Virus record (IMG/VR): IMGVR_UViG_3300037424_001177
Location: 32,001-96,000 of that record
DNA length: 64,000 bases
Direction: 5' to 3' (one strand)
From: a virus
Part shown: one piece after another, positions 1 through 64,000 of the stretch
Numbering within the stretch: position 1 is the first letter of the stretch
Layout of the letters: each line of letters begins with the position of its first letter
The notes under the pieces: generated by a model
Databases searched by the model: none
What the model was told of the DNA's origin: nothing
The model's input: the letters and a program-made list of their open reading frames with translations, nothing else
Made by a program: the position numbers and the translations under genes

Positions 1-165
1 TACGAGATTTTGGAGAAGGCTTATGCATTCTACGGGAAGAAACTGGTACCGTTCCGTACAATGACGACTCTGGAGTTGAGCGAAAAGTTGGGGCTCGACG
101 CCTCTTCTTCTGTAGCTGCTGACACAGGGTCTGATGACTTCTCTGATTTGATTGACGCCGTTTGA
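1..165 (+). CDS. 3' end of an ORF truncated by the window edge; probable gp32-like ssDNA-binding protein
   Basis: Frame 1 is open from base 1 to TGA at 163-165 and reads ...ASSSVAADTGSDDFSDLIDAV*. This acidic D-D-x-x-D-L tail is typical of T4 gp32-type SSBs, and the ORF lies directly upstream of ruvC/recA. Confidence 0.45.
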   Translation, partial: YEILEKAYAFYGKKLVPFRTMTTLELSEKLGLDASSSVAADTGSDDFSDLIDAV

Positions 166-851
166 TCACACTAGGTGTTGATCCGTCGTTGACCGGCTTC
201 GGTTGGTGCGTACACGATTCTAGAATGTTGGGTTCTGGTCGTGTACGTGCCAAGGGAGTCTTTCGTACTTCGGCACAAGAAGTATTCCTTGTTCGATACC
301 TTCAGCTCCGATCTTTGTTGGTCAAGTTGATTTGTGATCATCCGGAAATTGAAGCTGTCGGTGTCGAGTCCCCGCCTTTTGGTGAGTCCTGGAGCCCGGG
401 CCTCTACGCATTGTTCGTGTACGTCAACGAAGCTGTCTATTTGTGTCGCCGAGATGTCGTTTTTTTCGATCCTTCGACAGTCAAGATGCTAGCCAAGTTG
501 GATCCTTCCGTCCGACGAGGCAAGATGGATAAACAGGACATGAAAGAGGCCGCGAAGGCCGATACAGGTGTGCGACGCTGGACTCACGATGAGGCTGACG
601 CCTATTTGATAGCGCGTTCCGCTGCTTGGTTTTGGTCCGTTATCGACGGCTCTTTGAAGGTGGCGGACCTGACGCCGTCTGAGAAGAGTTCGTTTTTTCG
701 TATGGGCCCTCAAGAACAAGATCTGCAACCGCATCATCGAGGTTTGGTGTCTAAGGAGGGACAGCGCTTTTTCAGGTTCTCCAAGGTTCCAGTCGATCCA
801 AATGAAGAGGGTCTCAAGCAATGGCTGCTAGGAAGTTGTTCAGCACTGTGA
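162..851 (+). CDS. ruvC: RuvC-like Holliday junction resolvase
   Basis: N-terminal LGVDPSLTGFGW, VGVESP and DEADAYLIA supply the RuvC acidic catalytic residues. Confidence 0.85.
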   Translation: MITLGVDPSLTGFGWCVHDSRMLGSGRVRAKGVFRTSAQEVFLVRYLQLRSLLVKLICDHPEIEAVGVESPPFGESWSPGLYALFVYVNEAVYLCRRDVVFFDPSTVKMLAKLDPSVRRGKMDKQDMKEAAKADTGVRRWTHDEADAYLIARSAAWFWSVIDGSLKVADLTPSEKSSFFRMGPQEQDLQPHHRGLVSKEGQRFFRFSKVPVDPNEEGLKQWLLGSCSAL

Positions 852-2281
852 GGGGTTCGTCGGTCCCTGTTGAGACCGTTCCCCATAAGGAAGTGAAATT
901 GGAATCAGTAAATGTTGCGAAGAAACCTGTGAAAGTCGCAGGGCAGGAGGTAGTCGACAAGAAACCTGTGCCGGCTAAACCCAAAAACACACGTTCGTCG
1001 TCGCCCGATCAGGTGGTATTGACGGATCAACGTAAGCGTGCCGCGGAATCAGCGAAGCAGGTTGCTGCTGCACGATCGGAGATACTACGTCGGATGCAGC
1101 TGAAGGCTGTAGTCAAACACAGTGACAATTACGCTTCTGTTTCTTCTGGTTCATTTCTTCTGGATCACTTGATTGGCGGCACGCTAGCGGAAAACGGAAA
1201 GCCCATTTGTCTCGGGTATCCGCGACGCAAGATCACTGAGATCTTTGGGCCTGAGGCGAGCGGTAAGACAACCGCTGCGCTCGAAGCTATTGCTGCGTGT
1301 CAACGACAGGGGGGTTGGTGCCTGTATCTGGATCACGAGCACGCGCTCAATCCCAGGTACGCTCGAAAAATAGGCGTCAATCTCGAGGAGCGACTTCTGC
1401 ACTACGAACCAACTTCAATGGAAGAGAGCTGGAAGTTGTTGGCAATGGCCATGCGTCAGGGTTGTGATTTGGCCGTGATTGACTCTGTTGCAGCCATGGT
1501 TCCGAAGTCCGAACTCGAGAAGGGACTCGACGAACACGCTACCATCGGTGCTCGCGCGAGAGGACTTTCAGACACGTTACCAAAACTCGCAGCGTTGTTG
1601 GGCAGCACTAAGTTGTCTCCAACGGGCATGGCACTCATTCTGGTAAACCAAACCAGATCGTTGATTGGGGGCGGTAGCTACGGGGCCCCGCAGATGGATA
1701 CCAACACAGCTGGTGGGAAAGCGTTGAAGTTCTACGCCTATTTGCGCTTGAGTTTTAATCGCACGAAATCAGAGCGCATCAAACGCCGAGACAAGGTGAC
1801 GGGCAAGGACGTGTACTACCCGTACGGAAACCACACACGGGTGCGTGTGGTTAAGTCGAAGCTAGACGCTATGGAGGGACGCGTCGCAGGAGTCTTCATT
1901 CGATTCAACCATGGTTACGACGACCACTACAGTTTGATCGAAGCTGCGGTGGTCAATCGTCTTGTCAAGAAGGCGGGATCTTCATACGTGTACGCCGACC
2001 ATACTTTCAGAGGACGCGAGCAGTTGCGGGAGTACTTGATTCAGAATTCTGCCTCTTTTGAGAAATTGAAAACCTTGGTTCTTGCTGCGATTCGTGACGA
2101 CGGTGACAACATGTTAGTGCCTGAACCAGAAGACACTGTTGTGAGCGAGGAGGATACTCTCTTGTCGAGCCTTGGCATGGATGCCGATGTGGACGACGTG
2201 TCAGATGCGGAGGTGGAAGTTGAAGAGGTCGCGGACGCAGTTGACGAGGATGATCTGTTAGCGTCTGTAGAGGAAACTTGA
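821..2281 (+). CDS. recA: RecA recombinase with Lys-rich N-terminal extension and acidic C-terminal tail
   Basis: ITEIFGPEASGKTT (Walker A), YLDHEHAL, VIDSVAAMVPKSE, NQ, GGKALKFYA. Confidence 0.95.
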   Translation: MAARKLFSTVRGSSVPVETVPHKEVKLESVNVAKKPVKVAGQEVVDKKPVPAKPKNTRSSSPDQVVLTDQRKRAAESAKQVAAARSEILRRMQLKAVVKHSDNYASVSSGSFLLDHLIGGTLAENGKPICLGYPRRKITEIFGPEASGKTTAALEAIAACQRQGGWCLYLDHEHALNPRYARKIGVNLEERLLHYEPTSMEESWKLLAMAMRQGCDLAVIDSVAAMVPKSELEKGLDEHATIGARARGLSDTLPKLAALLGSTKLSPTGMALILVNQTRSLIGGGSYGAPQMDTNTAGGKALKFYAYLRLSFNRTKSERIKRRDKVTGKDVYYPYGNHTRVRVVKSKLDAMEGRVAGVFIRFNHGYDDHYSLIEAAVVNRLVKKAGSSYVYADHTFRGREQLREYLIQNSASFEKLKTLVLAAIRDDGDNMLVPEPEDTVVSEEDTLLSSLGMDADVDDVSDAEVEVEEVADAVDEDDLLASVEET

Positions 2282-3633
2282 TCGAAGTCGAGGTCAACAA
2301 TTTCCAGTCCATCACACATGTCTGTTTGGTGGTACAAGGATTCGTCTCGATCGTTGGTCGCAGCAACACAGGCAAGAGTGCGATTGCTCGCGCCTTGCGG
2401 TACGCGTTGACAGGCGCTGTGGGGACCTCCTTCGTCAGGCATGGCCTGACGTGTGAACGACGTCTACGTGGCGCCAAGAAGTGTCACTGCTTTGCGTCGG
2501 TTCGAGTCAAGACCTCTCAGATCGAAGTGGTTTGGGCCAAGGGGGATACAGAGAACCGCTATACGGTGACACGGAACGGTCGGACGGATGTGTATGAGGG
2601 CTTGGAGCGCGGCACGCCCGACTTTTTGTTGCCAGACTTTCGCACCGTTCGTATCGGGACCGGCAAGGAGCTGATCCAGATTGCTAAACAGTTTGAGCCG
2701 GTTTTCTTGCTGGACCAGTCTGGACCTGTGGTCGCGGATGTCTTGAGTGATGTGGCTCGTTTGGACGGAATCAACTCGGCGTCATCTTTGGTTTCTAAGG
2801 ATCGCAAGTCGGCAGTCTCAGAGCGGCGCGTCCGATGCGAGGATCTTGCGGACTACAACGGAAGACTCACACGCTATGTAGGCCTCGATCAAGTACCTGT
2901 TGAAGCTGTGCGAGAACAGCAGCAGGCAGCAAATACTGCACGTGAACGTGTCAGGGTCGTGGTTTCGTTTCTGGATCGTGCTTTGATTTTGAAGCGTTGG
3001 TACGAAGCGATCACGAAAGCTTTGAGACCCAAGGTTCCTGAGTATTCTCAGGTCCGAGATCTTGATCAGGCGGTTCGACAGGTCCATGACTACTTGATTA
3101 GCTCAGAGCGATTGGTCAGTTTCGTTGGCAACGTTGAACGCGCACTGTCTCCTCGCATTGAGGCTCCAGACGCTATACGTGAAGCTTCGAGGTGTTTGCG
3201 TCTTGTGGTTGGTTTCGAAGCTTTTCATACGACTCTGACGTCGACGGTTGCTGCGGCCGAGGGTCCAGCTACGTGTGATTTGCCGGTTTACGACGGTATC
3301 CAACAGCAAGCGCGAGAACTGACTCAAGTTGGCAGGTTTTCGGAAACGTTGAGTTTGCGTGCACAGACCTATCGCCGATTGTTGTCTACGTCGAATCTGA
3401 CTATTCCTCCAGAACCGTCGGCTTTGGTAACTGAAGCCAGACAACTGCAAGACCTTGGTCGCATTTTGATCAAGTTTAGCGAGTTTACTGAAACGATCCA
3501 TAAACTGTCACAAGAGCTGTCCAACCTCGAGTCGGAGTTCCGTCGGCTTGATCAGGAGACGAAGGAGCTTGGAGTTTGTCCGACGTGCGGACAAATCATT
3601 ACGGTCGTGCACGTTCATAGCGAGGTCGCATGA
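2278..3633 (+). CDS. SbcC/Rad50-like ATPase, N-terminal half (Walker A, coiled coil, terminal Zn-hook)
   Basis: EVNNFQSI, GRSNTGKS (Walker A), Q-loop region QFEPVFLL, long helical region, CPTCGQ at the C-terminus. No Walker B or ABC signature in this ORF. Adjacent to an SbcD-like gene. Confidence 0.8.
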   Translation: MIEVEVNNFQSITHVCLVVQGFVSIVGRSNTGKSAIARALRYALTGAVGTSFVRHGLTCERRLRGAKKCHCFASVRVKTSQIEVVWAKGDTENRYTVTRNGRTDVYEGLERGTPDFLLPDFRTVRIGTGKELIQIAKQFEPVFLLDQSGPVVADVLSDVARLDGINSASSLVSKDRKSAVSERRVRCEDLADYNGRLTRYVGLDQVPVEAVREQQQAANTARERVRVVVSFLDRALILKRWYEAITKALRPKVPEYSQVRDLDQAVRQVHDYLISSERLVSFVGNVERALSPRIEAPDAIREASRCLRLVVGFEAFHTTLTSTVAAAEGPATCDLPVYDGIQQQARELTQVGRFSETLSLRAQTYRRLLSTSNLTIPPEPSALVTEARQLQDLGRILIKFSEFTETIHKLSQELSNLESEFRRLDQETKELGVCPTCGQIITVVHVHSEVA

Positions 3634-4601
3634 GTTTGGTCTTTGTTTTTCGTACCGACGTACACGCGGCTGATCGGGCTCCTCCTAGCTGGAAAGGAGA
3701 TTACTTGGCCGAGATCCTGTCTAGCCTCACACAAATTGGAGAGATTGCTAAGGCACGTCGTGCTGTGGCTGTTTTGGATGGCGGAGACTTTATTCACGTT
3801 AAGACCGCGTCCAGGACGTCACACGCACTTGTTGTGAAGGTGTTGGAGTTGCACGCGAACTACCCGTGTCCTGTCTGGTGTGTCGAGGGTAACCACGATG
3901 TCGTCGGGGACAATTTGGACACGATATCGCAGCAACCGTTGGGCGTCTTGTATCAGACCTGTTTTCGACATCTCCGTGACGTTGTCTTCGAGGACGGGGA
4001 CTTGAGGGTGCGTGTAGTGGGCGTTCCGTACAGTGCCCATAGGACGGTGGAAGAGATCCAGGCAATACGAAAACAACCGGGGGACACACATTTGATTGCT
4101 TTGGTCCACGCGTTGGCTGGCGAGAATCCGCCGGCACACGTCGAGGAGTTTTTTGGCGAGCCAGTTTTCCGGTATCAAGCTCTCATCTACGAAGGCGGTC
4201 CGGATGCATTTTTATTTGGCCATTGGCATCGGGATCAAGGCATTGTGCGTTTGAATGGTCGAATCTTCGTCAATCAAGGCGCTGTGTCTCGAGGCGCGTT
4301 GACACACGAGAACATCAACCGTGTGCCGAAGGTAGCTGTCTTGACGGTTACACAGGACGGCATTGAGGTGGAGGACATTCCTCTGTCTGTGGCACCTCCT
4401 GAAGAGGTTTTTGACTTCGATCGGAAGACCAGAGAAGACCAACAGGTTGTTGTGATCAATCAGTTCGTGAAACAACTTGAGACGGAGCTTGAAACGTCTG
4501 CGGATGATGACTTCGTGACTAGCGTCGAGAAGCTAGACTTTGCACCAGAGGTACGGGTACGTGCGTTGGCTTACCTGGAACGGGCTCGCATTGCTTCATG
4601 A
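3630..4601 (+). CDS. SbcD/Mre11-like metallophosphoesterase nuclease
   Basis: DVH, GGDFIH, GNHD and FGHWH calcineurin-like motifs. Confidence 0.9.
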   Translation: MSLVFVFRTDVHAADRAPPSWKGDYLAEILSSLTQIGEIAKARRAVAVLDGGDFIHVKTASRTSHALVVKVLELHANYPCPVWCVEGNHDVVGDNLDTISQQPLGVLYQTCFRHLRDVVFEDGDLRVRVVGVPYSAHRTVEEIQAIRKQPGDTHLIALVHALAGENPPAHVEEFFGEPVFRYQALIYEGGPDAFLFGHWHRDQGIVRLNGRIFVNQGAVSRGALTHENINRVPKVAVLTVTQDGIEVEDIPLSVAPPEEVFDFDRKTREDQQVVVINQFVKQLETELETSADDDFVTSVEKLDFAPEVRVRALAYLERARIAS

Positions 4602-5509
4602 TCAGACCTGACAGTCTTTGGGACGGGTACGTCTCGTATTCCGGTCGAAAGCTGTACGAGAACTGTCCCTACGCCTATTGGCATCGTTACGTGAACTGTA
4701 CGGTTTTGCCTGGGTTGCCAGACACACTTGCAACCCTTTATGGGGACGCCGTGGGCAACCTGTTCGGCAGATTTTATGTCGATGAGGGTTGGCGGGACGA
4801 TGATGCCACAGCTTGGTTGTTGGCACGTGTTGACGAGACTGTGACGCGTACGATACGTTATCGCACACAGAACAAGGATGGGAGTCCTAAGGCGTATTTA
4901 GGTTGGCAGGACGCTGAGCATCCCAAAGCGCTCTACGTTGACCGGAATGAACTTGTGTCGGATGTGCGGGCCACAGTCGCTCGTGGTCTCCAGATAATTC
5001 GGCACTACAGGTTACTCGGCAAAGAGGTTCTCGTTGAACACAAGTTGGACTTGCGTCTCCCGGCCGCGACCCTTGCAGGACGGTCTGATTTCATGATGCG
5101 TAGGACCCGGCCCAACAACGATCGTGTGATCTTGGATGGCAAGGGATCTCGCTGGCGGGGGAAGTACGAAGACCCCAAACAGCTGGCTTGGTACGCAATG
5201 CTCTGTGAGCGTCGCTATGGTTACGTGCCAGATCGTCTGGGTTTTGTTTTCTGGAGGTACTGGCCGCCAGAAAGTGTCGACTGGTATGAGCCTGTAAAAA
5301 ATGATCTAGACGACCTCTACGAGGCCACTCTTGGTGTTGTTGTAGAGATTCGTGGACTGTTACGCCGTCTAGCCGACGGCGAGGACCCTGATCAGGTCTT
5401 CGAGCCTAAGCCGACGCGTCAGCAGTGCCAGTTTTGTGACTACTCGTTTGGGTGCAAGAAAAAATATGACGCCAGAAATGATTCAAGCCAAGGTCGAGGA
5501 GCTGAGTAG
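4598..5509 (+). CDS. PD-(D/E)XK RecB/AddB/Cas4-like nuclease, probable Fe-S cluster
   Basis: SYS..LYENCP, GRSD, LDGKG, QLAWYA and C-terminal CQFCDYSFGC (1+3 Cys arrangement). Confidence 0.8.
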   Translation: MIRPDSLWDGYVSYSGRKLYENCPYAYWHRYVNCTVLPGLPDTLATLYGDAVGNLFGRFYVDEGWRDDDATAWLLARVDETVTRTIRYRTQNKDGSPKAYLGWQDAEHPKALYVDRNELVSDVRATVARGLQIIRHYRLLGKEVLVEHKLDLRLPAATLAGRSDFMMRRTRPNNDRVILDGKGSRWRGKYEDPKQLAWYAMLCERRYGYVPDRLGFVFWRYWPPESVDWYEPVKNDLDDLYEATLGVVVEIRGLLRRLADGEDPDQVFEPKPTRQQCQFCDYSFGCKKKYDARNDSSQGRGAE

Positions 5510-5744
5510 ACGTTACGCCACTGCTTCGGAGAAGCGGAGCACCTTGGGCGGACTCTTAGCTGCCAAGAAACAGGAGCTGATTGCCCTGACTCAGGAAATC
5601 GAGAAGGCAGGGTACAATCCGAAGACGCTGAAGGAGACCCGGGAGAAGCTACAAGCGGATCTCGAGGAGCGATTGAAAGACTTTGAAGGCAAACTACAAG
5701 AAGTAGAGAAGGCGCTAGCTGCGTTTGAAGGGGAAATGAAATAA
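5466..5744 (+). CDS. small coiled-coil protein
   Basis: ATG at 5466; the whole protein is heptad-like and E/K/L/Q-rich. Confidence 0.6.
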   Translation: MTPEMIQAKVEELSRRYATASEKRSTLGGLLAAKKQELIALTQEIEKAGYNPKTLKETREKLQADLEERLKDFEGKLQEVEKALAAFEGEMK

Positions 5745-5746
5745 GG

Positions 5747-6901
5747 ATGATCCGAACCTTTCGTTACCCTCTCCGGCCTACCAAGGCTCAGGCCACAACT
5801 ATCGAAGATTGGCTGCGGCATTGTCGTTGGTTGTACAACGGAGCGTTGGAAGAGAGGATCTCATACTACAGGAAATTTGGTAAAGGGCTCACAAGGATCG
5901 ATCAGCAAAAATCTCTCACGGAACTGCGCTCGGATGACCTCTCCTGGACACAGATCCCGCTGAACGTTCTCCGATCTTCTCTTCGGAAGCTCGAGTTAGC
6001 CTACCAAGGCTTCTTTCGGCGTTTGAAGAAGGGCGAGACGCCCGGCTTCCCACGCTTCAAAGGAGCTAATAGGTTTCGTTCGTTTTCTCTTCAAAAATCA
6101 ACTAAGGTTGAGCACAAGGTCAAAGGATCTCAAGCCAAGGTTTGGATCCCAAAACTTGGATGGGTGCACTTTCACGAATACCGACCTATCCAAGGTAAAC
6201 TTTTGGATGTCTCGCTCCGTAAGGAGCATGACGACCGATGGTTTGTTTGCTTCCAGTGTGATTTAGGCAAGGCACCTGAAGTTTCAATTGATCCAACGAA
6301 GTCGGTAGGGATCGATCTAGGACTCAGACATTTTGTGACCCTCTCAAATGGTGAGACAATCGAGAATCCTCGATTCTTTCGAAAGTCGGAGAAGGTGCTT
6401 GCCGAACGGCAGCGCACTTTGCAACGCAAGCGCCGTGGCTCCAACTCTCGAATAGTGGCCAATAGACTCGTTGCTAAGGCACATCTTTGGATCCGAAATC
6501 AACGACTCGATTTCTCTAGGAAGCTGTCTAAACAATTATTTACAAGATTTGATGTGATCTTCCACGAGGACCTCAACATCAAAGGGATGACACGATCCCT
6601 GAATTTTGGAAAATCAGTCAACGATGCTGCTTGGGGTATTTTTCTCCGATCCTTAGCTTACAAAGCGGAAGAAGCTGGTAAGCTCTTGATCGGAGTTGAT
6701 CCAAGAGGAACCACACAACGGTGCAGTGGCTGCGGTGAGCACGTCCCAAAGGGACGTGCTCACCGCAGCCACCTGTGTCCCTCGTGTGGGCTCAACTTGG
6801 ACCGGGATCACAATGCGGCCCTAAACATTCAAACGCTCGGCTTGAGCGTGGTACTAGAACACACGAGGCCGGTGAAGCTTGCTATCGGTGTTCTATCTTA
6901 A
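5747..6901 (+). CDS. tnpB: TnpB (IS200/IS605-family RNA-guided endonuclease); no tnpA nearby
   Basis: MIRTFRYPLRPT HTH start, GFPRFK, RuvC residues GIDLG / FHEDL / DRDHNAA all intact, Zn ribbon CSGC...CPSC. Confidence 0.95.
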   Translation: MIRTFRYPLRPTKAQATTIEDWLRHCRWLYNGALEERISYYRKFGKGLTRIDQQKSLTELRSDDLSWTQIPLNVLRSSLRKLELAYQGFFRRLKKGETPGFPRFKGANRFRSFSLQKSTKVEHKVKGSQAKVWIPKLGWVHFHEYRPIQGKLLDVSLRKEHDDRWFVCFQCDLGKAPEVSIDPTKSVGIDLGLRHFVTLSNGETIENPRFFRKSEKVLAERQRTLQRKRRGSNSRIVANRLVAKAHLWIRNQRLDFSRKLSKQLFTRFDVIFHEDLNIKGMTRSLNFGKSVNDAAWGIFLRSLAYKAEEAGKLLIGVDPRGTTQRCSGCGEHVPKGRAHRSHLCPSCGLNLDRDHNAALNIQTLGLSVVLEHTRPVKLAIGVLS

Positions 6902-6921
6902 GTCCAAGGAGTGCTGGTCAA
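5747..6921 (+). mobile_element. tnpB-only (IS1341-like) element; putative right end at TCAA 6918-6921
   Basis: tnpB ORF followed 17 nt after its stop by TCAA, a typical IS200/IS605 right-end tetranucleotide. The left end could not be identified. Confidence 0.45.
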
Positions 6922-6950
6922 TTGTGGCCTAGTAGTTATTTTGGGCAAAG

Positions 6951-8237
6951 TTGAGAGATGAAATGAAGGTCAGAGTACAGCTGAAGGATCTGAATGAGGC
7001 TTTGAACCGTGTCTCGGTAGTCAAGCCTTTGAGTGTGGACCACGAGAAAGCCTACCTGTTCACTACACAGGATGACCAGATGTTGGTTCATTCTCAGGAC
7101 CGCTTTCACTACTCTCGAGTGTCCATACCGTGCGAAATGGTTGATGGTGAAGGCGCCATGATGTTTTCGTGGCCGGCTGATCGTGTCGAAGCTTTGAAGC
7201 ATTTGAACGGTTGGATTGAGATTGAGCCTGGCAAGGACGGAGACCGCCATTGGGTAAAGTATCGTACCGAGGAGGGCGTCACTGCTGACCGATCGTCACA
7301 TGATCCAGATTTCTATAAATCTGCATTTACGAGTATCAAGAGAAGCGCACAGGATACGGACTACGTGTTCTCGACAGTACTCTTGCGGGAAGCCTTGTCA
7401 CAGGTGGCGGACTACTTGGCACCTGACGGCACCGATGAGTCGAATCCGTTGCGTGTTGCACAGTTGTTCGACAGTGCTCGTCCAGAGTACGCATCTGGTA
7501 ATGGTACCTTTTTTGCGGCGGACGGACAACGTGTTTGTCACTTCCATAGTCCGTCACTGAAGGACAAAGGGTTTGGCGTTCACGCGCACCATGTCCCTAT
7601 GTTGATCAGTTACTTGTCAAAATGTTCTCCGACAGTCCGTGTACAGGTTGAAGAGCGGATGTGTTTCGCGAAAGACCAGGTCCCCGGCTCGTCGGAGATC
7701 AAGTCAGTATTTGGTTGGACGAAACACGTTCAAGAGCATAGTCGCTACGGCTATCCGCCGGACGAATACGCCAAGTTCATTCTGCGTGTGCCTCGAGATC
7801 AGATTGTTCGAGCGCTGCGGCAGATGATTGCAGAGTTCGGGGACCGTCCACAAGACAAGGTGCGCATCACGTACGAAGATTCAAAGCTGCTGTTTCGTTG
7901 CAGTTTGGATTCGGATGTCGTGACGAGCATGCCCGTCGAGACAGACCCTGTCCGGCAGGCGGATAAACCTGTGTTTTCTGCAAACATCAACATTCGTAGT
8001 TTTTTGGCCTTATTTGACAAGTCCAAGAGTCATTTGGTGGAGCTTCGTGCATTGTTGATACCCTCCAAGGCTGCTGCTACCGCAGGCGGTGAGGAGAAAA
8101 AAAGCTCGACTCGTTTGGCCTTTTGTACAGTGGACGAATATCACTTAACGGAATCAGGAAAATTGGTGGTTCCTACTGAAGGACAAGAGGGAGCACACCT
8201 GTGTCAAGTGTCGCGCTTCACAACGTCCATGACGTAG
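6951..8237 (+). CDS. DNA sliding clamp, DnaN/beta-like (likely start ATG 6963)
   Basis: MKVRVQLKDLNEALNRV start, FAADGQRV resembling the beta-clamp ATDGHRL motif, NINIRSFLALF, ~420 aa, and a dnaX-like gene in the same module. Confidence 0.65.
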   Translation: MRDEMKVRVQLKDLNEALNRVSVVKPLSVDHEKAYLFTTQDDQMLVHSQDRFHYSRVSIPCEMVDGEGAMMFSWPADRVEALKHLNGWIEIEPGKDGDRHWVKYRTEEGVTADRSSHDPDFYKSAFTSIKRSAQDTDYVFSTVLLREALSQVADYLAPDGTDESNPLRVAQLFDSARPEYASGNGTFFAADGQRVCHFHSPSLKDKGFGVHAHHVPMLISYLSKCSPTVRVQVEERMCFAKDQVPGSSEIKSVFGWTKHVQEHSRYGYPPDEYAKFILRVPRDQIVRALRQMIAEFGDRPQDKVRITYEDSKLLFRCSLDSDVVTSMPVETDPVRQADKPVFSANINIRSFLALFDKSKSHLVELRALLIPSKAAATAGGEEKKSSTRLAFCTVDEYHLTESGKLVVPTEGQEGAHLCQVSRFTTSMT

Positions 8238-8884
8238 CGGATCTCACGCGGCGCACAGATCTGGTCGTACAGAAAGCCGTCAAGCTACGCACTTTGCGGG
8301 ACTCCGCACAGTCTGATGCAGATTCTTGTGCGAAAAAAATTCGCGATCTGGACGCAGAGATCGAGATTCTGTCCAAGGTCGGTGAGCTGTTTCACATTTT
8401 GATGGATCAGCTCGTCAACCAACAAGTTCGTTCTGTAGAGCGTGTGGCGACGGAAGGCTTACACACAGTGTTCCACGATCTGAATCTCAGTCTGGAGTCG
8501 GAGGTCGGTCCGAAGTACAACAAGATTTCAGTCGAATTCGCCGTACGTCGAGGAACTCTAGACGATCCTTTTTCACATGTCGGACCTCCTCTGGACTCAT
8601 TCGGAGGAGGCCCTAGTTCCGTGGTATCTTTGATCCTGAGAATCTTGGCGATCAAGAAATTGAAGCTTTGGCCATTTCTGATCTTGGATGAGTCGTTGGC
8701 GGCTGTGTCTGACGACTACGTAGACGCCGCGGGGCGTTTCATTCGAGATTTAGCGGACCGTCTCGGTTTCGACGTCCTTCTGGTCACACAGAAGACCGCT
8801 TTCCTGGATCACGCACACTCGGCTTACCGGTGTCAAGAGGAAGAGGTCTCTGATGGTACCCATCTCGTTTTGCGTCGAGCGTAG
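8201..8884 (+). CDS. SbcC/Rad50-like ATPase, C-terminal half (signature, Walker B)
   Basis: Short coiled coil, then DSFGGG (signature-like), FLILDES (Walker B), LAAVS (D-loop region), LLVTQ (H-loop position). No Walker A. Confidence 0.8.
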   Translation: MSSVALHNVHDVADLTRRTDLVVQKAVKLRTLRDSAQSDADSCAKKIRDLDAEIEILSKVGELFHILMDQLVNQQVRSVERVATEGLHTVFHDLNLSLESEVGPKYNKISVEFAVRRGTLDDPFSHVGPPLDSFGGGPSSVVSLILRILAIKKLKLWPFLILDESLAAVSDDYVDAAGRFIRDLADRLGFDVLLVTQKTAFLDHAHSAYRCQEEEVSDGTHLVLRRA

Positions 8885-8890
8885 TTAGCG

Positions 8891-9415
8891 ATGCGATCAC
8901 GACAAGAAGTCGAGGCTCGTGTCCGCTACCTTGTGAATGAGGAGTTGGTCAGACGACTAGCTGAGATCGAGCAGTGTCAGCCACATCATTGCAAGCACAA
9001 CTATCGACATCCTCTTGACACTCGCCGTCGGATCGGTGAGACAGCCAATCCCAACTACAACAGGATTGCGTTGGCGGGTGAAGCGACGATCGGTTTGTGT
9101 ATGTTAGGGTCGGAGGATGTCGTGTCGTGGCCCGGCACGATTTGTGAAGACGTTGAGATGGCACTGGCGTGTCCGTACTACACTTCGAAAACAACCAGAG
9201 GTGATGTTTTAACAACATATCGCGACCAACTACAAGACCTTGCTTGGCTTGAGCAAAACTTGCCCCAAGTATTTGAACTTGTGTGGGTACTGCAAGCTGT
9301 TTCTGCACCAACCCTGACTTGGTGGCAAAGCCTTATTTTAGTGTGGAGGACCAGACGGAGCAAGTGGTTGAGGGCAGTGTCCAGACGCTTGAGCTTGCAA
9401 CGATTAGGTGAGTGA
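8891..9415 (+). CDS. hypothetical Cys/His-containing protein
   Basis: ORF tightly packed in the operon; CQPHHCKH and additional Cys residues. Confidence 0.55.
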   Translation: MRSRQEVEARVRYLVNEELVRRLAEIEQCQPHHCKHNYRHPLDTRRRIGETANPNYNRIALAGEATIGLCMLGSEDVVSWPGTICEDVEMALACPYYTSKTTRGDVLTTYRDQLQDLAWLEQNLPQVFELVWVLQAVSAPTLTWWQSLILVWRTRRSKWLRAVSRRLSLQRLGE

Positions 9416-10035
9416 AAATGTTGGTGTCCGCTCTTCGATGCTGCTTGCAGTTTGAGCGTATTGGGCGTCGGATGGGGCCCGATGGTGATTTCGTGGCTCC
9501 TATTTGTGGGGCCCGTCAGGTTCGTGAGAATGACACCCCTGTCGTCGTTTCATTGACTAGCGGAAAGTTCACCGTCACTCGACCTCTTGAGGGTATGGTG
9601 CGTCACGCTTTCACTGTTTGTGAGATGGAAAAAGAAGCCTCTCTTTTGAGCGCGTTGTACAGTGAGCTGGACAAGCTGTCGACTTTTCACTCGTGGGGAA
9701 ATCGCTGCACTTCTTTTCGACCAGCGTACGATAAAGTCAGAGAAGCAGGTTTGTACCCAAGCTCTCTTGTCTTGCCATACAAACTCTTGCACCTTGTTTG
9801 CGAGGGAGGTCTATCCGAGAGCGATGCAGATCATTTGATGCTGACGCGCGGCTGTGTCACGACTGTCCAATCTCTCAAAGTAGTTTGTGCGGGGGATGCT
9901 TTGGCTGACAATGCTGCTCTCATGTTCGCGGAGCCGAAGGATGCGGGCTTCTACTTCCGTTCTGATGACCATGTGTCCGTGTGTTTGACCAAGGCCGATC
10001 GTGCTGTGGTTGTGATTCATGACTTGGCTAGATGA
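9412..10035 (+). CDS. hypothetical protein
   Basis: GTGA overlap with the upstream gene; operon-like packing. Confidence 0.55.
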   Translation: MKMLVSALRCCLQFERIGRRMGPDGDFVAPICGARQVRENDTPVVVSLTSGKFTVTRPLEGMVRHAFTVCEMEKEASLLSALYSELDKLSTFHSWGNRCTSFRPAYDKVREAGLYPSSLVLPYKLLHLVCEGGLSESDADHLMLTRGCVTTVQSLKVVCAGDALADNAALMFAEPKDAGFYFRSDDHVSVCLTKADRAVVVIHDLAR

Positions 10036-10714
10036 CCTTGTCCACCATGCTCAGGGCTTAGACGGAACACAGGCACAGGAAGCTCTGTGGGCACGAGGAG
10101 CATCAAGCGAACAGATCGCTCGACACCAAGTGGGATTTTTGAATTCCCCTTTGCCTTCTCTCGTGCCGAAGGAGTTTCAGTTGTGGTGGGCGGGTCGAAA
10201 GCTGGACAACGCTTTCCTCTTTCCCCTAACGGACGCTCTTGGGTGCGTGCGAGGACTTCAGTTTCGAAGCATCGACCAAGCTGTTCGCGGGTACCACGAC
10301 TATGTAGTGGACCGCAACGTGCTGTGCTCGTTTGGCCTAGGGGCTACGGCCCCGATAATTTGGGCAGCACAACGCGCCGTGTTGGTTGAGGGCGTCTTTG
10401 ATTTCTTCCCTGTTGAGCGTGTGTTCCCGGAGACAGCTGCGGTTCTTGGCTTGTCTCCGTCGCGCCTGATGCTCAGATTTCTCCGACGCATGGTTTCGGA
10501 CATAGTTCTCCTAGCTGACGCGGATTTGGAGGGTAGGCGGGCTGTGCGGCGATTTCAGGATCATTACGGCGCGGAGTTCCGGATACAGGACGTCTGTTTG
10601 CGCGTGGCCAGAAAACGAGGCGGGATGACCAAAGATCCCGGCGAGTTGTGGGAGGAACTTGGTGACGCCGAATTGCGACGACTTTTTGTTGGTGCCGGTG
10701 TTGTGGCGATTTGA
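10019..10714 (+). CDS. DnaG-type primase (Toprim core, no Zn-binding domain)
   Basis: FPL..GLQFRSI, LVEGVFD, LADADLEG (DxD), KDPGE. Confidence 0.8.
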   Translation: MTWLDDLVHHAQGLDGTQAQEALWARGASSEQIARHQVGFLNSPLPSLVPKEFQLWWAGRKLDNAFLFPLTDALGCVRGLQFRSIDQAVRGYHDYVVDRNVLCSFGLGATAPIIWAAQRAVLVEGVFDFFPVERVFPETAAVLGLSPSRLMLRFLRRMVSDIVLLADADLEGRRAVRRFQDHYGAEFRIQDVCLRVARKRGGMTKDPGELWEELGDAELRRLFVGAGVVAI

Positions 10715-10729
10715 AGGAGGTCCCAAATT

Positions 10730-11239
10730 ATGTCGAAAGTCTGGTCTGAAGGTGAAGCTGTGCAAAAGGTCGCGGTGGCGTTGATTCCAAAATACCACTC
10801 TGAGTTGGCGGATGCTCGTTTGATGTACGTCTTTGTAAGTGAAGCATCGACCGACAAGAATGGACGTCAGGTCCCAGGGAAATCCCGGCGGATCACTGGC
10901 TTCCTAGAGTGGGCTCTGGATTGCGATTTCGTCATCGAGATCGCGGCCGATGTGTGGAAGACGCTCGATGCGGATCAACGCACCGCGTTAGTTGACCATT
11001 ACTTGGAGCGCTGCACAGGTGAGGAGGACGAAGAGACAGGGGAGATGACCTGGAAGCTTCGGGAGCCCGACGTCTCCGAGTTCCAAACGATCCTGGAGCG
11101 GCACGGTGCCTGGCATGATCAGCTGACAGGGTTTGTGTCCGTTGCGCAGAAGATCGACATTTCGTTCTTGTCGACTGATAGCTTGCAGGAAGCTGATCAA
11201 GAGACAAACGGTAGCAGCGACCTCTTACAGTCCACCTGA
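10730..11239 (+). CDS. putative phage metallopeptidase-like protein
   Basis: DFVIEI..W..L..QR.ALVDHYLERC...REPDVSEF..I.ERHG pattern; the HExxH motif is degenerate (HYLER). Good SD AAGGAGG. Confidence 0.6.
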   Translation: MSKVWSEGEAVQKVAVALIPKYHSELADARLMYVFVSEASTDKNGRQVPGKSRRITGFLEWALDCDFVIEIAADVWKTLDADQRTALVDHYLERCTGEEDEETGEMTWKLREPDVSEFQTILERHGAWHDQLTGFVSVAQKIDISFLSTDSLQEADQETNGSSDLLQST

Positions 11240-11251
11240 TCGCTGTCAGCG

Positions 11252-12649
11252 ATGTGGGATGTTAGGTACAGGCCGCTGCGGTTCAGCGACGTGCTCGGCC
11301 AAGAGGGAGCCGTCCAAGTCCTGAAGTCGCGTTTGCGTCGAGGCACAGGGCTCGACACGAGCTACATTTTCAGTGGAGGAGCTGGACGCGGCAAAACAAC
11401 CCTGGCCCGCATCCTGGCCCGCGCTTTGTTGTGTCAGGCCCTAACTGAGGACTCTGAGCCGTGCAATCAGTGTGAAAACTGCCTCGATACACTGAATGAG
11501 ACTGCCCCGGCTTTGCAGGAGATGGACGCCGCTAGTCGAGGCACTATCGACAATGTCAGAGCCATTGTCGATAGCTTGCCGTTTTTGGTCGCAGGCGCGA
11601 CGAAACGAATTTACATTTTCGACGAAGTCCATCGCATGAGTCGGGACGCCCAGGATGTGCTTCTGAAGCCGTTGGAAGACAAACTACTAGTAGGTATTTT
11701 CTGTACTACGGAACCTGACAAGATACGGACACCGATCCGTTCCCGTTGTGAGGAGCACCAGATTCGGAGGATTACTCGGGAACACGTGTTTGCACGTCTT
11801 ACGTTGGTTCTTACTCAAGAGGGCGTGACGTACGAAGACGACGCTGTGTGGACGGTGGTGGACCACTCCTTGGGGCATGTGCGTGACGCTCTAAACACGT
11901 TGGAGATGCTAGCCCAGTTGGGTCCTGTCACGCTGACTTCGGCACGTGAGCACTTGAATCTATCGGATGTTGCACGGTACTATGAGATCCTATTGGCTCT
12001 TGGCGACACTCCCACAGCAGTACAGTTGATCGAGGAGATCTGTGATCGTGTTTCTCCGGAGACAGTTTCTGAGGGCTTGGCTGAGGCTGCGATGAACAGC
12101 TTTCGTCTGGCCAACAACATGGTAGCCGACTACTCACGTGTCGATCGTGACTTGGCGGCTCGTGTTTGGACTAAATACCAAGCCGGCGTGATCCGTTTGG
12201 TTGAATACTTGATGAAGCCTGGACGTGTTACACGATCAAGTTTGATCTGCGATGCTGTCTTGTGTGCTTCTGGCGCTCCTGACAGACCGACTCAGCCTTC
12301 AATTCCCAGTCTATCTGCCGTTATATCACCACAGGTCCCCCCGCTACAACACAATCCGGACAAGCTTGTCGTAGCGGCACCTACAGTGCTACAACACAAT
12401 CCAGCAAAGCTTGTCGTAGCGGCACCTACAGTGACTGGGTTGCGTGCAGACGGGATCGGAAATTTGGGATCCCCTGATGTGCAGGCGTTGACATCCATGG
12501 ATGTGGTGGCCGTTCCTCGAGAGGCGTCACGAGGACAGAAAACGGATCCAGTACCGAAGCCTAAAGTTCTCTCACGAGAAGGATTTTTGACGCCTCCGGA
12601 ATGGCGACTGAAATTTTGGCAACTCCACACCACTCTGGCAGGCGCGTAA
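11252..12649 (+). CDS. dnaX: DNA polymerase III gamma/tau (clamp loader)
   Basis: YRPLRFSDVLGQ, GGAGRGKTT, C..PCNQCENC, EMDAAS, FDEVHRMS, SRC. Confidence 0.92.
   Translation: MWDVRYRPLRFSDVLGQEGAVQVLKSRLRRGTGLDTSYIFSGGAGRGKTTLARILARALLCQALTEDSEPCNQCENCLDTLNETAPALQEMDAASRGTIDNVRAIVDSLPFLVAGATKRIYIFDEVHRMSRDAQDVLLKPLEDKLLVGIFCTTEPDKIRTPIRSRCEEHQIRRITREHVFARLTLVLTQEGVTYEDDAVWTVVDHSLGHVRDALNTLEMLAQLGPVTLTSAREHLNLSDVARYYEILLALGDTPTAVQLIEEICDRVSPETVSEGLAEAAMNSFRLANNMVADYSRVDRDLAARVWTKYQAGVIRLVEYLMKPGRVTRSSLICDAVLCASGAPDRPTQPSIPSLSAVISPQVPPLQHNPDKLVVAAPTVLQHNPAKLVVAAPTVTGLRADGIGNLGSPDVQALTSMDVVAVPREASRGQKTDPVPKPKVLSREGFLTPPEWRLKFWQLHTTLAGA
12343..12432 (+). repeat. 45-bp tandem duplication inside dnaX (LQHNPxKLVVAAPTV x2)
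   Basis: gctacaacacaatccggacaagcttgtcgtagcggcacctacagt is followed by a near-identical copy starting at 12388. Confidence 0.9.
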
Positions 12650-12682
12650 TTTGTGGGCGAGCGAGACCCTAAGGTTCAGACA

Positions 12683-12724
12683 ATGATCCGAACCTTCCGT
12701 TACCCTCTCCGGCCTACCAAGGCT
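12683..12724 (+). repeat. 42-bp copy of the tnpB 5' end (41/42 identical to 5747-5788)
   Basis: atgatccgaaccttccgttaccctctccggcctaccaaggct versus atgatccgaacctttcgttaccctctccggcctaccaaggct. Confidence 0.95.
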
Positions 12725-12765
12725 ACAACACACAGGCAAGTTTTGCACGTCTGTGTGTTGTAGTC
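12721..12765 (+). promoter_or_regulatory. strong hairpin upstream of the NusG fusion gene
   Basis: ctacaacacacag (12723-12735) is the exact reverse complement of ctgtgtgttgtag (12751-12763); an inner gcaa/ttgc pair is also possible. Confidence 0.6.
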
Positions 12766-12777
12766 GAAGTCTGGTTT

Positions 12778-14634
12778 ATGGACAAAGCCGGCGAATGGGT
12801 AGTCCTTGAGTTGAGCTCTCGTGGTGAGCAAGAGGACCCCAAGATCCTTTCGGACGCTATTACACGATCACTGAAGGGCGCTGAGGTATTTGTCCCGGCT
12901 GCTGTGTCTGTAGTCGGTGGCAGCCGAACCTATCAGTATTTGGTGGACGGCTACGCATTTGTCAAACTTGACGGTCGCCGTCGAACTGACGATTTCTTCA
13001 AACTCGAGGGCACCAAGTTCGTGACTTCCGTCCTGGTGAAACCCGGACACAATAGGACTTTGTCAACTGTAGGCGATGACGCTATACAGAAATTACAAAA
13101 TCAGATACACACGTTCACGGATCAGGGCATAGGTATTGGCGATGTCGTCGTGATCACTACAGGCATATATCATGGTTTGCAAGCTGACGTTTACGAGGAG
13201 ATACCGGAACGTGACATGGTACAAGTTCGTCTCAAGTTGAGATCCAAGGAAGCCTTGTTGACGATTCCTCGATCTGCCTTGCAAGTTGTGGAGCGAGCCA
13301 CGTGGTCCAATCAGCGCGATCGTATTGATCTTTTGCTGAAGTGGACTCGTGACACCCAAGTGATTTTCTGTTGGAACTCTTTGACGCCGGATCTTTTGGT
13401 GAGTGTCTATCGGGATTTTCGATCTGTCAATCAGTGGTACGTTTCTGGTCGTTATTTGTGCGGATTCTTGGCTTTTGATACCACGATTCGGCAACAATGG
13501 CAGTTGTTGAATCGTGATTGTGTCGGCTACAACCGTCTCCATCGTCTGGAGAGTCGTGGACATTTGTTGTGTGCGTTTGTTGTCGCGTATCGTTTGTCCG
13601 AGACTGGCCTGCGAACGATACGTCAGTGGTGGCGCCACCTAAAACATGTGGCGAGCATAGTTGAGCGTTTGCAGAGACTTTGGGAAGAGGTCGACAACTT
13701 GTCACGACAGTTTTCGTCACAACAAGAGGATGGAGGGAAGTTGATACACAACGTCATCGTAGACGGTCACGCTTTGGCGTACCGTTGCTTCTACGCTAAA
13801 GGCCTGAACACTCTGACACATCAAGGGGAGCCGTCCGGAGCCGTCCTCGGATTTTTTCGCAGCTTGGCTTCGCTCCGAAAGCGTTACTCGACTGCGGCCT
13901 TGCGGGTGGTGTGGGATGGGTCCTCTGCACGTCGCAAGGCCCGATATACCGCCTACAAGGCCACGAGGAAGTCTCAGGACATCTCGTGGGTGGTTGCTAC
14001 GCTGCGCACACTGCTACCAGTTGTAGGGGTCAGACAACACTGGAACCCTGCTGAGGAGGCGGATGATGTGATTGCGACTTTGGTGAGGCACGATCTGGTT
14101 GATCAGAACAACCTCATCTTTTCGTCGGACCGGGATTTCCTACAGTTGGTTACTGACCGTACACATGTTTTGGTGCCAGCTACGGGTGCACGTAATGAAG
14201 TGCTCTTTGATCCTGCGGAGGTATCTCGTCGCTTTGGGGTACCACCTGGAAAGATGCTCGAATTGCGAGCTATGTTTGGTGACTCGAGCGATAATTTGAC
14301 CGGTGTCTGTCGAGTGCCGAAGAAAGTGCTCACGGATCTCTTGAAAGCCTACGGCTCTGTTGACAGGGTCTATCAGTCCGGGCTGGCGTCTGTGACAAAG
14401 GCGCAGTATGCTCGTTTGCAGACTGCGGAGTCGACAGTCAAGTTGAACCTGGAACTGATGTCCCTACAGGACGTGGACGTAACAACGATCTCTGCGGAGC
14501 CTGATCAAGCCTCCGCCACCAGACGTTTGCAGTCCATTGGCATACAATCTGAAGGTTTGTTGTCTGCATTTTTTCCGCAGTCGGATGTCGTAGTTGGTAA
14601 CGACTCGCAGGACTACATGTCACTTGCGATTTAA
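12778..14634 (+). CDS. NusG-like (NGN+KOW) domain fused to a PolA-type 5'-3' exonuclease/flap endonuclease
   Basis: N-terminus: WVVL..GE, VFVP, LVDGYAFV, IGIGDVVVITTGIYHG (KOW). C-terminus: IVDGHALAYR, VWDG, RK..Y.AYKATR, EADDVIATL, SSDRDFLQL, GDSSDN. Confidence 0.8.
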   Translation: MDKAGEWVVLELSSRGEQEDPKILSDAITRSLKGAEVFVPAAVSVVGGSRTYQYLVDGYAFVKLDGRRRTDDFFKLEGTKFVTSVLVKPGHNRTLSTVGDDAIQKLQNQIHTFTDQGIGIGDVVVITTGIYHGLQADVYEEIPERDMVQVRLKLRSKEALLTIPRSALQVVERATWSNQRDRIDLLLKWTRDTQVIFCWNSLTPDLLVSVYRDFRSVNQWYVSGRYLCGFLAFDTTIRQQWQLLNRDCVGYNRLHRLESRGHLLCAFVVAYRLSETGLRTIRQWWRHLKHVASIVERLQRLWEEVDNLSRQFSSQQEDGGKLIHNVIVDGHALAYRCFYAKGLNTLTHQGEPSGAVLGFFRSLASLRKRYSTAALRVVWDGSSARRKARYTAYKATRKSQDISWVVATLRTLLPVVGVRQHWNPAEEADDVIATLVRHDLVDQNNLIFSSDRDFLQLVTDRTHVLVPATGARNEVLFDPAEVSRRFGVPPGKMLELRAMFGDSSDNLTGVCRVPKKVLTDLLKAYGSVDRVYQSGLASVTKAQYARLQTAESTVKLNLELMSLQDVDVTTISAEPDQASATRRLQSIGIQSEGLLSAFFPQSDVVVGNDSQDYMSLAI

Positions 14635-14654
14635 CTCTTCGTGGAGGTAAGCAC

Positions 14655-15317
14655 GTGAGCACTGCTGGATATGTGATCTCGATTGACCCGATGAGATTGG
14701 CTACCCGATTCTCTTCTGAAGACGACGCCTTTTTTGCTGACGACACAGGTGACAGTGTCGATGCTGATTCTATCGAAGGCGTCAGTACCGAGGATTTGGA
14801 AGAGTTCTTTGCCACTAGTTCGTACGAAGAGAAAATCATGCCACTGTTGGACCGTATCCCGGGGCGTGAGGCTGACTTGATTTTGCTTTACTACATTTTG
14901 CGGAAGAAGCAGGCCGACATTGCAGCGATCTTCGAAGTGACGCAGGCGGCTGTCAGCTACCGACTCGCTCGCGGGATCAAACGACTGAAATTCTTGTTGA
15001 GCATACCGCAGGTCACGGAAGAGGACATGCGCACTGATTTGGCATCACTGTTCAGTCCTCGAGACACCAACATTTTGGTGGGCATGTGGCAGACCACCTG
15101 TCAGTCTGAAGTGGCTTTGCGCTTGCATATTCCACAGAGTGGTGTGCGACACTATTTTTTTCGTGCTGTTGATCGCTTGAAAAGCGCAGCCGGAGAAGAT
15201 CCAAAGTACGTTCCGTATGAGAAGATTTTCAGCACTATTGCTGCGAAAAATTTTAATATCTTGCGCGCCGTATCGTTGCCCCAGTGGGCAAATAGGGGTG
15301 GAAACGTTTGTGAGTGA
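14655..15317 (+). CDS. protein with two sigma-70 region-4-like HTH modules
   Basis: IPGREADLILLYY..KKQADIA.IFEVTQAAVSYRL.R...RLK and FSPRDTNIL.....QSEVALRLHIPQSGVRHYFFRA..RLK. SD GGAGG. Confidence 0.7.
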   Translation: MSTAGYVISIDPMRLATRFSSEDDAFFADDTGDSVDADSIEGVSTEDLEEFFATSSYEEKIMPLLDRIPGREADLILLYYILRKKQADIAAIFEVTQAAVSYRLARGIKRLKFLLSIPQVTEEDMRTDLASLFSPRDTNILVGMWQTTCQSEVALRLHIPQSGVRHYFFRAVDRLKSAAGEDPKYVPYEKIFSTIAAKNFNILRAVSLPQWANRGGNVCE

Positions 15318-15588
15318 CGTGATTACTGCTGATTCTGTGGAAGCTGTCAGTATCCGAGTTGCGAAAGCTCTCGACGTTGCAGTGAACGGTCCGCGCATTT
15401 TTTACGGACAAGGCTGTTTTGTTGTCGCTAAGTGCAAGACAGGTAAGCACATTCTCAGGGGGGGTTTGGGTGCGCTTGGGGTTGGTCAGATGTGGTTCGA
15501 GACGACTGACGACGACCGTAACGCCCCAGAATTTGACCACTTGCCGGTCACGCTCTGCGAGGACTGCTCGGCTGACGCCGTTGCGTAA
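15310..15588 (+). CDS. hypothetical protein
   Basis: GTG at 15310 overlaps the upstream stop; C-terminal CxxC. Confidence 0.45.
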   Translation: MSDVITADSVEAVSIRVAKALDVAVNGPRIFYGQGCFVVAKCKTGKHILRGGLGALGVGQMWFETTDDDRNAPEFDHLPVTLCEDCSADAVA

Positions 15589-15621
15589 TCACACTAATTC
15601 GTTTGTTCATTTGCCGAGTTT

Positions 15622-16527
15622 GTGGCGATCTCGGCAGCCAGTATCAGCGTTCAGGACGTAGGATTTAGCACTACTGTCGCAGGACGCGTCTGGCGTTGGA
15701 AGACCCGACTGGATGTCACGGGCGCATATCCTGTGTACGCCGTTGTTGAGATCGTGACACCGTTTGGGTTGTTTCGCGACACTATACCTTTGCCTGGTGA
15801 GGTGGTTCAAGCGATGAGCGAGTCTATTGACACGCTCAAGGCGACCTACAAACCGAGGATCTTGGTCGGGCCTCCAACGTCCCTTGGGTTTGCTGTTGAT
15901 GAGGGTCGCGGACTGTCAGTGACCCAAACGGTCTTGGTCGCCAACAACGGCACGTTTGGTTCGTTGTTGAACGCCGTCCTTACTTCGTCGGCACCGTACA
16001 TTCAAGCCACGCCAGGCTCGGTAGGAAATTTAGCGTCCAATGAGTCAGGGTCGTTCAGTGTGGCTGTCGATTCCACGGACTTGGTGGCCTCCAGTAGCCC
16101 CTATTCCGGGATGATTACTGTGCAGGACCCCACAGCTCTAAACACGCCACAGACGGTTCCTGTGCTCATCTCTGTGAGACCCAAGGCTGTCATCGTATTG
16201 TCGACGCCGTTGGTTCAATTCAGTGTCGTACGTCCGATAAGCGGACCGTTCCCGGTCGTCCCCAGTCAGCAATTCAATGTGTCGAACACAGGGGCATCTG
16301 GTTCGGTTCTCGAGTTTCAAGTAGCTCGACTGACGGGCCTGTCACTCTCGTGGCTTTCTTCATTCACGCCTGTGTCTGGTACAGTGACGACAGGGGTACA
16401 GGCCGTGAGTATTTTGGTTGAGCCTGTTGATGGGTTGTTGCCTGGGACGTACGAAGAGACACTTCGTGTTTCGGGGTACAGTTTGAACAACTACGTGGAC
16501 GTTTCGGTTCGACTGGTGGTTACATGA
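15622..16527 (+). CDS. putative virion protein with Ig-like/BACON-type beta-sandwich domains
   Basis: V/T/S-rich beta pattern; NTG..L.F...W, GL.PGTY..T..V motifs. Confidence 0.55.
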   Translation: MAISAASISVQDVGFSTTVAGRVWRWKTRLDVTGAYPVYAVVEIVTPFGLFRDTIPLPGEVVQAMSESIDTLKATYKPRILVGPPTSLGFAVDEGRGLSVTQTVLVANNGTFGSLLNAVLTSSAPYIQATPGSVGNLASNESGSFSVAVDSTDLVASSSPYSGMITVQDPTALNTPQTVPVLISVRPKAVIVLSTPLVQFSVVRPISGPFPVVPSQQFNVSNTGASGSVLEFQVARLTGLSLSWLSSFTPVSGTVTTGVQAVSILVEPVDGLLPGTYEETLRVSGYSLNNYVDVSVRLVVT

Positions 16528-16769
16528 GGATCGAATTTTCGACTACAAGCTTCGACAGCTTTCTTGGCGCACCGTGTGTGACATCAATACGGAGACGGGT
16601 CAAAGTCGCGACGATTCCTGACTTGAACGGTTTTCGGCGAGTATCAGCCGACACACTGGTCAATTTAGCGTCACGCGATTTGTGGGGGATCCGACGTGAC
16701 GGCGGAGACTTGTATATTGAGCGTCTATTTCAGGACAACGGATCCCCACTGAAGGAATCGAATGCCTGA
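16524..16769 (+). CDS. small hypothetical head-module protein
   Basis: ATGA overlap with the upstream gene; FRRVSADTLVN..RDLW..IERLF. Confidence 0.5.
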   Translation: MRIEFSTTSFDSFLGAPCVTSIRRRVKVATIPDLNGFRRVSADTLVNLASRDLWGIRRDGGDLYIERLFQDNGSPLKESNA

Positions 16770-17736
16770 GCAACCTCCGCCTCCGACGGCGCTGAAACGG
16801 CAGATCCCCAAGGACTACCCGTTTGCTTCGCGGTCCCTCAAACCTCTCGCAAGGACGTTGTGGGCGGCCAGCGTTGGTCTAGGCCACGCACTGTCGGCGT
16901 ATCGACATTTTAGCCGAATCAAGAGTTCCACAGTCAGTCCAGACGGGCTGATTGGTGGACGTGGCTACGTCTCGAGCGTGCAGGACATCCGGCGCATGTT
17001 GAACCAGGCGTGTGAGAACTTGAGCGCCGCTACGGACGTCCTGCACGACGAGATCAATGCTCTTCATTGGAAGACTGAACTGAAGGAGCTTCCAACGGAT
17101 GACCAGAAAGACATTGAGCTGTTCGTAGAAGAGTCTGAAGACCTTCGTAAGCGACCTGAAAGATCTGAGAAAGTTTTGCAGGACACGGAGAATTCCAACA
17201 ACAAGTCGAGATCTAAGGAGTCATCATACCGTTACGATTGGACCGCCAGTTGTGGGGATCCTCTTTCGGAAGATGATCAGGTTTGGTCCAGTTTGGATTT
17301 CGCCACATCGACCGTTCCTGATGACGCGTGGGACGAAACTCCAACTGACGCGTGGGATTTTGGTATGGGCTATGGTGCTCGAGGACAAGGAATTGACTAC
17401 GGCTACTGGGGCCCTGTGTCGCAGCAGCCAGGTCAAGATGTCCCTCCTACACATGAATCCTCACCTATGAGTGATAGTCGACATTCGTTCGGCCTTCTTC
17501 CGAACGACAGCGAGAGCCCTGTTGCGCGGGCTGATTACTATCGGGGTGACGGAGGTAACTTGGTCAACACACAATCTCAGCTGCCAGATCATGAGCCCAG
17601 TCTGTCGGTTATTGATCGGGATTTGATGAACACGAGTTACAGCGAGCAAGACGTGACCACTCCTTACGTGCGTTTTTCGCCGACTACTGTCGAATACCGG
17701 CCAGATCCACTCTACGATTGGCCCCAGGAGACCTGA
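16762..17736 (+). CDS. hypothetical protein with acidic low-complexity C-terminus
   Basis: Long ORF in the operon. Confidence 0.6.
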   Translation: MPEQPPPPTALKRQIPKDYPFASRSLKPLARTLWAASVGLGHALSAYRHFSRIKSSTVSPDGLIGGRGYVSSVQDIRRMLNQACENLSAATDVLHDEINALHWKTELKELPTDDQKDIELFVEESEDLRKRPERSEKVLQDTENSNNKSRSKESSYRYDWTASCGDPLSEDDQVWSSLDFATSTVPDDAWDETPTDAWDFGMGYGARGQGIDYGYWGPVSQQPGQDVPPTHESSPMSDSRHSFGLLPNDSESPVARADYYRGDGGNLVNTQSQLPDHEPSLSVIDRDLMNTSYSEQDVTTPYVRFSPTTVEYRPDPLYDWPQET

Positions 17737-19004
17737 TGAACCTTTCGCGCATGATCAAAGATAGCAGCCTGGTGGATTTGTCCTGGCTGAGGAAGCGAGA
17801 CACTGCACTTCCGAAACAGAATCTGGACACTGTTCCGGATCTACAAGTTTTGTGGGGGTTGAAAGATGGCCCTTCGGAGCGTTTGGTTCCCAATCTCGGT
17901 GAACCCAAAACGATGGGGGATCTCTCTACAGCTCACGGGAAGCTTCGGTCCTCACCAGAGGCGACGATTCGTGAAGTTGTTCGTACAGCACGTTTGGCTG
18001 TCATGCGCACAGCCAATTCACAAGAGATCCGGACCGCTTTGTTGTCACACCACGATACGACAAGCTTGCTGCTCGCGAAGAGTGAAGTGTTGCAGACACT
18101 TGCAGAGCGCGGACTTTTGGGTCGTCTCTACATCGCGGCCGAAGACTTCCCCAACTGTGCCAACCGATCCGCCAACGAGATCGATTTCGTACACCGTTTT
18201 GCGAGCACTAGTAGGTACTTGGTTGCAAAGACCGCGTGTCAAGACTGTTGTCACAAGCACAACAACCATTGTGGGGTTTTCCACAAACAGCTTGTTCTCG
18301 ACGTTCCTTACACTCCCGCCTTGGCAGAGAGCGTGGAGCAGTCTCGTGGGGTTCGAGGAAGTGCTGAGTCAGATCCGAAAACGCGTATCCGAAACGCATT
18401 CCTACCTACGCCTCCCTCCGCACCCTCACGTACTAGTTTTCCGAAAGTGGTAGAGGGAAGCACTCTGATCTCTCCGGATCGTTTGGTCCGCAAAGATCCC
18501 CCTCGTCTGACGCCAGTAGTTCGTGTTGCGTCTCAGTTGGTGAACACGGGGATGCAAGGCAACGCGCTGCTGTCTTCTTTGCAGTCTAAGTTTTTGCCTG
18601 CGGAATTGAAGGCGGAGGCTGTTGCGTTGCGCGAGTTACTTGCGTCGGGTCAAGGACGGACCTTCATTGACCCCACTGTCTACGATGATTACGGATCCTG
18701 TCGTACGGCTGCTCGTCAGTTTCGAGCAAAGACAGAAGTCGTGCGTGTGAAACAAGGTCCGAAGTGTGCTTCCTGTGTTCACCGAGCCGCAGGAACGGAT
18801 CTCTGTTCGGTTTTCAACAAGAAGATTTCGGCAGATCCTCCGAGGCCCGAACCAGTACTTGTTCAGAAGGTCGCTTCCGGGGCTTCTACACCCCCTTCGA
18901 TTGTGAAGGAATACGGGTTGACACAAAAGCCAATCACGATCACAGCGGAGAAAGACTCGAGTGTGTCGAGTGCTTCGATACAAATAGGTAGACAAAACTT
19001 GTGA
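17736..19004 (+). CDS. hypothetical protein with two Cys clusters (C..CxxC..C..F.K)
   Basis: ACQDCCHKHNNHCGVFHK and KCASCVHR..LCSVFNK form an internal duplication; TGATG overlap with the upstream gene. Confidence 0.6.
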   Translation: MNLSRMIKDSSLVDLSWLRKRDTALPKQNLDTVPDLQVLWGLKDGPSERLVPNLGEPKTMGDLSTAHGKLRSSPEATIREVVRTARLAVMRTANSQEIRTALLSHHDTTSLLLAKSEVLQTLAERGLLGRLYIAAEDFPNCANRSANEIDFVHRFASTSRYLVAKTACQDCCHKHNNHCGVFHKQLVLDVPYTPALAESVEQSRGVRGSAESDPKTRIRNAFLPTPPSAPSRTSFPKVVEGSTLISPDRLVRKDPPRLTPVVRVASQLVNTGMQGNALLSSLQSKFLPAELKAEAVALRELLASGQGRTFIDPTVYDDYGSCRTAARQFRAKTEVVRVKQGPKCASCVHRAAGTDLCSVFNKKISADPPRPEPVLVQKVASGASTPPSIVKEYGLTQKPITITAEKDSSVSSASIQIGRQNL

Positions 19005-19369
19005 GTTCGGAATCGGCACGGAGAGTCGTACGGGCATACTTACGCCTGGCGGATCAACTGCCTGGCGGTCGCTCTCGTGCGCGGAAGAACACACAACCCG
19101 TCAACAAACCAAAGGGGATCACGGTCCCTTTGCAGCGTGAACAGGGGGCTGATTTGTCAGGGGACAATCCGGAGGCTGTGGAGCCCGATCGTCGAGACAT
19201 ACGCCCAAAGGATGTGTTCTCCCCGTCACCAAAGAACCTAGCTGTGCAAAACTTGTATGAGACAGGCCGTGATTTGGAACGGGCGATTGAGAGACAAGTT
19301 CCAAAGGATCGTGGGTACGGTTCTGTTTACAACTTGTCTCAGTATTTGATCAAGACGGAGGATTTGTGA
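19001..19369 (+). CDS. hypothetical protein
   Basis: GTGA overlap; starts SARRVVRAYLRLA. Confidence 0.55.
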   Translation: MSSESARRVVRAYLRLADQLPGGRSRARKNTQPVNKPKGITVPLQREQGADLSGDNPEAVEPDRRDIRPKDVFSPSPKNLAVQNLYETGRDLERAIERQVPKDRGYGSVYNLSQYLIKTEDL

Positions 19370-19962
19370 AGCCGTTAGACGACCAGCCAAATGACGTAGT
19401 TGGAACACGCGAAGCTTTGGAAGCTGCTCGGGCAGCGGCTGGCGGAGACATCATTCCAATTGCTCAAGGTCGACGACAACGCGGGCTTCGCACGGCGGCT
19501 AAAAAGATTCTTGATCAAGATTCGACAAATGAGCAGGTAGACGTCCAACGCAAGCACTATCTGAAAAACAACGATCTGATACGTTACGCTGAGGAACGCA
19601 AAGGTGGAGCGACCCTCGATTTGTTGTACACGGTCCGTCGTGAGATAGCCGAAGAGGTTTCGGCTATGCATTTCAATCGAGAGCTGTTGGACCGGAACGG
19701 CTACGACTCGACGACGGTTTCACGAACTCGTGTTATCGCGTTACGCGAGCTGATGCGATTGGAAGTCGAACTGCAACGCATGAATGGTGGATCTATCAAC
19801 TTGCGCGGAGACAAGTTCCAGAAAGTGTTCTCACATTTTATTGACGTTATCCGCGACGCAGCTCAAGCGACTTTGGCTCCTGAACAGGTGAACGTATTTT
19901 TCAATGCCCTGGAGAACAGGTTGGTAGGTTGGGAGGAACGCGTCGACAGCCTGGCTCGTTAA
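19366..19962 (+). CDS. helical protein, candidate terminase small subunit
   Basis: Position immediately upstream of terL and a helical ~200-aa sequence; the function is inferred from position only. Confidence 0.4.
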   Translation: MKPLDDQPNDVVGTREALEAARAAAGGDIIPIAQGRRQRGLRTAAKKILDQDSTNEQVDVQRKHYLKNNDLIRYAEERKGGATLDLLYTVRREIAEEVSAMHFNRELLDRNGYDSTTVSRTRVIALRELMRLEVELQRMNGGSINLRGDKFQKVFSHFIDVIRDAAQATLAPEQVNVFFNALENRLVGWEERVDSLAR

Positions 19963-19967
19963 ATGCC

Positions 19968-21953
19968 ATGGCTGCAAATATCGACACTCCCGCTGGGTCG
20001 CTTGCGGCACTCATACGACAAGCTGGTAGGGATATTGCCAAGGTAGATGGCGACAACAACGTAATAGCTCCGATTTTTGATGTGCTCACGTATGCCGAGA
20101 GTTCTTGGGGACTCGGCATGAAGCTCTACCCGGTTCAGCGATTCATCATCAAGCTCTACTACGGACTCGATCTGTCGGATCGTTTGCCGGATGACCTGCC
20201 GGATCGGATCGTCATCACGGACATGTTCAAAACTCGTACGTTGTATGAGTTTACGGAGGTAGAGTACCTTCACTATTTGTACAATGAGGGTCGTTGTAAC
20301 ATCAACGAGCCGTCATATGACCGACGTGAATTGGTTTTGGCTGTTGGTCGACGGTCTGGCAAGACTGCCATGGCAGGGATTTTTGCAAGCTACGAGGTCT
20401 ATCGGCTACTGAATCTGTATGACCCTCAAGCATACTACGGACTCATTGACGGCAGTCGGATCCAGCTGACGTCCATTGGCACGGACAAGGAACAAGCTGG
20501 ATTGTTGTTCAATGAGGTGGCAACACATGTTGGGAGATGTTCGTACTTCAAGCCGTTCATCGCCAACAACAACCTCACGTTCATGAACTTTCGCACACCG
20601 CGTGATCTCGAGAAACACGGGGTCTCTACTCGAGAGAGTGATGGTAAGTACACGACGTTTTCTGGTAAAGCGTCGATTCGTGTGACTTTCAAACCTTGTG
20701 TCGCACGGAGCCTGCGCGGTCCAGGTAACATCTTGGTTGTGCTGGATGAGGTCGCGCATTATTTGACGAAGGGCGGGAGGTCAGCTGAAGAGATTTACTC
20801 GGCATTGACACCTTCGACCGCGGCGTACACACGAAAGGACCCGATTACAAAACGAATTCTTATTGATTCAGTGACACAACAGGAAGCCCTCGTTGAGTCG
20901 AGAATCATTCTGATCTCTTCACCTTTGGGTAAGTCAGGGAAGTTTTTCGATCAGTACGATTTGGCGATGCGTAACGACCCTGGTGCTGCGTACACCTTGG
21001 CGATTCAAGCTCCGACCTGGGAGGTCAACCCAACAGTCTCTGGTGCTTACTTTCGGACTGAGTACCACAAAAACGCCGTTGTGTTCATGACGGAGTATGG
21101 TGCCAGATTTTCCGATCAAAGCGTTGGGTGGATTGAACGCAAGTCTGATTTGTTGGCTTGCGTCGACCGTGACTTGAGGCCTAAGTCCCGTGCTCGTCCT
21201 CGTGAACCTCACCAGATGGGGTTAGACGTAGGTTTGGTCAATGATGGTACAGTGATTTGTATCACACACCCGGAGCGCAACACTGTCGTCCTGGACTACC
21301 ATGAGGTTTGGCGTGCAGGGTGCCAGTGGAAAGACCTAAACCCGCATTTGGAAGGCCGCTATTCGACCGAGTTTGCAAAGTCTTTGCAGGATGTGGAACG
21401 GCTAGATTTTGACGAGATCGCCAAGTGGATTGAGCTAGTCTGTTCGTGGTTTCACGTCACAGCTGGCTTGTTCGACAGGTGGAACGGTTTGCCTTTGGAG
21501 CAGACGTTACACAAGAAGGGGCTCAAGCAATTCACGTCACAGTTTTTCACGCCTGATCAACGTAGCAAGATGTTCCAAAACGCCAAGATGTTGATGTACG
21601 ACGGTCGACTTCGGCTCTACGACTACCCTATTCCAGAGCGGGCTCGTGATGGAGAGCGCCACTCGGACCTCATCCTCGAGCTGTTTGCTTTGCAAGCTAC
21701 TTTGAAGACGAAGTACATGGTGAACGTCCAAGCACCTCAGAAGCACGGTTCTTTCGACGACTCTGCTGACGCATACGTACGAGCTGTGTCTCTCTCTTCA
21801 GAGTTTCTCGAAAATCAGAAACATGCGGCCACCGGCTCGTTGTTTTCGCGAGATCCTACCTACACGACTATGACGCCTCGTCGATACCAGATGATGCGGG
21901 CACGTCGCCACGGGGTTTCTCCGCGGTTCGTTCCTCGACGTGCCAGGTTCTGA
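19968..21953 (+). CDS. terminase large subunit
   Basis: LYPVQ, VGRRSGKT (Walker A), VVLDEVAH (Walker B), ISSP, GLDVG and DDSADA (RNase H-like nuclease). Confidence 0.9.
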   Translation: MAANIDTPAGSLAALIRQAGRDIAKVDGDNNVIAPIFDVLTYAESSWGLGMKLYPVQRFIIKLYYGLDLSDRLPDDLPDRIVITDMFKTRTLYEFTEVEYLHYLYNEGRCNINEPSYDRRELVLAVGRRSGKTAMAGIFASYEVYRLLNLYDPQAYYGLIDGSRIQLTSIGTDKEQAGLLFNEVATHVGRCSYFKPFIANNNLTFMNFRTPRDLEKHGVSTRESDGKYTTFSGKASIRVTFKPCVARSLRGPGNILVVLDEVAHYLTKGGRSAEEIYSALTPSTAAYTRKDPITKRILIDSVTQQEALVESRIILISSPLGKSGKFFDQYDLAMRNDPGAAYTLAIQAPTWEVNPTVSGAYFRTEYHKNAVVFMTEYGARFSDQSVGWIERKSDLLACVDRDLRPKSRARPREPHQMGLDVGLVNDGTVICITHPERNTVVLDYHEVWRAGCQWKDLNPHLEGRYSTEFAKSLQDVERLDFDEIAKWIELVCSWFHVTAGLFDRWNGLPLEQTLHKKGLKQFTSQFFTPDQRSKMFQNAKMLMYDGRLRLYDYPIPERARDGERHSDLILELFALQATLKTKYMVNVQAPQKHGSFDDSADAYVRAVSLSSEFLENQKHAATGSLFSRDPTYTTMTPRRYQMMRARRHGVSPRFVPRRARF

Positions 21954-21959
21954 GGTTGT

Positions 21960-22208
21960 ATGGATTCTGTTGAGATACCAGACGTGATCTTCGCGAATCG
22001 TGTGATTCGTCAGTTCGTGGACCACTTATGTGGAGAAGACCTTGTGACGTCTACGCAGGACTTTGCCGCGATTCGAAATGTGTTTCGGAGATGTCGGGGA
22101 AACTGGGAGGCGCTGGTTAGCGGATCCATGTTGCAGCTCAGCTTGTTGGAAAAAGTAATAGCTGCGTGGAGCAAGATGCCAACACGTACTCGAACACCCA
22201 AGGACTGA
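21960..22208 (+). CDS. hypothetical protein
   Basis: SD GAGG; packed ORF. Confidence 0.5.
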   Translation: MDSVEIPDVIFANRVIRQFVDHLCGEDLVTSTQDFAAIRNVFRRCRGNWEALVSGSMLQLSLLEKVIAAWSKMPTRTRTPKD

Positions 22209-22211
22209 GAC

Positions 22212-22730
22212 GTGTCAGAGCAATTTCGCACGCGAGACTGCGTGATCTTGTTTCGTAGTGACGAGTACCCCGTCATTGTATCTGAAGCGTTGGCCGCGGG
22301 AGGATGGCCTGGAGGCCAAGGAATTCGTTGGGTTCCTTCTACGAGAGATGAGTTTTTGGTCACCTATTCTGATGGTGAGCCGGGTGGTTTCATTCTTTGG
22401 GGTTCTAACGAGATCTCAGATCAGTTCACATCGATGACTCGTAACCAGCCGTTTTATCGAGTTTCGACCATGGCCGTAGGGTCGTGGCTTATCATGACCT
22501 CGACTTACGAGCGCTACACCTACGCCTCTCGAACAGCAGGTCCCCTTGTACCGCTGGCGTACAACGCTTCAGATCGTTTGCGTTTCTCTCTTCGTGGTTT
22601 TTGGACAGTGGAAGACGAGTGGACGCTCTCGGCTGATCCACGGGCTCCAAACACAAACTACACAGGTCTTGTTGTTCAAGCACCAACCGCGGTGACCGAG
22701 GACTACTTGACCGTCCAGACGACCTTGTAA
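22212..22730 (+). CDS. decoration-protein-like paralog 1
   Basis: Shares RTRDCV, GGWPGGQG, WGS.E, TYERYTYASR and RGFWT with the next two ORFs; C-terminal half aligns by eye with the 31963 protein. Confidence 0.6.
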   Translation: MSEQFRTRDCVILFRSDEYPVIVSEALAAGGWPGGQGIRWVPSTRDEFLVTYSDGEPGGFILWGSNEISDQFTSMTRNQPFYRVSTMAVGSWLIMTSTYERYTYASRTAGPLVPLAYNASDRLRFSLRGFWTVEDEWTLSADPRAPNTNYTGLVVQAPTAVTEDYLTVQTTL

Positions 22731-23251
22731 TGACTGAACTGTTTAGGACTCGGGACTGTGTCGTCTTCCACCGAAGCGATGCCTATCCAGTTGCGATCAC
22801 GCCTACGGCTCAGGTTGGAGGATGGCCTGGCGGTCAAGGATTTCAGTGGCAGGACTCTCTGCAAGATGAATTTCTTACGACGTACTCAGACGGTTCTTTC
22901 GGAGGTTTTGCTCTCTGGGGGTCAGATGAATCTTCGGATCAGTATATCTCGCTCGTCGGCAACCAGGTTAGGTACGGCGCTGTCATTTTGTGCATTGGCA
23001 GTTGGCTGATCGCTACGACAACTTTTGAGCGTTACACCTACGCCTCACGCATTGGTGGCGGTCCTTTGGTTCCCTTGGTCTACGTGGAAGGTTCAAAGCT
23101 GCGTTTCTCTCTTCGTGGTTTTTGGACAGTGGAAGACGAGTGGACCTTGTCAGCCGACCCTCGAGCCCCAAACACAAACTACACAGGTCTTGTTGTTCAA
23201 GCACCAACTGTCATTACGGACAACTATTTGACTCTTCAAACGATTCTGTGA
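22730..23251 (+). CDS. decoration-protein-like paralog 2
   Basis: Same shared motifs; TAATG coupling to paralog 1. Confidence 0.6.
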   Translation: MTELFRTRDCVVFHRSDAYPVAITPTAQVGGWPGGQGFQWQDSLQDEFLTTYSDGSFGGFALWGSDESSDQYISLVGNQVRYGAVILCIGSWLIATTTFERYTYASRIGGGPLVPLVYVEGSKLRFSLRGFWTVEDEWTLSADPRAPNTNYTGLVVQAPTVITDNYLTLQTIL

Positions 23252-23775
23252 TCTTCATGTTGGACACGCTTCGTACACGGGATTGTGTCGTCTTCTACAA
23301 GGAAGACTCGACGACCGTTACCGTTCAACCAACCATGGTTGTTGGAGGATGGCCTGGCGGCCAAGGGATCCGTTGGTCCAATGTGCCGATTGATGATCGG
23401 ACGGTAGACTACTCTGATGGGCGAGCTTGTGGGTTTTTGATTTGGGGATCGGATGAACCAGGGGACGACTTTGCTTCGACGACTCGGCAACAACTTGTCT
23501 ACCGATATGCAACCATGCTTTTTGGTGGATGTCTTATTTCTACCTCGACTTACGAGCGTTACACCTACGCCTCACGCATTGGTGGCGGTCCGTTGGTTCC
23601 GTTGATCTACACAGTCAACCAACTCTTGTATTTCTCAAGTCGCGGTTTCTGGACATCTGAAGACGAACTGACACTGTCAGGCAGCTTATTTGCTCCGGCA
23701 GCGCTGGTTGGACGTGTTGCACAATTGCCGAAATCTGTGAACAGTGCGTTTCTTGGCATACAGGTGTCTATCTAG
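23248..23775 (+). CDS. decoration-protein-like paralog 3 (start GTG 23248 or ATG 23257)
   Basis: Same shared motifs as paralogs 1 and 2. Confidence 0.6.
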   Translation: MIFMLDTLRTRDCVVFYKEDSTTVTVQPTMVVGGWPGGQGIRWSNVPIDDRTVDYSDGRACGFLIWGSDEPGDDFASTTRQQLVYRYATMLFGGCLISTSTYERYTYASRIGGGPLVPLIYTVNQLLYFSSRGFWTSEDELTLSGSLFAPAALVGRVAQLPKSVNSAFLGIQVSI

Positions 23776-23777
23776 CT

Positions 23778-24194
23778 ATGCCCACCGTGCCCGTCCCATC
23801 CAGTGCCGAAGTTGACTCTGATCGGGAGTTGCTTTCGATGCACGATACCCACAAGGGTCTGGTGGCGGATTTGGAGCGTGTGACTCGCGACGTGTACCAG
23901 TCGTCGGTGAATTTGCGGGAGACAGCACGTAGGTTGTCACCCTCATCGTCTGTGGCGTCTGGATACCTTATTTTTGCCAACGCTTACGTGAGATTTGCCG
24001 GAGCAGTCGCTCAAGGTCTCCGTCGAACCAGCGTGGTGGAGAGAATTGTAGAACACGCTAGGGCAGAGGCTGAAGAGGACCGTGTGCGAAGAGAGCAGCA
24101 GTCTAGAGAGAAGCAACAGAAACCCACACGCCGTTTGGCTCCTGTTTCCGTGCCTGACACCTTAGACGACCTGTTCGGTGAAATCGAAGCTTGA
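23778..24194 (+). CDS. hypothetical coiled-coil protein
   Basis: Packed ORF. Confidence 0.5.
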   Translation: MPTVPVPSSAEVDSDRELLSMHDTHKGLVADLERVTRDVYQSSVNLRETARRLSPSSSVASGYLIFANAYVRFAGAVAQGLRRTSVVERIVEHARAEAEEDRVRREQQSREKQQKPTRRLAPVSVPDTLDDLFGEIEA

Positions 24195-26029
24195 TGGCCT
24201 ACTCAAATTTTCCGAGACGATATTCTGCTGTGATTCAGGTTCCAGATTCGCGTAGCTTGACCAAGCCCTACGTGTCTGGGGCGTACAGTAGCCAGCTGAC
24301 GTTCAAGGAGCGTCTTGCCCGTCGTGTTCAGTCGAGTGGGGCTTTGGGTGGGTTCGGACTCAGCAGCATGGGTCTTGGAGGCGGAACAGGGATTGGTTTG
24401 GGTGCTGCTGGTGGGACCATGCAAAGCTCCCAGAGCAACTTCTACAGCCCCCAGCTATCCACGGACTTCCTCGAGCTGCCGCAAAGCGTTCGTGAGCGAC
24501 GAGAGATTTTCCGGCACTTCTACAACTCGGATGAGATAGTCGGACAAGCCATTGACATCCACACAGAGCTTCCTCTCTCGAAAGTTCGACTGACTGCCCC
24601 GAAACCCCTCAAAGCACCAGAGGGTTTCAGCTCACCGGAGAATTACGGGAAATACATTCTCAGTCGTTTCGAGCGCATGTGCAAGAAGATCAAGTTGTTC
24701 CAACGACTGATCACGATCGTACATCACTACTGGCTCGATGGCGTCACGTGCATTTTTGCCGAGGACTCGTCGGTTGAAGTCCCGGAAGACGTGGGTCGCA
24801 CAAAGAAGACGATCAAGGAAGCTGTCTTGCGTGAGGATGGAACTACATTCGACCAAGACAAGACAATTTGGGAAGACACCCCCGAGACGGATGCGGCCGA
24901 ATCAGCTTACTACAAGAAACACTATGTGGGGTGGGATCGACTGATAGTAATACCTATTGATAAAGTGAAAATCACCACGTTCAGCTACAGTGATCGTCCT
25001 CTTATTGAGTTGATTCCGTCTGAGCGCGACCGTCAAATGATTGAGCGCGCGAAAACCGGAGATGTCGACGCGAAAAAATTGGTTGAACAAATTCCGAATG
25101 AGGTCCGAAGTTGTCTCGAAGCGGGCAAGACAATACCGCTTGGCACCGATCCAGACAAAGGATCGTTCGGTTACATTTTGACCGGCAGCAAAGACGCTGA
25201 CATCAGTATCGGTCAACCAATATTGGGGAGATGCCTTAGATCCTTGATCTATATTGATAAGCTCCGACAGGCTCAGACGTCCATCGCGTCTCGGGCAATG
25301 ACACCTAAGCGCATCGTATGGGCCGAAGGGTTGAGCGACATCGATACTGACGCGTTGCGTGAGCAGGTGGATCTGGCGCTCGTCGATCCTGACTACTCGA
25401 TTGTCGCCAATTACGAAGTCCACTGGGAGGAGATGGGGGCCCGAGATCGTCTCCTGGATTTGTCAGCGGAGTACGAACAAGTCCAACGTAGAATCTTGGC
25501 AGGTCTCGGCGTGACGGAAAGTTTGATGTCTGGGGAGTCTTTGTACTCCGGTGACCGTCTTAAGCTTGAAGTCATCAATCAACGTTACTTGCATCTTCGG
25601 GAGATCTTGCAGGAGTACGTCGAGGAGTACCTTTTCCGCCCGATAGCAAGGCGCATGGGATTCATTGAGGAGGACGAGTGGGGGCAGGAAGTCGTGTTGT
25701 GTCCGAAGCTGTCTTTCACACGCTTGCCGTTGAGGGATAGCCAAGACACATTCAACGACCTCTACAATCTGTACTCGAAGGGGTCGATCTCAATCGACCT
25801 CATTCTTGAGACGTTGAATATCGACCCTGGCGATACGAAGTCCAAAATCGAACGTGATCTTTTCACGGTCAACGACGCTATATTCAACGAGGTCTTGCGT
25901 TCGCTTTACAACGAAGTGGGGCGTCTCTTGGTCGACAAGACAGACGTCTTGGAGCGTATTTCCAAGTACCTGAAGCTCGAGATGAACTCCAAAGATGAAG
26001 CCCTACCGGAAGAAGGTCGGTTCGGGTGA
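24194..26029 (+). CDS. portal protein
   Basis: ~610 aa, between terminase and protease/scaffold/MCP; R.FY..D.IVGQAIDIH.ELP, G.PIL.R.L..L, RILAGLGV.ESL.SG portal-like pattern. Confidence 0.8.
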   Translation: MAYSNFPRRYSAVIQVPDSRSLTKPYVSGAYSSQLTFKERLARRVQSSGALGGFGLSSMGLGGGTGIGLGAAGGTMQSSQSNFYSPQLSTDFLELPQSVRERREIFRHFYNSDEIVGQAIDIHTELPLSKVRLTAPKPLKAPEGFSSPENYGKYILSRFERMCKKIKLFQRLITIVHHYWLDGVTCIFAEDSSVEVPEDVGRTKKTIKEAVLREDGTTFDQDKTIWEDTPETDAAESAYYKKHYVGWDRLIVIPIDKVKITTFSYSDRPLIELIPSERDRQMIERAKTGDVDAKKLVEQIPNEVRSCLEAGKTIPLGTDPDKGSFGYILTGSKDADISIGQPILGRCLRSLIYIDKLRQAQTSIASRAMTPKRIVWAEGLSDIDTDALREQVDLALVDPDYSIVANYEVHWEEMGARDRLLDLSAEYEQVQRRILAGLGVTESLMSGESLYSGDRLKLEVINQRYLHLREILQEYVEEYLFRPIARRMGFIEEDEWGQEVVLCPKLSFTRLPLRDSQDTFNDLYNLYSKGSISIDLILETLNIDPGDTKSKIERDLFTVNDAIFNEVLRSLYNEVGRLLVDKTDVLERISKYLKLEMNSKDEALPEEGRFG

Positions 26030-27126
26030 TAAGGCATCCTGACCACGTTTCGGGGTCGCTGATCTTAGCTCCGAAGTCGATGACCAAGAGGGCCATACGT
26101 ATTTCTGGCAACCGACACCTCGTTGTAACGGACGTTTACGACCTGTATTGGTTTTTCGCGTACGCTCGTCAGGACATCTTTTATCGTCGAGTCGCCGGAG
26201 AGGATCCTCCGTGGACTACGAACCCGATCTTCAATAGGTACCGTTTTTGTAATGTGTATCGAGTGTCGGACCGCGTGAGCCAGTACTTGATCCGACACGT
26301 GATCTACGAAGGGATCCAGTCGCCTGAGGAGATCCTTTTCCGAATCATGCTTTTTCGGGTGTTCAACAAGATCGAGACTTGGGAATGGTTGGTTTCACAA
26401 CACGGTGAGTTGACGTGGAAAACTTTCTCATACCAATTGTACGCAAGGTCGTTGGACTTGTTGAAGGTCTATGGAGAGCCCGTCTACAACCATGCTTACA
26501 TACTCCCGTGTCCAAACATTGACAATTTGAGGTGCAAGCACCATGCACATTTGCGGCTGTTGGAGCAGTCGATGTTGGGTGAGCTGCCGATGCTTGTGTA
26601 CACGGCTGACACGTTTGAAACCCTTTACCGAAGGATTCATGCGATCCCGTCGTTTGGACCGTTCCTCGCTTTCCAGTTGGCCATCGACATCAACTATAGC
26701 CCGATCTGTAATTTTTCCGAGAACGACTACGTCGTTGCGGGGCTTGGCGCCAAAGACGGGATCCGGAAGTGCTTCACAGACATTGGGGACTTGTCGGAAG
26801 CGGACATCATCAAGGTCGTCTGTGATAGAGCCGAAGAGGAGTTCCATTCCCGAGGCCTACTCTGGAAGGGCTTGTGGGGACGCCCCCTGCAACTGATCGA
26901 TTGTCAGAACTTGTTCTGCGAGATCGGTAAGTACTCCCGGGCTTCACATCCCGCTTTCAAAGGGATGCTTAAGCGCGTCAGAATCAAGAATCGCTACCGT
27001 CCTAAGCCATTTCCTGTACCTCAGTGGTATCCGCCGAAGTGGGGTCTTGTGCCTGATCCGACGAACATGATGCGACAAGGTTCCGCTGGATACCTGCACG
27101 AGCAGCTGGCACCGCGTTCTGCATAG
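26026..27126 (+). CDS. aGPT-pyrophosphorylase clade 1 / 5-hmdU DNA kinase helical-domain family (DNA base hypermodification)
   Basis: RQ.I..RR..G..PPWT..PI...YRFCNVYR..DRVSQYLI, FRVFNKIETW, GPFLAFQ..ID, G.GA..G, IDCQNLFCE..KY.R. Confidence 0.75.
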   Translation: MIRHPDHVSGSLILAPKSMTKRAIRISGNRHLVVTDVYDLYWFFAYARQDIFYRRVAGEDPPWTTNPIFNRYRFCNVYRVSDRVSQYLIRHVIYEGIQSPEEILFRIMLFRVFNKIETWEWLVSQHGELTWKTFSYQLYARSLDLLKVYGEPVYNHAYILPCPNIDNLRCKHHAHLRLLEQSMLGELPMLVYTADTFETLYRRIHAIPSFGPFLAFQLAIDINYSPICNFSENDYVVAGLGAKDGIRKCFTDIGDLSEADIIKVVCDRAEEEFHSRGLLWKGLWGRPLQLIDCQNLFCEIGKYSRASHPAFKGMLKRVRIKNRYRPKPFPVPQWYPPKWGLVPDPTNMMRQGSAGYLHEQLAPRSA

Positions 27127-27158
27127 GCCCGTGAATTGTTTGTTCGCCCGTCTCTTTT

Positions 27159-28094
27159 GTGGAGTTGCGGGCGACTAAAACTGTCGGTGAGCGTGAAGAG
27201 GACGAAGAGGCTCGTCTGGTTAGGGAGTCCCCTCGAGACAAGCCCCCGCGGCACGACAGGCAGCGCAACCAAGTCGATCCTGAACCTGAGCGGGATCCAG
27301 ATACGGATAGCGACCCGGACCGCAGCAAGAACTACAAATCGATTGGCGGATCTTCTTATGATTTCCGAAAATCGATGAAGTTGGTTGAAGCTGTTTACCA
27401 CGGCGTCGATCCTAAGGATCACAAGCCCCCGGCCGGAGCTACGTGGGAGCAACGTCGGGACCCCGATGAGAGCTTGATCCTTAGGCTTGCGCGTGAGCAC
27501 TTGGATTCAGAGCTTCTGCGTCTGATGGATCCTGAGACCAAGTACCGAGCAGCTTTGGACCTGGCGATATGTGGTGCTGGTCCTACGACCAGCACGGACT
27601 TGGATCCCATGGTCTACAACCGCTTGCTTGCCAAGTTGTCTGGTCGATCTGAGCCAGGGGTTGGGAAGAATACTCTTTTGACAATTCAGTCAAGTACGAG
27701 AGGAACAGTTATGACGAAAGAGCAGAAGACAGCAGTCGATACGGTTTTGAGCAACCTCGATACAGCTGCAAACACAATTCAGGAGCGACACGCGTCTTGG
27801 GGCATGCCGTTTGAAACGGCCAAGGGGCTTGTCAATCATTTGGACAAAGTCGCGGATCGCGTCGAAGCAGGTATGTACGGGCGGGGCTCGTTGGTGAGAC
27901 GTCAAGTTGAGACTCTGAAGAACGCTAAGGTCTTGAAGAGCGATTCCGACGAGCCGTACATGTCGACGTTCAATTCCCCTTCGAAGCCCATACAGACCGA
28001 CGCTGACGAGCCCTACATGGCGGCTTACGCTGACGACCAAACACAGGCGGTTCAGGACGGCAAGTCATCTACAGGGCGCGCTCTCGCACCGTGA
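27159..28094 (+). CDS. hypothetical head-module protein (possible internal start ATG 27711)
   Basis: Charged N-terminus; D.DEPYM occurs twice; SD GAGGA precedes ATG 27711. Confidence 0.6.
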   Translation: MELRATKTVGEREEDEEARLVRESPRDKPPRHDRQRNQVDPEPERDPDTDSDPDRSKNYKSIGGSSYDFRKSMKLVEAVYHGVDPKDHKPPAGATWEQRRDPDESLILRLAREHLDSELLRLMDPETKYRAALDLAICGAGPTTSTDLDPMVYNRLLAKLSGRSEPGVGKNTLLTIQSSTRGTVMTKEQKTAVDTVLSNLDTAANTIQERHASWGMPFETAKGLVNHLDKVADRVEAGMYGRGSLVRRQVETLKNAKVLKSDSDEPYMSTFNSPSKPIQTDADEPYMAAYADDQTQAVQDGKSSTGRALAP

Positions 28095-28098
28095 GTGC

Positions 28099-28761
28099 AT
28101 GTCTGACTACTGGGACTACGCCCGCTCGTTCGGCCCCGGTGACTTGGTCCAGAAGTTCGGGTCGCACGGTTTGTCACCCTACGTTGGGCGAATCGTAGAG
28201 GTCTCTCCTAACATCAAGGTCGCGTGGCCATTCGGTCAGCAGTCGACAGAGGAGTTCCTAGCTAAGGTAGGAATCACGTTCGCGGTGTGCCTGCCGTCGT
28301 CGGTGAATGGGTTTGGAACGAAGTCAGCCGCAGCTTGGTGGTTGGTCGAAAACCCGGAGTTCTATCGCGAGCTGGCCAGATCGTTTCATGCAGGTTTGTC
28401 TGAAGTTGTTTCTTACGATGACCAGTGGAGGCGGTACGGATCTGAAATTGGGGACACAACCATACGACAGGAAACCGCGAAATTCTACCGCTTTGCCGCT
28501 CTTGCGGAGTCCCTCTACTGGTCCGGTTTTGCTGACAAGCACGCTACGTATTGGTTTTCGCAGAATCGACAACATCGTGCAACACGTTCGGAAGTTGAAA
28601 CCGGTCGCCCGAGTTGCCCCAAGTGTGGAACGAGCATGCGACGTACGACATACAAGATGAGCAAAGGGCAGAAAGTCAAACTGTTCGCTTGTCCTCGAGA
28701 CCTCTACTTGATTCGACAAGCTGACATTTTGGGACCGGAAGGCGCCCCTGTTGGGTGGTGA
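28099..28761 (+). CDS. hypothetical protein with C-terminal Zn ribbon
   Basis: CPKCG...ACPRD. Confidence 0.6.
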   Translation: MSDYWDYARSFGPGDLVQKFGSHGLSPYVGRIVEVSPNIKVAWPFGQQSTEEFLAKVGITFAVCLPSSVNGFGTKSAAAWWLVENPEFYRELARSFHAGLSEVVSYDDQWRRYGSEIGDTTIRQETAKFYRFAALAESLYWSGFADKHATYWFSQNRQHRATRSEVETGRPSCPKCGTSMRRTTYKMSKGQKVKLFACPRDLYLIRQADILGPEGAPVGW

Positions 28762-29015
28762 TTGGCATGACGATGAACAAACAAGCCTTGCTACAAGCGG
28801 CGCATGCCTACCAGGAGTGTGTAACCGCAGGCAGCATCCGTCCCGAAGTGCTCAATGACTTGCAGCAGATCCTCAAGTCTGATGACAGTAAACGTTTTAA
28901 GATCTTTCTTGACAGTTTCAAAGGACACGTCGCAGCCCGGTATCTTTGTGAAGCCCTGTTGGTAAGCGGTCACGGCCAAACACTTCGCTCTACGATCAAG
29001 TTGTTGGAGGGCTGA
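28755..29015 (+). CDS. hypothetical protein
   Basis: Packed ORF. Confidence 0.45.
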   Translation: MVIGMTMNKQALLQAAHAYQECVTAGSIRPEVLNDLQQILKSDDSKRFKIFLDSFKGHVAARYLCEALLVSGHGQTLRSTIKLLEG

Positions 29016-29017
29016 AC

Positions 29018-29221
29018 GTGTCGTTTTTGAAGTACGGAGATGCCGTTGAAGTCAAGCCTGACTGCCCCAGTGGGGCAGTCAGGTCAGGTGCCGTACTTCG
29101 TCCGACGCTTCGCGTGATCTGTCCAGAGTGTGGTGCGGAGATGTTTTGTGTGGCGCGAGACATGTACAAGTGCCCTGTCGATGGTCATGTGACGCAGCAG
29201 GAAAGCAATGGCCTTTCTTAA
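29018..29221 (+). CDS. small Zn-ribbon protein whose N-terminus resembles that of the prohead protease
   Basis: MSFLKYGDAV versus MAFLKYANAV; CPECG...CPVDGH. Confidence 0.5.
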   Translation: MSFLKYGDAVEVKPDCPSGAVRSGAVLRPTLRVICPECGAEMFCVARDMYKCPVDGHVTQQESNGLS

Positions 29222-30629
29222 GTACGCCAATGCAGTGGTTGCTGAGCCTTTGGCGTCAGTTGACGTGTGGCAGCGCCGCGTCACCGCTGGACGCAAGGTT
29301 GCTGTACAGAGCACTGTGTTGCAGAAATACGATCCTGCACAGTACTTGTTGAGTCACGCCACGATCATGGCGTCAGTGGACACTGAAAATGGTCCAGGTC
29401 CGCTAGGTCGTCACTTGCAAGGCAGCTTTGAGGTCAACCGACGTTTTCTTGATTACTACATCACGCCGGAGACGACACGTTTTATCAACAATAATTTCGA
29501 CGCATGGTCTCGACCGTTGTTGTTGGCTACGTACCGTACGTTCATTGGTGCTCAGAATTACATGGAGCACCTGCAAGTAAAGGAACTCTCCAAGGGACGG
29601 ATCATTGATGCTGTAGCTCGTGACACAGGTCCGAGTGTCTACATTGACATTTTGGTAGCGACTGAACGGAAGCATCGATCTTTGGTTGCTGGGATCGAGT
29701 CTAGGAAGATCAATTCTCTCAGCATGGGTTGTTCGATTCTCTATAGTCAGTGCTCGTTCTGTGGAAACGTTGCCACTGACGATACTGAGCTTTGCGGACA
29801 CATAAAATATGCGAAGGGAAACACGTTCAAGGACGCTTTCGGGAAGACGCACAGAGTGGCAGAGTTGTGTGGCCACAGCTCAGAAAATGATAGCGTTAAA
29901 TTTATCGAGGCATCTTGGGTTGCGAATCCTGCATTCAAGGGAGCCGTCGTTCGTAACCTCTTTCCAGGCGAAGCCGCCGCGTCCCAACTCAACCAAGTTT
30001 TGCCCCTGCGTCCACCAACGGCGACTCCTGGTGCTTTGCTCAAAGCCGCACAAGATCAGAACCCCTTCGTTGATCCGTCAAACGAGGTGACACCTTCTGA
30101 CTCCCCGAGCGATATTGATACCGCCGTTGATGAAGTCGCTAAATTGATTCGACAGAAGGCTTTGGAGAAAGTTCGAAGTGACCTGAACGATCCTGTTCCA
30201 CCACGTGCAACTCTGCGAGACGACACGAATGGAGGTCTCACACATGAAGCTTCCCTTCAATTCCCAATCGACAAGTCAGTCGAGCGTTACTTGTCCGCTC
30301 GAATACGGAATCCGGACTGTGTGCAACGAATCTTGACAGGTCTTGTCCTACATCGACTCGGCGGTTGGCAACGTGTCGCGGACAACAAATCTTTGTCAGG
30401 TCCAGAAGTACTTGTAATCTCTAGGATTTTGGACCAAATGGGTCGAATCAAGCAGGCGGGGACTGATCGGATTTATCGCACTGTTCTTGGAGCAGGCGGT
30501 CTGCGTCGACATGGTGGAAATACCGCATTTTTAGCGGTTTGTCAGAGGGTTTTGGGCCGCGTGCTCACAGCGGCTGAGCAAAAAGCTTTGATCGAGAAAG
30601 GTCAGCTCTTTGACCTGGGAACTACGTGA
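29208..30629 (+). CDS. prohead (capsid maturation) protease with Zn-finger insertion
   Basis: NYMEH, KGRIIDA, SLSMGC, CSFCG..CGH..ELCGH, FIEASWVANPAF (HK97-type protease H/S/E motifs); located before scaffold and MCP. Confidence 0.75.
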   Translation: MAFLKYANAVVAEPLASVDVWQRRVTAGRKVAVQSTVLQKYDPAQYLLSHATIMASVDTENGPGPLGRHLQGSFEVNRRFLDYYITPETTRFINNNFDAWSRPLLLATYRTFIGAQNYMEHLQVKELSKGRIIDAVARDTGPSVYIDILVATERKHRSLVAGIESRKINSLSMGCSILYSQCSFCGNVATDDTELCGHIKYAKGNTFKDAFGKTHRVAELCGHSSENDSVKFIEASWVANPAFKGAVVRNLFPGEAAASQLNQVLPLRPPTATPGALLKAAQDQNPFVDPSNEVTPSDSPSDIDTAVDEVAKLIRQKALEKVRSDLNDPVPPRATLRDDTNGGLTHEASLQFPIDKSVERYLSARIRNPDCVQRILTGLVLHRLGGWQRVADNKSLSGPEVLVISRILDQMGRIKQAGTDRIYRTVLGAGGLRRHGGNTAFLAVCQRVLGRVLTAAEQKALIEKGQLFDLGTT

Positions 30630-30703
30630 TTCCTTTTTTACCGGTGATCTGGGTGATGACCAAGTTTTCTGCGGGGGACGAAAACGGACGGAGAAGTTAA
30701 GCT

Positions 30704-31879
30704 ATGCGTGAACGATCTACATGGGACCGCGAGAGAATTGCCAAGTTGGCGGCTGATCCTGACTCGATGCGACCTGAGAATTTGCAGGCCCAACCTGCTG
30801 CCGACGCATATGTGATCGGTACACCCTCAGACTTCGCGGAGGATGTATCTCCGAGTCGGTGGAAGGACGAGTACGACTCTACTGGCTACACTCGTGTGAA
30901 CGAGATCGGGATGCCAGCGTTCAGGCCTGACACTTTCAAGACCGCTGCCGAAAAACAAGAAGAAGATGAGAAGCTCGAGAAGAAAGCTGAGGTCTGCCTC
31001 CAGCTTTCCAAGCATCTCCTCAAGAATGCTTCAACGCAGCTCCTAGAGGATCAGGCTCTCGGATTCATGCACCTGCCTGACAGTGTTTTGATCGACACTG
31101 TTCGACGTCTCGCCTCTGACGAGGATCAGCAAGACGACGACGACAAAGACAAGGGCAAGCAAGCTCAGGATCAGCAGCAAGACCAAGCTGACGACGACAA
31201 AGACAAGGGCAAGCAAGCTCAGGATCAGCAACAGCAAGACGAGGATCCTGACAAGAAGAAGCAAGCTCAGGATCAGCAACAGCAAGACGACGCTGACAAA
31301 GAGAAGAAGGAAGCTCGTGAGAAGCTTGCCGCAAAAGCTCTCGTGGCCATGCAGCAGGGTGATATGGCCACTGCTAACCAGATGGTTCAGCAATTGGCCC
31401 AGCAACAAGTTCAGCAACAGCAGGTACAGTCCCAGCAGCAGCTAGAAGCTCAGCTCCAAGACATGGTGCAACAAGCTGTGCAGCAGCAGCTGCAACAACA
31501 GCCTCCGCAGCAACAAGCTCAGCAGCAGCAACCCATGCAACAACAGCCACAGATGGAGATGGCTAACGACGACATGGGTTTCTTTCAGGACATGGGCCCG
31601 TCGATGATGGTCGATGACGTGGCAGTGGACCCTGATCTGCAACAGATCTTCGCTTCAGCACCTGAAGCCCAGAATGCTCAAGCAGCTTTCGGTATCACAG
31701 CCAGTGCTGCTGATCCAGGTACCCGGACCAAGACTGCTGCAAGTCGTACACTTGGAACAAAACCTCCAGGTGTGAGCCGTATCGGCGGTACCCCAGGTTC
31801 GGACCTTCCGGCAACCGGATCTGACAACCTCGCAAATCTGTGGGACGCCCCACCCGACGTGCGACACGCTTTTCGTTAG
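30704..31879 (+). CDS. scaffolding protein (D/Q/K-rich low complexity)
   Basis: Located between protease and decoration/MCP; poly-Q and DDDKDKGKQAQDQQQ repeats. Confidence 0.7.
   Translation: MRERSTWDRERIAKLAADPDSMRPENLQAQPAADAYVIGTPSDFAEDVSPSRWKDEYDSTGYTRVNEIGMPAFRPDTFKTAAEKQEEDEKLEKKAEVCLQLSKHLLKNASTQLLEDQALGFMHLPDSVLIDTVRRLASDEDQQDDDDKDKGKQAQDQQQDQADDDKDKGKQAQDQQQQDEDPDKKKQAQDQQQQDDADKEKKEAREKLAAKALVAMQQGDMATANQMVQQLAQQQVQQQQVQSQQQLEAQLQDMVQQAVQQQLQQQPPQQQAQQQQPMQQQPQMEMANDDMGFFQDMGPSMMVDDVAVDPDLQQIFASAPEAQNAQAAFGITASAADPGTRTKTAASRTLGTKPPGVSRIGGTPGSDLPATGSDNLANLWDAPPDVRHAFR
31118..31303 (+). repeat. tandem coding repeats (aagcaagctcaggatcagca... x3)
   Basis: The KQAQDQQQ unit occurs three times, with DDDKDKG spacers. 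Confidence 0.85.
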
Positions 31880-31962
31880 TCCAAATCCGACTAGCGCCTC
31901 AGATGGAATGAATCGTGGCCCAGCACCTTCTGGGACGAATCCACCCCAGCTAGGAGAAATCT

Positions 31963-32586
31963 ATGCCTTTGAGTATCGGTCAAGGCTCGGGTGACTTCAG
32001 GGAAACCTCTGGTCGTGTACAAATTCTGCACTCTGGGATCCGCAACTCAATTGGGATCCTGACTGTCGATGCGTTCACGCAAGCGAATCCCCCAGTCGTC
32101 ACCGCAGTAGCCAACAAATCAACCACTTTGAGTGGGATCACCAGAGTTGGTGTTTTGGGAGCCACGGTGGCGTTCACACGCCCCGATGGTGGTAACGGCT
32201 ACATCGGCGGCCCCGTGCAGATTGCTGCGGCCTACGTTGTTGGCCAGAAGCCACTCGGTCTCTTCATCAACGACGCACTCGGAAACCCATTCGAGAACAC
32301 GCCTGGCGTCGCTTCAGGCCGAGGACCCTTCCTCTGTGGTTTCGGCACACATGCCGTGAGCCTGTGGGAAACCCAGCAACAAGTTGGCGGCTCTGCTGCT
32401 CTCACATACGCGCAGGGCGACAAACTCTACGCGAGCGTCAATGGTCTTTTGACGAATCGCGTCGAGGACGCTTACGAGTGGAACGTTGCCGGCCAGAACG
32501 ACCGGGACTTCGTCACCCTCATGGGGATCGTACGAATCGCCCCAGACGCTAACAACTCACTACTGGTTCTGGATCTCCGGGTCTGA
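31963..32586 (+). CDS. head decoration/cement protein
   Basis: ~200 aa Gly-rich beta protein immediately upstream of MCP; PLGLF, GDKLY.S.NGLLT, MGIV..AP; SD AGGAG. Confidence 0.7.
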   Translation: MPLSIGQGSGDFRETSGRVQILHSGIRNSIGILTVDAFTQANPPVVTAVANKSTTLSGITRVGVLGATVAFTRPDGGNGYIGGPVQIAAAYVVGQKPLGLFINDALGNPFENTPGVASGRGPFLCGFGTHAVSLWETQQQVGGSAALTYAQGDKLYASVNGLLTNRVEDAYEWNVAGQNDRDFVTLMGIVRIAPDANNSLLVLDLRV

Positions 32587-32606
32587 TCTCGGATTTGAGG
32601 TGAAAC

Positions 32607-33491
32607 ATGTCAGCTTCCATAATCAGTAACGAGATCCGACAGCGCCTAATCGGCGAACACATCAGAACACCGCAAGGGCGTGAGAAGCTTGCGGCTTCGA
32701 TGATTCAATCGTTGCGTCTACGACGCGACTACGTGGCAGTCATCCGGAAGAGCTTCCTCGTGGAAGAGCTGCCTGACGGCGCCTTGCCTGTTTACGACAA
32801 GGATCCTGAAGTCACGGCGTTCGTCGTCGGTGAAGAAGGCGCCAACATCCAGTCGATCCAGAAGTCACGTCGTGTGATCTTCCCGGTCTTCGAGATTGCT
32901 TCGAATCCTGAGATCCCGCTCTCCCAGATCAAGGAGCGCAGGTTCGACATGATCGAACGTGCTCAGGACCTGGCGAAAGCGCAGATTGCAGCAGCTGAAG
33001 ACGAGCGTGGTTTCGCAATCGTTGACAGCGTTGCTGTCAGCGGCTTCGACACACTACCCGGTCAGACCAACCCTGACTTGGCTGTGGTCGCACCGGTCTC
33101 ACCGTCGTTCTTGGCCGATGCATTCGCAGAGGTCGAGCGTCACGGGCTTCGGGTCGCCCGGATCTTCATGAACGCAACTGACTACGCGGACATCCGCAAG
33201 TTCGGTCGGGACATCCTGGATATCGAAAGCCAGGCTGTTCTACTCAACACAGGTCTACAAGCCGTGTTGTGGGGAGCGCAGATCATCACGAGCAGAATCG
33301 TACCGGTTGGGTTCATCTACATCTGCGCGGAAGCGGAGAACTTTGGCCGCTTCCCTGTTCGCACAGAACTCACCGTTTTGAGCGCTGATGATCCGAAAAA
33401 TAGGTTGATCGGATTTTCGGTTTTTGAGAACATCGGCATAGGGGCGTTCAACCCACGCGCCATCAGCCGACTGGTCGTGACCAGAGTTTGA
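32607..33491 (+). CDS. major capsid protein (HK97 fold, short encapsulin-like type)
   Basis: GREKLAASM..LR.RRDY, VEELPDGA.PVYD.D, FEIASNP.I...I..RRF, AEVE.HGL.VA.I.MN, G.FPVR, G.SVFE.IG; SD GAGGTG; terminator follows. Confidence 0.85.
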   Translation: MSASIISNEIRQRLIGEHIRTPQGREKLAASMIQSLRLRRDYVAVIRKSFLVEELPDGALPVYDKDPEVTAFVVGEEGANIQSIQKSRRVIFPVFEIASNPEIPLSQIKERRFDMIERAQDLAKAQIAAAEDERGFAIVDSVAVSGFDTLPGQTNPDLAVVAPVSPSFLADAFAEVERHGLRVARIFMNATDYADIRKFGRDILDIESQAVLLNTGLQAVLWGAQIITSRIVPVGFIYICAEAENFGRFPVRTELTVLSADDPKNRLIGFSVFENIGIGAFNPRAISRLVVTRV

Positions 33492-33522
33492 TTTAGGTCA
33501 ACTTCCCTAGATCACTGTTTTG

Positions 33523-33559
33523 AGAAGCCCGAATCGGAAACCCCGATTCGGGCTTTTCT
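33523..33559. terminator. intrinsic terminator, probably bidirectional
   Basis: aagcccgaatcgg / ccgattcgggctt form a perfect 13-bp stem ending in a T-run, between the convergent MCP and nuclease genes. Confidence 0.85.
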
Positions 33560-33582
33560 GATTTGGTGGTACGTTGCTTCGA

Positions 33583-33951
33583 TCAAGTTTTAGGACCAAC
33601 ACCAAAGTATCGCGTTGCGTGACCTTGTTTGATTAGTTCCTCGTTGACGTCAATCTCCGTACCGTCAGCTTGTTTGACGTGGATGACTGCCAGGTACCGA
33701 CCGTACTTGTCAGACTTCGTGCTCTCAATCTTCAAGGGGTTTCCAAGTTGTGCAGCTACGGCAAGAAGTCGTTCAAGCTCAGCCTTGGCCGCGAGCCCAG
33801 CTGTCTTAGTTGTGCCGATCACTTCCGGAGTGTTGATTCCGTAAAGTCGAAAGTCTAGTGTGGCATGGATCCCGAAGCCGAGGTTGACATCAAGCCAAAT
33901 TGTGTCTCCGTCGACAACGCGTAGAAGCTTGGCGTTGTACTCGTAAATCAT
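33583..33951 (-). CDS. thermonuclease (SNase-like)
   Basis: YEYNAKLLRVVDGDT, RLYGINTPE, DKYGRYLA, VNEELI..G.A. Confidence 0.9.
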   Translation of the reverse strand: MIYEYNAKLLRVVDGDTIWLDVNLGFGIHATLDFRLYGINTPEVIGTTKTAGLAAKAELERLLAVAAQLGNPLKIESTKSDKYGRYLAVIHVKQADGTEIDVNEELIKQGHATRYFGVGPKT

Positions 33952-34053
33952 GGTGCAGTCCTCCACTGGTAGCGATCCCATCAAACGGACCTGAGACGGA
34001 AACTACTTTTGAACCCGCTGCATTGTTAGTCAGTCAGTACACCTCCTTGAAGA

Positions 34054-34788
34054 GTGAAAGAGCCAGGAACCCATAGGCTCCTGGCTCTTTCGTTATTGGT
34101 GTTCGCTCACGGAGTGTCGAACACGAACAACTTGTGGGGTGCATGGGCGGAACTCTTTCGTACTGAGACGCGAAAACCATACTTCCGCGACTTGGTTGCT
34201 TTCGTGCGCAGCGAACGGAAGCAGTTTCAGGTTTATCCGCCTTCACACAAAGTATTCAACGCCTACAAGGCGACCCATCTCGAAGACGTCCGCGTGGTGA
34301 TCTTGGGGCAGGACCCCTATCACAAGCTCGGACAGGCTCATGGCCTCTGTTTCTCCGTGCCCCACGGTTACGTCCCACCACCGAGCCTACAGAACATCTA
34401 CGTCGAGCTTGAGCGGGACGTAGATGTTTCGAGACTCAAGGGAGGCTCCTTGTGGGGATGGGCTCGACAAGGGGTCTTGCTTCTCAATTCGGTGCTGACA
34501 GTTCGTGACAGTGAGCCTGGTTCGCACCGAGACCACGGCTGGGAAACGTTTACAGACGCGACCCTTCAAGCTGTCAATGCTCTTGACCGACCCGTTGTCT
34601 TCGTTCTTTGGGGCCGCTATGCGCAAGCAAAGCGGCGTTTTGTCGATGAGTCCACGCACACAGTGATCGCCTCCTCACACCCTTCACCACTTTCTGCAAG
34701 CAATGGGTTTTTCGGTAGTCGCCCTTTCTCTAGAATCAACGCAGCCCTCGCACAACACCAAACCAAACTGATCGACTGGGCACTCTAA
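34054..34788 (+). CDS. ung: uracil-DNA glycosylase (family 1)
   Basis: GQDPYH, AHGLCFSV, PPSLQNI, GVLLLN, HPSPLS. The true start may be downstream of 34054. Confidence 0.93.
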   Translation: MKEPGTHRLLALSLLVFAHGVSNTNNLWGAWAELFRTETRKPYFRDLVAFVRSERKQFQVYPPSHKVFNAYKATHLEDVRVVILGQDPYHKLGQAHGLCFSVPHGYVPPPSLQNIYVELERDVDVSRLKGGSLWGWARQGVLLLNSVLTVRDSEPGSHRDHGWETFTDATLQAVNALDRPVVFVLWGRYAQAKRRFVDESTHTVIASSHPSPLSASNGFFGSRPFSRINAALAQHQTKLIDWAL

Positions 34789-35462
34789 TGCTTTTGTCAG
34801 TTTGTGTGTATGTGGTCTCCAACACTATTTCGAACATCGTCTCTAGATTTAAGTGCCTTGCTTCAAGCACCTCTAGAGAAGCTGGTGTCCCGGGCCGATT
34901 TCACGTACCCCGCTCGTTCCATCTTCCCCCTGAGGTCCGAGACAAGGACCCCATTACTCCTGAGGGTACAGATCTCGCGATTTGGACTTGGGAATCGAAC
35001 GGCAAGCCGTACGGGATCGCTTTCTCAGGCAAAGCCAACAAGCCACTCTGGAACTATCGTTTCCTCAGTGAGGCCGATCGAGCCCGGAGAATCGAGGAAA
35101 CAATTGCGGGCCAGAGAACCCGGCTCAAGATGAAAGAGGATCGCCAACAGGAGCGGCGTGAGTTCAAACACGAGTCGGATGTTGGTGATATTTACTACAC
35201 GAGTTGGGGCTATGATCAGACAAACATCGACTTCTATGAAGTGGTCGAGGTTCGAGGCAAGGTACTCCTCGTTCGAAAGATCGCAGAGAAGTCTACAGGC
35301 GGACACGAGGCTACTGACTACGTAGTAGCCGTTCCTGGCAAGTTCACGGGACCTGTCAAACGCGTCCGTCCGTCGGGACAGTCATTCACCATCGACGGTC
35401 ACTCCGCCAGCAAGTGGGACGGAAAGCCCAAGTACCAAACTGCGTTCGGTTACGGGCATTGA
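34788..35462 (+). CDS. hypothetical phage protein (likely start GTG 34812)
   Basis: VGDIYYTSWGYDQTNIDFYEVV, a motif I recognise from phage hypothetical proteins. Confidence 0.6.
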   Translation: MLLSVCVYVVSNTISNIVSRFKCLASSTSREAGVPGRFHVPRSFHLPPEVRDKDPITPEGTDLAIWTWESNGKPYGIAFSGKANKPLWNYRFLSEADRARRIEETIAGQRTRLKMKEDRQQERREFKHESDVGDIYYTSWGYDQTNIDFYEVVEVRGKVLLVRKIAEKSTGGHEATDYVVAVPGKFTGPVKRVRPSGQSFTIDGHSASKWDGKPKYQTAFGYGH

Positions 35463-35514
35463 CACTCTACGGATCTTGGACGATCCGCCAAAAACAAATA
35501 GAAGGAGATCCAAA

Positions 35515-36426
35515 ATGGGAACACAACAATACGTCGAATACACAGTCACTCAACGCTTCTTGTTGGGAGGCTTAAACGTTCCAGTTGAAAAAGACACCAC
35601 CATCATGTTTGACGGGACTCGAGTGGTGATCGATGGCCAAGATCCTGTCGTTTTGCCTCAGCTTCGCGGGGCCATCAAAGCCGGTTGGCTAAAGAGTCGA
35701 GTTGCGACTGAAACACCAAGTCTTGCACGTACAGCTGCGAAGAGACATTCTCCGCCAAGGGCTGGGATCAGAGTCGGTCCAGCGCAAGGTGGCAATGTCA
35801 TGGATCCAACGGTCCAGCAGAAGAACTTGGCGAGCACAGAGGCGCCCATCGAGACGGGTAATGTGACCACCGTTCGAACGCTTCGCACAGCGGCAAAAAG
35901 TTCGACAAATCTAGGACTGGAAAACCTTTCCGAGATCAACAACCAACTCAACCAAGTTCAGATCGATCCCGCAGAGAGGCAGACGGTTGACGAAATGTCA
36001 TCAGATGACGCCGAGTTCTTTCAAGCTAGCATGGATGTTGGGCGCGATGCAGTTTCAAAGCGCATTGCCAGTGAAGACGGGATCATGTCTACTGTGACAC
36101 TCGGTACTCCCAAGACTTCTGCACGTCCTGGGGACGATGTTGTCGTTCAGGACGGCTTTCGGATCACAAACACGAATGGCCCGGGTTCGATGAAGCCGTT
36201 AACTCCGCGTGTTGCCACGACCGACACTCGTAGGAAAGTCGCGAGATCCATTGCCTCAGACTTCCCAGACAACTACGATTTCGATCAGCCCGTGAAGCGC
36301 AAGGTCGCCCGTTTGGTGGCGGACTACGGAGATCGTCAGGATGTGATTCGAGCCGCTATGGCAGCTGAGACTTCTGTCGAGACCCGTGACGCGATCATCT
36401 CTGAGTTCCCGGAGATTTTCGCATGA
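35515..36426 (+). CDS. hypothetical (putative head) protein
   Basis: SD AAGGAG; several R-x-A motifs. Confidence 0.6.
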   Translation: MGTQQYVEYTVTQRFLLGGLNVPVEKDTTIMFDGTRVVIDGQDPVVLPQLRGAIKAGWLKSRVATETPSLARTAAKRHSPPRAGIRVGPAQGGNVMDPTVQQKNLASTEAPIETGNVTTVRTLRTAAKSSTNLGLENLSEINNQLNQVQIDPAERQTVDEMSSDDAEFFQASMDVGRDAVSKRIASEDGIMSTVTLGTPKTSARPGDDVVVQDGFRITNTNGPGSMKPLTPRVATTDTRRKVARSIASDFPDNYDFDQPVKRKVARLVADYGDRQDVIRAAMAAETSVETRDAIISEFPEIFA

Positions 36427-36827
36427 AGCACATGACGGAAGAACTCCTTCTGGAGAGGATTTCGGCTCTCCAGAAGGACGGTTTGACGGTTTACCGGGCG
36501 GATGATTCTGAGCGTGGCATGTTCGGGATCATCGTCCAAAACCCTGGACAGAAGCAGGTTCTTGAGTCGTTCCCCATGTTTGGCAACGGCCCTCTGACAC
36601 CTGAGCCAAAGGTCGTCTCTGCTCTCGAGCTTGTTGACTTCGCAAGGCAGGGAGGGGACTTGAAAATTTGTGACAACCCAATGGCGCGGCTTTGGGGACT
36701 CGTGCGCTACGAACCCGCACGAGGAGCCTCCGTTGTCCGTCAAACTACCTTGCGGTCTCTCAAAGAGAATACCAACGCCCTAGCGTACTTGAAAGATCTT
36801 CGGAAGAAATTGGATCCATCAGGTTGA
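36423..36827 (+). CDS. hypothetical protein
   Basis: ATGA overlap with the upstream gene. Confidence 0.5.
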   Translation: MKHMTEELLLERISALQKDGLTVYRADDSERGMFGIIVQNPGQKQVLESFPMFGNGPLTPEPKVVSALELVDFARQGGDLKICDNPMARLWGLVRYEPARGASVVRQTTLRSLKENTNALAYLKDLRKKLDPSG

Positions 36828-38083
36828 ACACGTCAGATGTTGAGAGGCAACGGGCTTCGCACCAGACCAAGGAGGCGGGGGCTCTTCTCTATTTGATGGA
36901 GGAGTTAGGTGATGCGCGTCTTCGTTGTGACCAACTGGTTCGTTACATCGCAGACACAACTGTGTTGATCAACAAGTCTTCACATAAGGATCACATTTTC
37001 GAAACCGCGGGCCATCTCATCAACAGCATCCCTGAGACAGCCTTCAAGCTTCAAAAGGCTCTAGAGGCGACGGCTCTCGCAGCAGACCGTCTTGACTACG
37101 AGGAAATCAAGCAAGGGCTTTTGCCGGAGAAGGTGGAAGAGTTGGAACGTGTTCTCAAAGACGTGAGGATTCGTTATGTGCAGCGTCGTTCGGAGGATCG
37201 TCAGATGCAAGAAAATAGAGTGTCTATGAAGCCGAAACAAGCCGCGGACGAACTCCGTGAGATCGCAAAACTAGCTCGTGAGAGCGGAGCACTGGCGCTG
37301 GATCGTGTGGCCTCGTTGGTTGAGGGCTTGGATCCGGAAGGAGTAGTAACAACTCCTATGGTAGTTGCCTCGTCGATGCCTGACATTGGACAGGTTGCTG
37401 ATCAGCTAGAGCATTTGGCAAGCTCTTTGGAAGATCGGTCTTCACGTCCTAGCCCTCGTGAACTCGCTACAGTTTTGAGCCACACAGTCCCGGATGCTGT
37501 TGTCAACAAATTGGCGGCGGTAGATGACGCGCAAATAGCGATCGCGTTTGAGACCATGCGGAAGAGCATTGTGGTAGCCATGCGTCAGGCTAACGCGAAA
37601 CGTTATCGATTGTCTCTGACCAATTTGCTTGGAGTGGTCGACAGCATTGCGACAGTCTTAGTCCATCTCGGATCAACTGACACACAGAAATCGGAAGCTT
37701 TCAAGCGTGAGATCATGAGGACGCGTCTTGGGCTAGGGCGTGCTTTGAATGAGCTTTCCTTGGATCCTTCTGTTTTGGCAAGTTCTGATGACGCCAAACG
37801 CTCTCGCTTCGAAGAAGGCAAGCCGGCGGATCCTACCGAGAACATGTCCGAGGCCGACGCCAAGAAGTGGAAGATTGAACACGAGAAGAACAAGGACAAC
37901 TTCACGAAGGAAGCAGGAGATCCCACGGATAACATGTCCGAAGAGGACAAGAAAAAGTGGGAGGCAAACCAGTTCAAGAAGAAAGAGGCGGGAGACCCCA
38001 CTGAGAACATGTCTGAAGAAGACAAGAAGAAGTGGGAGGCAAATCAGTTCAAGAAGGAAGCAGCTCTCGCTTGGAAGGTTTGA
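36824..38083 (+). CDS. hypothetical helical protein with C-terminal DPTENMSE repeats
   Basis: Probable start TTG 36824 overlapping the upstream stop; three DPT.NMSE.D.KKW units. Confidence 0.6.
   Translation: MNTSDVERQRASHQTKEAGALLYLMEELGDARLRCDQLVRYIADTTVLINKSSHKDHIFETAGHLINSIPETAFKLQKALEATALAADRLDYEEIKQGLLPEKVEELERVLKDVRIRYVQRRSEDRQMQENRVSMKPKQAADELREIAKLARESGALALDRVASLVEGLDPEGVVTTPMVVASSMPDIGQVADQLEHLASSLEDRSSRPSPRELATVLSHTVPDAVVNKLAAVDDAQIAIAFETMRKSIVVAMRQANAKRYRLSLTNLLGVVDSIATVLVHLGSTDTQKSEAFKREIMRTRLGLGRALNELSLDPSVLASSDDAKRSRFEEGKPADPTENMSEADAKKWKIEHEKNKDNFTKEAGDPTDNMSEEDKKKWEANQFKKKEAGDPTENMSEEDKKKWEANQFKKEAALAWKV
37820..38060 (+). repeat. coding tandem repeats, last two units 75 bp (KEAGDPT.NMSEEDKKKWEANQFK)
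   Basis: Visible at both DNA and protein level. Confidence 0.85.
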
Positions 38084-38089
38084 CAGATC

Positions 38090-38398
38090 ATGTCTTACAG
38101 TTATGACCGGCGGGCGTCCATGTTAGTACCTCCAAACAAGCTTCTCGGTCACATGAATCAGTCCGTGGACAAGCTTTTGTCAGCTCGGATTGAGGTTCGC
38201 AAACTACACCTGGCTTTGGGTGAGGTGCGTCGAGATGCTAGCGGCTCAATGTACACTGACAACTACGACAATCCTGAAATCGAGAAGGTCGAAAAAGACT
38301 TGTATGAACTTGACCGTACGATTGGGGAAGCTTTTCGGTACATAGAGCGTCTCGAGAGGGATTTCAAATCGAAGTGGATCGTCCGATCGTTCGGTTGA
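38090..38398 (+). CDS. hypothetical coiled-coil protein
   Basis: Starts MSYSYDRRAS. Confidence 0.55.
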   Translation: MSYSYDRRASMLVPPNKLLGHMNQSVDKLLSARIEVRKLHLALGEVRRDASGSMYTDNYDNPEIEKVEKDLYELDRTIGEAFRYIERLERDFKSKWIVRSFG

Positions 38399-38406
38399 AG
38401 TAAGTT

Positions 38407-39207
38407 GTGTCACAGGCTTTCACAACACAGCGTGCGGTTTCGGAGACTCCTACAGGGGACCAGCCTAGTCGCGGACTTTCGTTACCTGCCGACATCCCTG
38501 GTCAGTCAACGCATGCGAAGCCTGTTGATGACACTCGTCGTCGGCCTAATCGTGATGAGCCCATTTGGAGAATCACGAACCCTACTGACAAGACCAAGGA
38601 GCACTCTCGTGTAGATGTCCGGGACGTCGGTGGTGAGACGAGCTACTTTGGTCTCGGCACACCGAACCCTCCGACCAAAACACAGTATCCGTACCGAGAC
38701 GACACCGACAACACCTACAAGGCTGCGGCATTTGTTGTCGAGCTTTGGCGTTTGGAAGGAGCCCCGACACTGTTGTTGTCCGTGGATTCAAGCATTCGGA
38801 CATCCACAACTCTGGAACAGATCTTGGAAGGTTTGGATACGAAATTCAAAGAGCGATCACTTGGGTGCTCCGCTGCTTTGAAGCGAGTTGACCCTAGAAA
38901 CCTTCGTTGGATCTTTAGCGTGAATTGCGGCAACGGAGCCAAAGCTGTCAAGGTTCGAGCCGTTCGTCGGGGATCGGCGGTACACTTCACGAAACTTGAC
39001 TTAGAGCTTTCGTGCTCTTGCCCTGCATGGCAGTGGCTGGGTCCAGAGTTTCATGCTCGGCAAGAAGCTTTTCAGCTCGGCAAGGCTCGTGGAACCGCCT
39101 CTCCACCCAACATACGAGACCCTGAGCGTGACAATCGTGTCTGTAAGCATGTAGCCGCGGTGTTAGCTACTACCAGACAGTGGGTTGTTCCACGTCGGGA
39201 AAAATAA
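38407..39207 (+). CDS. protein with SWIM-type Zn finger
   Basis: LSCSCPAW....CKH. Confidence 0.6.
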   Translation: MSQAFTTQRAVSETPTGDQPSRGLSLPADIPGQSTHAKPVDDTRRRPNRDEPIWRITNPTDKTKEHSRVDVRDVGGETSYFGLGTPNPPTKTQYPYRDDTDNTYKAAAFVVELWRLEGAPTLLLSVDSSIRTSTTLEQILEGLDTKFKERSLGCSAALKRVDPRNLRWIFSVNCGNGAKAVKVRAVRRGSAVHFTKLDLELSCSCPAWQWLGPEFHARQEAFQLGKARGTASPPNIRDPERDNRVCKHVAAVLATTRQWVVPRREK

Positions 39208-39609
39208 ATGCCTGTTTACACATTTCAAGATCAGAACGGGGTTCAGGTGTCTCGTCGACTCTCGTTCGAGGAGTTCGACTCTGTCAAGTCTGGGGCTAGA
39301 CAAATGCTCGACGGTGAAAACCGGCCGCTCAAGTTGGTGCTGACGGCATCCTTTCGCACTGTGTTGAAAGATGGAGTCTCCGGTGGCTGGATGTCGAAGG
39401 CTGGCAAGGAGAATAAATATCGAGCCCAGCATCGGAACGTTCTCGCTAAGCGTGAGAGAGATCACGTGGAAAAGCCACGTCTAGTACCCAACCTAGCAGG
39501 GGCTGAAGCTGCAACTTGGGCCGATGCCCAAGAGCAGGTTCGGGCAACAAAGGGCAACGAAGCCGCTTCTACTTATGACGCACTTGTTGCAAAGGAAGCG
39601 ACCTCATGA
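39208..39609 (+). CDS. hypothetical protein (FmdB-like N-terminus, Cys lost)
   Basis: MPVYTF start and LKDG..GGW. Confidence 0.45.
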   Translation: MPVYTFQDQNGVQVSRRLSFEEFDSVKSGARQMLDGENRPLKLVLTASFRTVLKDGVSGGWMSKAGKENKYRAQHRNVLAKRERDHVEKPRLVPNLAGAEAATWADAQEQVRATKGNEAASTYDALVAKEATS

Positions 39610-40253
39610 GGGATTTTTCGATCTTTCGCCGTCGGCCACATCTCGTCGACTTGTTGACGCCCAAGCGGTCCGGCGTCAAAGGATACCGTTTGGAAGCGGC
39701 TACCAATTTCGATGCCGTTTTCACGCCGATTTTGACCGCAGACATTTCCTCAGGGTATTTGGATCCAAATCTCAATTCAGCCGTTTTGCAGGCAATCAGC
39801 AACTCGCGCGACGAGATCCGGATCGCTTTCGATCCTACGTCGTTTGCTGCGTTAGCAGGGATCTCCGATACGCAACACTTTTGGCTGCGGTTCGTTCCCG
39901 TGGATTATGCCGGGGTTGCCGGCACGGCGGGCCCTCCGACTATCGTTTTGACCGATGCGGAACGCTATGGGCACGCACGAGTGCAAATCGCCGGTACGGC
40001 ACCAAACGCTGCGACTGTGGCCGGCTCACTCGAGCTTTGGCTGTTTCGTACCCGTGATCTCTACGTCAAGAACGAGGCCGCTGTAGGCGGTAGCGACTTG
40101 TACGTGGCAGTTCAAAGGGGTGGTCCAGAACGTCAGGTGTCTCCCCAGACAGTTTTGACTTACGAGGAAGGCCCACAGGACACTGTCTTGGTGAGAGGCG
40201 CTGGGGGCACGGTAGTGTTCTCGGCTGCGTTCGTGAACTACTTGCCTCGCTAG
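39606..40253 (+). CDS. putative virion structural protein
   Basis: Beta-rich, G/A/T-rich composition; lies in the structural cluster. Confidence 0.5.
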   Translation: MRDFSIFRRRPHLVDLLTPKRSGVKGYRLEAATNFDAVFTPILTADISSGYLDPNLNSAVLQAISNSRDEIRIAFDPTSFAALAGISDTQHFWLRFVPVDYAGVAGTAGPPTIVLTDAERYGHARVQIAGTAPNAATVAGSLELWLFRTRDLYVKNEAAVGGSDLYVAVQRGGPERQVSPQTVLTYEEGPQDTVLVRGAGGTVVFSAAFVNYLPR

Positions 40254-40264
40254 TTCCTTTATTG

Positions 40265-40284
40265 GGCTCCTGAACGTAGGAGCC
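40265..40284 (+). promoter_or_regulatory. hairpin sequestering the Shine-Dalgarno of the 40290 gene
   Basis: ggctcct (40265-71) pairs perfectly with aggagcc (40278-84), which contains SD AGGAG 7 nt before ATG 40290. Confidence 0.6.
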
Positions 40285-40289
40285 TCAAA

Positions 40290-40895
40290 ATGCTGCGACT
40301 CATACACGCCCAGACGGTTCAGGGTTCGATTCTTGTCGACGACATCGACGACGGTCTACCAAATAAAGGCGCTCACCGCCTAGGTAGTACAGGGGATCCC
40401 CGAGCCTACAAACGCGACGGCTATGCGAATGAGCCGAAGCAACCGTGCTATATCCGACGCACGAAAGCCAGTGAGCCGTTGATCCCTGGCTACATCGATT
40501 TGCGACTCACGACGCGTGTCACACACAGTCGTGATGGTGGCAAGATTCGTGGCCTCCTGAATGCAGGGTTGATCACCAGTCTCACATTCAGTCCGAGTGA
40601 TTTGACAGCTCCTGTCATCACAGCCTTGACGCTCAACTCCCCGGCAGCCGGAGATTTGACGATCACAGGAACAGGTTTCGTTTCAACGTCACCTGACATC
40701 ACCAGTGTGACGCTGACTGGGGCCGGAGTTGGAAGTGTTACGTTGACGCAAGCGCAAATCATTGCGGTTCCACCGGGTGCTGTAGGCGCTACGTCGATCG
40801 TGATCGACTCGACTTTGATTGCTGGCCTTGCTCCAGGGGACGTGGTTCGAGTTCGTGCCGACGGTCAGTTTAGCAACCAGTTCACACTTGTTTGA
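40290..40895 (+). CDS. putative virion protein with C-terminal IPT/TIG-like domain
   Basis: APVITAL...GDLTITGTGF...V.V...G..SN pattern. Confidence 0.55.
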   Translation: MLRLIHAQTVQGSILVDDIDDGLPNKGAHRLGSTGDPRAYKRDGYANEPKQPCYIRRTKASEPLIPGYIDLRLTTRVTHSRDGGKIRGLLNAGLITSLTFSPSDLTAPVITALTLNSPAAGDLTITGTGFVSTSPDITSVTLTGAGVGSVTLTQAQIIAVPPGAVGATSIVIDSTLIAGLAPGDVVRVRADGQFSNQFTLV

Positions 40896-40905
40896 GTGAA
40901 GTCGT

Positions 40906-41259
40906 GTGGCGTTCAGCATCATCCCACAAATTCTGGATGCAGAAGGCCAGAATTTTTATCGGACGGATCGTCGGTGGCAACCAAAAAACCTCATTCCCGA
41001 CCCGTACCGGAGAAACCTACTCAAGTTCGCAGAAACCAAACTCAACCAAGTTGTAGCTGCAATCCCAGAATTCAGGCAACTTGATCGCGCACCACTCTAC
41101 GTCAAACTCATCAACCGAATGCGGATCGATTTCAGGAAAGCAAAGTTTGCTTGGAACACAGACGACCTTGAGTTCATTCGGTCAATCAGCAAGTTTTTCA
41201 CTGACTACGGTCAGATACTACAGAATTTGAAGTTCGATGAGGCTCGAGGCCGTCTCTAG
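40906..41259 (+). CDS. hypothetical protein
   Basis: ORF with AT-richer, K/F-rich composition than its neighbours. Confidence 0.45.
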   Translation: MAFSIIPQILDAEGQNFYRTDRRWQPKNLIPDPYRRNLLKFAETKLNQVVAAIPEFRQLDRAPLYVKLINRMRIDFRKAKFAWNTDDLEFIRSISKFFTDYGQILQNLKFDEARGRL

Positions 41260-41275
41260 TAAGGAGCAAAAGCAA

Positions 41276-42445
41276 ATGCGTTTAGGAGTTGTTCGTGGCG
41301 ATCTACCGGGGCCTCTTCTCATCGGAGACGTAGAACCCATCTCCCAACATCGAGCACCTGTTGAGCCTCGGGGTCAAGAGCGTTATGTGGGTCGTCCCAC
41401 GGTGGCGGAAGTTGAAGCTGTCTTGGCGCACGCCACGACAGGTGCGGGAGCTACCATTCAAGGATCTGACATTGCCGGATCCTTTCCGTTGACGATTGAC
41501 GGAACCAACGACGACCTGCGGATCCGTACGAGTGCTGCTGCATCGTTCACTGTGCTGCTTGTTCCTCAGGCGGTTTACGCTTCTCTGACAACGCTTCTGG
41601 CGGCTCTCAATACGGTTTTGACTGCCTTGGGTGTCACCGCACGCCAGGGTACAGGAAGCGGTTCCAGAGTCGCTCTGGAAGGCCCACACGGGGTCTCTTC
41701 CTATGTGGAAATCGACTCGGTTGCGAACGGGTCTGTTGCGAACACTCCTCTCGGTCTTGGTGCTGCGGCTCTTGCTCGGACGATGCCTGCTGCTGCGACG
41801 TACATCACGGCTTTGAACCCGGTTGCCGGAGTCCTAGACGTATCGGTTGCAACGATCAGTGGGGTTGGCGCAAGCACCAATTCGTCTGCCTTGTCTTTGG
41901 TACCGACGAGTCGCGGTACGCATGAGAATTTGGCGGACGCGATTGCGCCGCAGTTCATCGAAACCACTGTCGCAGTTGAAAGCTTCATGTCAGGCCATAT
42001 TTTTGGTTATCTGAGTTCATCTTTCAACCCAGATTCCCGTCGTGGTTTGCCCAGTGGTGCAGCTGTATCTGCGGTACAAGACGATGGAGTTTCACTCTTC
42101 ACTGCACCGCTGCCTAACATCACACTCGTGGTTTTGGCTGGGACCGTGACGATTACTGGCGTAGGCCTTGGCTCGTTCGACAGCAAGGAAACTGTCGTTC
42201 AGTTGGTTACCGGACAGACTGTCATCCGGCTTGATCAGGTTCGAATCGAGCAGGCAGGCGGATCTGTTTCGGCGACTTCAATCGTGGTTCCGGCTTCGTT
42301 GGTTTCAGGGCTTACGCTGGCTACGCTAGTTCGTGTTCAAGTTCGAGGCCACGTGTCCTCACAAGTCTCCATCAATTCGCTAGATGTCGTGTTGGGCGAT
42401 ACGATGGCCGCGACGGATTCGGCGCCTACAGTCGACATTCTGTAG
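41276..42445 (+). CDS. putative virion structural protein (IPT-like C-terminus)
   Basis: SD AAGGAG; A/G/T/S/V-rich; VTITGVGLG...SATSIVV resembles the 40290 C-terminus. Confidence 0.55.
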   Translation: MRLGVVRGDLPGPLLIGDVEPISQHRAPVEPRGQERYVGRPTVAEVEAVLAHATTGAGATIQGSDIAGSFPLTIDGTNDDLRIRTSAAASFTVLLVPQAVYASLTTLLAALNTVLTALGVTARQGTGSGSRVALEGPHGVSSYVEIDSVANGSVANTPLGLGAAALARTMPAAATYITALNPVAGVLDVSVATISGVGASTNSSALSLVPTSRGTHENLADAIAPQFIETTVAVESFMSGHIFGYLSSSFNPDSRRGLPSGAAVSAVQDDGVSLFTAPLPNITLVVLAGTVTITGVGLGSFDSKETVVQLVTGQTVIRLDQVRIEQAGGSVSATSIVVPASLVSGLTLATLVRVQVRGHVSSQVSINSLDVVLGDTMAATDSAPTVDIL

Positions 42446-42543
42446 GCCTTCACACTCAAAATCAATATCCCGATTCGATCAAAACTCCCGATCCAGAAAC
42501 CCTATCCCTTTATCGTCAATTGACGTTTTAGGTCCAAAACAAG

Positions 42544-42819
42544 ATGGAAAAATCAGAACCCAATAACTCAGCGCAAAAATCAGAACCCAATTCTCCTCAA
42601 TACAAAACTACTGACTTGTATTTCGCGGCTTACTTGTCGGTTGCTGGATGCCAGCTGCTGCGGACGGAGAAAGCGAACAACAAAACGACTTTCGTTCTCG
42701 ACACGAGTCTGGCTAACTTCGATTCTTTGCGAAACGGCTGGTATTCGAGTCAGGGCAAGGTTGCCGCTCTCCCGTACGCAACGACTCTGAAGAACCTTAA
42801 AGCTGCCTGTCACGCCTGA
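42544..42819 (+). CDS. small phage protein, DUF5659-like
   Basis: YKTTDLYFAAYL motif; KSEPN duplicated at the N-terminus. Confidence 0.5.
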   Translation: MEKSEPNNSAQKSEPNSPQYKTTDLYFAAYLSVAGCQLLRTEKANNKTTFVLDTSLANFDSLRNGWYSSQGKVAALPYATTLKNLKAACHA

Positions 42820-42843
42820 TCGATTGAAAGTGGAGAACCTACC

Positions 42844-43230
42844 GTGAACAAGAGTGATTATCTGCGAGTCGCAGTCCTGAACCATGTTCTTCGGGGGATC
42901 CCTTTCACGCCTCCGACGACTTTGTATTTGGCTCTTGCGACAACCACTCCGACAAGCGCTGGTGGTGGATCGGAAGTTACTGCTCCGTCCTACGTGCGGC
43001 AACTCATGACGTTTGCAGTGCCCGTGTTGAACGTGTCGAGCGTCTCAGCTCCAATCATGTTTCCGACTCCTCTTGAGGCTTGGGGTAATCCTGCCGTTGG
43101 TGTCAAAGTGTACGACGCGTTGACGGCTGGCAACATGCTCTACTTTGGGGATCTAGCTACCCCAAAAGACATCGACATTGGCAATGACGTATTTTTTCCG
43201 GCTGGGTTTTTCAGCATTGCCGAGACCTGA
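42844..43230 (+). CDS. minor tail/fiber-associated protein
   Basis: YL...LNHV.RG..T...YLAL.T..P...G.EV....Y.RQ...F, DA.T.GN.L, a common minor-tail family pattern. Confidence 0.7.
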   Translation: MNKSDYLRVAVLNHVLRGIPFTPPTTLYLALATTTPTSAGGGSEVTAPSYVRQLMTFAVPVLNVSSVSAPIMFPTPLEAWGNPAVGVKVYDALTAGNMLYFGDLATPKDIDIGNDVFFPAGFFSIAET

Positions 43231-43241
43231 TCTGAGCCGAG

Positions 43242-43631
43242 ATGGCTGCGACATTTCGCAATCGGTCGGTACAAATCAACCAGGTCGTTTTTGATCAGGT
43301 TGACATCTTCAACTCGGACTTTTTCAATCCAGTCACCGGCCTCTTGCCAGCGAGCATCGGATTCACACTGACAGTCAACAATCAAGCTGTTGGTTGGACT
43401 CTAGTCGATGGTGTCGGCGTTGCAGATGGTTTGATCGTCGCAGGTTCAGTCTACTGGTCTGAGCTGCCTTCCTCAAGCTACGGGATCCGCTTTTTTCCTT
43501 CGTCTCTTGGTCGCTGGGTCCTCGATTTTGCTTTTGCGCCGTCTCCGTCGCAAAAGATCATGTTGGGGTTTGACGTTGTGAATTTGCCGACCTTCGTTGA
43601 ACAAGGTCTCCGTTCCAGTTTCTGTGTGTGA
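43242..43631 (+). CDS. putative virion protein
   Basis: Beta-rich ORF in the structural cluster. Confidence 0.5.
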   Translation: MAATFRNRSVQINQVVFDQVDIFNSDFFNPVTGLLPASIGFTLTVNNQAVGWTLVDGVGVADGLIVAGSVYWSELPSSSYGIRFFPSSLGRWVLDFAFAPSPSQKIMLGFDVVNLPTFVEQGLRSSFCV

Positions 43632-43751
43632 GGTGTTGTTGTTTCAATTTATCCGCCATCTCACAATGAGGCGACGGAAAACTCAACTTAGCAGAAGGAA
43701 TCTTGCGTCACAAGCAACTCCTTCTTTCTGTGTCTGAAGAAGAGGAAACCT

Positions 43752-44639
43752 ATGGCACTTTTTGATGTGACTTCGGATGAGCTTGTTGGGGTTCTCGACG
43801 AACCTGCGTTCGATTTGTTGTCGACAGGCACGTCAACGTTCGACCGCCAACCTTCGGAAGATGAGGACGCGTCAACCGATACGTTGTTGGATGACTTGAG
43901 TTACGAGCGTGTTTTTGGCGACGTTGCCTCTTTGGATCCGGATACTACGGTAGGAAGCCTGGAGTATGGCAGATCTTCGGATGATACTGCGTCTCTCGAT
44001 CCTGACGTTCTTGTGTCTGCTTTGGAGTACGGCAGATCTTCGGACGATGTGTTGTCGTTGGATCCAGACCTGATCGCTCTTGCCGCAGAGTACCAATACA
44101 CGTTAGGGGACGCCGCAGTTGTCGTCGACACCGTCACGGCTGGTCTTACACAAGAAAGCACGTCGACAGACAACATGTCGACTACTGACACTGTCTCGGC
44201 TGTGACAGAGCTGGGACGCGTTGTTTCGGATTCCGCGTTGTTGGCGGATTCAGTGGCTTACGCGATCGACGTCGCGTTGACACTTTCAGATGCGGTTACC
44301 GTTGCTGAGTTTTTAGCCGCGGGTCTCATCAAAGACGTCTTTCCTCAAGACTCAGTTGCTGCGTCAGATGAAACAAGTACAGCAGCTGCCTACGATCGGG
44401 ATCCAGTGCTCGACGTGTTCACAACTTCGGACGAGACGTATTCGTGGGTCAACGGGATCTTGTCAGCGACGCTTACAGGCGAAGCTGATTTGACTGCGAT
44501 CCTGGTCAAGCGACGACCGCCCCCGGCATTCACAAATGCTGCCCCTGCGCGAACGCAAGTGATCCCGCGGACGCAACCTGAGACGATTGAGCATTTCGTC
44601 GTCAATCCCGCACCTCCACGTCGACGCGAAGACCGCTGA
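43752..44639 (+). CDS. acidic D/S/T-rich repeat protein
   Basis: SLDPD..LEYGRSSDD repeats and SD.V...D repeats like those of the 51035 protein; SD GAGGA. Confidence 0.65.
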   Translation: MALFDVTSDELVGVLDEPAFDLLSTGTSTFDRQPSEDEDASTDTLLDDLSYERVFGDVASLDPDTTVGSLEYGRSSDDTASLDPDVLVSALEYGRSSDDVLSLDPDLIALAAEYQYTLGDAAVVVDTVTAGLTQESTSTDNMSTTDTVSAVTELGRVVSDSALLADSVAYAIDVALTLSDAVTVAEFLAAGLIKDVFPQDSVAASDETSTAAAYDRDPVLDVFTTSDETYSWVNGILSATLTGEADLTAILVKRRPPPAFTNAAPARTQVIPRTQPETIEHFVVNPAPPRRREDR

Positions 44640-44684
44640 CGATTGTTCAGCCGGTGTTCTAAAGAGCACGGCAAAGGAGAATAC

Positions 44685-46592
44685 ATGGATACCTCGGATG
44701 TGACCGGCACGGTCACGGCGGACAGGGCTGCCTTGGATGCAGCTATGGCAGAGCGTCAGGCACGTCTGGCTAACTCCCCGGATCTTTGGAACCGTCTTTG
44801 GAAAGACAAGGATCAAGAGGAGTGGCGTAAACAAGCGTTGAGTCAAGTTTACACGAGGATTGAACGCATTCTTCCGTACCATACCCGTGTCGTAGATCTC
44901 GGTGGCGGTACAGGGGTTTTGGGAGCACGTCTTAGAGATACCCGAAAAGCCAGCGTCCTGGTTGTTGATCACAGTACGGAGGCTTTGCAGCAAGCTAAGG
45001 AAAAAGACCTCGAGACAGTGGTCGCGGACTTGAATCAGGAATCTGAAATCCGTCGAGTGCTAACAGGTCGCGCCTTGGTTGGTACCAACGGTGACTTGAT
45101 GCACCAAGAGCCCCCAGCAATAGTGATAGCGACAGAGTTCGTCGAGCACATGAGTGCTGAGACGCGGGCCTTGATCTTCAAGTTGGCGGCTCAAGAGGGA
45201 CGAGCGTTGCTCTCGGTACCGAATGATCGTTTAGGTCCTGATGAAGAACCTCAGCACACCGTGAAATACAATGCCATGAGCTTCAAGCGTGACTTGGCAC
45301 AATACTTCAAAGATGTGCGAATCGAGGTACTCGGCCCGTATTTGTTAGCGGTCTGCGGTTTCCCTAAGCCGTTCACATTGTCTGTGACGATGCCTGTTCG
45401 TGACGAGGCTGAGGACCTCGAAGCAACGCTTGCAAGCTTTCGCGGAGTCGCTGATGAGATGGTGATCGGAATCGATCCGAGAACTGTCGACAACACACGA
45501 GAGATCGCTGAGAAGTACGCAGACGTAGTATTCGATTTGGATCAGCCTTCAGGCCCGCCGAAGATGGGTACAGGTGAGCTGAGCGAGCCAGATCAATCAG
45601 TTTCTGAAGAAGAGAAAATCCAAAAGCAGATCCATTTTGCGTGGGTTCGCAACCAGTGCTTGGATCACTGCACGTCTGACTGGATTTTCATGACGGAAGG
45701 TCATGAAAGATTGATTTCAGGCTTTGAAGCATTGCTTGGGCTTGATCAGCTGCCGAAGGGCGCGAAAGTTGGCGTTGTTTTTCGTACAGGTACAGGTCAA
45801 CGGTGGGTGTTTCCTTGGCTCTGTCGTAACGACCCGAAGATTCGCTACACACGCGGGACACACAACACATTGGACTATCCGCCGGATTATCTGGCGATCA
45901 CACTGCCGCAGGTTCAAACCTTACATGAACGTGCAAAGGATCGTGAGCTGGCGCGACAGAAGCAGCGGAAGGTACAGAACCGCAAGTCGTTGATGGACGA
46001 TTGGGTCACAAATCACAACGAGAACTCGTTACACTATTTGGGTGCTGAGTGGCGAGAGCATGATCCAAAGCGTGCGATTGCACGACTCGAAGAGTTCTTG
46101 TCGTTGCCACCCAAGAACGGACCTCTTCGATATCACACACGACTGGTGCTCGCGAAGCTCTATACTCAAGAGCAGCAGTGGGGGAAGGCCAGAGAGGCGT
46201 TGATCCGCGCCACTGAGGACGACTGGAGTCGTACTGAGCATTGGCTTCGTCTCGGAGATTTGGCTTACATTGCCGAGCGATACGAAGAGGCACTGGCTTT
46301 TTATCTCTACGCTTCGACCACGATAGGCACTCCCCCCTTCACAATCTGGTGGATCGACATGGCTAGCTATACTTGGCTGCCGTGCCAGCGACTGGCCACT
46401 GTTTTTGCCGAATTGGGGAAGCTTGACGAAAGTCTTTATTACGCCCGCAGAGTGTTAGAGCTGCTTCCAGACGATGCCGAATCCGTGGCGTTCGAGGAGG
46501 CGCAAGCCAATATCAAATTGTTGGAGGAAACACTCAATGCAGCCCATCGAAGCAACGGAGACCCTGACGGCCCGCGGGATCTTCACAGTTGA
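44685..46592 (+). CDS. class I SAM methyltransferase + GT2 glycosyltransferase + TPR fusion
   Basis: VVDLGGGTG, VVDHS, TEFVEH (MTase); LSVTMPVRDE, DEMVIGID...DNT.EIA, HFAWVRN..L..CT.DWIF (GT2); C-terminal helical TPR-like repeats; SD AAGGAG. Confidence 0.85.
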   Translation: MDTSDVTGTVTADRAALDAAMAERQARLANSPDLWNRLWKDKDQEEWRKQALSQVYTRIERILPYHTRVVDLGGGTGVLGARLRDTRKASVLVVDHSTEALQQAKEKDLETVVADLNQESEIRRVLTGRALVGTNGDLMHQEPPAIVIATEFVEHMSAETRALIFKLAAQEGRALLSVPNDRLGPDEEPQHTVKYNAMSFKRDLAQYFKDVRIEVLGPYLLAVCGFPKPFTLSVTMPVRDEAEDLEATLASFRGVADEMVIGIDPRTVDNTREIAEKYADVVFDLDQPSGPPKMGTGELSEPDQSVSEEEKIQKQIHFAWVRNQCLDHCTSDWIFMTEGHERLISGFEALLGLDQLPKGAKVGVVFRTGTGQRWVFPWLCRNDPKIRYTRGTHNTLDYPPDYLAITLPQVQTLHERAKDRELARQKQRKVQNRKSLMDDWVTNHNENSLHYLGAEWREHDPKRAIARLEEFLSLPPKNGPLRYHTRLVLAKLYTQEQQWGKAREALIRATEDDWSRTEHWLRLGDLAYIAERYEEALAFYLYASTTIGTPPFTIWWIDMASYTWLPCQRLATVFAELGKLDESLYYARRVLELLPDDAESVAFEEAQANIKLLEETLNAAHRSNGDPDGPRDLHS

Positions 46593-47025
46593 AGTCATTC
46601 GTTCCGGAAAGCACGGGCCAAAGGTCGTTCAGCGTCGGACCGCGTTGAACTTGGTCGTGAATACTGGCAAGCGCCAAATCTGGCGCCAGGCCACAGGCCT
46701 GAACGCTAACGACTTCGATCAGATGAGGATCGGAACGTCGGGTGTGGCGGCTAACAGCGGTCACACGAACGTGGTTTCGCCGGTGACGGGTACTCTCAAT
46801 ACCGTTGACAGCAAAACCCTTTTGGCGGCCACCAGGACGTTCCAGTGGGTGATCTCGTATGCTTCCGGCGCAGGTACGAAGTCGGCGACCAACATCCGTG
46901 AGGTCGTTGTGCTGAACCAGAACACGAGCCCCGGTGGTTCGGCTTTGTCGCGGTCTACGTTCACGGCAGTGAACAAGACTACCGCGGACAAGCTTAGAAT
47001 CACATATAGAGCACGCGTAACCTGA
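46537..47025 (+). CDS. putative tail-associated structural protein
   Basis: NLVVNTG, M.IGTS, IREV...N, R..F.AVNKT..D.L.ITY pattern seen in tail fiber/baseplate-region proteins. Confidence 0.6.
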   Translation: MQPIEATETLTARGIFTVEVIRSGKHGPKVVQRRTALNLVVNTGKRQIWRQATGLNANDFDQMRIGTSGVAANSGHTNVVSPVTGTLNTVDSKTLLAATRTFQWVISYASGAGTKSATNIREVVVLNQNTSPGGSALSRSTFTAVNKTTADKLRITYRARVT

Positions 47026-47066
47026 TTTTCTTGACCGTTGGTTGAGTTTTTGACATCCTTCGTTGG

Positions 47067-47497
47067 GTGAGCAAGAAGATCAACTTAACAGGTCAGACTT
47101 TCGGATCACTCCAAGTTGTTGGCGAAGCGTCGAATCCATCTGGTGGGGAGGCCAGGTGGATTTGTCGTTGCTTAGCTTGCGAGAAACCAAATCACGTAGT
47201 TAGGGGGACCCTTCTACGTGATGGTAGGGCCAAGTCTTGCGGTTGTCAGATAGGTGGATCTGATGATCTTACGGACCAGCGATTTGGTCGTTGGTCCGTA
47301 TTTCATCGGTGTGCTGCCCCTGCGATAAAAGGCAGGAGGACCCCCCACAGGTCGAAGTGCTTGGTGGTGGTGTCGTTGCACTTGTCCAAACACACACAGG
47401 GCACAGTCCTTACGTCTTGGATAAGGACGTTCGCTCACGTCATGCTCGCTTAGCTCACGCAAGTCAGCGACGATACGGGTACAAGATCAACCGATGA
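47067..47497 (+). pseudogene. decayed homing-endonuclease-type gene (N-terminal Cys repeat region), frameshifted
   Basis: NLTGQTFGSL.V..WICRC..C...L..G..KSCGC, then a second repeat DLTDQRFGRW whose WWCRCTC continuation lies in another frame with a stop. No intact nuclease domain. Confidence 0.6.
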
Positions 47498-47644
47498 GGT
47501 GCTGCGTCTGAAGCAAATCACGGGCCTGGCGGAGCTTTTCGTCGACCGAGAGTTCTCTGAGGCCTGGGACTCACCCTAGTTGTTGCGACGCTCAGTATCG
47601 AACAAAGTAGAGCCTTTGTTGAGCTGGTGTAAAGTGAGCCTTCT

Positions 47645-48331
47645 ATGTCGATTTTGTTGACCGGATCCAATTGGGTCAGTTGTGGGGATAATCACGATAC
47701 GACGAACAACATGACGGTCACGGCCTGGATCCGTCGTGACAGCACAGGATCGCGTGACGAGATCATTTCCAAAGAGAGTAGTCTCGGATCAGGATTGGGG
47801 TGGGAATTCAGCGTTCTGGGATCCAACGTCTTAGAGTTCGGTACTTTTAATGGGTCCTATCCCGTCGCTGTGGGAGCTACAACCATCTCGGCTAATACGA
47901 CGTACTTTGTTGTCGGAATCCGAGATGGCACTACGGAACATCGAGTCTACGTGAATGGTGTGGAGGACGGCTCTGGAGGTGTCCCAACTTCGGTTGGGGC
48001 TAACACCTCTAATCTGCTAATCGGGGCTAGTCCGGTTGCCGGTGGTCGTGAATTTGGTGGTTATCTGGAAGACATTCGGCTCTACACCAGGGTTCTGTCA
48101 GACAACGAAATCCAGGCTTTGTCTACGGCTCGTGGTAGCGACCACATCGTCAACGGCCTACAGAGCCGATGGAAGCTCAACCACGGCTCGCCAGGGACTT
48201 CTATGAACGGAATCTCACTTCGCGACGTTGGGATCGCAGGTATCCACGGATCATCTGTAGCGTCACCTACTCATGGAACTTTTGAATTTTTCCTGGTTCG
48301 ACCTCGTGCCCGAAGAGGCCGTGGTGCCTAA
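47645..48331 (+). CDS. LamG/concanavalin A-like lectin domain protein
   Basis: TVTAWI, YFVVG.RDG....VYVNG, L.IG, F.GYLEDIRLY.RVLS..EI. Confidence 0.85.
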   Translation: MSILLTGSNWVSCGDNHDTTNNMTVTAWIRRDSTGSRDEIISKESSLGSGLGWEFSVLGSNVLEFGTFNGSYPVAVGATTISANTTYFVVGIRDGTTEHRVYVNGVEDGSGGVPTSVGANTSNLLIGASPVAGGREFGGYLEDIRLYTRVLSDNEIQALSTARGSDHIVNGLQSRWKLNHGSPGTSMNGISLRDVGIAGIHGSSVASPTHGTFEFFLVRPRARRGRGA

Positions 48332-48333
48332 AT

Positions 48334-48579
48334 TCATTCTTCGCTGTCCGTGTAGTGTACTGCCGCGTCACGTCGTTCTTGTTTCTCACCCTCAGCTTGC
48401 GCGATCTCCTCTGAGAAGATGTCTTCAACAAAACTTCGCGGACTCTGTTGCGCTTTGTAAGCTTCTTGACTCATGCGGAAGATTTCGTAAGGATCGTCGG
48501 AATCCCACAAGTCGTCAATGAGTAGTCCGATGTCCTCTAGCGTCGTGAGGCAGGCTTGCTTCCATTCTGTGTAAGTCAT
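48334..48579 (-). CDS. hypothetical protein
   Basis: MTYTEWK start overlaps the stop of the preceding minus-strand gene. Confidence 0.5.
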   Translation of the reverse strand: MTYTEWKQACLTTLEDIGLLIDDLWDSDDPYEIFRMSQEAYKAQQSPRSFVEDIFSEEIAQAEGEKQERRDAAVHYTDSEE

Positions 48580-48893
48580 GCGTTGAGTTCGGCTGTGGCT
48601 GCGGCGTCCCAATTTTCTGGCGTGTTGTTCTCGAGCCAGAAGGCATCGATCTCTTCCGTTTCATTTCGGTAACTGGCTTGAACGTCGTAGTATGTCCCGT
48701 AATCGTGCTCGTTACCGATAATGACGAGACGACATGTAGGCTCTGCACCATCATGATTGGCTGCGAAATGGCGCTCTAGCTGGGCCTTGAAAGCCTTGAG
48801 TTCTTTCTTGACGAGTTCGTCGTAGCCAGGCTGTCCGAGCTGTGCGCAGTCTTCGCCCCAAGGAGTACAACCGATTGTGATTTTGGAAGCCAT
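48576..48893 (-). CDS. conserved phage hypothetical protein
   Basis: IGCTP..EDCAQLG...Y and HDYGTYYDV..WLENN.PE.WD motifs. Confidence 0.6.
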   Translation of the reverse strand: MASKITIGCTPWGEDCAQLGQPGYDELVKKELKAFKAQLERHFAANHDGAEPTCRLVIIGNEHDYGTYYDVQASYRNETEEIDAFWLENNTPENWDAAATAELNA

Positions 48894-48900
48894 GTTGGTA

Positions 48901-49935
48901 CTACGAATCAGAAACGTCAGAAATTGAATCGAAGTTGTGGAGCGCGGAGAGCGTTTCGTCCATTTCGGTATGGAGGCAGTGTGGACTGAACCAAATTGTC
49001 TCTTCGTGGCGCGTACGACTGCGGTTCTTTCCGCGTGAGTAGCCGGAAGCCCCCGTCCAACGATGGACACGCCAAGTCGCCGGCATGTGGCCGTCGTGCT
49101 CCGACGCAAGCCCACACAGTGCAATCCTGATGTCTGGGTCGTTGCCGTGCTCGAGAGCCCAAATGCGAACGCTTACTGCGAGGTTTTTGGTGTCCTCGAC
49201 GTAGAGGCCCGGGTCCCGCAACTCGTCGTCGTAGGGTGGATCGAGGAAGATAGCTGTAGGTCGTCTTCCTCCGACGTTCCTGCCCTTCCCGAGCGTCGAA
49301 TCCCCGAGTACCCTGGTCCAGTCGCCGTGAACCAATCGAACTCTCCTGAGGCGTTGTGAGAGCGTCTGAAACCATTCGAGCGCCGGTGGTGCCGTCAGGC
49401 CATTGAGGGCTCGGTCGTTTCCAATTGCCGGGAGGTGCGTTCCAAAGCTGTGCACACCATCTGCGTTCACGCCCCGGTCGCCGTCATGTAGGTGCGGCCT
49501 TTGTTGGTAGACGGTTTTGCACCATCCGCCGCCGATCCATTGGCAGATCCCCCAAACCCACCAGCCTGCGATTTTGGCGTCGTGGTAGTCGGGATCAGAT
49601 CGGAGTTTCTCGCGGAGATCGATCGATTGCTGGATAAGCCATGTGTGGCGCGCGTGGAGATCAAGTTCGGACACGGGGTAGTTGCACCATTCGGCTGTTT
49701 CTTGCGGGTTGTGTTTGATTGACCTCCAGAAATTGCAAATGTAGGAACAACCGTCGTTGACAGTTTCAATCTTTCCGGGCCCACCAGGACGTGCAAGAAG
49801 CACTGCACAAGAACCGCAGAACGGTTCTATGTAGTTCGGTACGTTTTCTCCGAACGCCTTCCAGACAGCTTGAGCGACCCGGCTCTTGCCGCCGAAGTAG
49901 GGGAATGGTGCTTTCAACACAGAAACACAGGACAC
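48901..49935 (-). CDS. D12-class N6-adenine DNA methyltransferase (Dam-like)
   Basis: FPYFGGKSR, YIEPFCGS, ETVND, FLDPPY. Confidence 0.9.
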   Translation of the reverse strand: MSCVSVLKAPFPYFGGKSRVAQAVWKAFGENVPNYIEPFCGSCAVLLARPGGPGKIETVNDGCSYICNFWRSIKHNPQETAEWCNYPVSELDLHARHTWLIQQSIDLREKLRSDPDYHDAKIAGWWVWGICQWIGGGWCKTVYQQRPHLHDGDRGVNADGVHSFGTHLPAIGNDRALNGLTAPPALEWFQTLSQRLRRVRLVHGDWTRVLGDSTLGKGRNVGGRRPTAIFLDPPYDDELRDPGLYVEDTKNLAVSVRIWALEHGNDPDIRIALCGLASEHDGHMPATWRVHRWTGASGYSRGKNRSRTRHEETIWFSPHCLHTEMDETLSALHNFDSISDVSDS

Positions 49936-49947
49936 CGGTCCCGTCGG

Positions 49948-50553
49948 CTATCGACGCTTGACAAATCTGACAGGTATTTTGTACTGTGTTTTTTCGTGCC
50001 GCGTGCGATCGCTGGCTGTCATGACGGCGACCGGGGTGTTGTAGTACCCGAGAAACCCAATGATCAAGTTTTGGATCAACGCATCAGGGTCCAGATCCAT
50101 GTCTTGGCCGTTAAGGGTAGAGGCTCTAAGAGCGTGTTTTCCTACTGCTCGAATTGCTTCTTCTAGAGCTTTTCGTCTCGGACTACCGTCGTCTGTACGC
50201 CACGGCATTGGAGGCTCATTGTGGCCTGGTTGTGTGAGCCAGTGGTCTTTCGGGAGAGGGAAGCTCCCCACTGCAAAAGCACTGCCGTTCGGTAGAACCG
50301 TGACGGGATCCAACTGAACTTCGGCCCGATGACGCTCAGCGATGCGTTGAGCTGCTGTCTTAGGTCTGGCTTTCCAGATCTTGAAGAGCCCCATGGTCTT
50401 TGGTTGTTTACGCCCCTTCGGTACGGGCTCGATTGTGACTGTCGGGTTCTGTTTTAAGTCGAGTCCGAAGCTGATGATTTTCGCTAATTTGTTCTTGTAT
50501 TTTCCGAAGTAGACCAAGTCACCGGCTCGGAAATATGTCGCATCGGTAGTCAC
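49948..50553 (-). CDS. hypothetical protein (SH3/KOW-like N-terminus)
   Basis: F.AGDLV.FGKYKN..AKI; KTAAQRIAERH linker. Confidence 0.55.
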   Translation of the reverse strand: MTTDATYFRAGDLVYFGKYKNKLAKIISFGLDLKQNPTVTIEPVPKGRKQPKTMGLFKIWKARPKTAAQRIAERHRAEVQLDPVTVLPNGSAFAVGSFPLPKDHWLTQPGHNEPPMPWRTDDGSPRRKALEEAIRAVGKHALRASTLNGQDMDLDPDALIQNLIIGFLGYYNTPVAVMTASDRTRHEKTQYKIPVRFVKRR

Positions 50554-50583
50554 TATCTAGAGCCCGCACAAAAGAACTTTCGC

Positions 50584-50898
50584 TCAGTTCGAGCCGAAAC
50601 CATCGAGTAGGCTTTGCAAGCGTACGACCAACGACTTTTGATCGTGAAGTTCCATCCCCGTAGTGTGTGTCTTGGCGTTCCCCTGGTTGGGCCGGATTTC
50701 GAATCCGTCGGGGGTCACATCAACGCGTACGTCGATTTGTTTGCAACTCACAACGAAGTACAGAGACGCGATGGTGCTTGGATTTCGAGGCGTGTGTGTG
50801 ACGTAGGCGACGAGTCGGAAGGTCTGCTTGAGGCAGCTCCCTAGAGACCTCATAAGCTCGTGCGCGAGCCGTTGGTGGTTTTGAATGTTGTGGGTCAT
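50584..50898 (-). CDS. hypothetical protein
   Basis: Minus-strand ORF in the same island. Confidence 0.4.
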   Translation of the reverse strand: MTHNIQNHQRLAHELMRSLGSCLKQTFRLVAYVTHTPRNPSTIASLYFVVSCKQIDVRVDVTPDGFEIRPNQGNAKTHTTGMELHDQKSLVVRLQSLLDGFGSN

Positions 50899-51034
50899 GA
50901 CAGGTCCAATCCTCGCTGGCACTTCGCCTTCTCTGTTTAACCTGGTCCAGAAACAGATGGAAGTCACTCCGCTTAGGCTGGAAATCACTTTTGATCCGGT
51001 TCGTTAGTAGGCGTTCGGATTTGGGCGGCAGTGT

Positions 51035-54000
51035 GTGATCGACGTTACACTAGACGATTCCATTGCGGTTGAGGACCCGCACACGCTCAGCGAGGTCATA
51101 TCGACCGGTACGCTTTACTCGGCGACTATTGACGAGTTCGACGTTCCGATCGCAGATGTTGCGTCGAGTGACAGCGCTTACGACCGATCAGCTACAGACT
51201 CTGTAGACACGACCGACACTTCATTTTCTGACTTGTTTTTCGATCGTGCAATCACAGATTCGGATGGTGTCAGTGACGCCCTGCTTGTTGATTTATTTTT
51301 TCAAAGGACAATCACGACCGATACCTTTGAAACGACTGATTCGCCTGCTCTCACGATTTTCTATGAACGAACAGTAGCGGACACTGTCTCGCTGACGGAT
51401 CTTCTTAGCGCAGGGAACTCGTATGACCGTGAGCTTTCTGATTCGGACTCGATCGTTGTAGCGGCTCCACTTACGAGTCTAGATTTCCAAAGAACGCTTT
51501 CGCCGGATGTTTTGGGCGCTGTCGATGAGCGGCTTGCCGAAACCGACTACGTACGTATCGTCAGCGACGTCTTCAGTGTCGTTGACCAACTAGTTATCGA
51601 GGGGTTCTACGCAGTAAACGACAACGTCAGCTTTACTGACGAGATTGCTGCAAGCACGGATTACGTTCGTGACGCGAGCGACACTGCGTCACTCACGGAT
51701 CAGGTCACTTCAGAGCCTAATGTTTCTGGGGACGACGCAATTTCCGTCACCGACCAATTGGAAGTTGTCACTAACTACGTACGAGATGTTTCGGACGCCC
51801 CGAGCTTTACCGATCAGATCAACACCGAGGCTGATACCGCTCGGGAAGCATCCGACACGATCAGTGTTTCGGACACCTCTTTGTTGGTCGAAACGGTCTT
51901 CCCTGTCGATACGATTTCAGTTTCCGACGAACTCACGAGAACCGCTGAGTTTCAGCGGAGTTCTGAAGACGCGGACTCGACTACTGATTCGACTGACCTT
52001 ACGACCTCCTACGAACGAGCAGTAGCGGACATTGTTTCGCTGACGGAGCTGCTTAGCGCAGGCAACTTGTACGAGCGGGAGCTTTCTGTCGCGATCGTTG
52101 TTACCGACACAACCACCATAGAGACGACACTTGGCGGTCTTGCTAGCGACGCGATCACCGTCGATGACACACTCTCGATCGATGTTCCTTACGAGCGATT
52201 CGCTACCGACACAGATACCGTATTGGACTCAGTTTCCGCTTCGGTGGCTGTCTCGGTTTTACTGGCGGACACTGCGTCGGTCACTGATCAAGTCCTTGTC
52301 ACGACTGAGCGTGGCGTCGTCGTTTCAGATTCGTTGTCGCTGACAGAAACGGTTCTGCGCGATGTCGACTGGGTACGAGAATTCCTCGAAACGCTCATTG
52401 TTTTTGACGATCTGACTGTTCTCTTGAATCGCCTGGTCGACGTTTCCTTGTCGGACGCTTTAGCTAGTCCGACGGATACCGTCTCGGCGGAATCGATCGA
52501 TGTCGACATTGATGTTGACGACACGATTTTCGACATTCCAGACGAGGTCTCTCGGGACTCTGACAACGTACGTGTTCTCGATGACGCTGCTGTCACGATT
52601 GTCGATACCGTCTTAGCTGAGCGTGCTGAGGTCGATCGGATCCTGTCTGATTCCGATACGGTCACAGACAGTGTCGCACGAGACTCAGACAATGTGCGAG
52701 TCCTCGAAGACATCGTTACAATATTTGAATTTGTAACGATTGAACTCGAGACTCCTGTGCCTGTCGTTGTTTCGAGCGATGGGTTCGGGTTCACGTTGAC
52801 CGTGCCTGAGCTGATGTTCGCCGGCGTTCAAGATCTCACACACTATCGACTTCTCGTATTACCTGGCGGTGTGCCTGCACAGGTTCAGCTGGCGAACCCT
52901 ATCGCGACCGTGCTCCAAACGGGCAGTACAGGGTTGCTGGTAGACGTACAGGACCCCAACTTTCTTTCGGACACTTTGCGTCTCGATGGTGGGTTCATCG
53001 GTCACGATGTTGGTTCCTACATTGAAATTCTCAATGGTCGTGTGCCGGGGATCTATCGGATCGTTTCGGTAGGTCCTATCATTGTGTCGGGAGACACCGT
53101 CGGTATTTCCGACCAAGTGAACGTCAACGGAACAGACTTTCCTGTCACAACCGGTTCTGCTTCGACTGCTGGACTAACTACAACCGACGTTCAGATCGAC
53201 CGTCGGTTACCTTTGGTGGACCCCCAGAACGGATCGCTCAGCTGGCGTCATCTCTCGGCCGTCGAACAGATAGCTTTTGAGACGACGAACAAGCTGACTA
53301 ATCAAGCGAACTACTTGCTTGAGATCCGAGGTCTCCGCACACGATCAGACACGCTGTTTGATTTCGATCACGTGTTTTACACGTCAGGCATTCTTGGTCC
53401 TCAAGTCCAGTCTGCGACAGCCACAGACGAAGGCGTTGTGACGGTTGTGTTTGATCAGCCGATGCGGACCAATGGTGTGTTCACGACGCCTGTTGAGTAT
53501 TCGATTACAGGTCCTACGGACGTTGCAATCAAGCGTGCGTGGTCGATCAGTCCAGAAAGCGTTTCTCTAGAAACGCTGGGACTTGGCAGTGGGTCATACC
53601 AGTTGACGGTCAATATTTTGGGTACGCCTACGGACGTGGCAGGTAACCCGACCGATCCGACTTTCAATACCGCAATCTTCTCGTCTTCTGTCCCTTTGAC
53701 TGTACGCAGTGTTTTCACAGATCGTGGTCCCATTGCCCGCCCACCGCTGGTTCTACAGAGGGGTTCCGGGGCTTCGATCACCAGTGTGTCACAGGTAACG
53801 TTGCCTGGTGCGACGCTCACAGCACAGCATGTCGGCTTGTACTTGCGTCTCGGATCTTTGGGACTTCCTCCAACGACGAGTTCGTCCGTGGTCGGGTTGG
53901 TTGTTCAGATCAACGATTCACTGTCCGCCGCGGACAGTGTGAAGCTGGAACTGATTACGGGTTCGGCTACCCGAACTGTCTACTCGACGGTTTCCGGCAC

Positions 54001-57000
54001 TTTCAAAATCTTGTCCGTACCGTCTTCGACGCAAGCACGCTTGCAAGCAAGCTTTACTGTTCCGGAGCCGTCCAGCGGAACCTTGTTTTGGGAACTCTTT
54101 GATCCGCGCAACGGCGAGATTGCAGATGATCCTTCCGATGTTGAAGTCATCGTCAACGGCAATCTTGTCGTTCCGGATGCTGTGATCGGATTGTTGGGTC
54201 AGGTGGTCTTGTCTACGACTCCTGACCCTGACGACTCCGTGTCTGTGAACTACAGCTGGTGTTGCAACCCGACCGTAGAAATTCGGCGTTTGAACTCGAA
54301 GGAGTTTCGCCTCAACAACGTCTCGCCACGATCAGCTCACGTTTATCAGTACCGAAATGTTTTGATTCGTCCGAGTGACTACACACCCCTCGACATCTCG
54401 GCACCTCTTGATCCTCCTCAGCTTCGGGAATTACACTATCGAGCCTACGAAAGAGCCTACACTCCGGTCCTGAACGATCCGACGCTTCTACTGCTCAACA
54501 GCCCGACGCATCGAATCGCATACCCCCCGGAAACACGAATTGTCAGCGAGTTGTTCGTAAGCTACGAAGCTACAACATTACCTGAGCTTGACACTGTCCC
54601 TTGGGTGCGCCGTGGAACAGGCATCGCGAGCACGTCTGCTGGCGTCTTAACGGTGACCGATGCGTCGACAGGAGCTTTCCCTTTTGGGCAGCCGATTTTC
54701 TGGACTCGAACAGTCGATACGTCCTTCCCTCACATCCTAGCTCTTTCCTGGCGCTTTCAGATCACTTCTGCGACGCTCGACGGCGTCTTTACAGGAGTGG
54801 CCGCTGGCTTCACTGAAGATGTCTCGGCTTTCGTAATCGGGTTTTTGGATGTTGCCGGCGTCAAGAAAATTGGACTTTTGAAACGTGGATCTGCTGACAA
54901 TCCTGCCTTAGTGTCTGCGTGGACAGGAGGAGTCGACACACTCGGCAACCCAACCAATCTGCCTGCCAATTTTGATTGGAGTGTGTTGCACAGTTACAGA
55001 TTCTACCGTGACCTCTCCGGGACAGTTCGGCTCTATGTCGATGGTGAAGTTGTTGAGACCCTGCGTATTCTTGCTGTTGAAGCCCCGTTTCTGGAAGAGC
55101 TGGCTGCACCATTCGACGAAGTCCAGGATGTTTTCTTTGGTTCAATTTCTCGTCCTGCTGCGAGCGTGTCTGCGTGGGATTTCGTTCGGTATTTAGTCCT
55201 GCCGACCAATGCATTGCAGACTGCTCCGTCCAGTTTTGTGAGTTATGAGGCGAATGTCGAGCCTGAGGTCGATGTCAAACCGTGGATCCCAGTTGGTTTC
55301 CATGGAACGGAAACGATTCTAGCGACTAACACTCTGCTGCTTGATTCGACAAGCGCTACTGACGCTTCTACCGCTACGCAAGTTGGTTTGATAGGTGGTG
55401 ACTTCCGAGGCTTCGTGCGCCTGGAACCGTTGCTTACTTCAGCTTCGCAGTTCGTTCTTGACGTCGAAGTACAAGGCCGAACACAAACACACGGTGTCGA
55501 TCCGTACGGTTTGATGTTCGCTGTAGACGACAGTCAGCGGCTGACACAAGTCTGTTTTCTCGCTGACGTTTCGGCTCCAAAGTTTAGCTATGGAGGACGT
55601 TCTCTGCCTGAGGACTTCTCGCCTTACGTTTGGACTAGGACCGGCGGCAGTGCTGTTGCAATGGTGGGGCGTATTCTTCGTCTGACGGACGCTTCGGTCG
55701 CAGACGGGGTTCTCTACTTCATTGAAGACCTGGAACCCGTTCTCTCAGACCAGCGGGTGATTGCCTCAGGGATCGACTACATTTTCGAGTTTCGAGTTGA
55801 AGTGGTTTCTTACGTCATCGACGGCTCTGGTTTTGCAGGGGTCTTCACTCAAGCGTACGATGGGACCAGAGCGGTTGGTGTGCAATTCGAGGTTTTGGCA
55901 GGGATACGTTATGTGACGTTTTGTTCGGACGGCGTTCCCTTTGTTCCTGGACGTTTTGCATTCGATTGGTTCGATGGGGACCCTCACACATATCGTTTGT
56001 CGAAGAGTACGACAGGCGATTTGGTTTCACTGTTTATTGATGGGATATTTGTAGGATCACTTGCCTACAGCTCGTTTGCTGTTCCGGTCCCGGCTGACGC
56101 CATGGTTTCGTTCGGATCGGCAACACCTGCAAGTGTTGGATCGATTTCGGCGGTAGATTGGCACTACTGTAACGCTTGGCGTGTTCAGCTTGGTTTGCAA
56201 CGCTTCGTCGGCATCTGGAAGGGCTACGATCCTAACGCTTTAACGGGCTACCACACTTCGACCAAGATCACAGGGCGAAACGCCACTATCAATGGCAACG
56301 CTTTGGGAGATCCGATAGCTGACTTTTTCGGCGCAGGGGTAGTATCCGGTGATTTGTTGGTTGTTGATTCCGGCGCCAACAAGGGCGTGTACGAAGTTGC
56401 TGGTGTGAGTAGCTCAACGACTCTTACTATTACGTCGACGTGGCCACTTGCTCCATCGTTGGCTGACTACCGCATACTGCGTGAAACTGACTGGTCGGTT
56501 TCTCACAAGTATCGGTTGTCCAAGGACAGCACGGGTGAAGTCGATCTGTTTCTCGATACGGATACGGATCCACTGATCAGGATCAGCTACAGCTCTACTG
56601 ACTTGCCAGGTAGCAGTTCGGGGATCGTGTTGACGTTGTCAGCCACGTTACCCGCGATCGTGTTTGGTTCGTTCAGTCCAGAAAACCTGTGTCAATCGAG
56701 TTGGGACTACGTTCGATACGGAATCACTCGGAGCCCGACCGAGCTACGTATTGCTCCACATCATCAAGTCATCAACCAGTGGAACGTGATGGAGAGTCCT
56801 GAGCGCCTCTACACAGTTTTGCCTCATGAGCTGACAAGCTTCAAGTCTAGCTCGACCGGCATTGTTCCTAGGAAGGATCCTGACTTCTTAGCAGACCCTG
56901 GCTTGCCTGCTTGGACGCAACTTAATGAAGGTACGCCGTTGGTGCCGAGCACACAGACTTTTGAGACGCGTGCTCCTTACGTAGTCACAGAGTTCGTCTC

Positions 57001-57673
57001 GGTCCTGAACAACCCAGAAGATGTGCTCAACAATGACGGCGATTTCGTTCTGAATGACGGTTCGACTCGCATTCGGCTTGAGGTGCCGGATGACATTTTG
57101 TATTCGTGTTTGGACGTCATCGAACAGTCGACTGGGGCCCTGGCGCTGATCGCGCCGGCTGATGATTCGTGTGGACCTGAGTTTGGGGGATTCCAGTACG
57201 TTAGGGAGGTCTGTTTGACCTACGACGGCACAGTTCTGCCTGAGAATGACACGACGGCTCCGACGCCTTGGGAGCTTGTGAGCGACGTTCCTGTGGACGT
57301 TTCCGCCAGTGTCGTTGGGGGCGCCTTGTCCTACGGCACAGTTGGTGGAGCAACAGTGTATCGCAATCCTACGCCTTTGTTCGACGCTCCTGGCCTCATC
57401 ACGGAGGCCGTTTTCAGGCTGCGAGTTGTTGCGGATTCGACACTTGGTGTCGGAGATACACAGATTCGGTTCGGAATTTCTGCTCCAGGGTTCACTGTCG
57501 CGATTGCTTTGTTGACTTCTGAGATAGCGGAACGTTTTGCTGTTGTCACGGATCAACAAGACGGAAAATACTTTGGGACTATCAGCCTCGACTATTTGGA
57601 CGGACAGTACCGTACTTATCGGATTGTGCGAGATCCTGGCGCTGGTGTAGTGCGAGTGTCCGTGGATCTGTGA
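51035..57673 (+). CDS. giant (2212 aa) virion-associated protein: D/S/T repeat stalk, Ig-like domains and four lectin/LamG-like modules
   Basis: ~560-aa N-terminal SD.VS.TD repeats; VTVVFDQPM..Y.I Ig-like segment; [H/R].YR......V.[L/V].[V/I/L]D module occurs four times. Confidence 0.75.
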   Translation: MIDVTLDDSIAVEDPHTLSEVISTGTLYSATIDEFDVPIADVASSDSAYDRSATDSVDTTDTSFSDLFFDRAITDSDGVSDALLVDLFFQRTITTDTFETTDSPALTIFYERTVADTVSLTDLLSAGNSYDRELSDSDSIVVAAPLTSLDFQRTLSPDVLGAVDERLAETDYVRIVSDVFSVVDQLVIEGFYAVNDNVSFTDEIAASTDYVRDASDTASLTDQVTSEPNVSGDDAISVTDQLEVVTNYVRDVSDAPSFTDQINTEADTAREASDTISVSDTSLLVETVFPVDTISVSDELTRTAEFQRSSEDADSTTDSTDLTTSYERAVADIVSLTELLSAGNLYERELSVAIVVTDTTTIETTLGGLASDAITVDDTLSIDVPYERFATDTDTVLDSVSASVAVSVLLADTASVTDQVLVTTERGVVVSDSLSLTETVLRDVDWVREFLETLIVFDDLTVLLNRLVDVSLSDALASPTDTVSAESIDVDIDVDDTIFDIPDEVSRDSDNVRVLDDAAVTIVDTVLAERAEVDRILSDSDTVTDSVARDSDNVRVLEDIVTIFEFVTIELETPVPVVVSSDGFGFTLTVPELMFAGVQDLTHYRLLVLPGGVPAQVQLANPIATVLQTGSTGLLVDVQDPNFLSDTLRLDGGFIGHDVGSYIEILNGRVPGIYRIVSVGPIIVSGDTVGISDQVNVNGTDFPVTTGSASTAGLTTTDVQIDRRLPLVDPQNGSLSWRHLSAVEQIAFETTNKLTNQANYLLEIRGLRTRSDTLFDFDHVFYTSGILGPQVQSATATDEGVVTVVFDQPMRTNGVFTTPVEYSITGPTDVAIKRAWSISPESVSLETLGLGSGSYQLTVNILGTPTDVAGNPTDPTFNTAIFSSSVPLTVRSVFTDRGPIARPPLVLQRGSGASITSVSQVTLPGATLTAQHVGLYLRLGSLGLPPTTSSSVVGLVVQINDSLSAADSVKLELITGSATRTVYSTVSGTFKILSVPSSTQARLQASFTVPEPSSGTLFWELFDPRNGEIADDPSDVEVIVNGNLVVPDAVIGLLGQVVLSTTPDPDDSVSVNYSWCCNPTVEIRRLNSKEFRLNNVSPRSAHVYQYRNVLIRPSDYTPLDISAPLDPPQLRELHYRAYERAYTPVLNDPTLLLLNSPTHRIAYPPETRIVSELFVSYEATTLPELDTVPWVRRGTGIASTSAGVLTVTDASTGAFPFGQPIFWTRTVDTSFPHILALSWRFQITSATLDGVFTGVAAGFTEDVSAFVIGFLDVAGVKKIGLLKRGSADNPALVSAWTGGVDTLGNPTNLPANFDWSVLHSYRFYRDLSGTVRLYVDGEVVETLRILAVEAPFLEELAAPFDEVQDVFFGSISRPAASVSAWDFVRYLVLPTNALQTAPSSFVSYEANVEPEVDVKPWIPVGFHGTETILATNTLLLDSTSATDASTATQVGLIGGDFRGFVRLEPLLTSASQFVLDVEVQGRTQTHGVDPYGLMFAVDDSQRLTQVCFLADVSAPKFSYGGRSLPEDFSPYVWTRTGGSAVAMVGRILRLTDASVADGVLYFIEDLEPVLSDQRVIASGIDYIFEFRVEVVSYVIDGSGFAGVFTQAYDGTRAVGVQFEVLAGIRYVTFCSDGVPFVPGRFAFDWFDGDPHTYRLSKSTTGDLVSLFIDGIFVGSLAYSSFAVPVPADAMVSFGSATPASVGSISAVDWHYCNAWRVQLGLQRFVGIWKGYDPNALTGYHTSTKITGRNATINGNALGDPIADFFGAGVVSGDLLVVDSGANKGVYEVAGVSSSTTLTITSTWPLAPSLADYRILRETDWSVSHKYRLSKDSTGEVDLFLDTDTDPLIRISYSSTDLPGSSSGIVLTLSATLPAIVFGSFSPENLCQSSWDYVRYGITRSPTELRIAPHHQVINQWNVMESPERLYTVLPHELTSFKSSSTGIVPRKDPDFLADPGLPAWTQLNEGTPLVPSTQTFETRAPYVVTEFVSVLNNPEDVLNNDGDFVLNDGSTRIRLEVPDDILYSCLDVIEQSTGALALIAPADDSCGPEFGGFQYVREVCLTYDGTVLPENDTTAPTPWELVSDVPVDVSASVVGGALSYGTVGGATVYRNPTPLFDAPGLITEAVFRLRVVADSTLGVGDTQIRFGISAPGFTVAIALLTSEIAERFAVVTDQQDGKYFGTISLDYLDGQYRTYRIVRDPGAGVVRVSVDL

Positions 57674-57697
57674 TTGAAAGGGAGTGGTTAGTAGGGC

Positions 57698-58588
57698 ATG
57701 GCCGCAATCGCACTTTCAAAATTCACGCAGGGTCTCAATGTCGGGGGTGACGGCGAAGCTCTTAAGGGTACGACAGGGTCTTCGGCATCCATCACGAATA
57801 GCGACAACACGGATGTTGCAAGTTGGCAGATCGATTTGTTGTACGTCGATCCGGCAAGCTCGCTTGTTCCTGCGACTCCGTTCACGTTCCACAACAACAA
57901 CAACACACCCATTGCGAACTTCACACCCGACGTTCGCGGCTGTTATCGCTTTGCACTAAAGGTCTGGAACGTCATCAACCGGGTTGGGCTCCCGACCGAC
58001 GTTGACCAGCGAATCTTTGCTGTTCCTGAGGCCAATGGAATTGTAGTCCCTCCACCACAACTTTGGCCGGTGCCATTACCCGATCCGGCAAGTGGTACGA
58101 TGGGTGCTAAGCCCAACGAATTCAATTTCGGAGGCCAGCTTGATGGGTGGGCCGGAGATACCGCGGACGGGCTCCTGAACCACTTGCTGAGACGCTTTAA
58201 GGATGCCGGGACTAGGAAGGTAGTCGGGTCTTCGGGCCCGTGGACAACCAATCAGACAGGCCCTTACAGCATTGGTATGATTGTTGTCGATCCGACGGAG
58301 TTTCCTGGGGCGTCGTTCTACTTGGAAGCCGTGATCGAAACCACCGACGCTGCTGCTCTCTCGACTGTCGAGCTTTGGAATTTGGATGACGCTGAGACAG
58401 TGACTGGCTCGACGATTACAACAGCTGTGACTTCTCCGACGCGCGTTGTCTCTAGTGCACTGACCGTCGGCGGTGCAGCCGGAAACTTGCGAAACGCGCT
58501 CAGGACCTATGAAGTTAGGTTGTATCGAAACGGAGGAACTGCGTCTGACTTCGTAGGGTCGAAACTCGTCCAGCTTTCGATTGTGTGA
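57698..58588 (+). CDS. putative virion structural protein
   Basis: FTPDV.G.Y.F.L.V (PKD-like) segment; beta-rich. Confidence 0.55.
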   Translation: MAAIALSKFTQGLNVGGDGEALKGTTGSSASITNSDNTDVASWQIDLLYVDPASSLVPATPFTFHNNNNTPIANFTPDVRGCYRFALKVWNVINRVGLPTDVDQRIFAVPEANGIVVPPPQLWPVPLPDPASGTMGAKPNEFNFGGQLDGWAGDTADGLLNHLLRRFKDAGTRKVVGSSGPWTTNQTGPYSIGMIVVDPTEFPGASFYLEAVIETTDAAALSTVELWNLDDAETVTGSTITTAVTSPTRVVSSALTVGGAAGNLRNALRTYEVRLYRNGGTASDFVGSKLVQLSIV

Positions 58589-58594
58589 GCCCTG

Positions 58595-59686
58595 ATGGCC
58601 TACCCTACTATACAACGGACGTGGCAGTACCAGGTCAATGTCGTTGTGGCCGCAGGTGGAACACAACTCATCACAGCTCAAACCATTTGGCGGACTCTCA
58701 AAGACATTTTGAAGGGATCCGGGACTTGGACCAACCGTAATGGGGAGACTGTGGCGTCTCTGGCGAACTGGACCGTTAGCGGTTCGTCCAATGCAGGTAC
58801 GGCAGGAATGGATGGCGTCGATCGTTGGACGAACAATGCTGCCTTAGTCTGGGCAGATTCTGGGGAAGCCAGATCATGGATCGTGTTGCGACAGCCTGGG
58901 ATCCACGCACAATCTGAAATATTGTTTGCTCTCGAAGGATTCGTATCAGCAGTTCCGGAAGCCGCTACTACAGCAGCTTCACCTTCTGTGGGTTACACGG
59001 GAGGTAGCACTACAAGCCGGCCAACAGCTACTGATGCTATTGGTATGACTTCTGGGTTGAACTCTGCGTCACCGGGGCTAGTACCAAACACAAATGTCGG
59101 GGTGGTCCTACATGTGATGAAGTCATCGGATGGAGCTGCAACACGAGTTATTACGTGTCGCAGCGGCTTCTCGACAACTTTTTGGGGTTGGGAGCGACCA
59201 ATACACTCAGTCGATGGTTGGACTGTCCCTTACGTTGGTTGGACACTGGGGAACTCCGGATCTCCGTCGAGTTCCCTCTTGACCTATGTAGAAATGGCAA
59301 AACAAACTTCAGGAACTGGTGGTTCCTGCTCTAGAATTAACGGTCTTGCCCCAGACAGTGCATTAGGTGCGGGTTCTAGGGCGGCCCTTCCTTTTTCAAC
59401 AGAGTGTATAGGTTCGGCTACATCAACTTCGATAGATCCTATTGGTGATCGTATGGGCCTCAACGATTTGAGTAGTAAGTACCCTATCACACCAGTTGGT
59501 CTTGATCGTAGTAACACAAGTTACGCATCTGTTCGAGGTCGTCATGCCTGGATGTCTGATCTTTGGTTTGGCAGCGATGCTGTAGTAGATGGTTCAACGT
59601 ATCCTCTCGACAGTTCAAAGCAGTTCGCCCAATTCGGAGTTGTGATTGTTCCTTGGAACGGCACAGTTCCTGTCATGACAGCGTGA
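58595..59686 (+). CDS. putative tail/receptor-binding protein, paralog A
   Basis: WQ.QVN, NWTVSGSS, GMD.VDRW, RSWIVLRQ, GRH....DLW shared with the next ORF. Confidence 0.55.
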   Translation: MAYPTIQRTWQYQVNVVVAAGGTQLITAQTIWRTLKDILKGSGTWTNRNGETVASLANWTVSGSSNAGTAGMDGVDRWTNNAALVWADSGEARSWIVLRQPGIHAQSEILFALEGFVSAVPEAATTAASPSVGYTGGSTTSRPTATDAIGMTSGLNSASPGLVPNTNVGVVLHVMKSSDGAATRVITCRSGFSTTFWGWERPIHSVDGWTVPYVGWTLGNSGSPSSSLLTYVEMAKQTSGTGGSCSRINGLAPDSALGAGSRAALPFSTECIGSATSTSIDPIGDRMGLNDLSSKYPITPVGLDRSNTSYASVRGRHAWMSDLWFGSDAVVDGSTYPLDSSKQFAQFGVVIVPWNGTVPVMTA

Positions 59687-59692
59687 TCGTTT

Positions 59693-60724
59693 ATGCCTTT
59701 ACCGATCCCTGTTCGACGTTGGCAGTTTCAAGTCAACCAAACTGTTTCCGCTTTGGGTAGCAGTTTGTCGACTAATCGACGCTTGCTAAGGAGCATCAAA
59801 AACTCACTCTTGGGGACAGGTAGTTGGACCAATAGTGCAGGCGGTTTGGTTACCAGTCAGGCCAATTGGACCGTTAGCGGTTCGTCTGACAGCGTCACGT
59901 CAGGCATGGACTCTGTTGACCGTTGGACGGTGGACAGCGATCTTGATTGGTCTTCCGCTAGCGTTCGCTCGTGGATTGTTCTTCGTCAGGCCGGGATCTC
60001 TTCAAAATTTGAGTTGCTCATCCATCTCAACAACAGTAATGACGACTTCGCTTTGCTGGCTGTTTCACCTGTCGCGGGATTCGGTTCGGTCAATGGAGGT
60101 ACTGACGGATCAACGTCCGCTGCGCCGACGGCCACAGACCAGATGACCTTGGTTAGTTCGACGGTTAACACATGGGGCGGTGGCGGTAACAACACAGCAC
60201 GATATCATGTTATGAAGTCCGTTGACGGCTCATCGAACCGCGTAGTCATCACACGAAACACTAATTTGGTTGGGTTTTGGATTTTTGATGTTCCTCGAGA
60301 TCCTGTCACGGGTTGGACGAGTCCGTCGGTTTCGATGTTGAGAGCTAATAGCTCAACAGGGCCCGCAGTGTCTGCAATCAGCTACGACAATTTGACAGAC
60401 GTCGCGGACGCGCGAGGTCATAGTACTGCGACTATGAACTTGAATTTGACAGGTGAAGCCGACATGGAAAATCGGCCATTCATTGGTGAAGACCTGAATG
60501 TCCCTAGTGATGTTACGAATCTATACTCGTTACTACCAATTGGTATTTACTGTGACACCGCGGGTAGGCAAGGGCGTCACGGGTTCCTGGCAGATCTTTG
60601 GTGGGTTGCGGGCAACTTGGACGGCTCGAATGGTCCCAACACATTTCCAGCAAGCGGGACCTTGAAGCGTTTCATGCAGCTTGGCCCGTTGTGTTGGCCG
60701 TGGAATCGATCAACGCCAGTCTAA
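59693..60724 (+). CDS. putative tail/receptor-binding protein, paralog B
   Basis: Same shared motifs as paralog A. Confidence 0.55.
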   Translation: MPLPIPVRRWQFQVNQTVSALGSSLSTNRRLLRSIKNSLLGTGSWTNSAGGLVTSQANWTVSGSSDSVTSGMDSVDRWTVDSDLDWSSASVRSWIVLRQAGISSKFELLIHLNNSNDDFALLAVSPVAGFGSVNGGTDGSTSAAPTATDQMTLVSSTVNTWGGGGNNTARYHVMKSVDGSSNRVVITRNTNLVGFWIFDVPRDPVTGWTSPSVSMLRANSSTGPAVSAISYDNLTDVADARGHSTATMNLNLTGEADMENRPFIGEDLNVPSDVTNLYSLLPIGIYCDTAGRQGRHGFLADLWWVAGNLDGSNGPNTFPASGTLKRFMQLGPLCWPWNRSTPV

Positions 60725-61542
60725 GCTGCAAGTTGGAACGTGGTCCCTTTGGTCGGAACCCAGAGATCACTTGTTTCTTTGGATGCCAAGACGTGTGGTT
60801 TGACAACACAGAAGCCGTTGAACCCAAAGTTTGTCCGGCCCCATGAGTTCTTGATGATGAATCCTACTGCCGCAAGGTAGCCGACAACAAGCATGGCGTG
60901 TCCTCCAAGGATCTGGCCCTTTGGCCCCTCCCACGGGGTCTCATCGCGGATTTGTTGGAAGGTTGTATCGACGACGGTCCCGAAAGTGACCGGGTGGTTT
61001 GCTCGTAAGGCGGCAACGATCCGTTCAAGCCTACTATCTCCTGTCTCGTTGATTCTGTAGTAGCCGTGAATGCGATGTGCAGTAGCCGCACGCATTGCCA
61101 TGAGGTCGGGCAGTGTGTGAACCTTGTTGATGTCGTAAGGCCACCCGCCCTTGCCGGCAGGCAAGTCTTCTCTGCAAATTCCGAACTTTGACAGAACTTC
61201 GAAGCAGAGCCGGAGAAAGGCGCCGTCATCTTTGTCGATGTCCCCTTTTCCGTCACCGTCCTGGTCCATGAAGTTTCTGGCTAACGTGTAGACGAAAAGC
61301 CTCGAAAGCTGGACTCCCGGTTTGCCTTCGATGGCGTTCAAGACCTCGACGGAGTCTGCCGACGCATTTCCTGTGCACGACCCAATCGAATACTGGTGAC
61401 TCTCGGTACAGAAAGCCATGAGATCGACATCGCCTTGCGAAACTTGTGGAAGTTTCGGGAGAAGATCTGTCGTGAAGTCGAAGTCTGGCTTTTGATCCGC
61501 CTTCTTTGGAGGGTCTGCTCTGTACCCAAATTTCGTCAGCAT
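60721..61542 (-). CDS. papain-like C1A cysteine peptidase
   Basis: Q..IGSCTGNA (catalytic Cys), LSRLFVY, GGHAML.VGY (His), IKNSWG (Asn); SD GAGGAG. Confidence 0.9.
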   Translation of the reverse strand: MLTKFGYRADPPKKADQKPDFDFTTDLLPKLPQVSQGDVDLMAFCTESHQYSIGSCTGNASADSVEVLNAIEGKPGVQLSRLFVYTLARNFMDQDGDGKGDIDKDDGAFLRLCFEVLSKFGICREDLPAGKGGWPYDINKVHTLPDLMAMRAATAHRIHGYYRINETGDSRLERIVAALRANHPVTFGTVVDTTFQQIRDETPWEGPKGQILGGHAMLVVGYLAAVGFIIKNSWGRTNFGFNGFCVVKPHVLASKETSDLWVPTKGTTFQLAA

Positions 61543-61589
61543 TTTTATACACTCCTCTAGGTGTAGCGAATCGAAAAGAGGAAACCATC

Positions 61590-61925
61590 ATGTACAAGCT
61601 CCCACTGGCAGTTCTCCTTTTCGTTGTCGGGTGTATCCCGTCGCAAGACATCGAGACGCCAAGACCGCAGCCACCCGACAACGAGCCGGGGCAGTGCGAA
61701 ATCATGTGCGAGCACTTGGTGTCGCTAGGTTGTGAAGAGGGGAAGCCTGTTTACAACAACGATCTGCCGGGACCTGCGGACGTACCGAACCAAAGTTGCC
61801 CAGACTTTTGCGAGGACTTGCAAGGCAAAGGTGTGCCTGTGAATCCGCAGTGTGTGGCGTTGATCGAGATTTGCGATCAAGTCGAAGAATACCGCACCAG
61901 AGACTCCGCTTCTTGTGTCAGGTGA
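61590..61925 (+). CDS. Cys-rich lipoprotein
   Basis: MYKLPLAVLLFVVG-C lipobox; CxxxC..GC, CxxxC, C....C pattern; SD GAGGA. Confidence 0.7.
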   Translation: MYKLPLAVLLFVVGCIPSQDIETPRPQPPDNEPGQCEIMCEHLVSLGCEEGKPVYNNDLPGPADVPNQSCPDFCEDLQGKGVPVNPQCVALIEICDQVEEYRTRDSASCVR

Positions 61926-61940
61926 TCTTGGAGGTTTCTT

Positions 61941-62171
61941 GTGGCGGACATTGACGGAGAACTCATTTCGTTCGGAGCAGGTGGTTTGGCACCACCGGGC
62001 ACGTTTCTGTACAAGATGAGGGCTATTGATCTGAACTGTGGGTCACTGACTTACAGAACTTGGCTCGCGCTTGATGAGCCTGATTTTACCGCAAGTCAGT
62101 TCAGCGGAACGCACTGCGGCGGGACGATCAACTTCTCCGACATCACTTTGTTGGCGGTCATTAGCGTATAA
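61941..62171 (+). CDS. small hypothetical protein
   Basis: SD GGAGG; TAATG coupling to the next ORF. Confidence 0.55.
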   Translation: MADIDGELISFGAGGLAPPGTFLYKMRAIDLNCGSLTYRTWLALDEPDFTASQFSGTHCGGTINFSDITLLAVISV

Positions 62172-64000
62172 TGGCTGGGTACGGCGGCATAGGCTGGGGA
62201 GGCGGTGCTTGGGGGGACTCGGGCGCTGGGGAAGTCGCTGAGCTGTTCGACATCGAGATCGATGAAACGATCTCGATCACAGAAACAATCGAAGGGATTG
62301 TCCCACTTCGCGTAGTTTCTGCTGCGTCCTCTGCGTCGACGCTGGTCGTTATCGAGTTCTCCAGACCGCTCAACATTGCGTACCCTCCGCTCGTCAATCC
62401 GGCGAACTACACGATCCCTGGATTGTCAGTCACAGGGGCGGTTGTACTTGATTCGACGCATGTCCGACTCAACACATCGTTTCAGCTGGCGATTCTCTAC
62501 GTCGTCACCGTTACCGACGCTCAAACCACAACCGGCGTTGATTTAGGAACGGATGATTTTGCGTCGTTTGTCGGATTCTCAATTGGAACGACGACCTTTT
62601 TTGTCGGGGCTCAGGCTCTGTCGAAAATTGAGTTCGTGTTTTCGAACCCGATGTTGGTGAACGCAGCATTCACCAACACAGGAAACTACACGATACGGAC
62701 CACGACTGGTGGAGCTGTAATCCCGGTTTTGACCGCGACTGTTTCAGGTCCTCTGCCGATCCAACGACTCACACTCACTCTTGGCGCTGAGCTGAACTCC
62801 AAAGAGTACTACGCAGCGATCATCAGTACTGTCGTCAAAGATGTTCTGAATCAAGCTGTCGTCAACGATACCGACATTTTTCAGTGGGCAGATGCGACCG
62901 AGGCTATTGCAGTCTCTCCGCTTGAGATCCCCATCGAAAACTTTTCTGGTGAGGTCACAGGCGGGATCTTGGGTGATCCTGCTGGGCTTGTTTTCTTCTC
63001 GCCGGCTCTTGAGGCAGTTTCGAATCCGTCATTCATTGACGTGGAGGACGTATCTGTCTGCACTCGTGCTTACGACGAGTATCACTTTCCTGATCCCCCA
63101 GATCCGGAACCGTTGTTCACGTGGCGTCCTGGGATCACAAGTGTCATTGGCACTTCCGTTGTCTGGGCGCCGTTTGATCGGTTAGGTCAAGCTCGCATAG
63201 AGCTGCACCCACAGCACGCGAACGACGCGTTGCCTCCGATCTATGATTTTGCGATCTCCGACTTTGGTTCGATGATCACCGATACGCCGGTCGACGCGAT
63301 ACTTGGAGAACCGATCGATGTTTCACGTGGAGGGTTTCTCAACGATCCTCGTTTCGTGACATTTGGCTCCCAGAACGTCGCACAAGTGTCTGGCACGAAC
63401 GTCACCGTCGACAACACGCTGCTGGCTCTCGACGCGGTCACTGTCGAGCGTATTACTCCGAGCTTCACGACTGTGTGGGCAGGAGCACTGCCTCAATCGT
63501 TTCGAGCCCTCGACAATCTAACGCCAGTTGGTCCTGGACCGACGGTAACGCAACGGCTCTACTGGCCGGACATTCGTCATTTGTACGACGATGTAGCAGT
63601 CGACGATCAAGTGGTCATCAACATCTTGGAATCCTTTGCACAAGATACGATTTCGATGGTCGACCAGACGACAGTCCTCTCTTCGGGCGCAATTGTCGTT
63701 GAAGTAGAAGACGTCGTCAGCATTGTAGATAGTGTCGTCGCAGGGTTGACTTTGTTGGTTAGTGTCTCCGACACATTGTCCGTAACAGACACAGTCGCCG
63801 CTGGCCGGGAGATTGGGGCCACACTCACGGACACGATTGCGCTCACAGACACCGTGATCAGGGGCTTCGAGTACGACAGATCCAACAATGACACAGCAGT
63901 GGTTGTGGACTTTACGTGGACGCAGGCACCTGTTCAGTTGCACGACACAACGTTCAGTCCAGTCGGGTTGTGGCAGTTCCAGAATGACCTCACTGACAGT
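62171..64000 (+). CDS. large virion-associated protein truncated by the window edge (Ig-like, D/S/T repeats, start of a LamG-like domain)
   Basis: ATG 62171 MAGYGGIGWGGGAWG...; in frame with the last codons PVGLWQFQNDLTDS at 64000. It is absent from the ORF track, consistent with having no stop in the window; I did not check every interior codon. Confidence 0.75.
   Translation, partial: MAGYGGIGWGGGAWGDSGAGEVAELFDIEIDETISITETIEGIVPLRVVSAASSASTLVVIEFSRPLNIAYPPLVNPANYTIPGLSVTGAVVLDSTHVRLNTSFQLAILYVVTVTDAQTTTGVDLGTDDFASFVGFSIGTTTFFVGAQALSKIEFVFSNPMLVNAAFTNTGNYTIRTTTGGAVIPVLTATVSGPLPIQRLTLTLGAELNSKEYYAAIISTVVKDVLNQAVVNDTDIFQWADATEAIAVSPLEIPIENFSGEVTGGILGDPAGLVFFSPALEAVSNPSFIDVEDVSVCTRAYDEYHFPDPPDPEPLFTWRPGITSVIGTSVVWAPFDRLGQARIELHPQHANDALPPIYDFAISDFGSMITDTPVDAILGEPIDVSRGGFLNDPRFVTFGSQNVAQVSGTNVTVDNTLLALDAVTVERITPSFTTVWAGALPQSFRALDNLTPVGPGPTVTQRLYWPDIRHLYDDVAVDDQVVINILESFAQDTISMVDQTTVLSSGAIVVEVEDVVSIVDSVVAGLTLLVSVSDTLSVTDTVAAGREIGATLTDTIALTDTVIRGFEYDRSNNDTAVVVDFTWTQAPVQLHDTTFSPVGLWQFQNDLTDS

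Follow-up and report, generated by a model that had tools for sequence, protein, structure and literature searches.

A probable core-deleted remnant of a tnpB element at the start codon of a NusG-like/exonuclease gene in a jumbo phage

The window analyzed here (the whole stretch of 64,000 nucleotides) comprises bases 32001-96000 of a 159-kb IMG/VR virus record (IMGVR_UViG_3300037424_001177, here G000) from a jumbo phage lineage. The record is a fragment that spans about half of a phage genome of roughly 300 kb, and the empty-site comparison uses one close relative, the sister phage G001 (IMGVR_UViG_3300036760_000522), a 301.5-kb contig with terminal repeats. G000 is collinear with 165 kb of G001 in blocks that are 68-97% (mostly 80-96%) identical. 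At the locus under study, a clamp-loader gene is followed by a gene for a fusion of a NusG-like N-terminus and a 5'-3' exonuclease (NusG-exonuclease), and the gap between the clamp-loader stop and the ATG of the second gene measures 128 nt. The features of the window that are needed in the following are:

5747-6952, plus strand: resident tnpB element (ORF 5747-6901, 384 aa), absent from the sister phage
11252-12649: clamp-loader gene (Pfam DNA_pol3_delta2)
12653-12661, plus strand: relic of the original NusG-exonuclease start, GTG GGC GAG, recognized from the sister-phage alignment and the N-termini of homologues
12662-12795 (equivalently 12656-12789), plus strand: 134 nt that are extra in the alignment with G001 (the insert)
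12662-12682, plus strand: left 21 nt of the insert, CGAGACCCTAAGGTTCAGACA, presumably the remainder of a left end; its TAAGG is also found at 5742-5746
12683-12724, plus strand: copy of tnpB codons 1-14, MIRTFRYPLRPTKA
12721-12765, plus strand: hairpin (CTACAACACACAG) with a 17-bp stem (13 perfect pairs) and an 11-nt loop, from RNA folding
12764-12772, plus strand: TCGAAGTCT, the CCGAAGTCC motif of the TnpB clade, also found in loci L011, L109, L110, L112, L114, L124, L143, L150, and L017
12778-14634, plus strand: NusG-like / 5'-3' exonuclease gene, 618 aa, codons 1-4 ATG GAC AAA GCC, then the duplicated GGC GAA
12780-12789, plus strand: GGACAAAGCC, right-end terminal motif (GGNCAAAR plus 2 nt); the next base is the start of the target, the would-be guide

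In the product of the NusG-exonuclease gene, the 5'-3' exonuclease is clear and the NusG-like N-terminus is weak (E 0.007, under the Pfam cut-off). The fusion (12778-14634; loci L186-L214) is conserved in many phage contigs of 100-530 kb, and its position right after the clamp-loader gene suggests a replication-linked role. A blastn search of 11800-13600 against a phage GenBank collection returned no match, and a search of metagenome contigs with the NusG-exonuclease as the only query found nothing. A third contig (P0121) also encodes a 95% identical NusG-exonuclease, and TnpB genes of 58-59% identity exist in non-JGI sources.

An earlier note, made from the letters alone, had described a near-copy of the start of tnpB that runs into a perfect hairpin ahead of the NusG-exonuclease. 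The copy was borne out: 12683-12724 is identical to the tnpB start (5747-5788) at 41 of 42 positions, with C12697 vs T5761 as the sole mismatch, and 100 shuffles gave zero such pairs. TnpB relatives (36-60% identity) often share the first residues MIRTFRYPLRPTKAQE, with DNA that differs at many synonymous sites. Because relatives with the same peptide differ at these sites, the 41/42 identity reflects recent shared descent with the resident tnpB copy. That the identity begins exactly at the ATG, as had also been claimed, holds for an ungapped comparison, but TAAGG upstream is likewise common to both copies; it is immediately adjacent to the ATG in the full copy and 8 nt more distant from it in the insert. 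Downstream of the 42-mer, ACAAC matches again after a 6-nt gap. The left 21 nt (12662-12682) have no match elsewhere in G000 or G001, and their 5' half pairs weakly with tnpB codons 3-5 (AAGGTTC/GAACCTT, 7 bp, -8.4 kcal/mol).

The 13-bp inverted repeat (12723-12735 / 12751-12763) is indeed perfect and lies where it had been placed. Upon RNA folding, its stem grows to 17 pairs (12721-12737 / 12749-12765, including two G-U pairs) with a dG of -28.0 kcal/mol. Six perfect short-loop repeats of at least 13 bp are found in the window, against an expectation of 0.03. The 26-codon ORF reported earlier (12683-12763) was recovered as well: it encodes MIRTFRYPLRPTKATTHRQVLHVCVL and ends with TAG (12761-12763) in the 3' arm of the hairpin, 14 nt ahead of the ATG at 12778. 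Its frame stays open upstream to the GTG at 12653, which extends the ORF to 36 codons (12653-12763). Pattern scans of IMG/VR, exact as well as degenerate (42-mer, peptide-degenerate 42-mer, hairpin arms), gave zero matches, and no further copy of the insert was found in the 159-kb record, the 301-kb sister, or, with the exact patterns tried, IMG/VR.

Membership of the hairpin in a genome-wide repeat family (GCYACAAC...GTYGTRGY) was considered and rejected: apart from the hairpin, only the 45-nt tandem units of the clamp-loader gene and one unrelated site fit the pattern, and in a whole-window scan the similarity stayed at chance level. The tandem units themselves, at 12343-12432 in the linker region of the clamp-loader gene, are a duplication that is present as a single copy in the sister phage. 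Each 45-nt unit forms a hairpin, GCTACAACA..TGTCGTAGC, that reads GCCACAACA..TGTCGTGGC in the sister phage, with both arms altered and the pairing kept.

The sister phage provides the empty counterpart of the locus. Its NusG-exonuclease is 95% identical, the DNA flanking the insert is 92-94% identical, and the junction of the two genes (L005, about 3985-4010) reads TAA-CTT-GTGGGCGAG-TGGGTAGTCC, i.e., GTG GGC GAG TGG GTA GTC, with the GTG of the NusG-exonuclease 3 nt after the clamp-loader stop and no insert. In the window, TAA TTT GTG GGC GAG is followed by 134 extra nt that end with ATG GAC AAA GCC GGC GAA, and then by TGG GTA GTC, which places the insert between GGCGAG and TGGGTAG. A direct repeat of 6 nt, GGCGAG (12656-61) and GGCGAA (12790-95), surrounds the insert, and in the whole-genome comparison the flanks overlap by 6 nt in G001. 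Most of the closest homologues, retrieved from among 5.8 billion proteins, start with M/V-G-E-W-V-V-L-E-L. Furthermore, at 29 IMG/VR loci (24 distinct) the clamp-loader gene lies directly upstream, and its stop is located between -8 and +42 nt from the NusG-exonuclease start. Given the MGEW-type starts of the homologues and the abutting genes in the 24 distinct relatives, the ancestral state at this start is the empty one. The comparison of the intergenic region that the earlier note had proposed (empty site, full tnpB, or scar) yielded an empty site in the sister phage and the 24 distinct relatives; since the hairpin and the mini-ORF are absent from all of these, both are to be regarded as lineage-specific. 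An assembly artefact is ruled out by the unique sequence on either side of the 42-nt repeat and by the intact reading frame.

The resident element from which the 42-mer is known is present in full. Its product (5747-6901) contains HTH, OrfB_IS605, and Cas12f-like TNB domains, and no TnpB is found in G001, where the flanks of 5747-6952 meet with a 17-nt overlap. The empty site of G001 reads GGAGAAATGAAATGAAGG, in which the stop of the upstream gene and the start of the downstream gene overlap (ATGA). An imperfect target repeat of about 12-17 nt surrounds the full element, with GGGGAAATGAAAT-AAGG on the left (5730-5746) and GAGAGATGAAATGAAGG on the right (6953-6969); the left copy provides the last codons and the stop of the upstream gene, and the right copy the start of the downstream gene. 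Neither G000 (a fragment) nor G001 gave a match to Y1_Tnp or Resolvase, the domains of Y1 and serine tnpA, and the resident element is therefore classified, by its apparent gene content, as tnpB-only.

Two observations on this TnpB clade were made alongside. In the zinc-finger region of the resident tnpB, 6726-6772 is a perfect 22-bp palindrome with a 3-nt loop that encodes ...CSGCGEHVPKGRAHRSHLCPSCG where relatives have ...VPKGLSxRxH...; its 3' arm looks as if the complement of the 5' arm had replaced it, the frame is still open, and the palindrome may represent either a stem of the guide RNA or a product of template switching. Moreover, the contig Ga0207933_1000001 (465,854 bp; L106, L109, L110) carries at least three tnpB copies that are 56-60% identical to the resident one, and this clade seems to turn up repeatedly among large phage genomes.

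The 3' half of the insert was compared with the 3' architecture of the TnpB clade, which was derived from relatives in IMG/VR and JGI metagenomes (22 non-redundant ones for hairpin and spacer). At the tnpB end of these relatives, a conserved hairpin (GCGCTCGG..GAGCGC) is followed by a spacer and the motif CCGAAGTCC (YCGAAG). The spacer before YCGAAG folds at -7.5 kcal/mol or better in 14 of the 22 relatives, into a hairpin of variable size. In the sub-clade closest to the phage, the terminus is GGNCAAAR plus 2 nt, beyond which the similarity between elements ends. This right-end motif is also located after tnpB in L108, L109, L110, and L015, and the full right-end architecture is seen in only about four relatives. 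The resident element itself ends with GGGCAAAGTT at 6943-6952. The 3' half of the insert follows the order of the clade (hairpin, TCGAAGTCT, GGACAAAGCC) with the same spacing and on the same strand, its hairpin (12721-12765) taking the position of the variable hairpin before the CCGAAG motif in the 3' (guide-RNA) region. In the insert and in the full element alike, the right-end motif stops exactly where the similarity to G001 resumes. When both strands of 460 kb were scanned for a loose form of the motif pair, five occurrences were counted, one of them being the insert, and the chance of finding the pair within 70 nt of the 42-mer was derived as about 3e-4, for a pattern that was refined after the insert had been seen and is partly post hoc. 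The rarity of the motifs is taken as support, not as proof, for a putative transposon right end.

At the level of alignment, the 3' half is much less similar to the resident copy than the 5' part. Local alignment against the resident 3' end or the rest of the window gave nothing above chance; a global alignment with the resident 3' end reached a z of about 3.5, a value attained by 3 of 1000 shuffles and 6 of 1000 random windows. The alignable 3' blocks are about 75% identical to the resident element (30/40 by hand count) and are separated by large indels, compared with 98% in the 5' part. Furthermore, the conserved GCGCTCGG..GAGCGC stem of the relatives and the full copy is missing, and only the last roughly 70 nt are left. 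Because of the mismatch between 5' and 3' identity and the large indels, the insert does not look like a twin of the resident copy that has simply suffered a deletion; the two identities suggest a mosaic origin or a gene conversion of the 5' end.

We consider it probable that the insert is a core-deleted, single-copy remnant of a tnpB-only element of the IS200/IS605 family (IS1341 type). The earlier note had offered as one possibility that a second tnpB insertion had left a scar after an internal deletion, and this possibility is supported: the 134 nt are an insertion relative to a 95%-identical sister, and they combine a tnpB 5' end with the 3'-end architecture of the clade. As far as can be read from the alignments, a TnpB element or an already shortened derivative is shown to have entered the lineage exactly at the NusG-exonuclease start. 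The insertion parted the ancestral GTG from codons 2 onward, and the stretch from tnpB codon 15 to the base of the hairpin in the guide-RNA region would have been lost. The deletion probably occurred by short homology at GGCT/GG, as is suggested by the GGCT/GG that the junction shares with the equivalent position of the full copy (GAGCGT-GG-TACTAGAACAC). The remainder would then consist of 21 nt from the left end and 42 nt from tnpB, followed by the hairpin, the CGAAGTC motif, and the terminus of the right end. The deletion may have followed the insertion, or an already short element may have been inserted.

The same lack of an above-chance local match in the 3' half, together with the sharply uneven identity (98% vs about 75%), would also suit an origin as filler DNA, in which a double-strand break at the gene start was patched by template switching that copied 42 nt of tnpB and by a snap-back palindrome, the 3' half being no right end at all. 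The hairpin's 5' arm starts within the last 2-4 nt of the 42-mer, short direct repeats lie on both sides of the insert, and the perfected 22-bp palindrome at 6726-6772 in the resident tnpB hints at palindrome-making template switches in this phage. Such a patchwork, however, would have had to produce the clade motifs in the correct order, spacing, and strand (the chance within 70 nt being about 3e-4) and to end at the very border that forms the right end of the family, and we regard it as unlikely.

As a core-deleted remnant of a tnpB element, the insert is an ordinary kind of transposon debris, of a core-deleted IS605-type kind that is already known. The core deletion of IS605-type elements to terminal-only forms has been documented for the PATEs of Haloquadratum walsbyi (Dyall-Smith et al. 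2011, PMC3119063). Like these, the insert is an IS605-type tnpB element minus its core with the fused ends kept, and it shares with them a near-terminal palindrome, a short conserved terminal oligonucleotide, a strain-variable presence, and a length too short for a protein. Unlike the H. walsbyi PATEs, it is present as a single copy in the phage, keeps 14 tnpB codons, has dissimilar end hairpins, and is flanked by a 6-nt target repeat (PATEs were described without one); moreover, it sits on the start codon of a gene and supplies a new start. As in a core-deleted IS200/IS605-family element, a presence/absence polymorphism with a clean empty site is seen (G001). Of the marks of PATEs and MITEs, the insert has neither multiple dispersed copies nor similar palindromes at both ends. 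Since no further copy was found in the record, G001, or IMG/VR, there is no sign of proliferation or of an active miniature element.

In Geobacillus stearothermophilus, PATE-like IS200/IS605 elements without an ORF encode guide RNAs (Meers et al., PMC10055086). The insert resembles them in being non-autonomous, in having its right end beside a potential guide, and in sharing a genome with an intact TnpB. On this precedent, the insert could be a mobilizable miniature that is moved by TnpA in trans, or a stand-alone guide locus whose guide (GGCGAATGGGTAGTCC...) is used by the resident TnpB against insert-free competitors. Both termini and the right-end hairpin are retained, the insert is present in one phage and not in its sister, and the would-be guide matches the sister's empty site at 15 of 16 positions. 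This explanation is nevertheless rather improbable, as the insert is a single copy without relatives in the record, the sister, or IMG/VR (exact patterns) and, unlike the G. stearothermophilus elements, belongs to no family of copies with shared ends. Neither phage record (G000 being a fragment) contains a Y1 or serine tnpA, and the end hairpins are unrelated (7 bp and -8.4 kcal/mol on the left, 17 bp and -28 kcal/mol on the right). The GCGCTCGG..GAGCGC stem and the remaining guide-RNA scaffold are also missing, and because most of the scaffold is gone, a stand-alone guide role seems unlikely.

If the insert is a remnant of a tnpB element, its right end has also changed the gene behind it. An in-frame ATG in this right end (TTTATGGACAAAGCC) is shown by the sister-phage alignment to be the apparent present start of the NusG-exonuclease, with MDKAGEW... 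replacing MGEW...; at the position of the new ATG, the insert reads TTTATGG and the full copy TTTTGGG. For annotation, this means that ATG GAC AAA GCC of the NusG-exonuclease is transposon DNA. A good Shine-Dalgarno sequence is missing at the old start and at the new one alike. Because the gene abuts or overlaps the clamp-loader stop in relatives, we infer that its translation was ancestrally coupled to that stop. In the present arrangement, a translational relay through the 36-codon ORF is likely: after termination at the clamp-loader stop, ribosomes would restart at the relic GTG 3 nt past the stop, translate the meaningless 36-codon ORF through the hairpin and thereby melt it, terminate at the stop codon 14 nt ahead of the new ATG, and initiate again at that ATG. 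Such an accidental relay, and not an evolved regulator, is the best reading of the leader ORF, and the remnant itself would be without evolved function. The prior chance that the old frame ends so near the new start (within 15 nt of the ATG) was estimated at roughly 4%, which fits a selection filter on the surviving insertion/deletion variant and is no pointer to an evolved regulator. The locus is a clear example of how a compact phage genome tolerates a transposon hit on a start codon, with an ATG in the transposon end and a probable relay rescuing the gene.

The earlier note had also raised the possibility that the transposon fragment had been recruited to control the NusG-exonuclease, whether as a leader peptide, an attenuator, or a loading hairpin. 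The stable hairpin (-28 kcal/mol), the short ORF directly before the gene with its stop 14 nt from the ATG, and the roughly 4% chance (as a hint at selected coupling) could be cited for it, but this had to be given up as highly improbable: hairpin and mini-ORF are absent where the genes abut, i.e., in the sister phage and the 24 distinct relatives, and the earlier note had itself named their absence from relatives among the findings that would speak against a regulatory role; they cannot be an ancestral regulator since they are lineage-specific, and the peptide consists of a tnpB N-terminus with codons attached that are out of context. The searches for regulatory signals agree with this. No terminator-like site was found at 12700-12790 (no T-run follows the stem) and no promoter nearby; Rfam, searched with 5400-13200, returned only spurious microRNA matches on the tnpB palindrome and no family for the hairpin; and 12600-12850 contains no ops-like (GGCGGTAGnnTG-like) match, the window-wide count being at chance. 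The likeness to leader-peptide attenuators and to RfaH/LoaP-type leaders is limited to a short ORF and a hairpin upstream of a gene; unlike these, the insert lacks a terminator tail, alternative pairing, conservation, and an ops-like site. Hairpin and mini-ORF should hence stay out of catalogues of regulatory leaders.

The flanking repeats of both TnpB-derived inserts are the only point with wider potential. The insertion of IS200/IS605 elements has been described as making no target duplication (PMC10055086), and the textbook mechanism does not predict the duplication seen at both inserts here. Neither insertion is free of a target-site duplication and placed directly 3' of a TAM; the target repeats measure 6 nt around the small insert and about 12-17 nt around the full element. 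The right junctions have a canonical appearance: after the right end comes the target (the would-be guide). On the left side, part of the target lies between the element and the candidate TAM (in the empty sites, TTTGAAG and CTTGTG precede the target on its 5' side). The repeats might stem from selection for events that left the two adjoining genes intact, from copying during the repair of a break made by TnpB, or from slipped excision followed by reinsertion. Both inserts lie within the would-be match of their own guide, 6 and about 12-17 nt downstream of the candidate TAM, and their left ends are differently truncated. Break-repair copying primed from the right end would fit the duplicated stretch and the differently truncated left ends. 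A general scheme, in which the TnpB elements of this jumbo-phage lineage are copied to new sites by a TnpA-independent route tied to the cut of TnpB, and the small insert is an abortive product that survived as its right end gave an in-frame ATG, is an improbable extension. Among the elements of eight relatives, a search for flank repeats pointed only to L015, with an 8-nt repeat (p = 0.013, uncorrected for the 8 tests), in a search of low power in which the known positive scored p = 0.13. In L015 (IMGVR_UViG_3300033489_000001, a 411-kb phage), TAACAGAT is located ~40 nt upstream of the tnpB ATG and again 12 nt past the GAGCAAAGCG end, and this pair may be another flanking repeat.

Further differences between the two sister phages were noted in passing. 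They differ by several insertions of 1-2 kb, at 21430-22560 in G000 (before the window) and at 145721-147014, 165902-167339, 185950-187257, and 210160-212289 in G001. Two of these are in-frame and intein-like, starting with C[FL]A.DT, and one contains an ORF with a DPPY motif that was read as methyltransferase-like. In addition, a 1.2-kb segment (G000 127965-129180) is inverted between the sister phages.

What the first reader, a model, noticed from the sequence alone, without database searches (positions are those of the whole stretch)
12778..14634. NusG (NGN+KOW) fused to a 5'-3' exonuclease at the replication/late-gene junction
Seen: one uninterrupted 618-aa ORF with a NusG-type NGN+KOW N-terminus, a ~150-aa W/R-rich helical linker and a PolA-type 5'-3' exonuclease with its acidic motifs intact (DG, WDG, EADD, SDRD, GDSSDN); the Gly-rich HhH is altered to GVCRVP. 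An internal SD (GGAGG 13732-36) and TTG at 13741 could also yield a free exonuclease. Known: NusG/Spt5 NGN domains ride on elongating RNA polymerase, and PolA 5'-exo/FEN domains degrade RNA primers and flaps. Inference: an RNAP-tethered 5' nuclease could handle R-loops or RNA primers, act in torpedo-like termination, or couple replication to late transcription. It lies between dnaX and the sigma-like gene, just before the virion genes. I do not know of a described protein with this architecture.
Basis: partly seen in the sequence, partly recalled or inferred. Interest (0 to 1): 0.85.

Follow-up and report, generated by a model that had tools for sequence, protein, structure and literature searches.

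The report
Huge-phage NusG fused to flap nuclease
A very large uncultured phage, like many relatives, joins a copy of the RNA-polymerase-riding factor NusG to its only DNA flap nuclease in one protein, which points to an undescribed and testable physical link between phage transcription and DNA replication.

Summary
Window 12778-14634 (+) is one open 618-aa frame. It has a NusG-type NGN+KOW head (1-172), a 146-aa Trp/Arg-rich helical arm, and a complete PolA-type 5' flap nuclease with every catalytic acid. It is not an artefact. About 120 listed full-length homologues and 53 of 63 viral loci carry the same fusion, on phage records of up to 529 kb.

It always sits in the block Toprim, metallopeptidase, clamp loader, [NusG-like..FEN], sigma region-4 gene. 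In four near-complete relatives it is the only FEN and the only NGN gene.

New here:
- A sister group keeps NusG-like and FEN as separate adjacent genes, with no arm.
- Some phages have the NusG-like gene between clamp loader and sigma gene with no FEN.
- The fused gene has split again at least twice, exactly at the arm/FEN border.
- One contig fuses a sigma factor to the same NusG-like module.

RNA polymerase binding and the nuclease's substrate remain untested. The internal SD/TTG is not supported once codon composition is controlled for.

This scan had already found the same family on at least five other genomes, with the same verdict. I found no paper describing it.

The parts
12778..14634 (+). 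Whole 618-aa NusG-like / helical arm / FEN fusion gene (P0001)
12778..13122 (+). NGN domain (aa 1-115). Invariant W7, P21, P40, L55, Y59 and F61. The block L55-x-x-G/N58-Y59-x-F61 aligns with LFPGYVFV of T. maritima NusG.
   Evidence: (RfaH NGN Z 9.8)
13126..13293 (+). KOW domain (aa 117-172). Bacterial NusG-type motif IGxGDxVxIxxGxY, with the family-specific invariant loop R155-S156-K157 and P164-R165.
   Evidence: T. maritima NusG KOW Z 11.4, rmsd 1.1 A
13300..13740 (+). Helical Trp/Arg-rich arm (aa 175-321). Three long helices. Length varies among relatives (119-187 aa) through extra copies of a roughly 35-40-aa unit (R..W...G..L..F).
   Evidence: no structural analogue found
13732..13743 (+). 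GGAGG (13732-36) plus TTG codon 322 (13741-43) at the arm/FEN border. This is the position of the FEN start codon in split relatives.
13753..14238 (+). FEN catalytic core (PF02739, aa 326-487) with all the acidic residues and the arch motif RRKxxYxxYKAxR
14239..14472 (+). FEN H3TH/SAM-fold domain (PF01367, aa 488-565). The Gly-rich hairpin is replaced by GVCRVP (14302-14319).
14557..14574 (+). Conserved C-terminal tail motif (I/L)(L/I)xxFF (LLSAFF, aa 594-599). It is PIP-box-like. A role in clamp binding is my inference only.
12662..12789 (+). Lineage-specific 128-nt insertion at the 5' end of the gene. It holds a 42-nt copy of the tnpB start (12683-12724) joined to a perfect 13-bp hairpin (12723-35 / 12751-63). 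It displaces the ancestral GTG at 12653 and supplies the present ATG at 12778.
11252..12649 (+). Clamp-loader (DnaX/delta'-like) gene, the invariant upstream neighbour
14655..15317 (+). Sigma-70 region-4 protein, the invariant downstream neighbour

Best explanation
Shown: this is a real, conserved gene of a clade of huge phages (records of about 390-530 kb; the window is part of a 159-kb record that CheckV rates 33% complete). The protein is a phage NusG paralogue (NGN+KOW). Through a long helical repeat arm it carries the phage's only PolA-type flap endonuclease.

Inferred mechanism:
1. The NGN docks on the clamp helices of elongating host RNA polymerase, as NGN domains of the family do. No beta' Rpb1_2 domain was detected in five related records, and sigma-like genes are present.
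2. There it acts as a specialised elongation factor for the phage's very long one-directional gene arrays.
3. The arm holds the active 5' nuclease within reach of the upstream fork, so that 5' flaps or the RNA 5' ends of RNA:DNA hybrids (R-loops, transcripts used as primers, Okazaki primers) are cut where transcription and replication meet.

Evolution, shown: the order of events was a NusG-like gene between clamp loader and sigma gene, then FEN as the adjacent gene, then fusion with gain of the arm, then occasional re-splitting at the arm/FEN border.
For: Architecture and family:
- About 120 listed full-length homologues.
- 53 of 63 viral loci are fused.
- All catalytic acids are invariant.
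- NGN+KOW is supported by profile and by fold.

Context:
- Gene order is identical in the 43 viral loci that span the block and in L002, and consistent in the 20 shorter or partial ones.
- The gene is the sole FEN and the sole NGN hit in four near-complete (94-100%) records and in the window's own 33%-complete record.
- No beta' Rpb1_2 domain is detectable in five related records.

Transcription link of the head:
- The NusG-like gene lies beside a sigma region-4 gene even where there is no FEN (LR745208.1 and P0187).
- P0180 joins sigma regions 2 and 4 to the same NusG-like module (38% identity, E 3e-34).

Functional link of head and FEN:
- They are adjacent separate genes in the sister group.
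- They are fused in the main clade.
- Re-splitting happens only at the border, and is reproduced in independent samples.

Precedents from papers: NGN covers the non-template strand and the upstream fork junction (bioRxiv 10.1101/324400). In archaea, a nuclease works on the elongation complex together with Spt4/5 (PMC11616081, abstract).
Against: - No direct evidence that this NGN binds any RNA polymerase, and the host is unknown.
- The Pfam NusG score of this sequence is below the cut-off.
- The covalent link is dispensable. Roughly one in five 50%-identity clusters of the fused clade appear as a head+arm protein without FEN, and a large outer group is never fused. Tethering may therefore not be the point.
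- FEN enzymes are structure-specific DNA nucleases. As the only FEN in the genome, this one is expected to serve lagging-strand primer removal whatever it is attached to.
- The H3TH hairpin is atypical.
Confidence: 0.45

Rival explanations
1. Two independent jobs in one polypeptide. The head is a late-transcription processivity or anti-termination factor that works with the phage sigma-like proteins. The FEN is simply the replisome's primer-removal nuclease. Adjacent genes fused, so the fusion only ensures co-expression, and free FEN may also be made from the junction start codon.
For: - The NusG-like gene occurs without FEN in some phages.
- The two are separate genes in the sister group and in secondary splits.
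- A start-type codon at residue 322 is present in 86% of 36 non-redundant sequences, and the FEN of split forms starts there or 5-10 codons upstream.
- It is the only FEN in the genome.
Against: - The fusion, and a dedicated arm of about 150 aa, are kept across a clade that has diverged to 38-50% identity.
- The NusG-like-then-FEN order is kept even when the genes are separate.
- When the gene splits, the arm stays with the head, which suggests an interaction module rather than a spacer left by accident.
- Nothing at the nucleotide level supports an internal ribosome site.
Confidence: 0.28
2. The NGN-KOW head has been re-used as a replisome adaptor. It binds a replication partner (clamp loader, clamp, primase or SSB) rather than RNA polymerase, and positions the FEN at Okazaki fragments.
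For: - The clamp loader is always directly upstream, and translationally coupled in 43 of 43 relatives (gap -59 to +10 nt).
- The KOW loop carries a family-specific invariant RSK motif.
- The FEN tail has a PIP-like (I/L)LxxFF motif.
Against: - To my knowledge, no NGN domain is known to work outside RNA polymerase binding.
- The most conserved NGN block aligns with the NusG LFPGYVFV strand.
- The sigma gene is just as constant a neighbour, and a sigma-NusG-like fusion exists.
- No sliding clamp gene could be identified.
Confidence: 0.13
3. Torpedo-type or FttA-like terminator. The RNA polymerase-bound nuclease degrades nascent RNA from a 5' end and dislodges the polymerase.
For: The analogy with FttA-Spt4/5 (PMC11616081) and with 5'-3' exonuclease torpedoes. 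The nuclease is intact.
Against: - PolA-type FENs cut 5' flaps at duplex junctions and are not processive single-strand RNases (established knowledge of the family; closest structures are FenA, ExoIX and Taq).
- It is the genome's only FEN, so it is needed for replication.
- A tethered enzyme cannot 'chase' the polymerase.
Confidence: 0.08
4. Artefact: a stop-codon loss, a frameshift error or a chimeric assembly joined two genes.
For: None found.
Against: Dozens of independent assemblies from JGI, ENA, NCBI and Logan carry the same open frame.
Confidence: 0.01

Closest known systems
Specialised NusG paralogues (RfaH, LoaP, UpxY, ActX/TaA) and housekeeping bacterial NusG
   Same: NGN+KOW two-domain head of bacterial type (profile E 2.5e-9 to T. 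maritima NusG; fold Z 9.8-11.4). It is encoded by a mobile genome with very long co-directional gene arrays, the setting in which specialised paralogues act.
   Different: - It is phage-encoded.
- A 146-aa helical arm and a nuclease follow the KOW.
- The KOW has a family-specific RSK loop.
- The reviews PMC7819879 and PMC7593976 mention no nuclease fusion and no phage member.
- RNA polymerase binding is untested.
PolA-type 5' nucleases / bacterial and phage FENs (M. smegmatis FenA and Pol1 N-domain, Taq Pol I N-domain, E. coli ExoIX, T5 D15, T4 RNase H)
   Same: - Both Pfam domains are above their cut-offs.
- All metal-binding acids and the arch motif are present.
- The fold matches FenA at E 1e-15.
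- The family profile hits the M. smegmatis Pol1 5' domain at 1.9e-43.
   Different: - It is not attached to a polymerase, and in this window it is not free-standing either.
- The Gly-rich H3TH hairpin (GVPGVGEKTA type) is replaced by GVPRVPKK.
- The C-terminal tail carries an (I/L)LxxFF motif.
Archaeal FttA (aCPSF1) with Spt4/Spt5 on the elongation complex
   Same: A nuclease works on a transcribing polymerase together with the NusG/Spt5-family factor (PMC11616081, abstract).
   Different: FttA is a beta-CASP RNase that is recruited non-covalently and cuts nascent RNA. Here a DNA-structure-specific FEN is covalently joined to the factor.
T4 late transcription (gp45 clamp, gp44/62 loader, gp33, gp55) and T4 RNase H
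   Same: Clamp-loader, FEN and sigma-like genes lie together at the border between replication and late genes. The idea that replication intermediates are coupled to late transcription is shared.
   Different: No sequence relation to gp33 or gp55 was shown. No clamp gene was found. The coupling here would run through a NusG-like adaptor. The resemblance rests on my knowledge of T4 and not on a test.

Membership tests
NusG/Spt5 family | NGN domain recognisable by sequence | tested here: met
   The family profile hits T. maritima NusG at E 2.5e-9 across NGN+KOW. 30 of 41 members hit PF02357 at E <= 0.1, best 1.2e-5. The window's own sequence scores 17.4-19.8 bits, below the 22.2 cut-off.
NusG/Spt5 family | NGN fold (alpha/beta) | tested here: met
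   The AF2 model has pLDDT above 90 in the NGN. RfaH NGN 8pen_P gives Z 9.8, rmsd 3.0 A over 97 residues. NusG 6vz7_AB gives Z 8.0. Spt5 NGN 3lpe_A gives Z 7.8. The top Foldseek rows are all NusG/RfaH/Spt5.
NusG/Spt5 family | KOW domain after the NGN | tested here: met
   PF00467 is hit in 33 of 41 members at E <= 0.1. T. maritima NusG KOW gives Z 11.4, rmsd 1.1 A over 56 residues.
NusG/Spt5 family | NGN binds the beta' clamp helices of elongating RNA polymerase | not testable with these tools
   The host is unknown and there is no binding assay. The context (sigma gene neighbour, sigma-NusG-like fusion P0180) is only indirect.
NusG/Spt5 family | KOW recruits Rho or ribosomal protein S10 | not tested
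   The KOW loop is an invariant R155-S156-K157. I did not verify how it compares with the E. coli contact residues.
PolA-type 5'-3' exonuclease / FEN | Both Pfam domains above the curated cut-off | tested here: met
   PF02739 scores 108.9 against 34.3. PF01367 scores 43.4 against 40.
PolA-type 5'-3' exonuclease / FEN | Full set of metal-binding carboxylates | tested here: met
   D329, D380, E427, D429, D430, D451, D453, D502 and D505 are invariant in 55 sequences.
PolA-type 5'-3' exonuclease / FEN | Helical arch with conserved basic and aromatic residues | tested here: met
   The consensus SSxRRKxxFxxYKANR aligns with RKDKYPEYKEGR of M. smegmatis Pol1.
PolA-type 5'-3' exonuclease / FEN | Gly-rich H3TH hairpin (GxPGxGxKTA) | tested here: not met
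   The window has GVCRVPKKV and the family consensus is GVPRVPKKVL, against GIPGVGEKTA in M. smegmatis Pol1. The change is also present in the unfused sister group. The fold of the domain is kept.
PolA-type 5'-3' exonuclease / FEN | Flap endonuclease / 5' exonuclease activity | not testable with these tools
   This needs an enzyme assay.

The most novel reading that the evidence does not exclude
The protein is a physical bridge between transcription and replication in huge phages. The NusG-like head rides host RNA polymerase that has been re-programmed by the phage's split sigma-like proteins. The arm-borne FEN, with its PIP-like tail, engages flaps, nicks or a sliding clamp left by the replisome. 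Late transcription would then be licensed by, or would clean up after, replication. This would be a T4-like replication-transcription coupling built from entirely different parts, and the first NusG-family factor with a covalently attached DNA nuclease.
Probability: 0.2. Interest if true: 0.85.

Novelty: new variant of a known kind. Interest (0 to 1): 0.65.

Why it matters
NusG/Spt5 is the only transcription factor family conserved in all life, and its C-terminal parts are known as platforms that recruit other machines to RNA polymerase. A large, conserved phage family in which that platform carries the genome's only replication flap nuclease would be a new kind of cargo. It would be a concrete handle on how very large phage genomes manage encounters between transcription and replication (R-loops, mRNA-primed restart, primer removal).

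The natural series gives ready-made controls for biochemistry:
- head alone;
- head and FEN as neighbouring genes;
- head-arm-FEN fused;
- the fused gene split again;
- sigma fused to the head.

It also adds phage-encoded NusG paralogues to a family so far discussed for cells and plasmids.

Tried and rejected
1. Complex prediction of the NGN (A2, residues 1-116) with E. coli beta' 250-330 gave no verdict: score 0.58, but a control scored 0.41. It is neither support nor evidence against.
3. Internal ribosome site. SD-like pairing upstream of the junction start codon is stronger than before other internal start-type codons (-5.9 against -3.15 kcal/mol, p 7e-9). Resampling synonymous codons gives -5.4 (p 0.12), so the Gly/Glu/Arg/Lys-rich junction explains it. 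Met493 and Met561 are conserved as well as residue 322.
4. Sliding clamp. There is no PF00712 hit in the window's record or in five relatives. Profiles of the conserved unknown genes o174 and o207 hit nothing in the PDB. The clamp-binding idea for the tail therefore stays untested.
5. The arm. There is no usable match in the ESM Atlas (TM at most 0.41), and no PDB row covers it. The arm was not folded alone, so I do not claim a new fold.
6. The 128-nt insertion is not related to the dispersed cassette noted elsewhere in this genome.
7. Cultured phages. No record in INPHARED has the fusion.
8. Cellular genomes. Among the best 80 loci kept from a scan of 185,579 species representatives, only one encodes the fusion (L002, a MAG contig with the same phage gene block). 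The others listed are ordinary Pol I 5' domains.
9. Papers. Searches for NusG with huge or jumbo phages, for phage-encoded NusG, and for NusG with exonuclease fusion found nothing relevant.

Full report
**The sequence.** Window 12778-14634 (+) is a single open frame of 618 aa. Pfam places a PolA-type 5'-3' exonuclease at 326-487 and 488-565, both above the curated cut-offs. It gives only a sub-threshold NusG match at 6-106. The closest solved sequences are the 5' nuclease domains of Taq and M. smegmatis Pol I and M. smegmatis FenA.

**The N-terminus.** I aligned residues 1-180 of 41 family members. The profile hits T. maritima NusG over NGN and KOW together at E 2.5e-9, followed by other NusG chains, Spt5 and uL24. 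Taken singly at E <= 0.1, 30 of 41 members hit Pfam NusG and 33 of 41 hit KOW.

Two AlphaFold2 models, of the full length and of residues 1-321, have mean pLDDT 85-87. They show an NGN (1-115), a five-stranded KOW barrel (120-172), three long helices (175-197, 204-272, 275-317) and the nuclease. In the PDB the head matches only NusG, RfaH and Spt5:
- KOW against T. maritima NusG: Z 11.4, rmsd 1.1 A over 56 residues.
- NGN against RfaH: Z 9.8, rmsd 3.0 A over 97 residues.
- Foldseek: 6e-8 to NusG in the lambda antitermination complex.

The nuclease matches FenA, ExoIX and Taq. The arm is not covered by any row and has no usable Atlas match.

**The nuclease looks active.** Nine carboxylates (D329, D380, E427, D429, D430, D451, D453, D502, D505) are invariant in 55 sequences. 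The arch motif aligns with that of M. smegmatis Pol1. The Gly-rich H3TH hairpin is replaced by GVPRVPKK in the whole family, and already in unfused relatives. It is therefore a lineage trait and not decay.

**It is a family.** A word-indexed search gave 640 hits, and about 120 of those listed are full-length at 38-50% identity. JGI names many of them '5'-3' exonuclease/transcription antitermination factor NusG'.
- In IMG/VR, 63 loci encode the head, on records of up to 529 kb, several with terminal repeats. 53 of them carry the fused frame of 555-681 aa.
- Among the best 80 loci kept from a scan of 185,579 prokaryotic species representatives, only one, a MAG contig carrying the same phage gene block, has it.
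- The window belongs to a 159-kb viral record rated 33% complete.

**Context.** The 43 viral loci that span the block, and L002, show the same order; the 20 shorter or partial loci are consistent with it. The order is unknown 428-aa gene, ATPase, two unknowns, Toprim, phage metallopeptidase, clamp loader, [head..FEN], sigma region-4 protein, then four conserved unknowns. In the window, the terminase follows at 19929.

In four near-complete relatives (94-100% by CheckV) and in the window's own 33%-complete record, this gene is the only FEN hit and the only NGN hit. No beta' Rpb1_2 domain and no DnaN were detected in the records searched. In 43 of 43 relatives the clamp-loader stop and the fusion's start overlap or lie within 10 nt of each other.

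**Evolution.**
- Six more distant viral loci (27-31% identity, G+C 0.34-0.48) have a 185-249-aa NusG-like gene directly followed by a separate 315-355-aa FEN gene, with no arm, and then the sigma gene.
- An exhaustive profile search of 1.84 billion representatives found 470 relatives of the head. Of the best 150, 48 carry the FEN motifs, about 13 strong hits are head+arm proteins of 285-386 aa, and 67 are shorter than 270 aa, most of them head-only proteins of 160-260 aa.
- One short form sampled (P0196) lies in the order clamp loader, an inserted RRXRR gene, NusG-like, FEN, sigma.
- Two cases have the NusG-like gene between clamp loader and sigma gene with no FEN. They are LR745208.1, a 485-kb uncultured phage with no PF02739 hit anywhere, and P0187.
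- Inside the fused clade, L104 is split by an ATGA overlap exactly at the residue-322 equivalent. L093 and L096 are split with the FEN start 5-10 codons before the conserved Asn.
- The L104-type split recurs in independent JGI and Logan assemblies.
- On a quick maximum-likelihood tree the unfused group is outside (support 100). L104 is sister to a fused gene (support 100), and L093+L096 lie elsewhere. The splits are therefore at least two secondary events (midpoint root, quick search, and the L096 row lacked its FEN part).
- P0180 joins sigma regions 2 and 4 to the same head (38% identity, E 3e-34), on a single 18-kb contig.

**Internal start.** Codon 322 is ATG, GTG or TTG in 86% of 36 non-redundant genes. 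Met493 and Met561 are equally conserved. SD-like pairing upstream is stronger than before other internal start-type codons, but not stronger than expected for the same amino acids with resampled codons. The codon is best read as the former start of the FEN gene. Use as an internal start is possible but unproven.

**Mechanism.** Shown:
- an intact NusG-type head;
- an apparently active FEN that is the genome's only one;
- a conserved arm that stays with the head when the gene splits;
- a constant position between clamp loader and sigma gene.

Inferred: the head binds elongating host polymerase, where NGN domains cover the non-template strand and the upstream fork (10.1101/324400), and brings the FEN to RNA:DNA or flap structures. 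The main rival is two independent functions fused for co-expression. A replisome-adaptor role and a torpedo role are less likely. The complex prediction with E. coli clamp helices gave no verdict and carries no weight.

**Start of this copy.** Compared with its closest relative L082, the window has a 128-nt insertion after the ancestral GTG-GGC-GAG. It carries a 42-nt copy (41 of 42 identical) of the start of the tnpB gene at 5747, joined to a perfect 13-bp hairpin. It supplies the present ATG. The N-terminal residues before Trp7 vary in the family, so the protein is probably unaffected, but the coupling to the clamp-loader gene is lost.

**Earlier scan notes.** After my own analysis I found that the scan had flagged the same family on at least five other genomes, with the same verdict. 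My results agree. They add the unfused sister group, the FEN-less forms, the secondary splits, the sigma fusion and the codon-controlled test of the internal start.

Noticed in passing
window 12650-12789: A 128-nt insertion sits at the very start of the fusion gene. It joins a 42-nt copy (41 of 42 identical) of the first codons of the tnpB gene at 5747 to a perfect 13-bp hairpin (12723-35 / 12751-63). This looks like a miniature derivative of the IS605-family element. It is absent from the 96%-identical relative L082 and from 42 other relatives. GGCGAG and GGCGAA flank it.
   Followed up: partly
L152:3612-5237 (protein P0180): A 541-aa protein joins sigma-70 region 2 and region 4 to the same phage NusG-like module (residues 322-492, 38% identical to the window's head). 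It lies in a phage-like context (Ku, SF2 helicase). It is known from a single 18-kb contig only.
   Followed up: partly
window 14655-15317, and L139:11587-12552: The invariant downstream gene has sigma region 4 but no detectable region 2. In L139, Pfam finds two region-4 stretches. Other first-stage notes on this genome describe a protein with two region-2 units upstream of the window, so a split sigma factor is possible.
   Followed up: no
window 26026-27126: There is a strong match to the 5-hmdU DNA kinase helical domain (E 2.3e-97), so the phage probably hypermodifies thymidine in its DNA.
   Followed up: no
window 5747-6901: A TnpB / IS605 OrfB gene lies between the PD-(D/E)XK nuclease gene and the conserved replication block.
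   Followed up: no
window 8891-9415 (alignment A4): This conserved 174-aa protein of the block has four invariant cysteines (C34, C70, C85, C94) and no match in Pfam, PHROGs or the PDB. It is probably a metal-binding protein of unknown role.
   Followed up: partly
L145:2161-4047 (LR745208.1): The clamp-loader gene of this 485-kb phage carries an intein (Hint / intein-splicing domains at residues 153-280).
   Followed up: no
L148:3856-5004: An RRXRR-domain gene is inserted between the clamp loader and the NusG-like gene in one unfused relative. It looks like a selfish insertion in the otherwise fixed block.
   Followed up: no
window 162-48331: Nearly all long ORFs over about 48 kb lie on the + strand. 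This is a very long co-directional array, the kind of unit for which specialised NusG paralogues are used in bacteria.
   Followed up: no
family C-termini: After the (I/L)LxxFF motif, one subclade ends in a second short motif, GF(S/A/L)K(T/S). Others end in hydrophobic tails (GLTL, SLAI). These may be short linear binding motifs.
   Followed up: no
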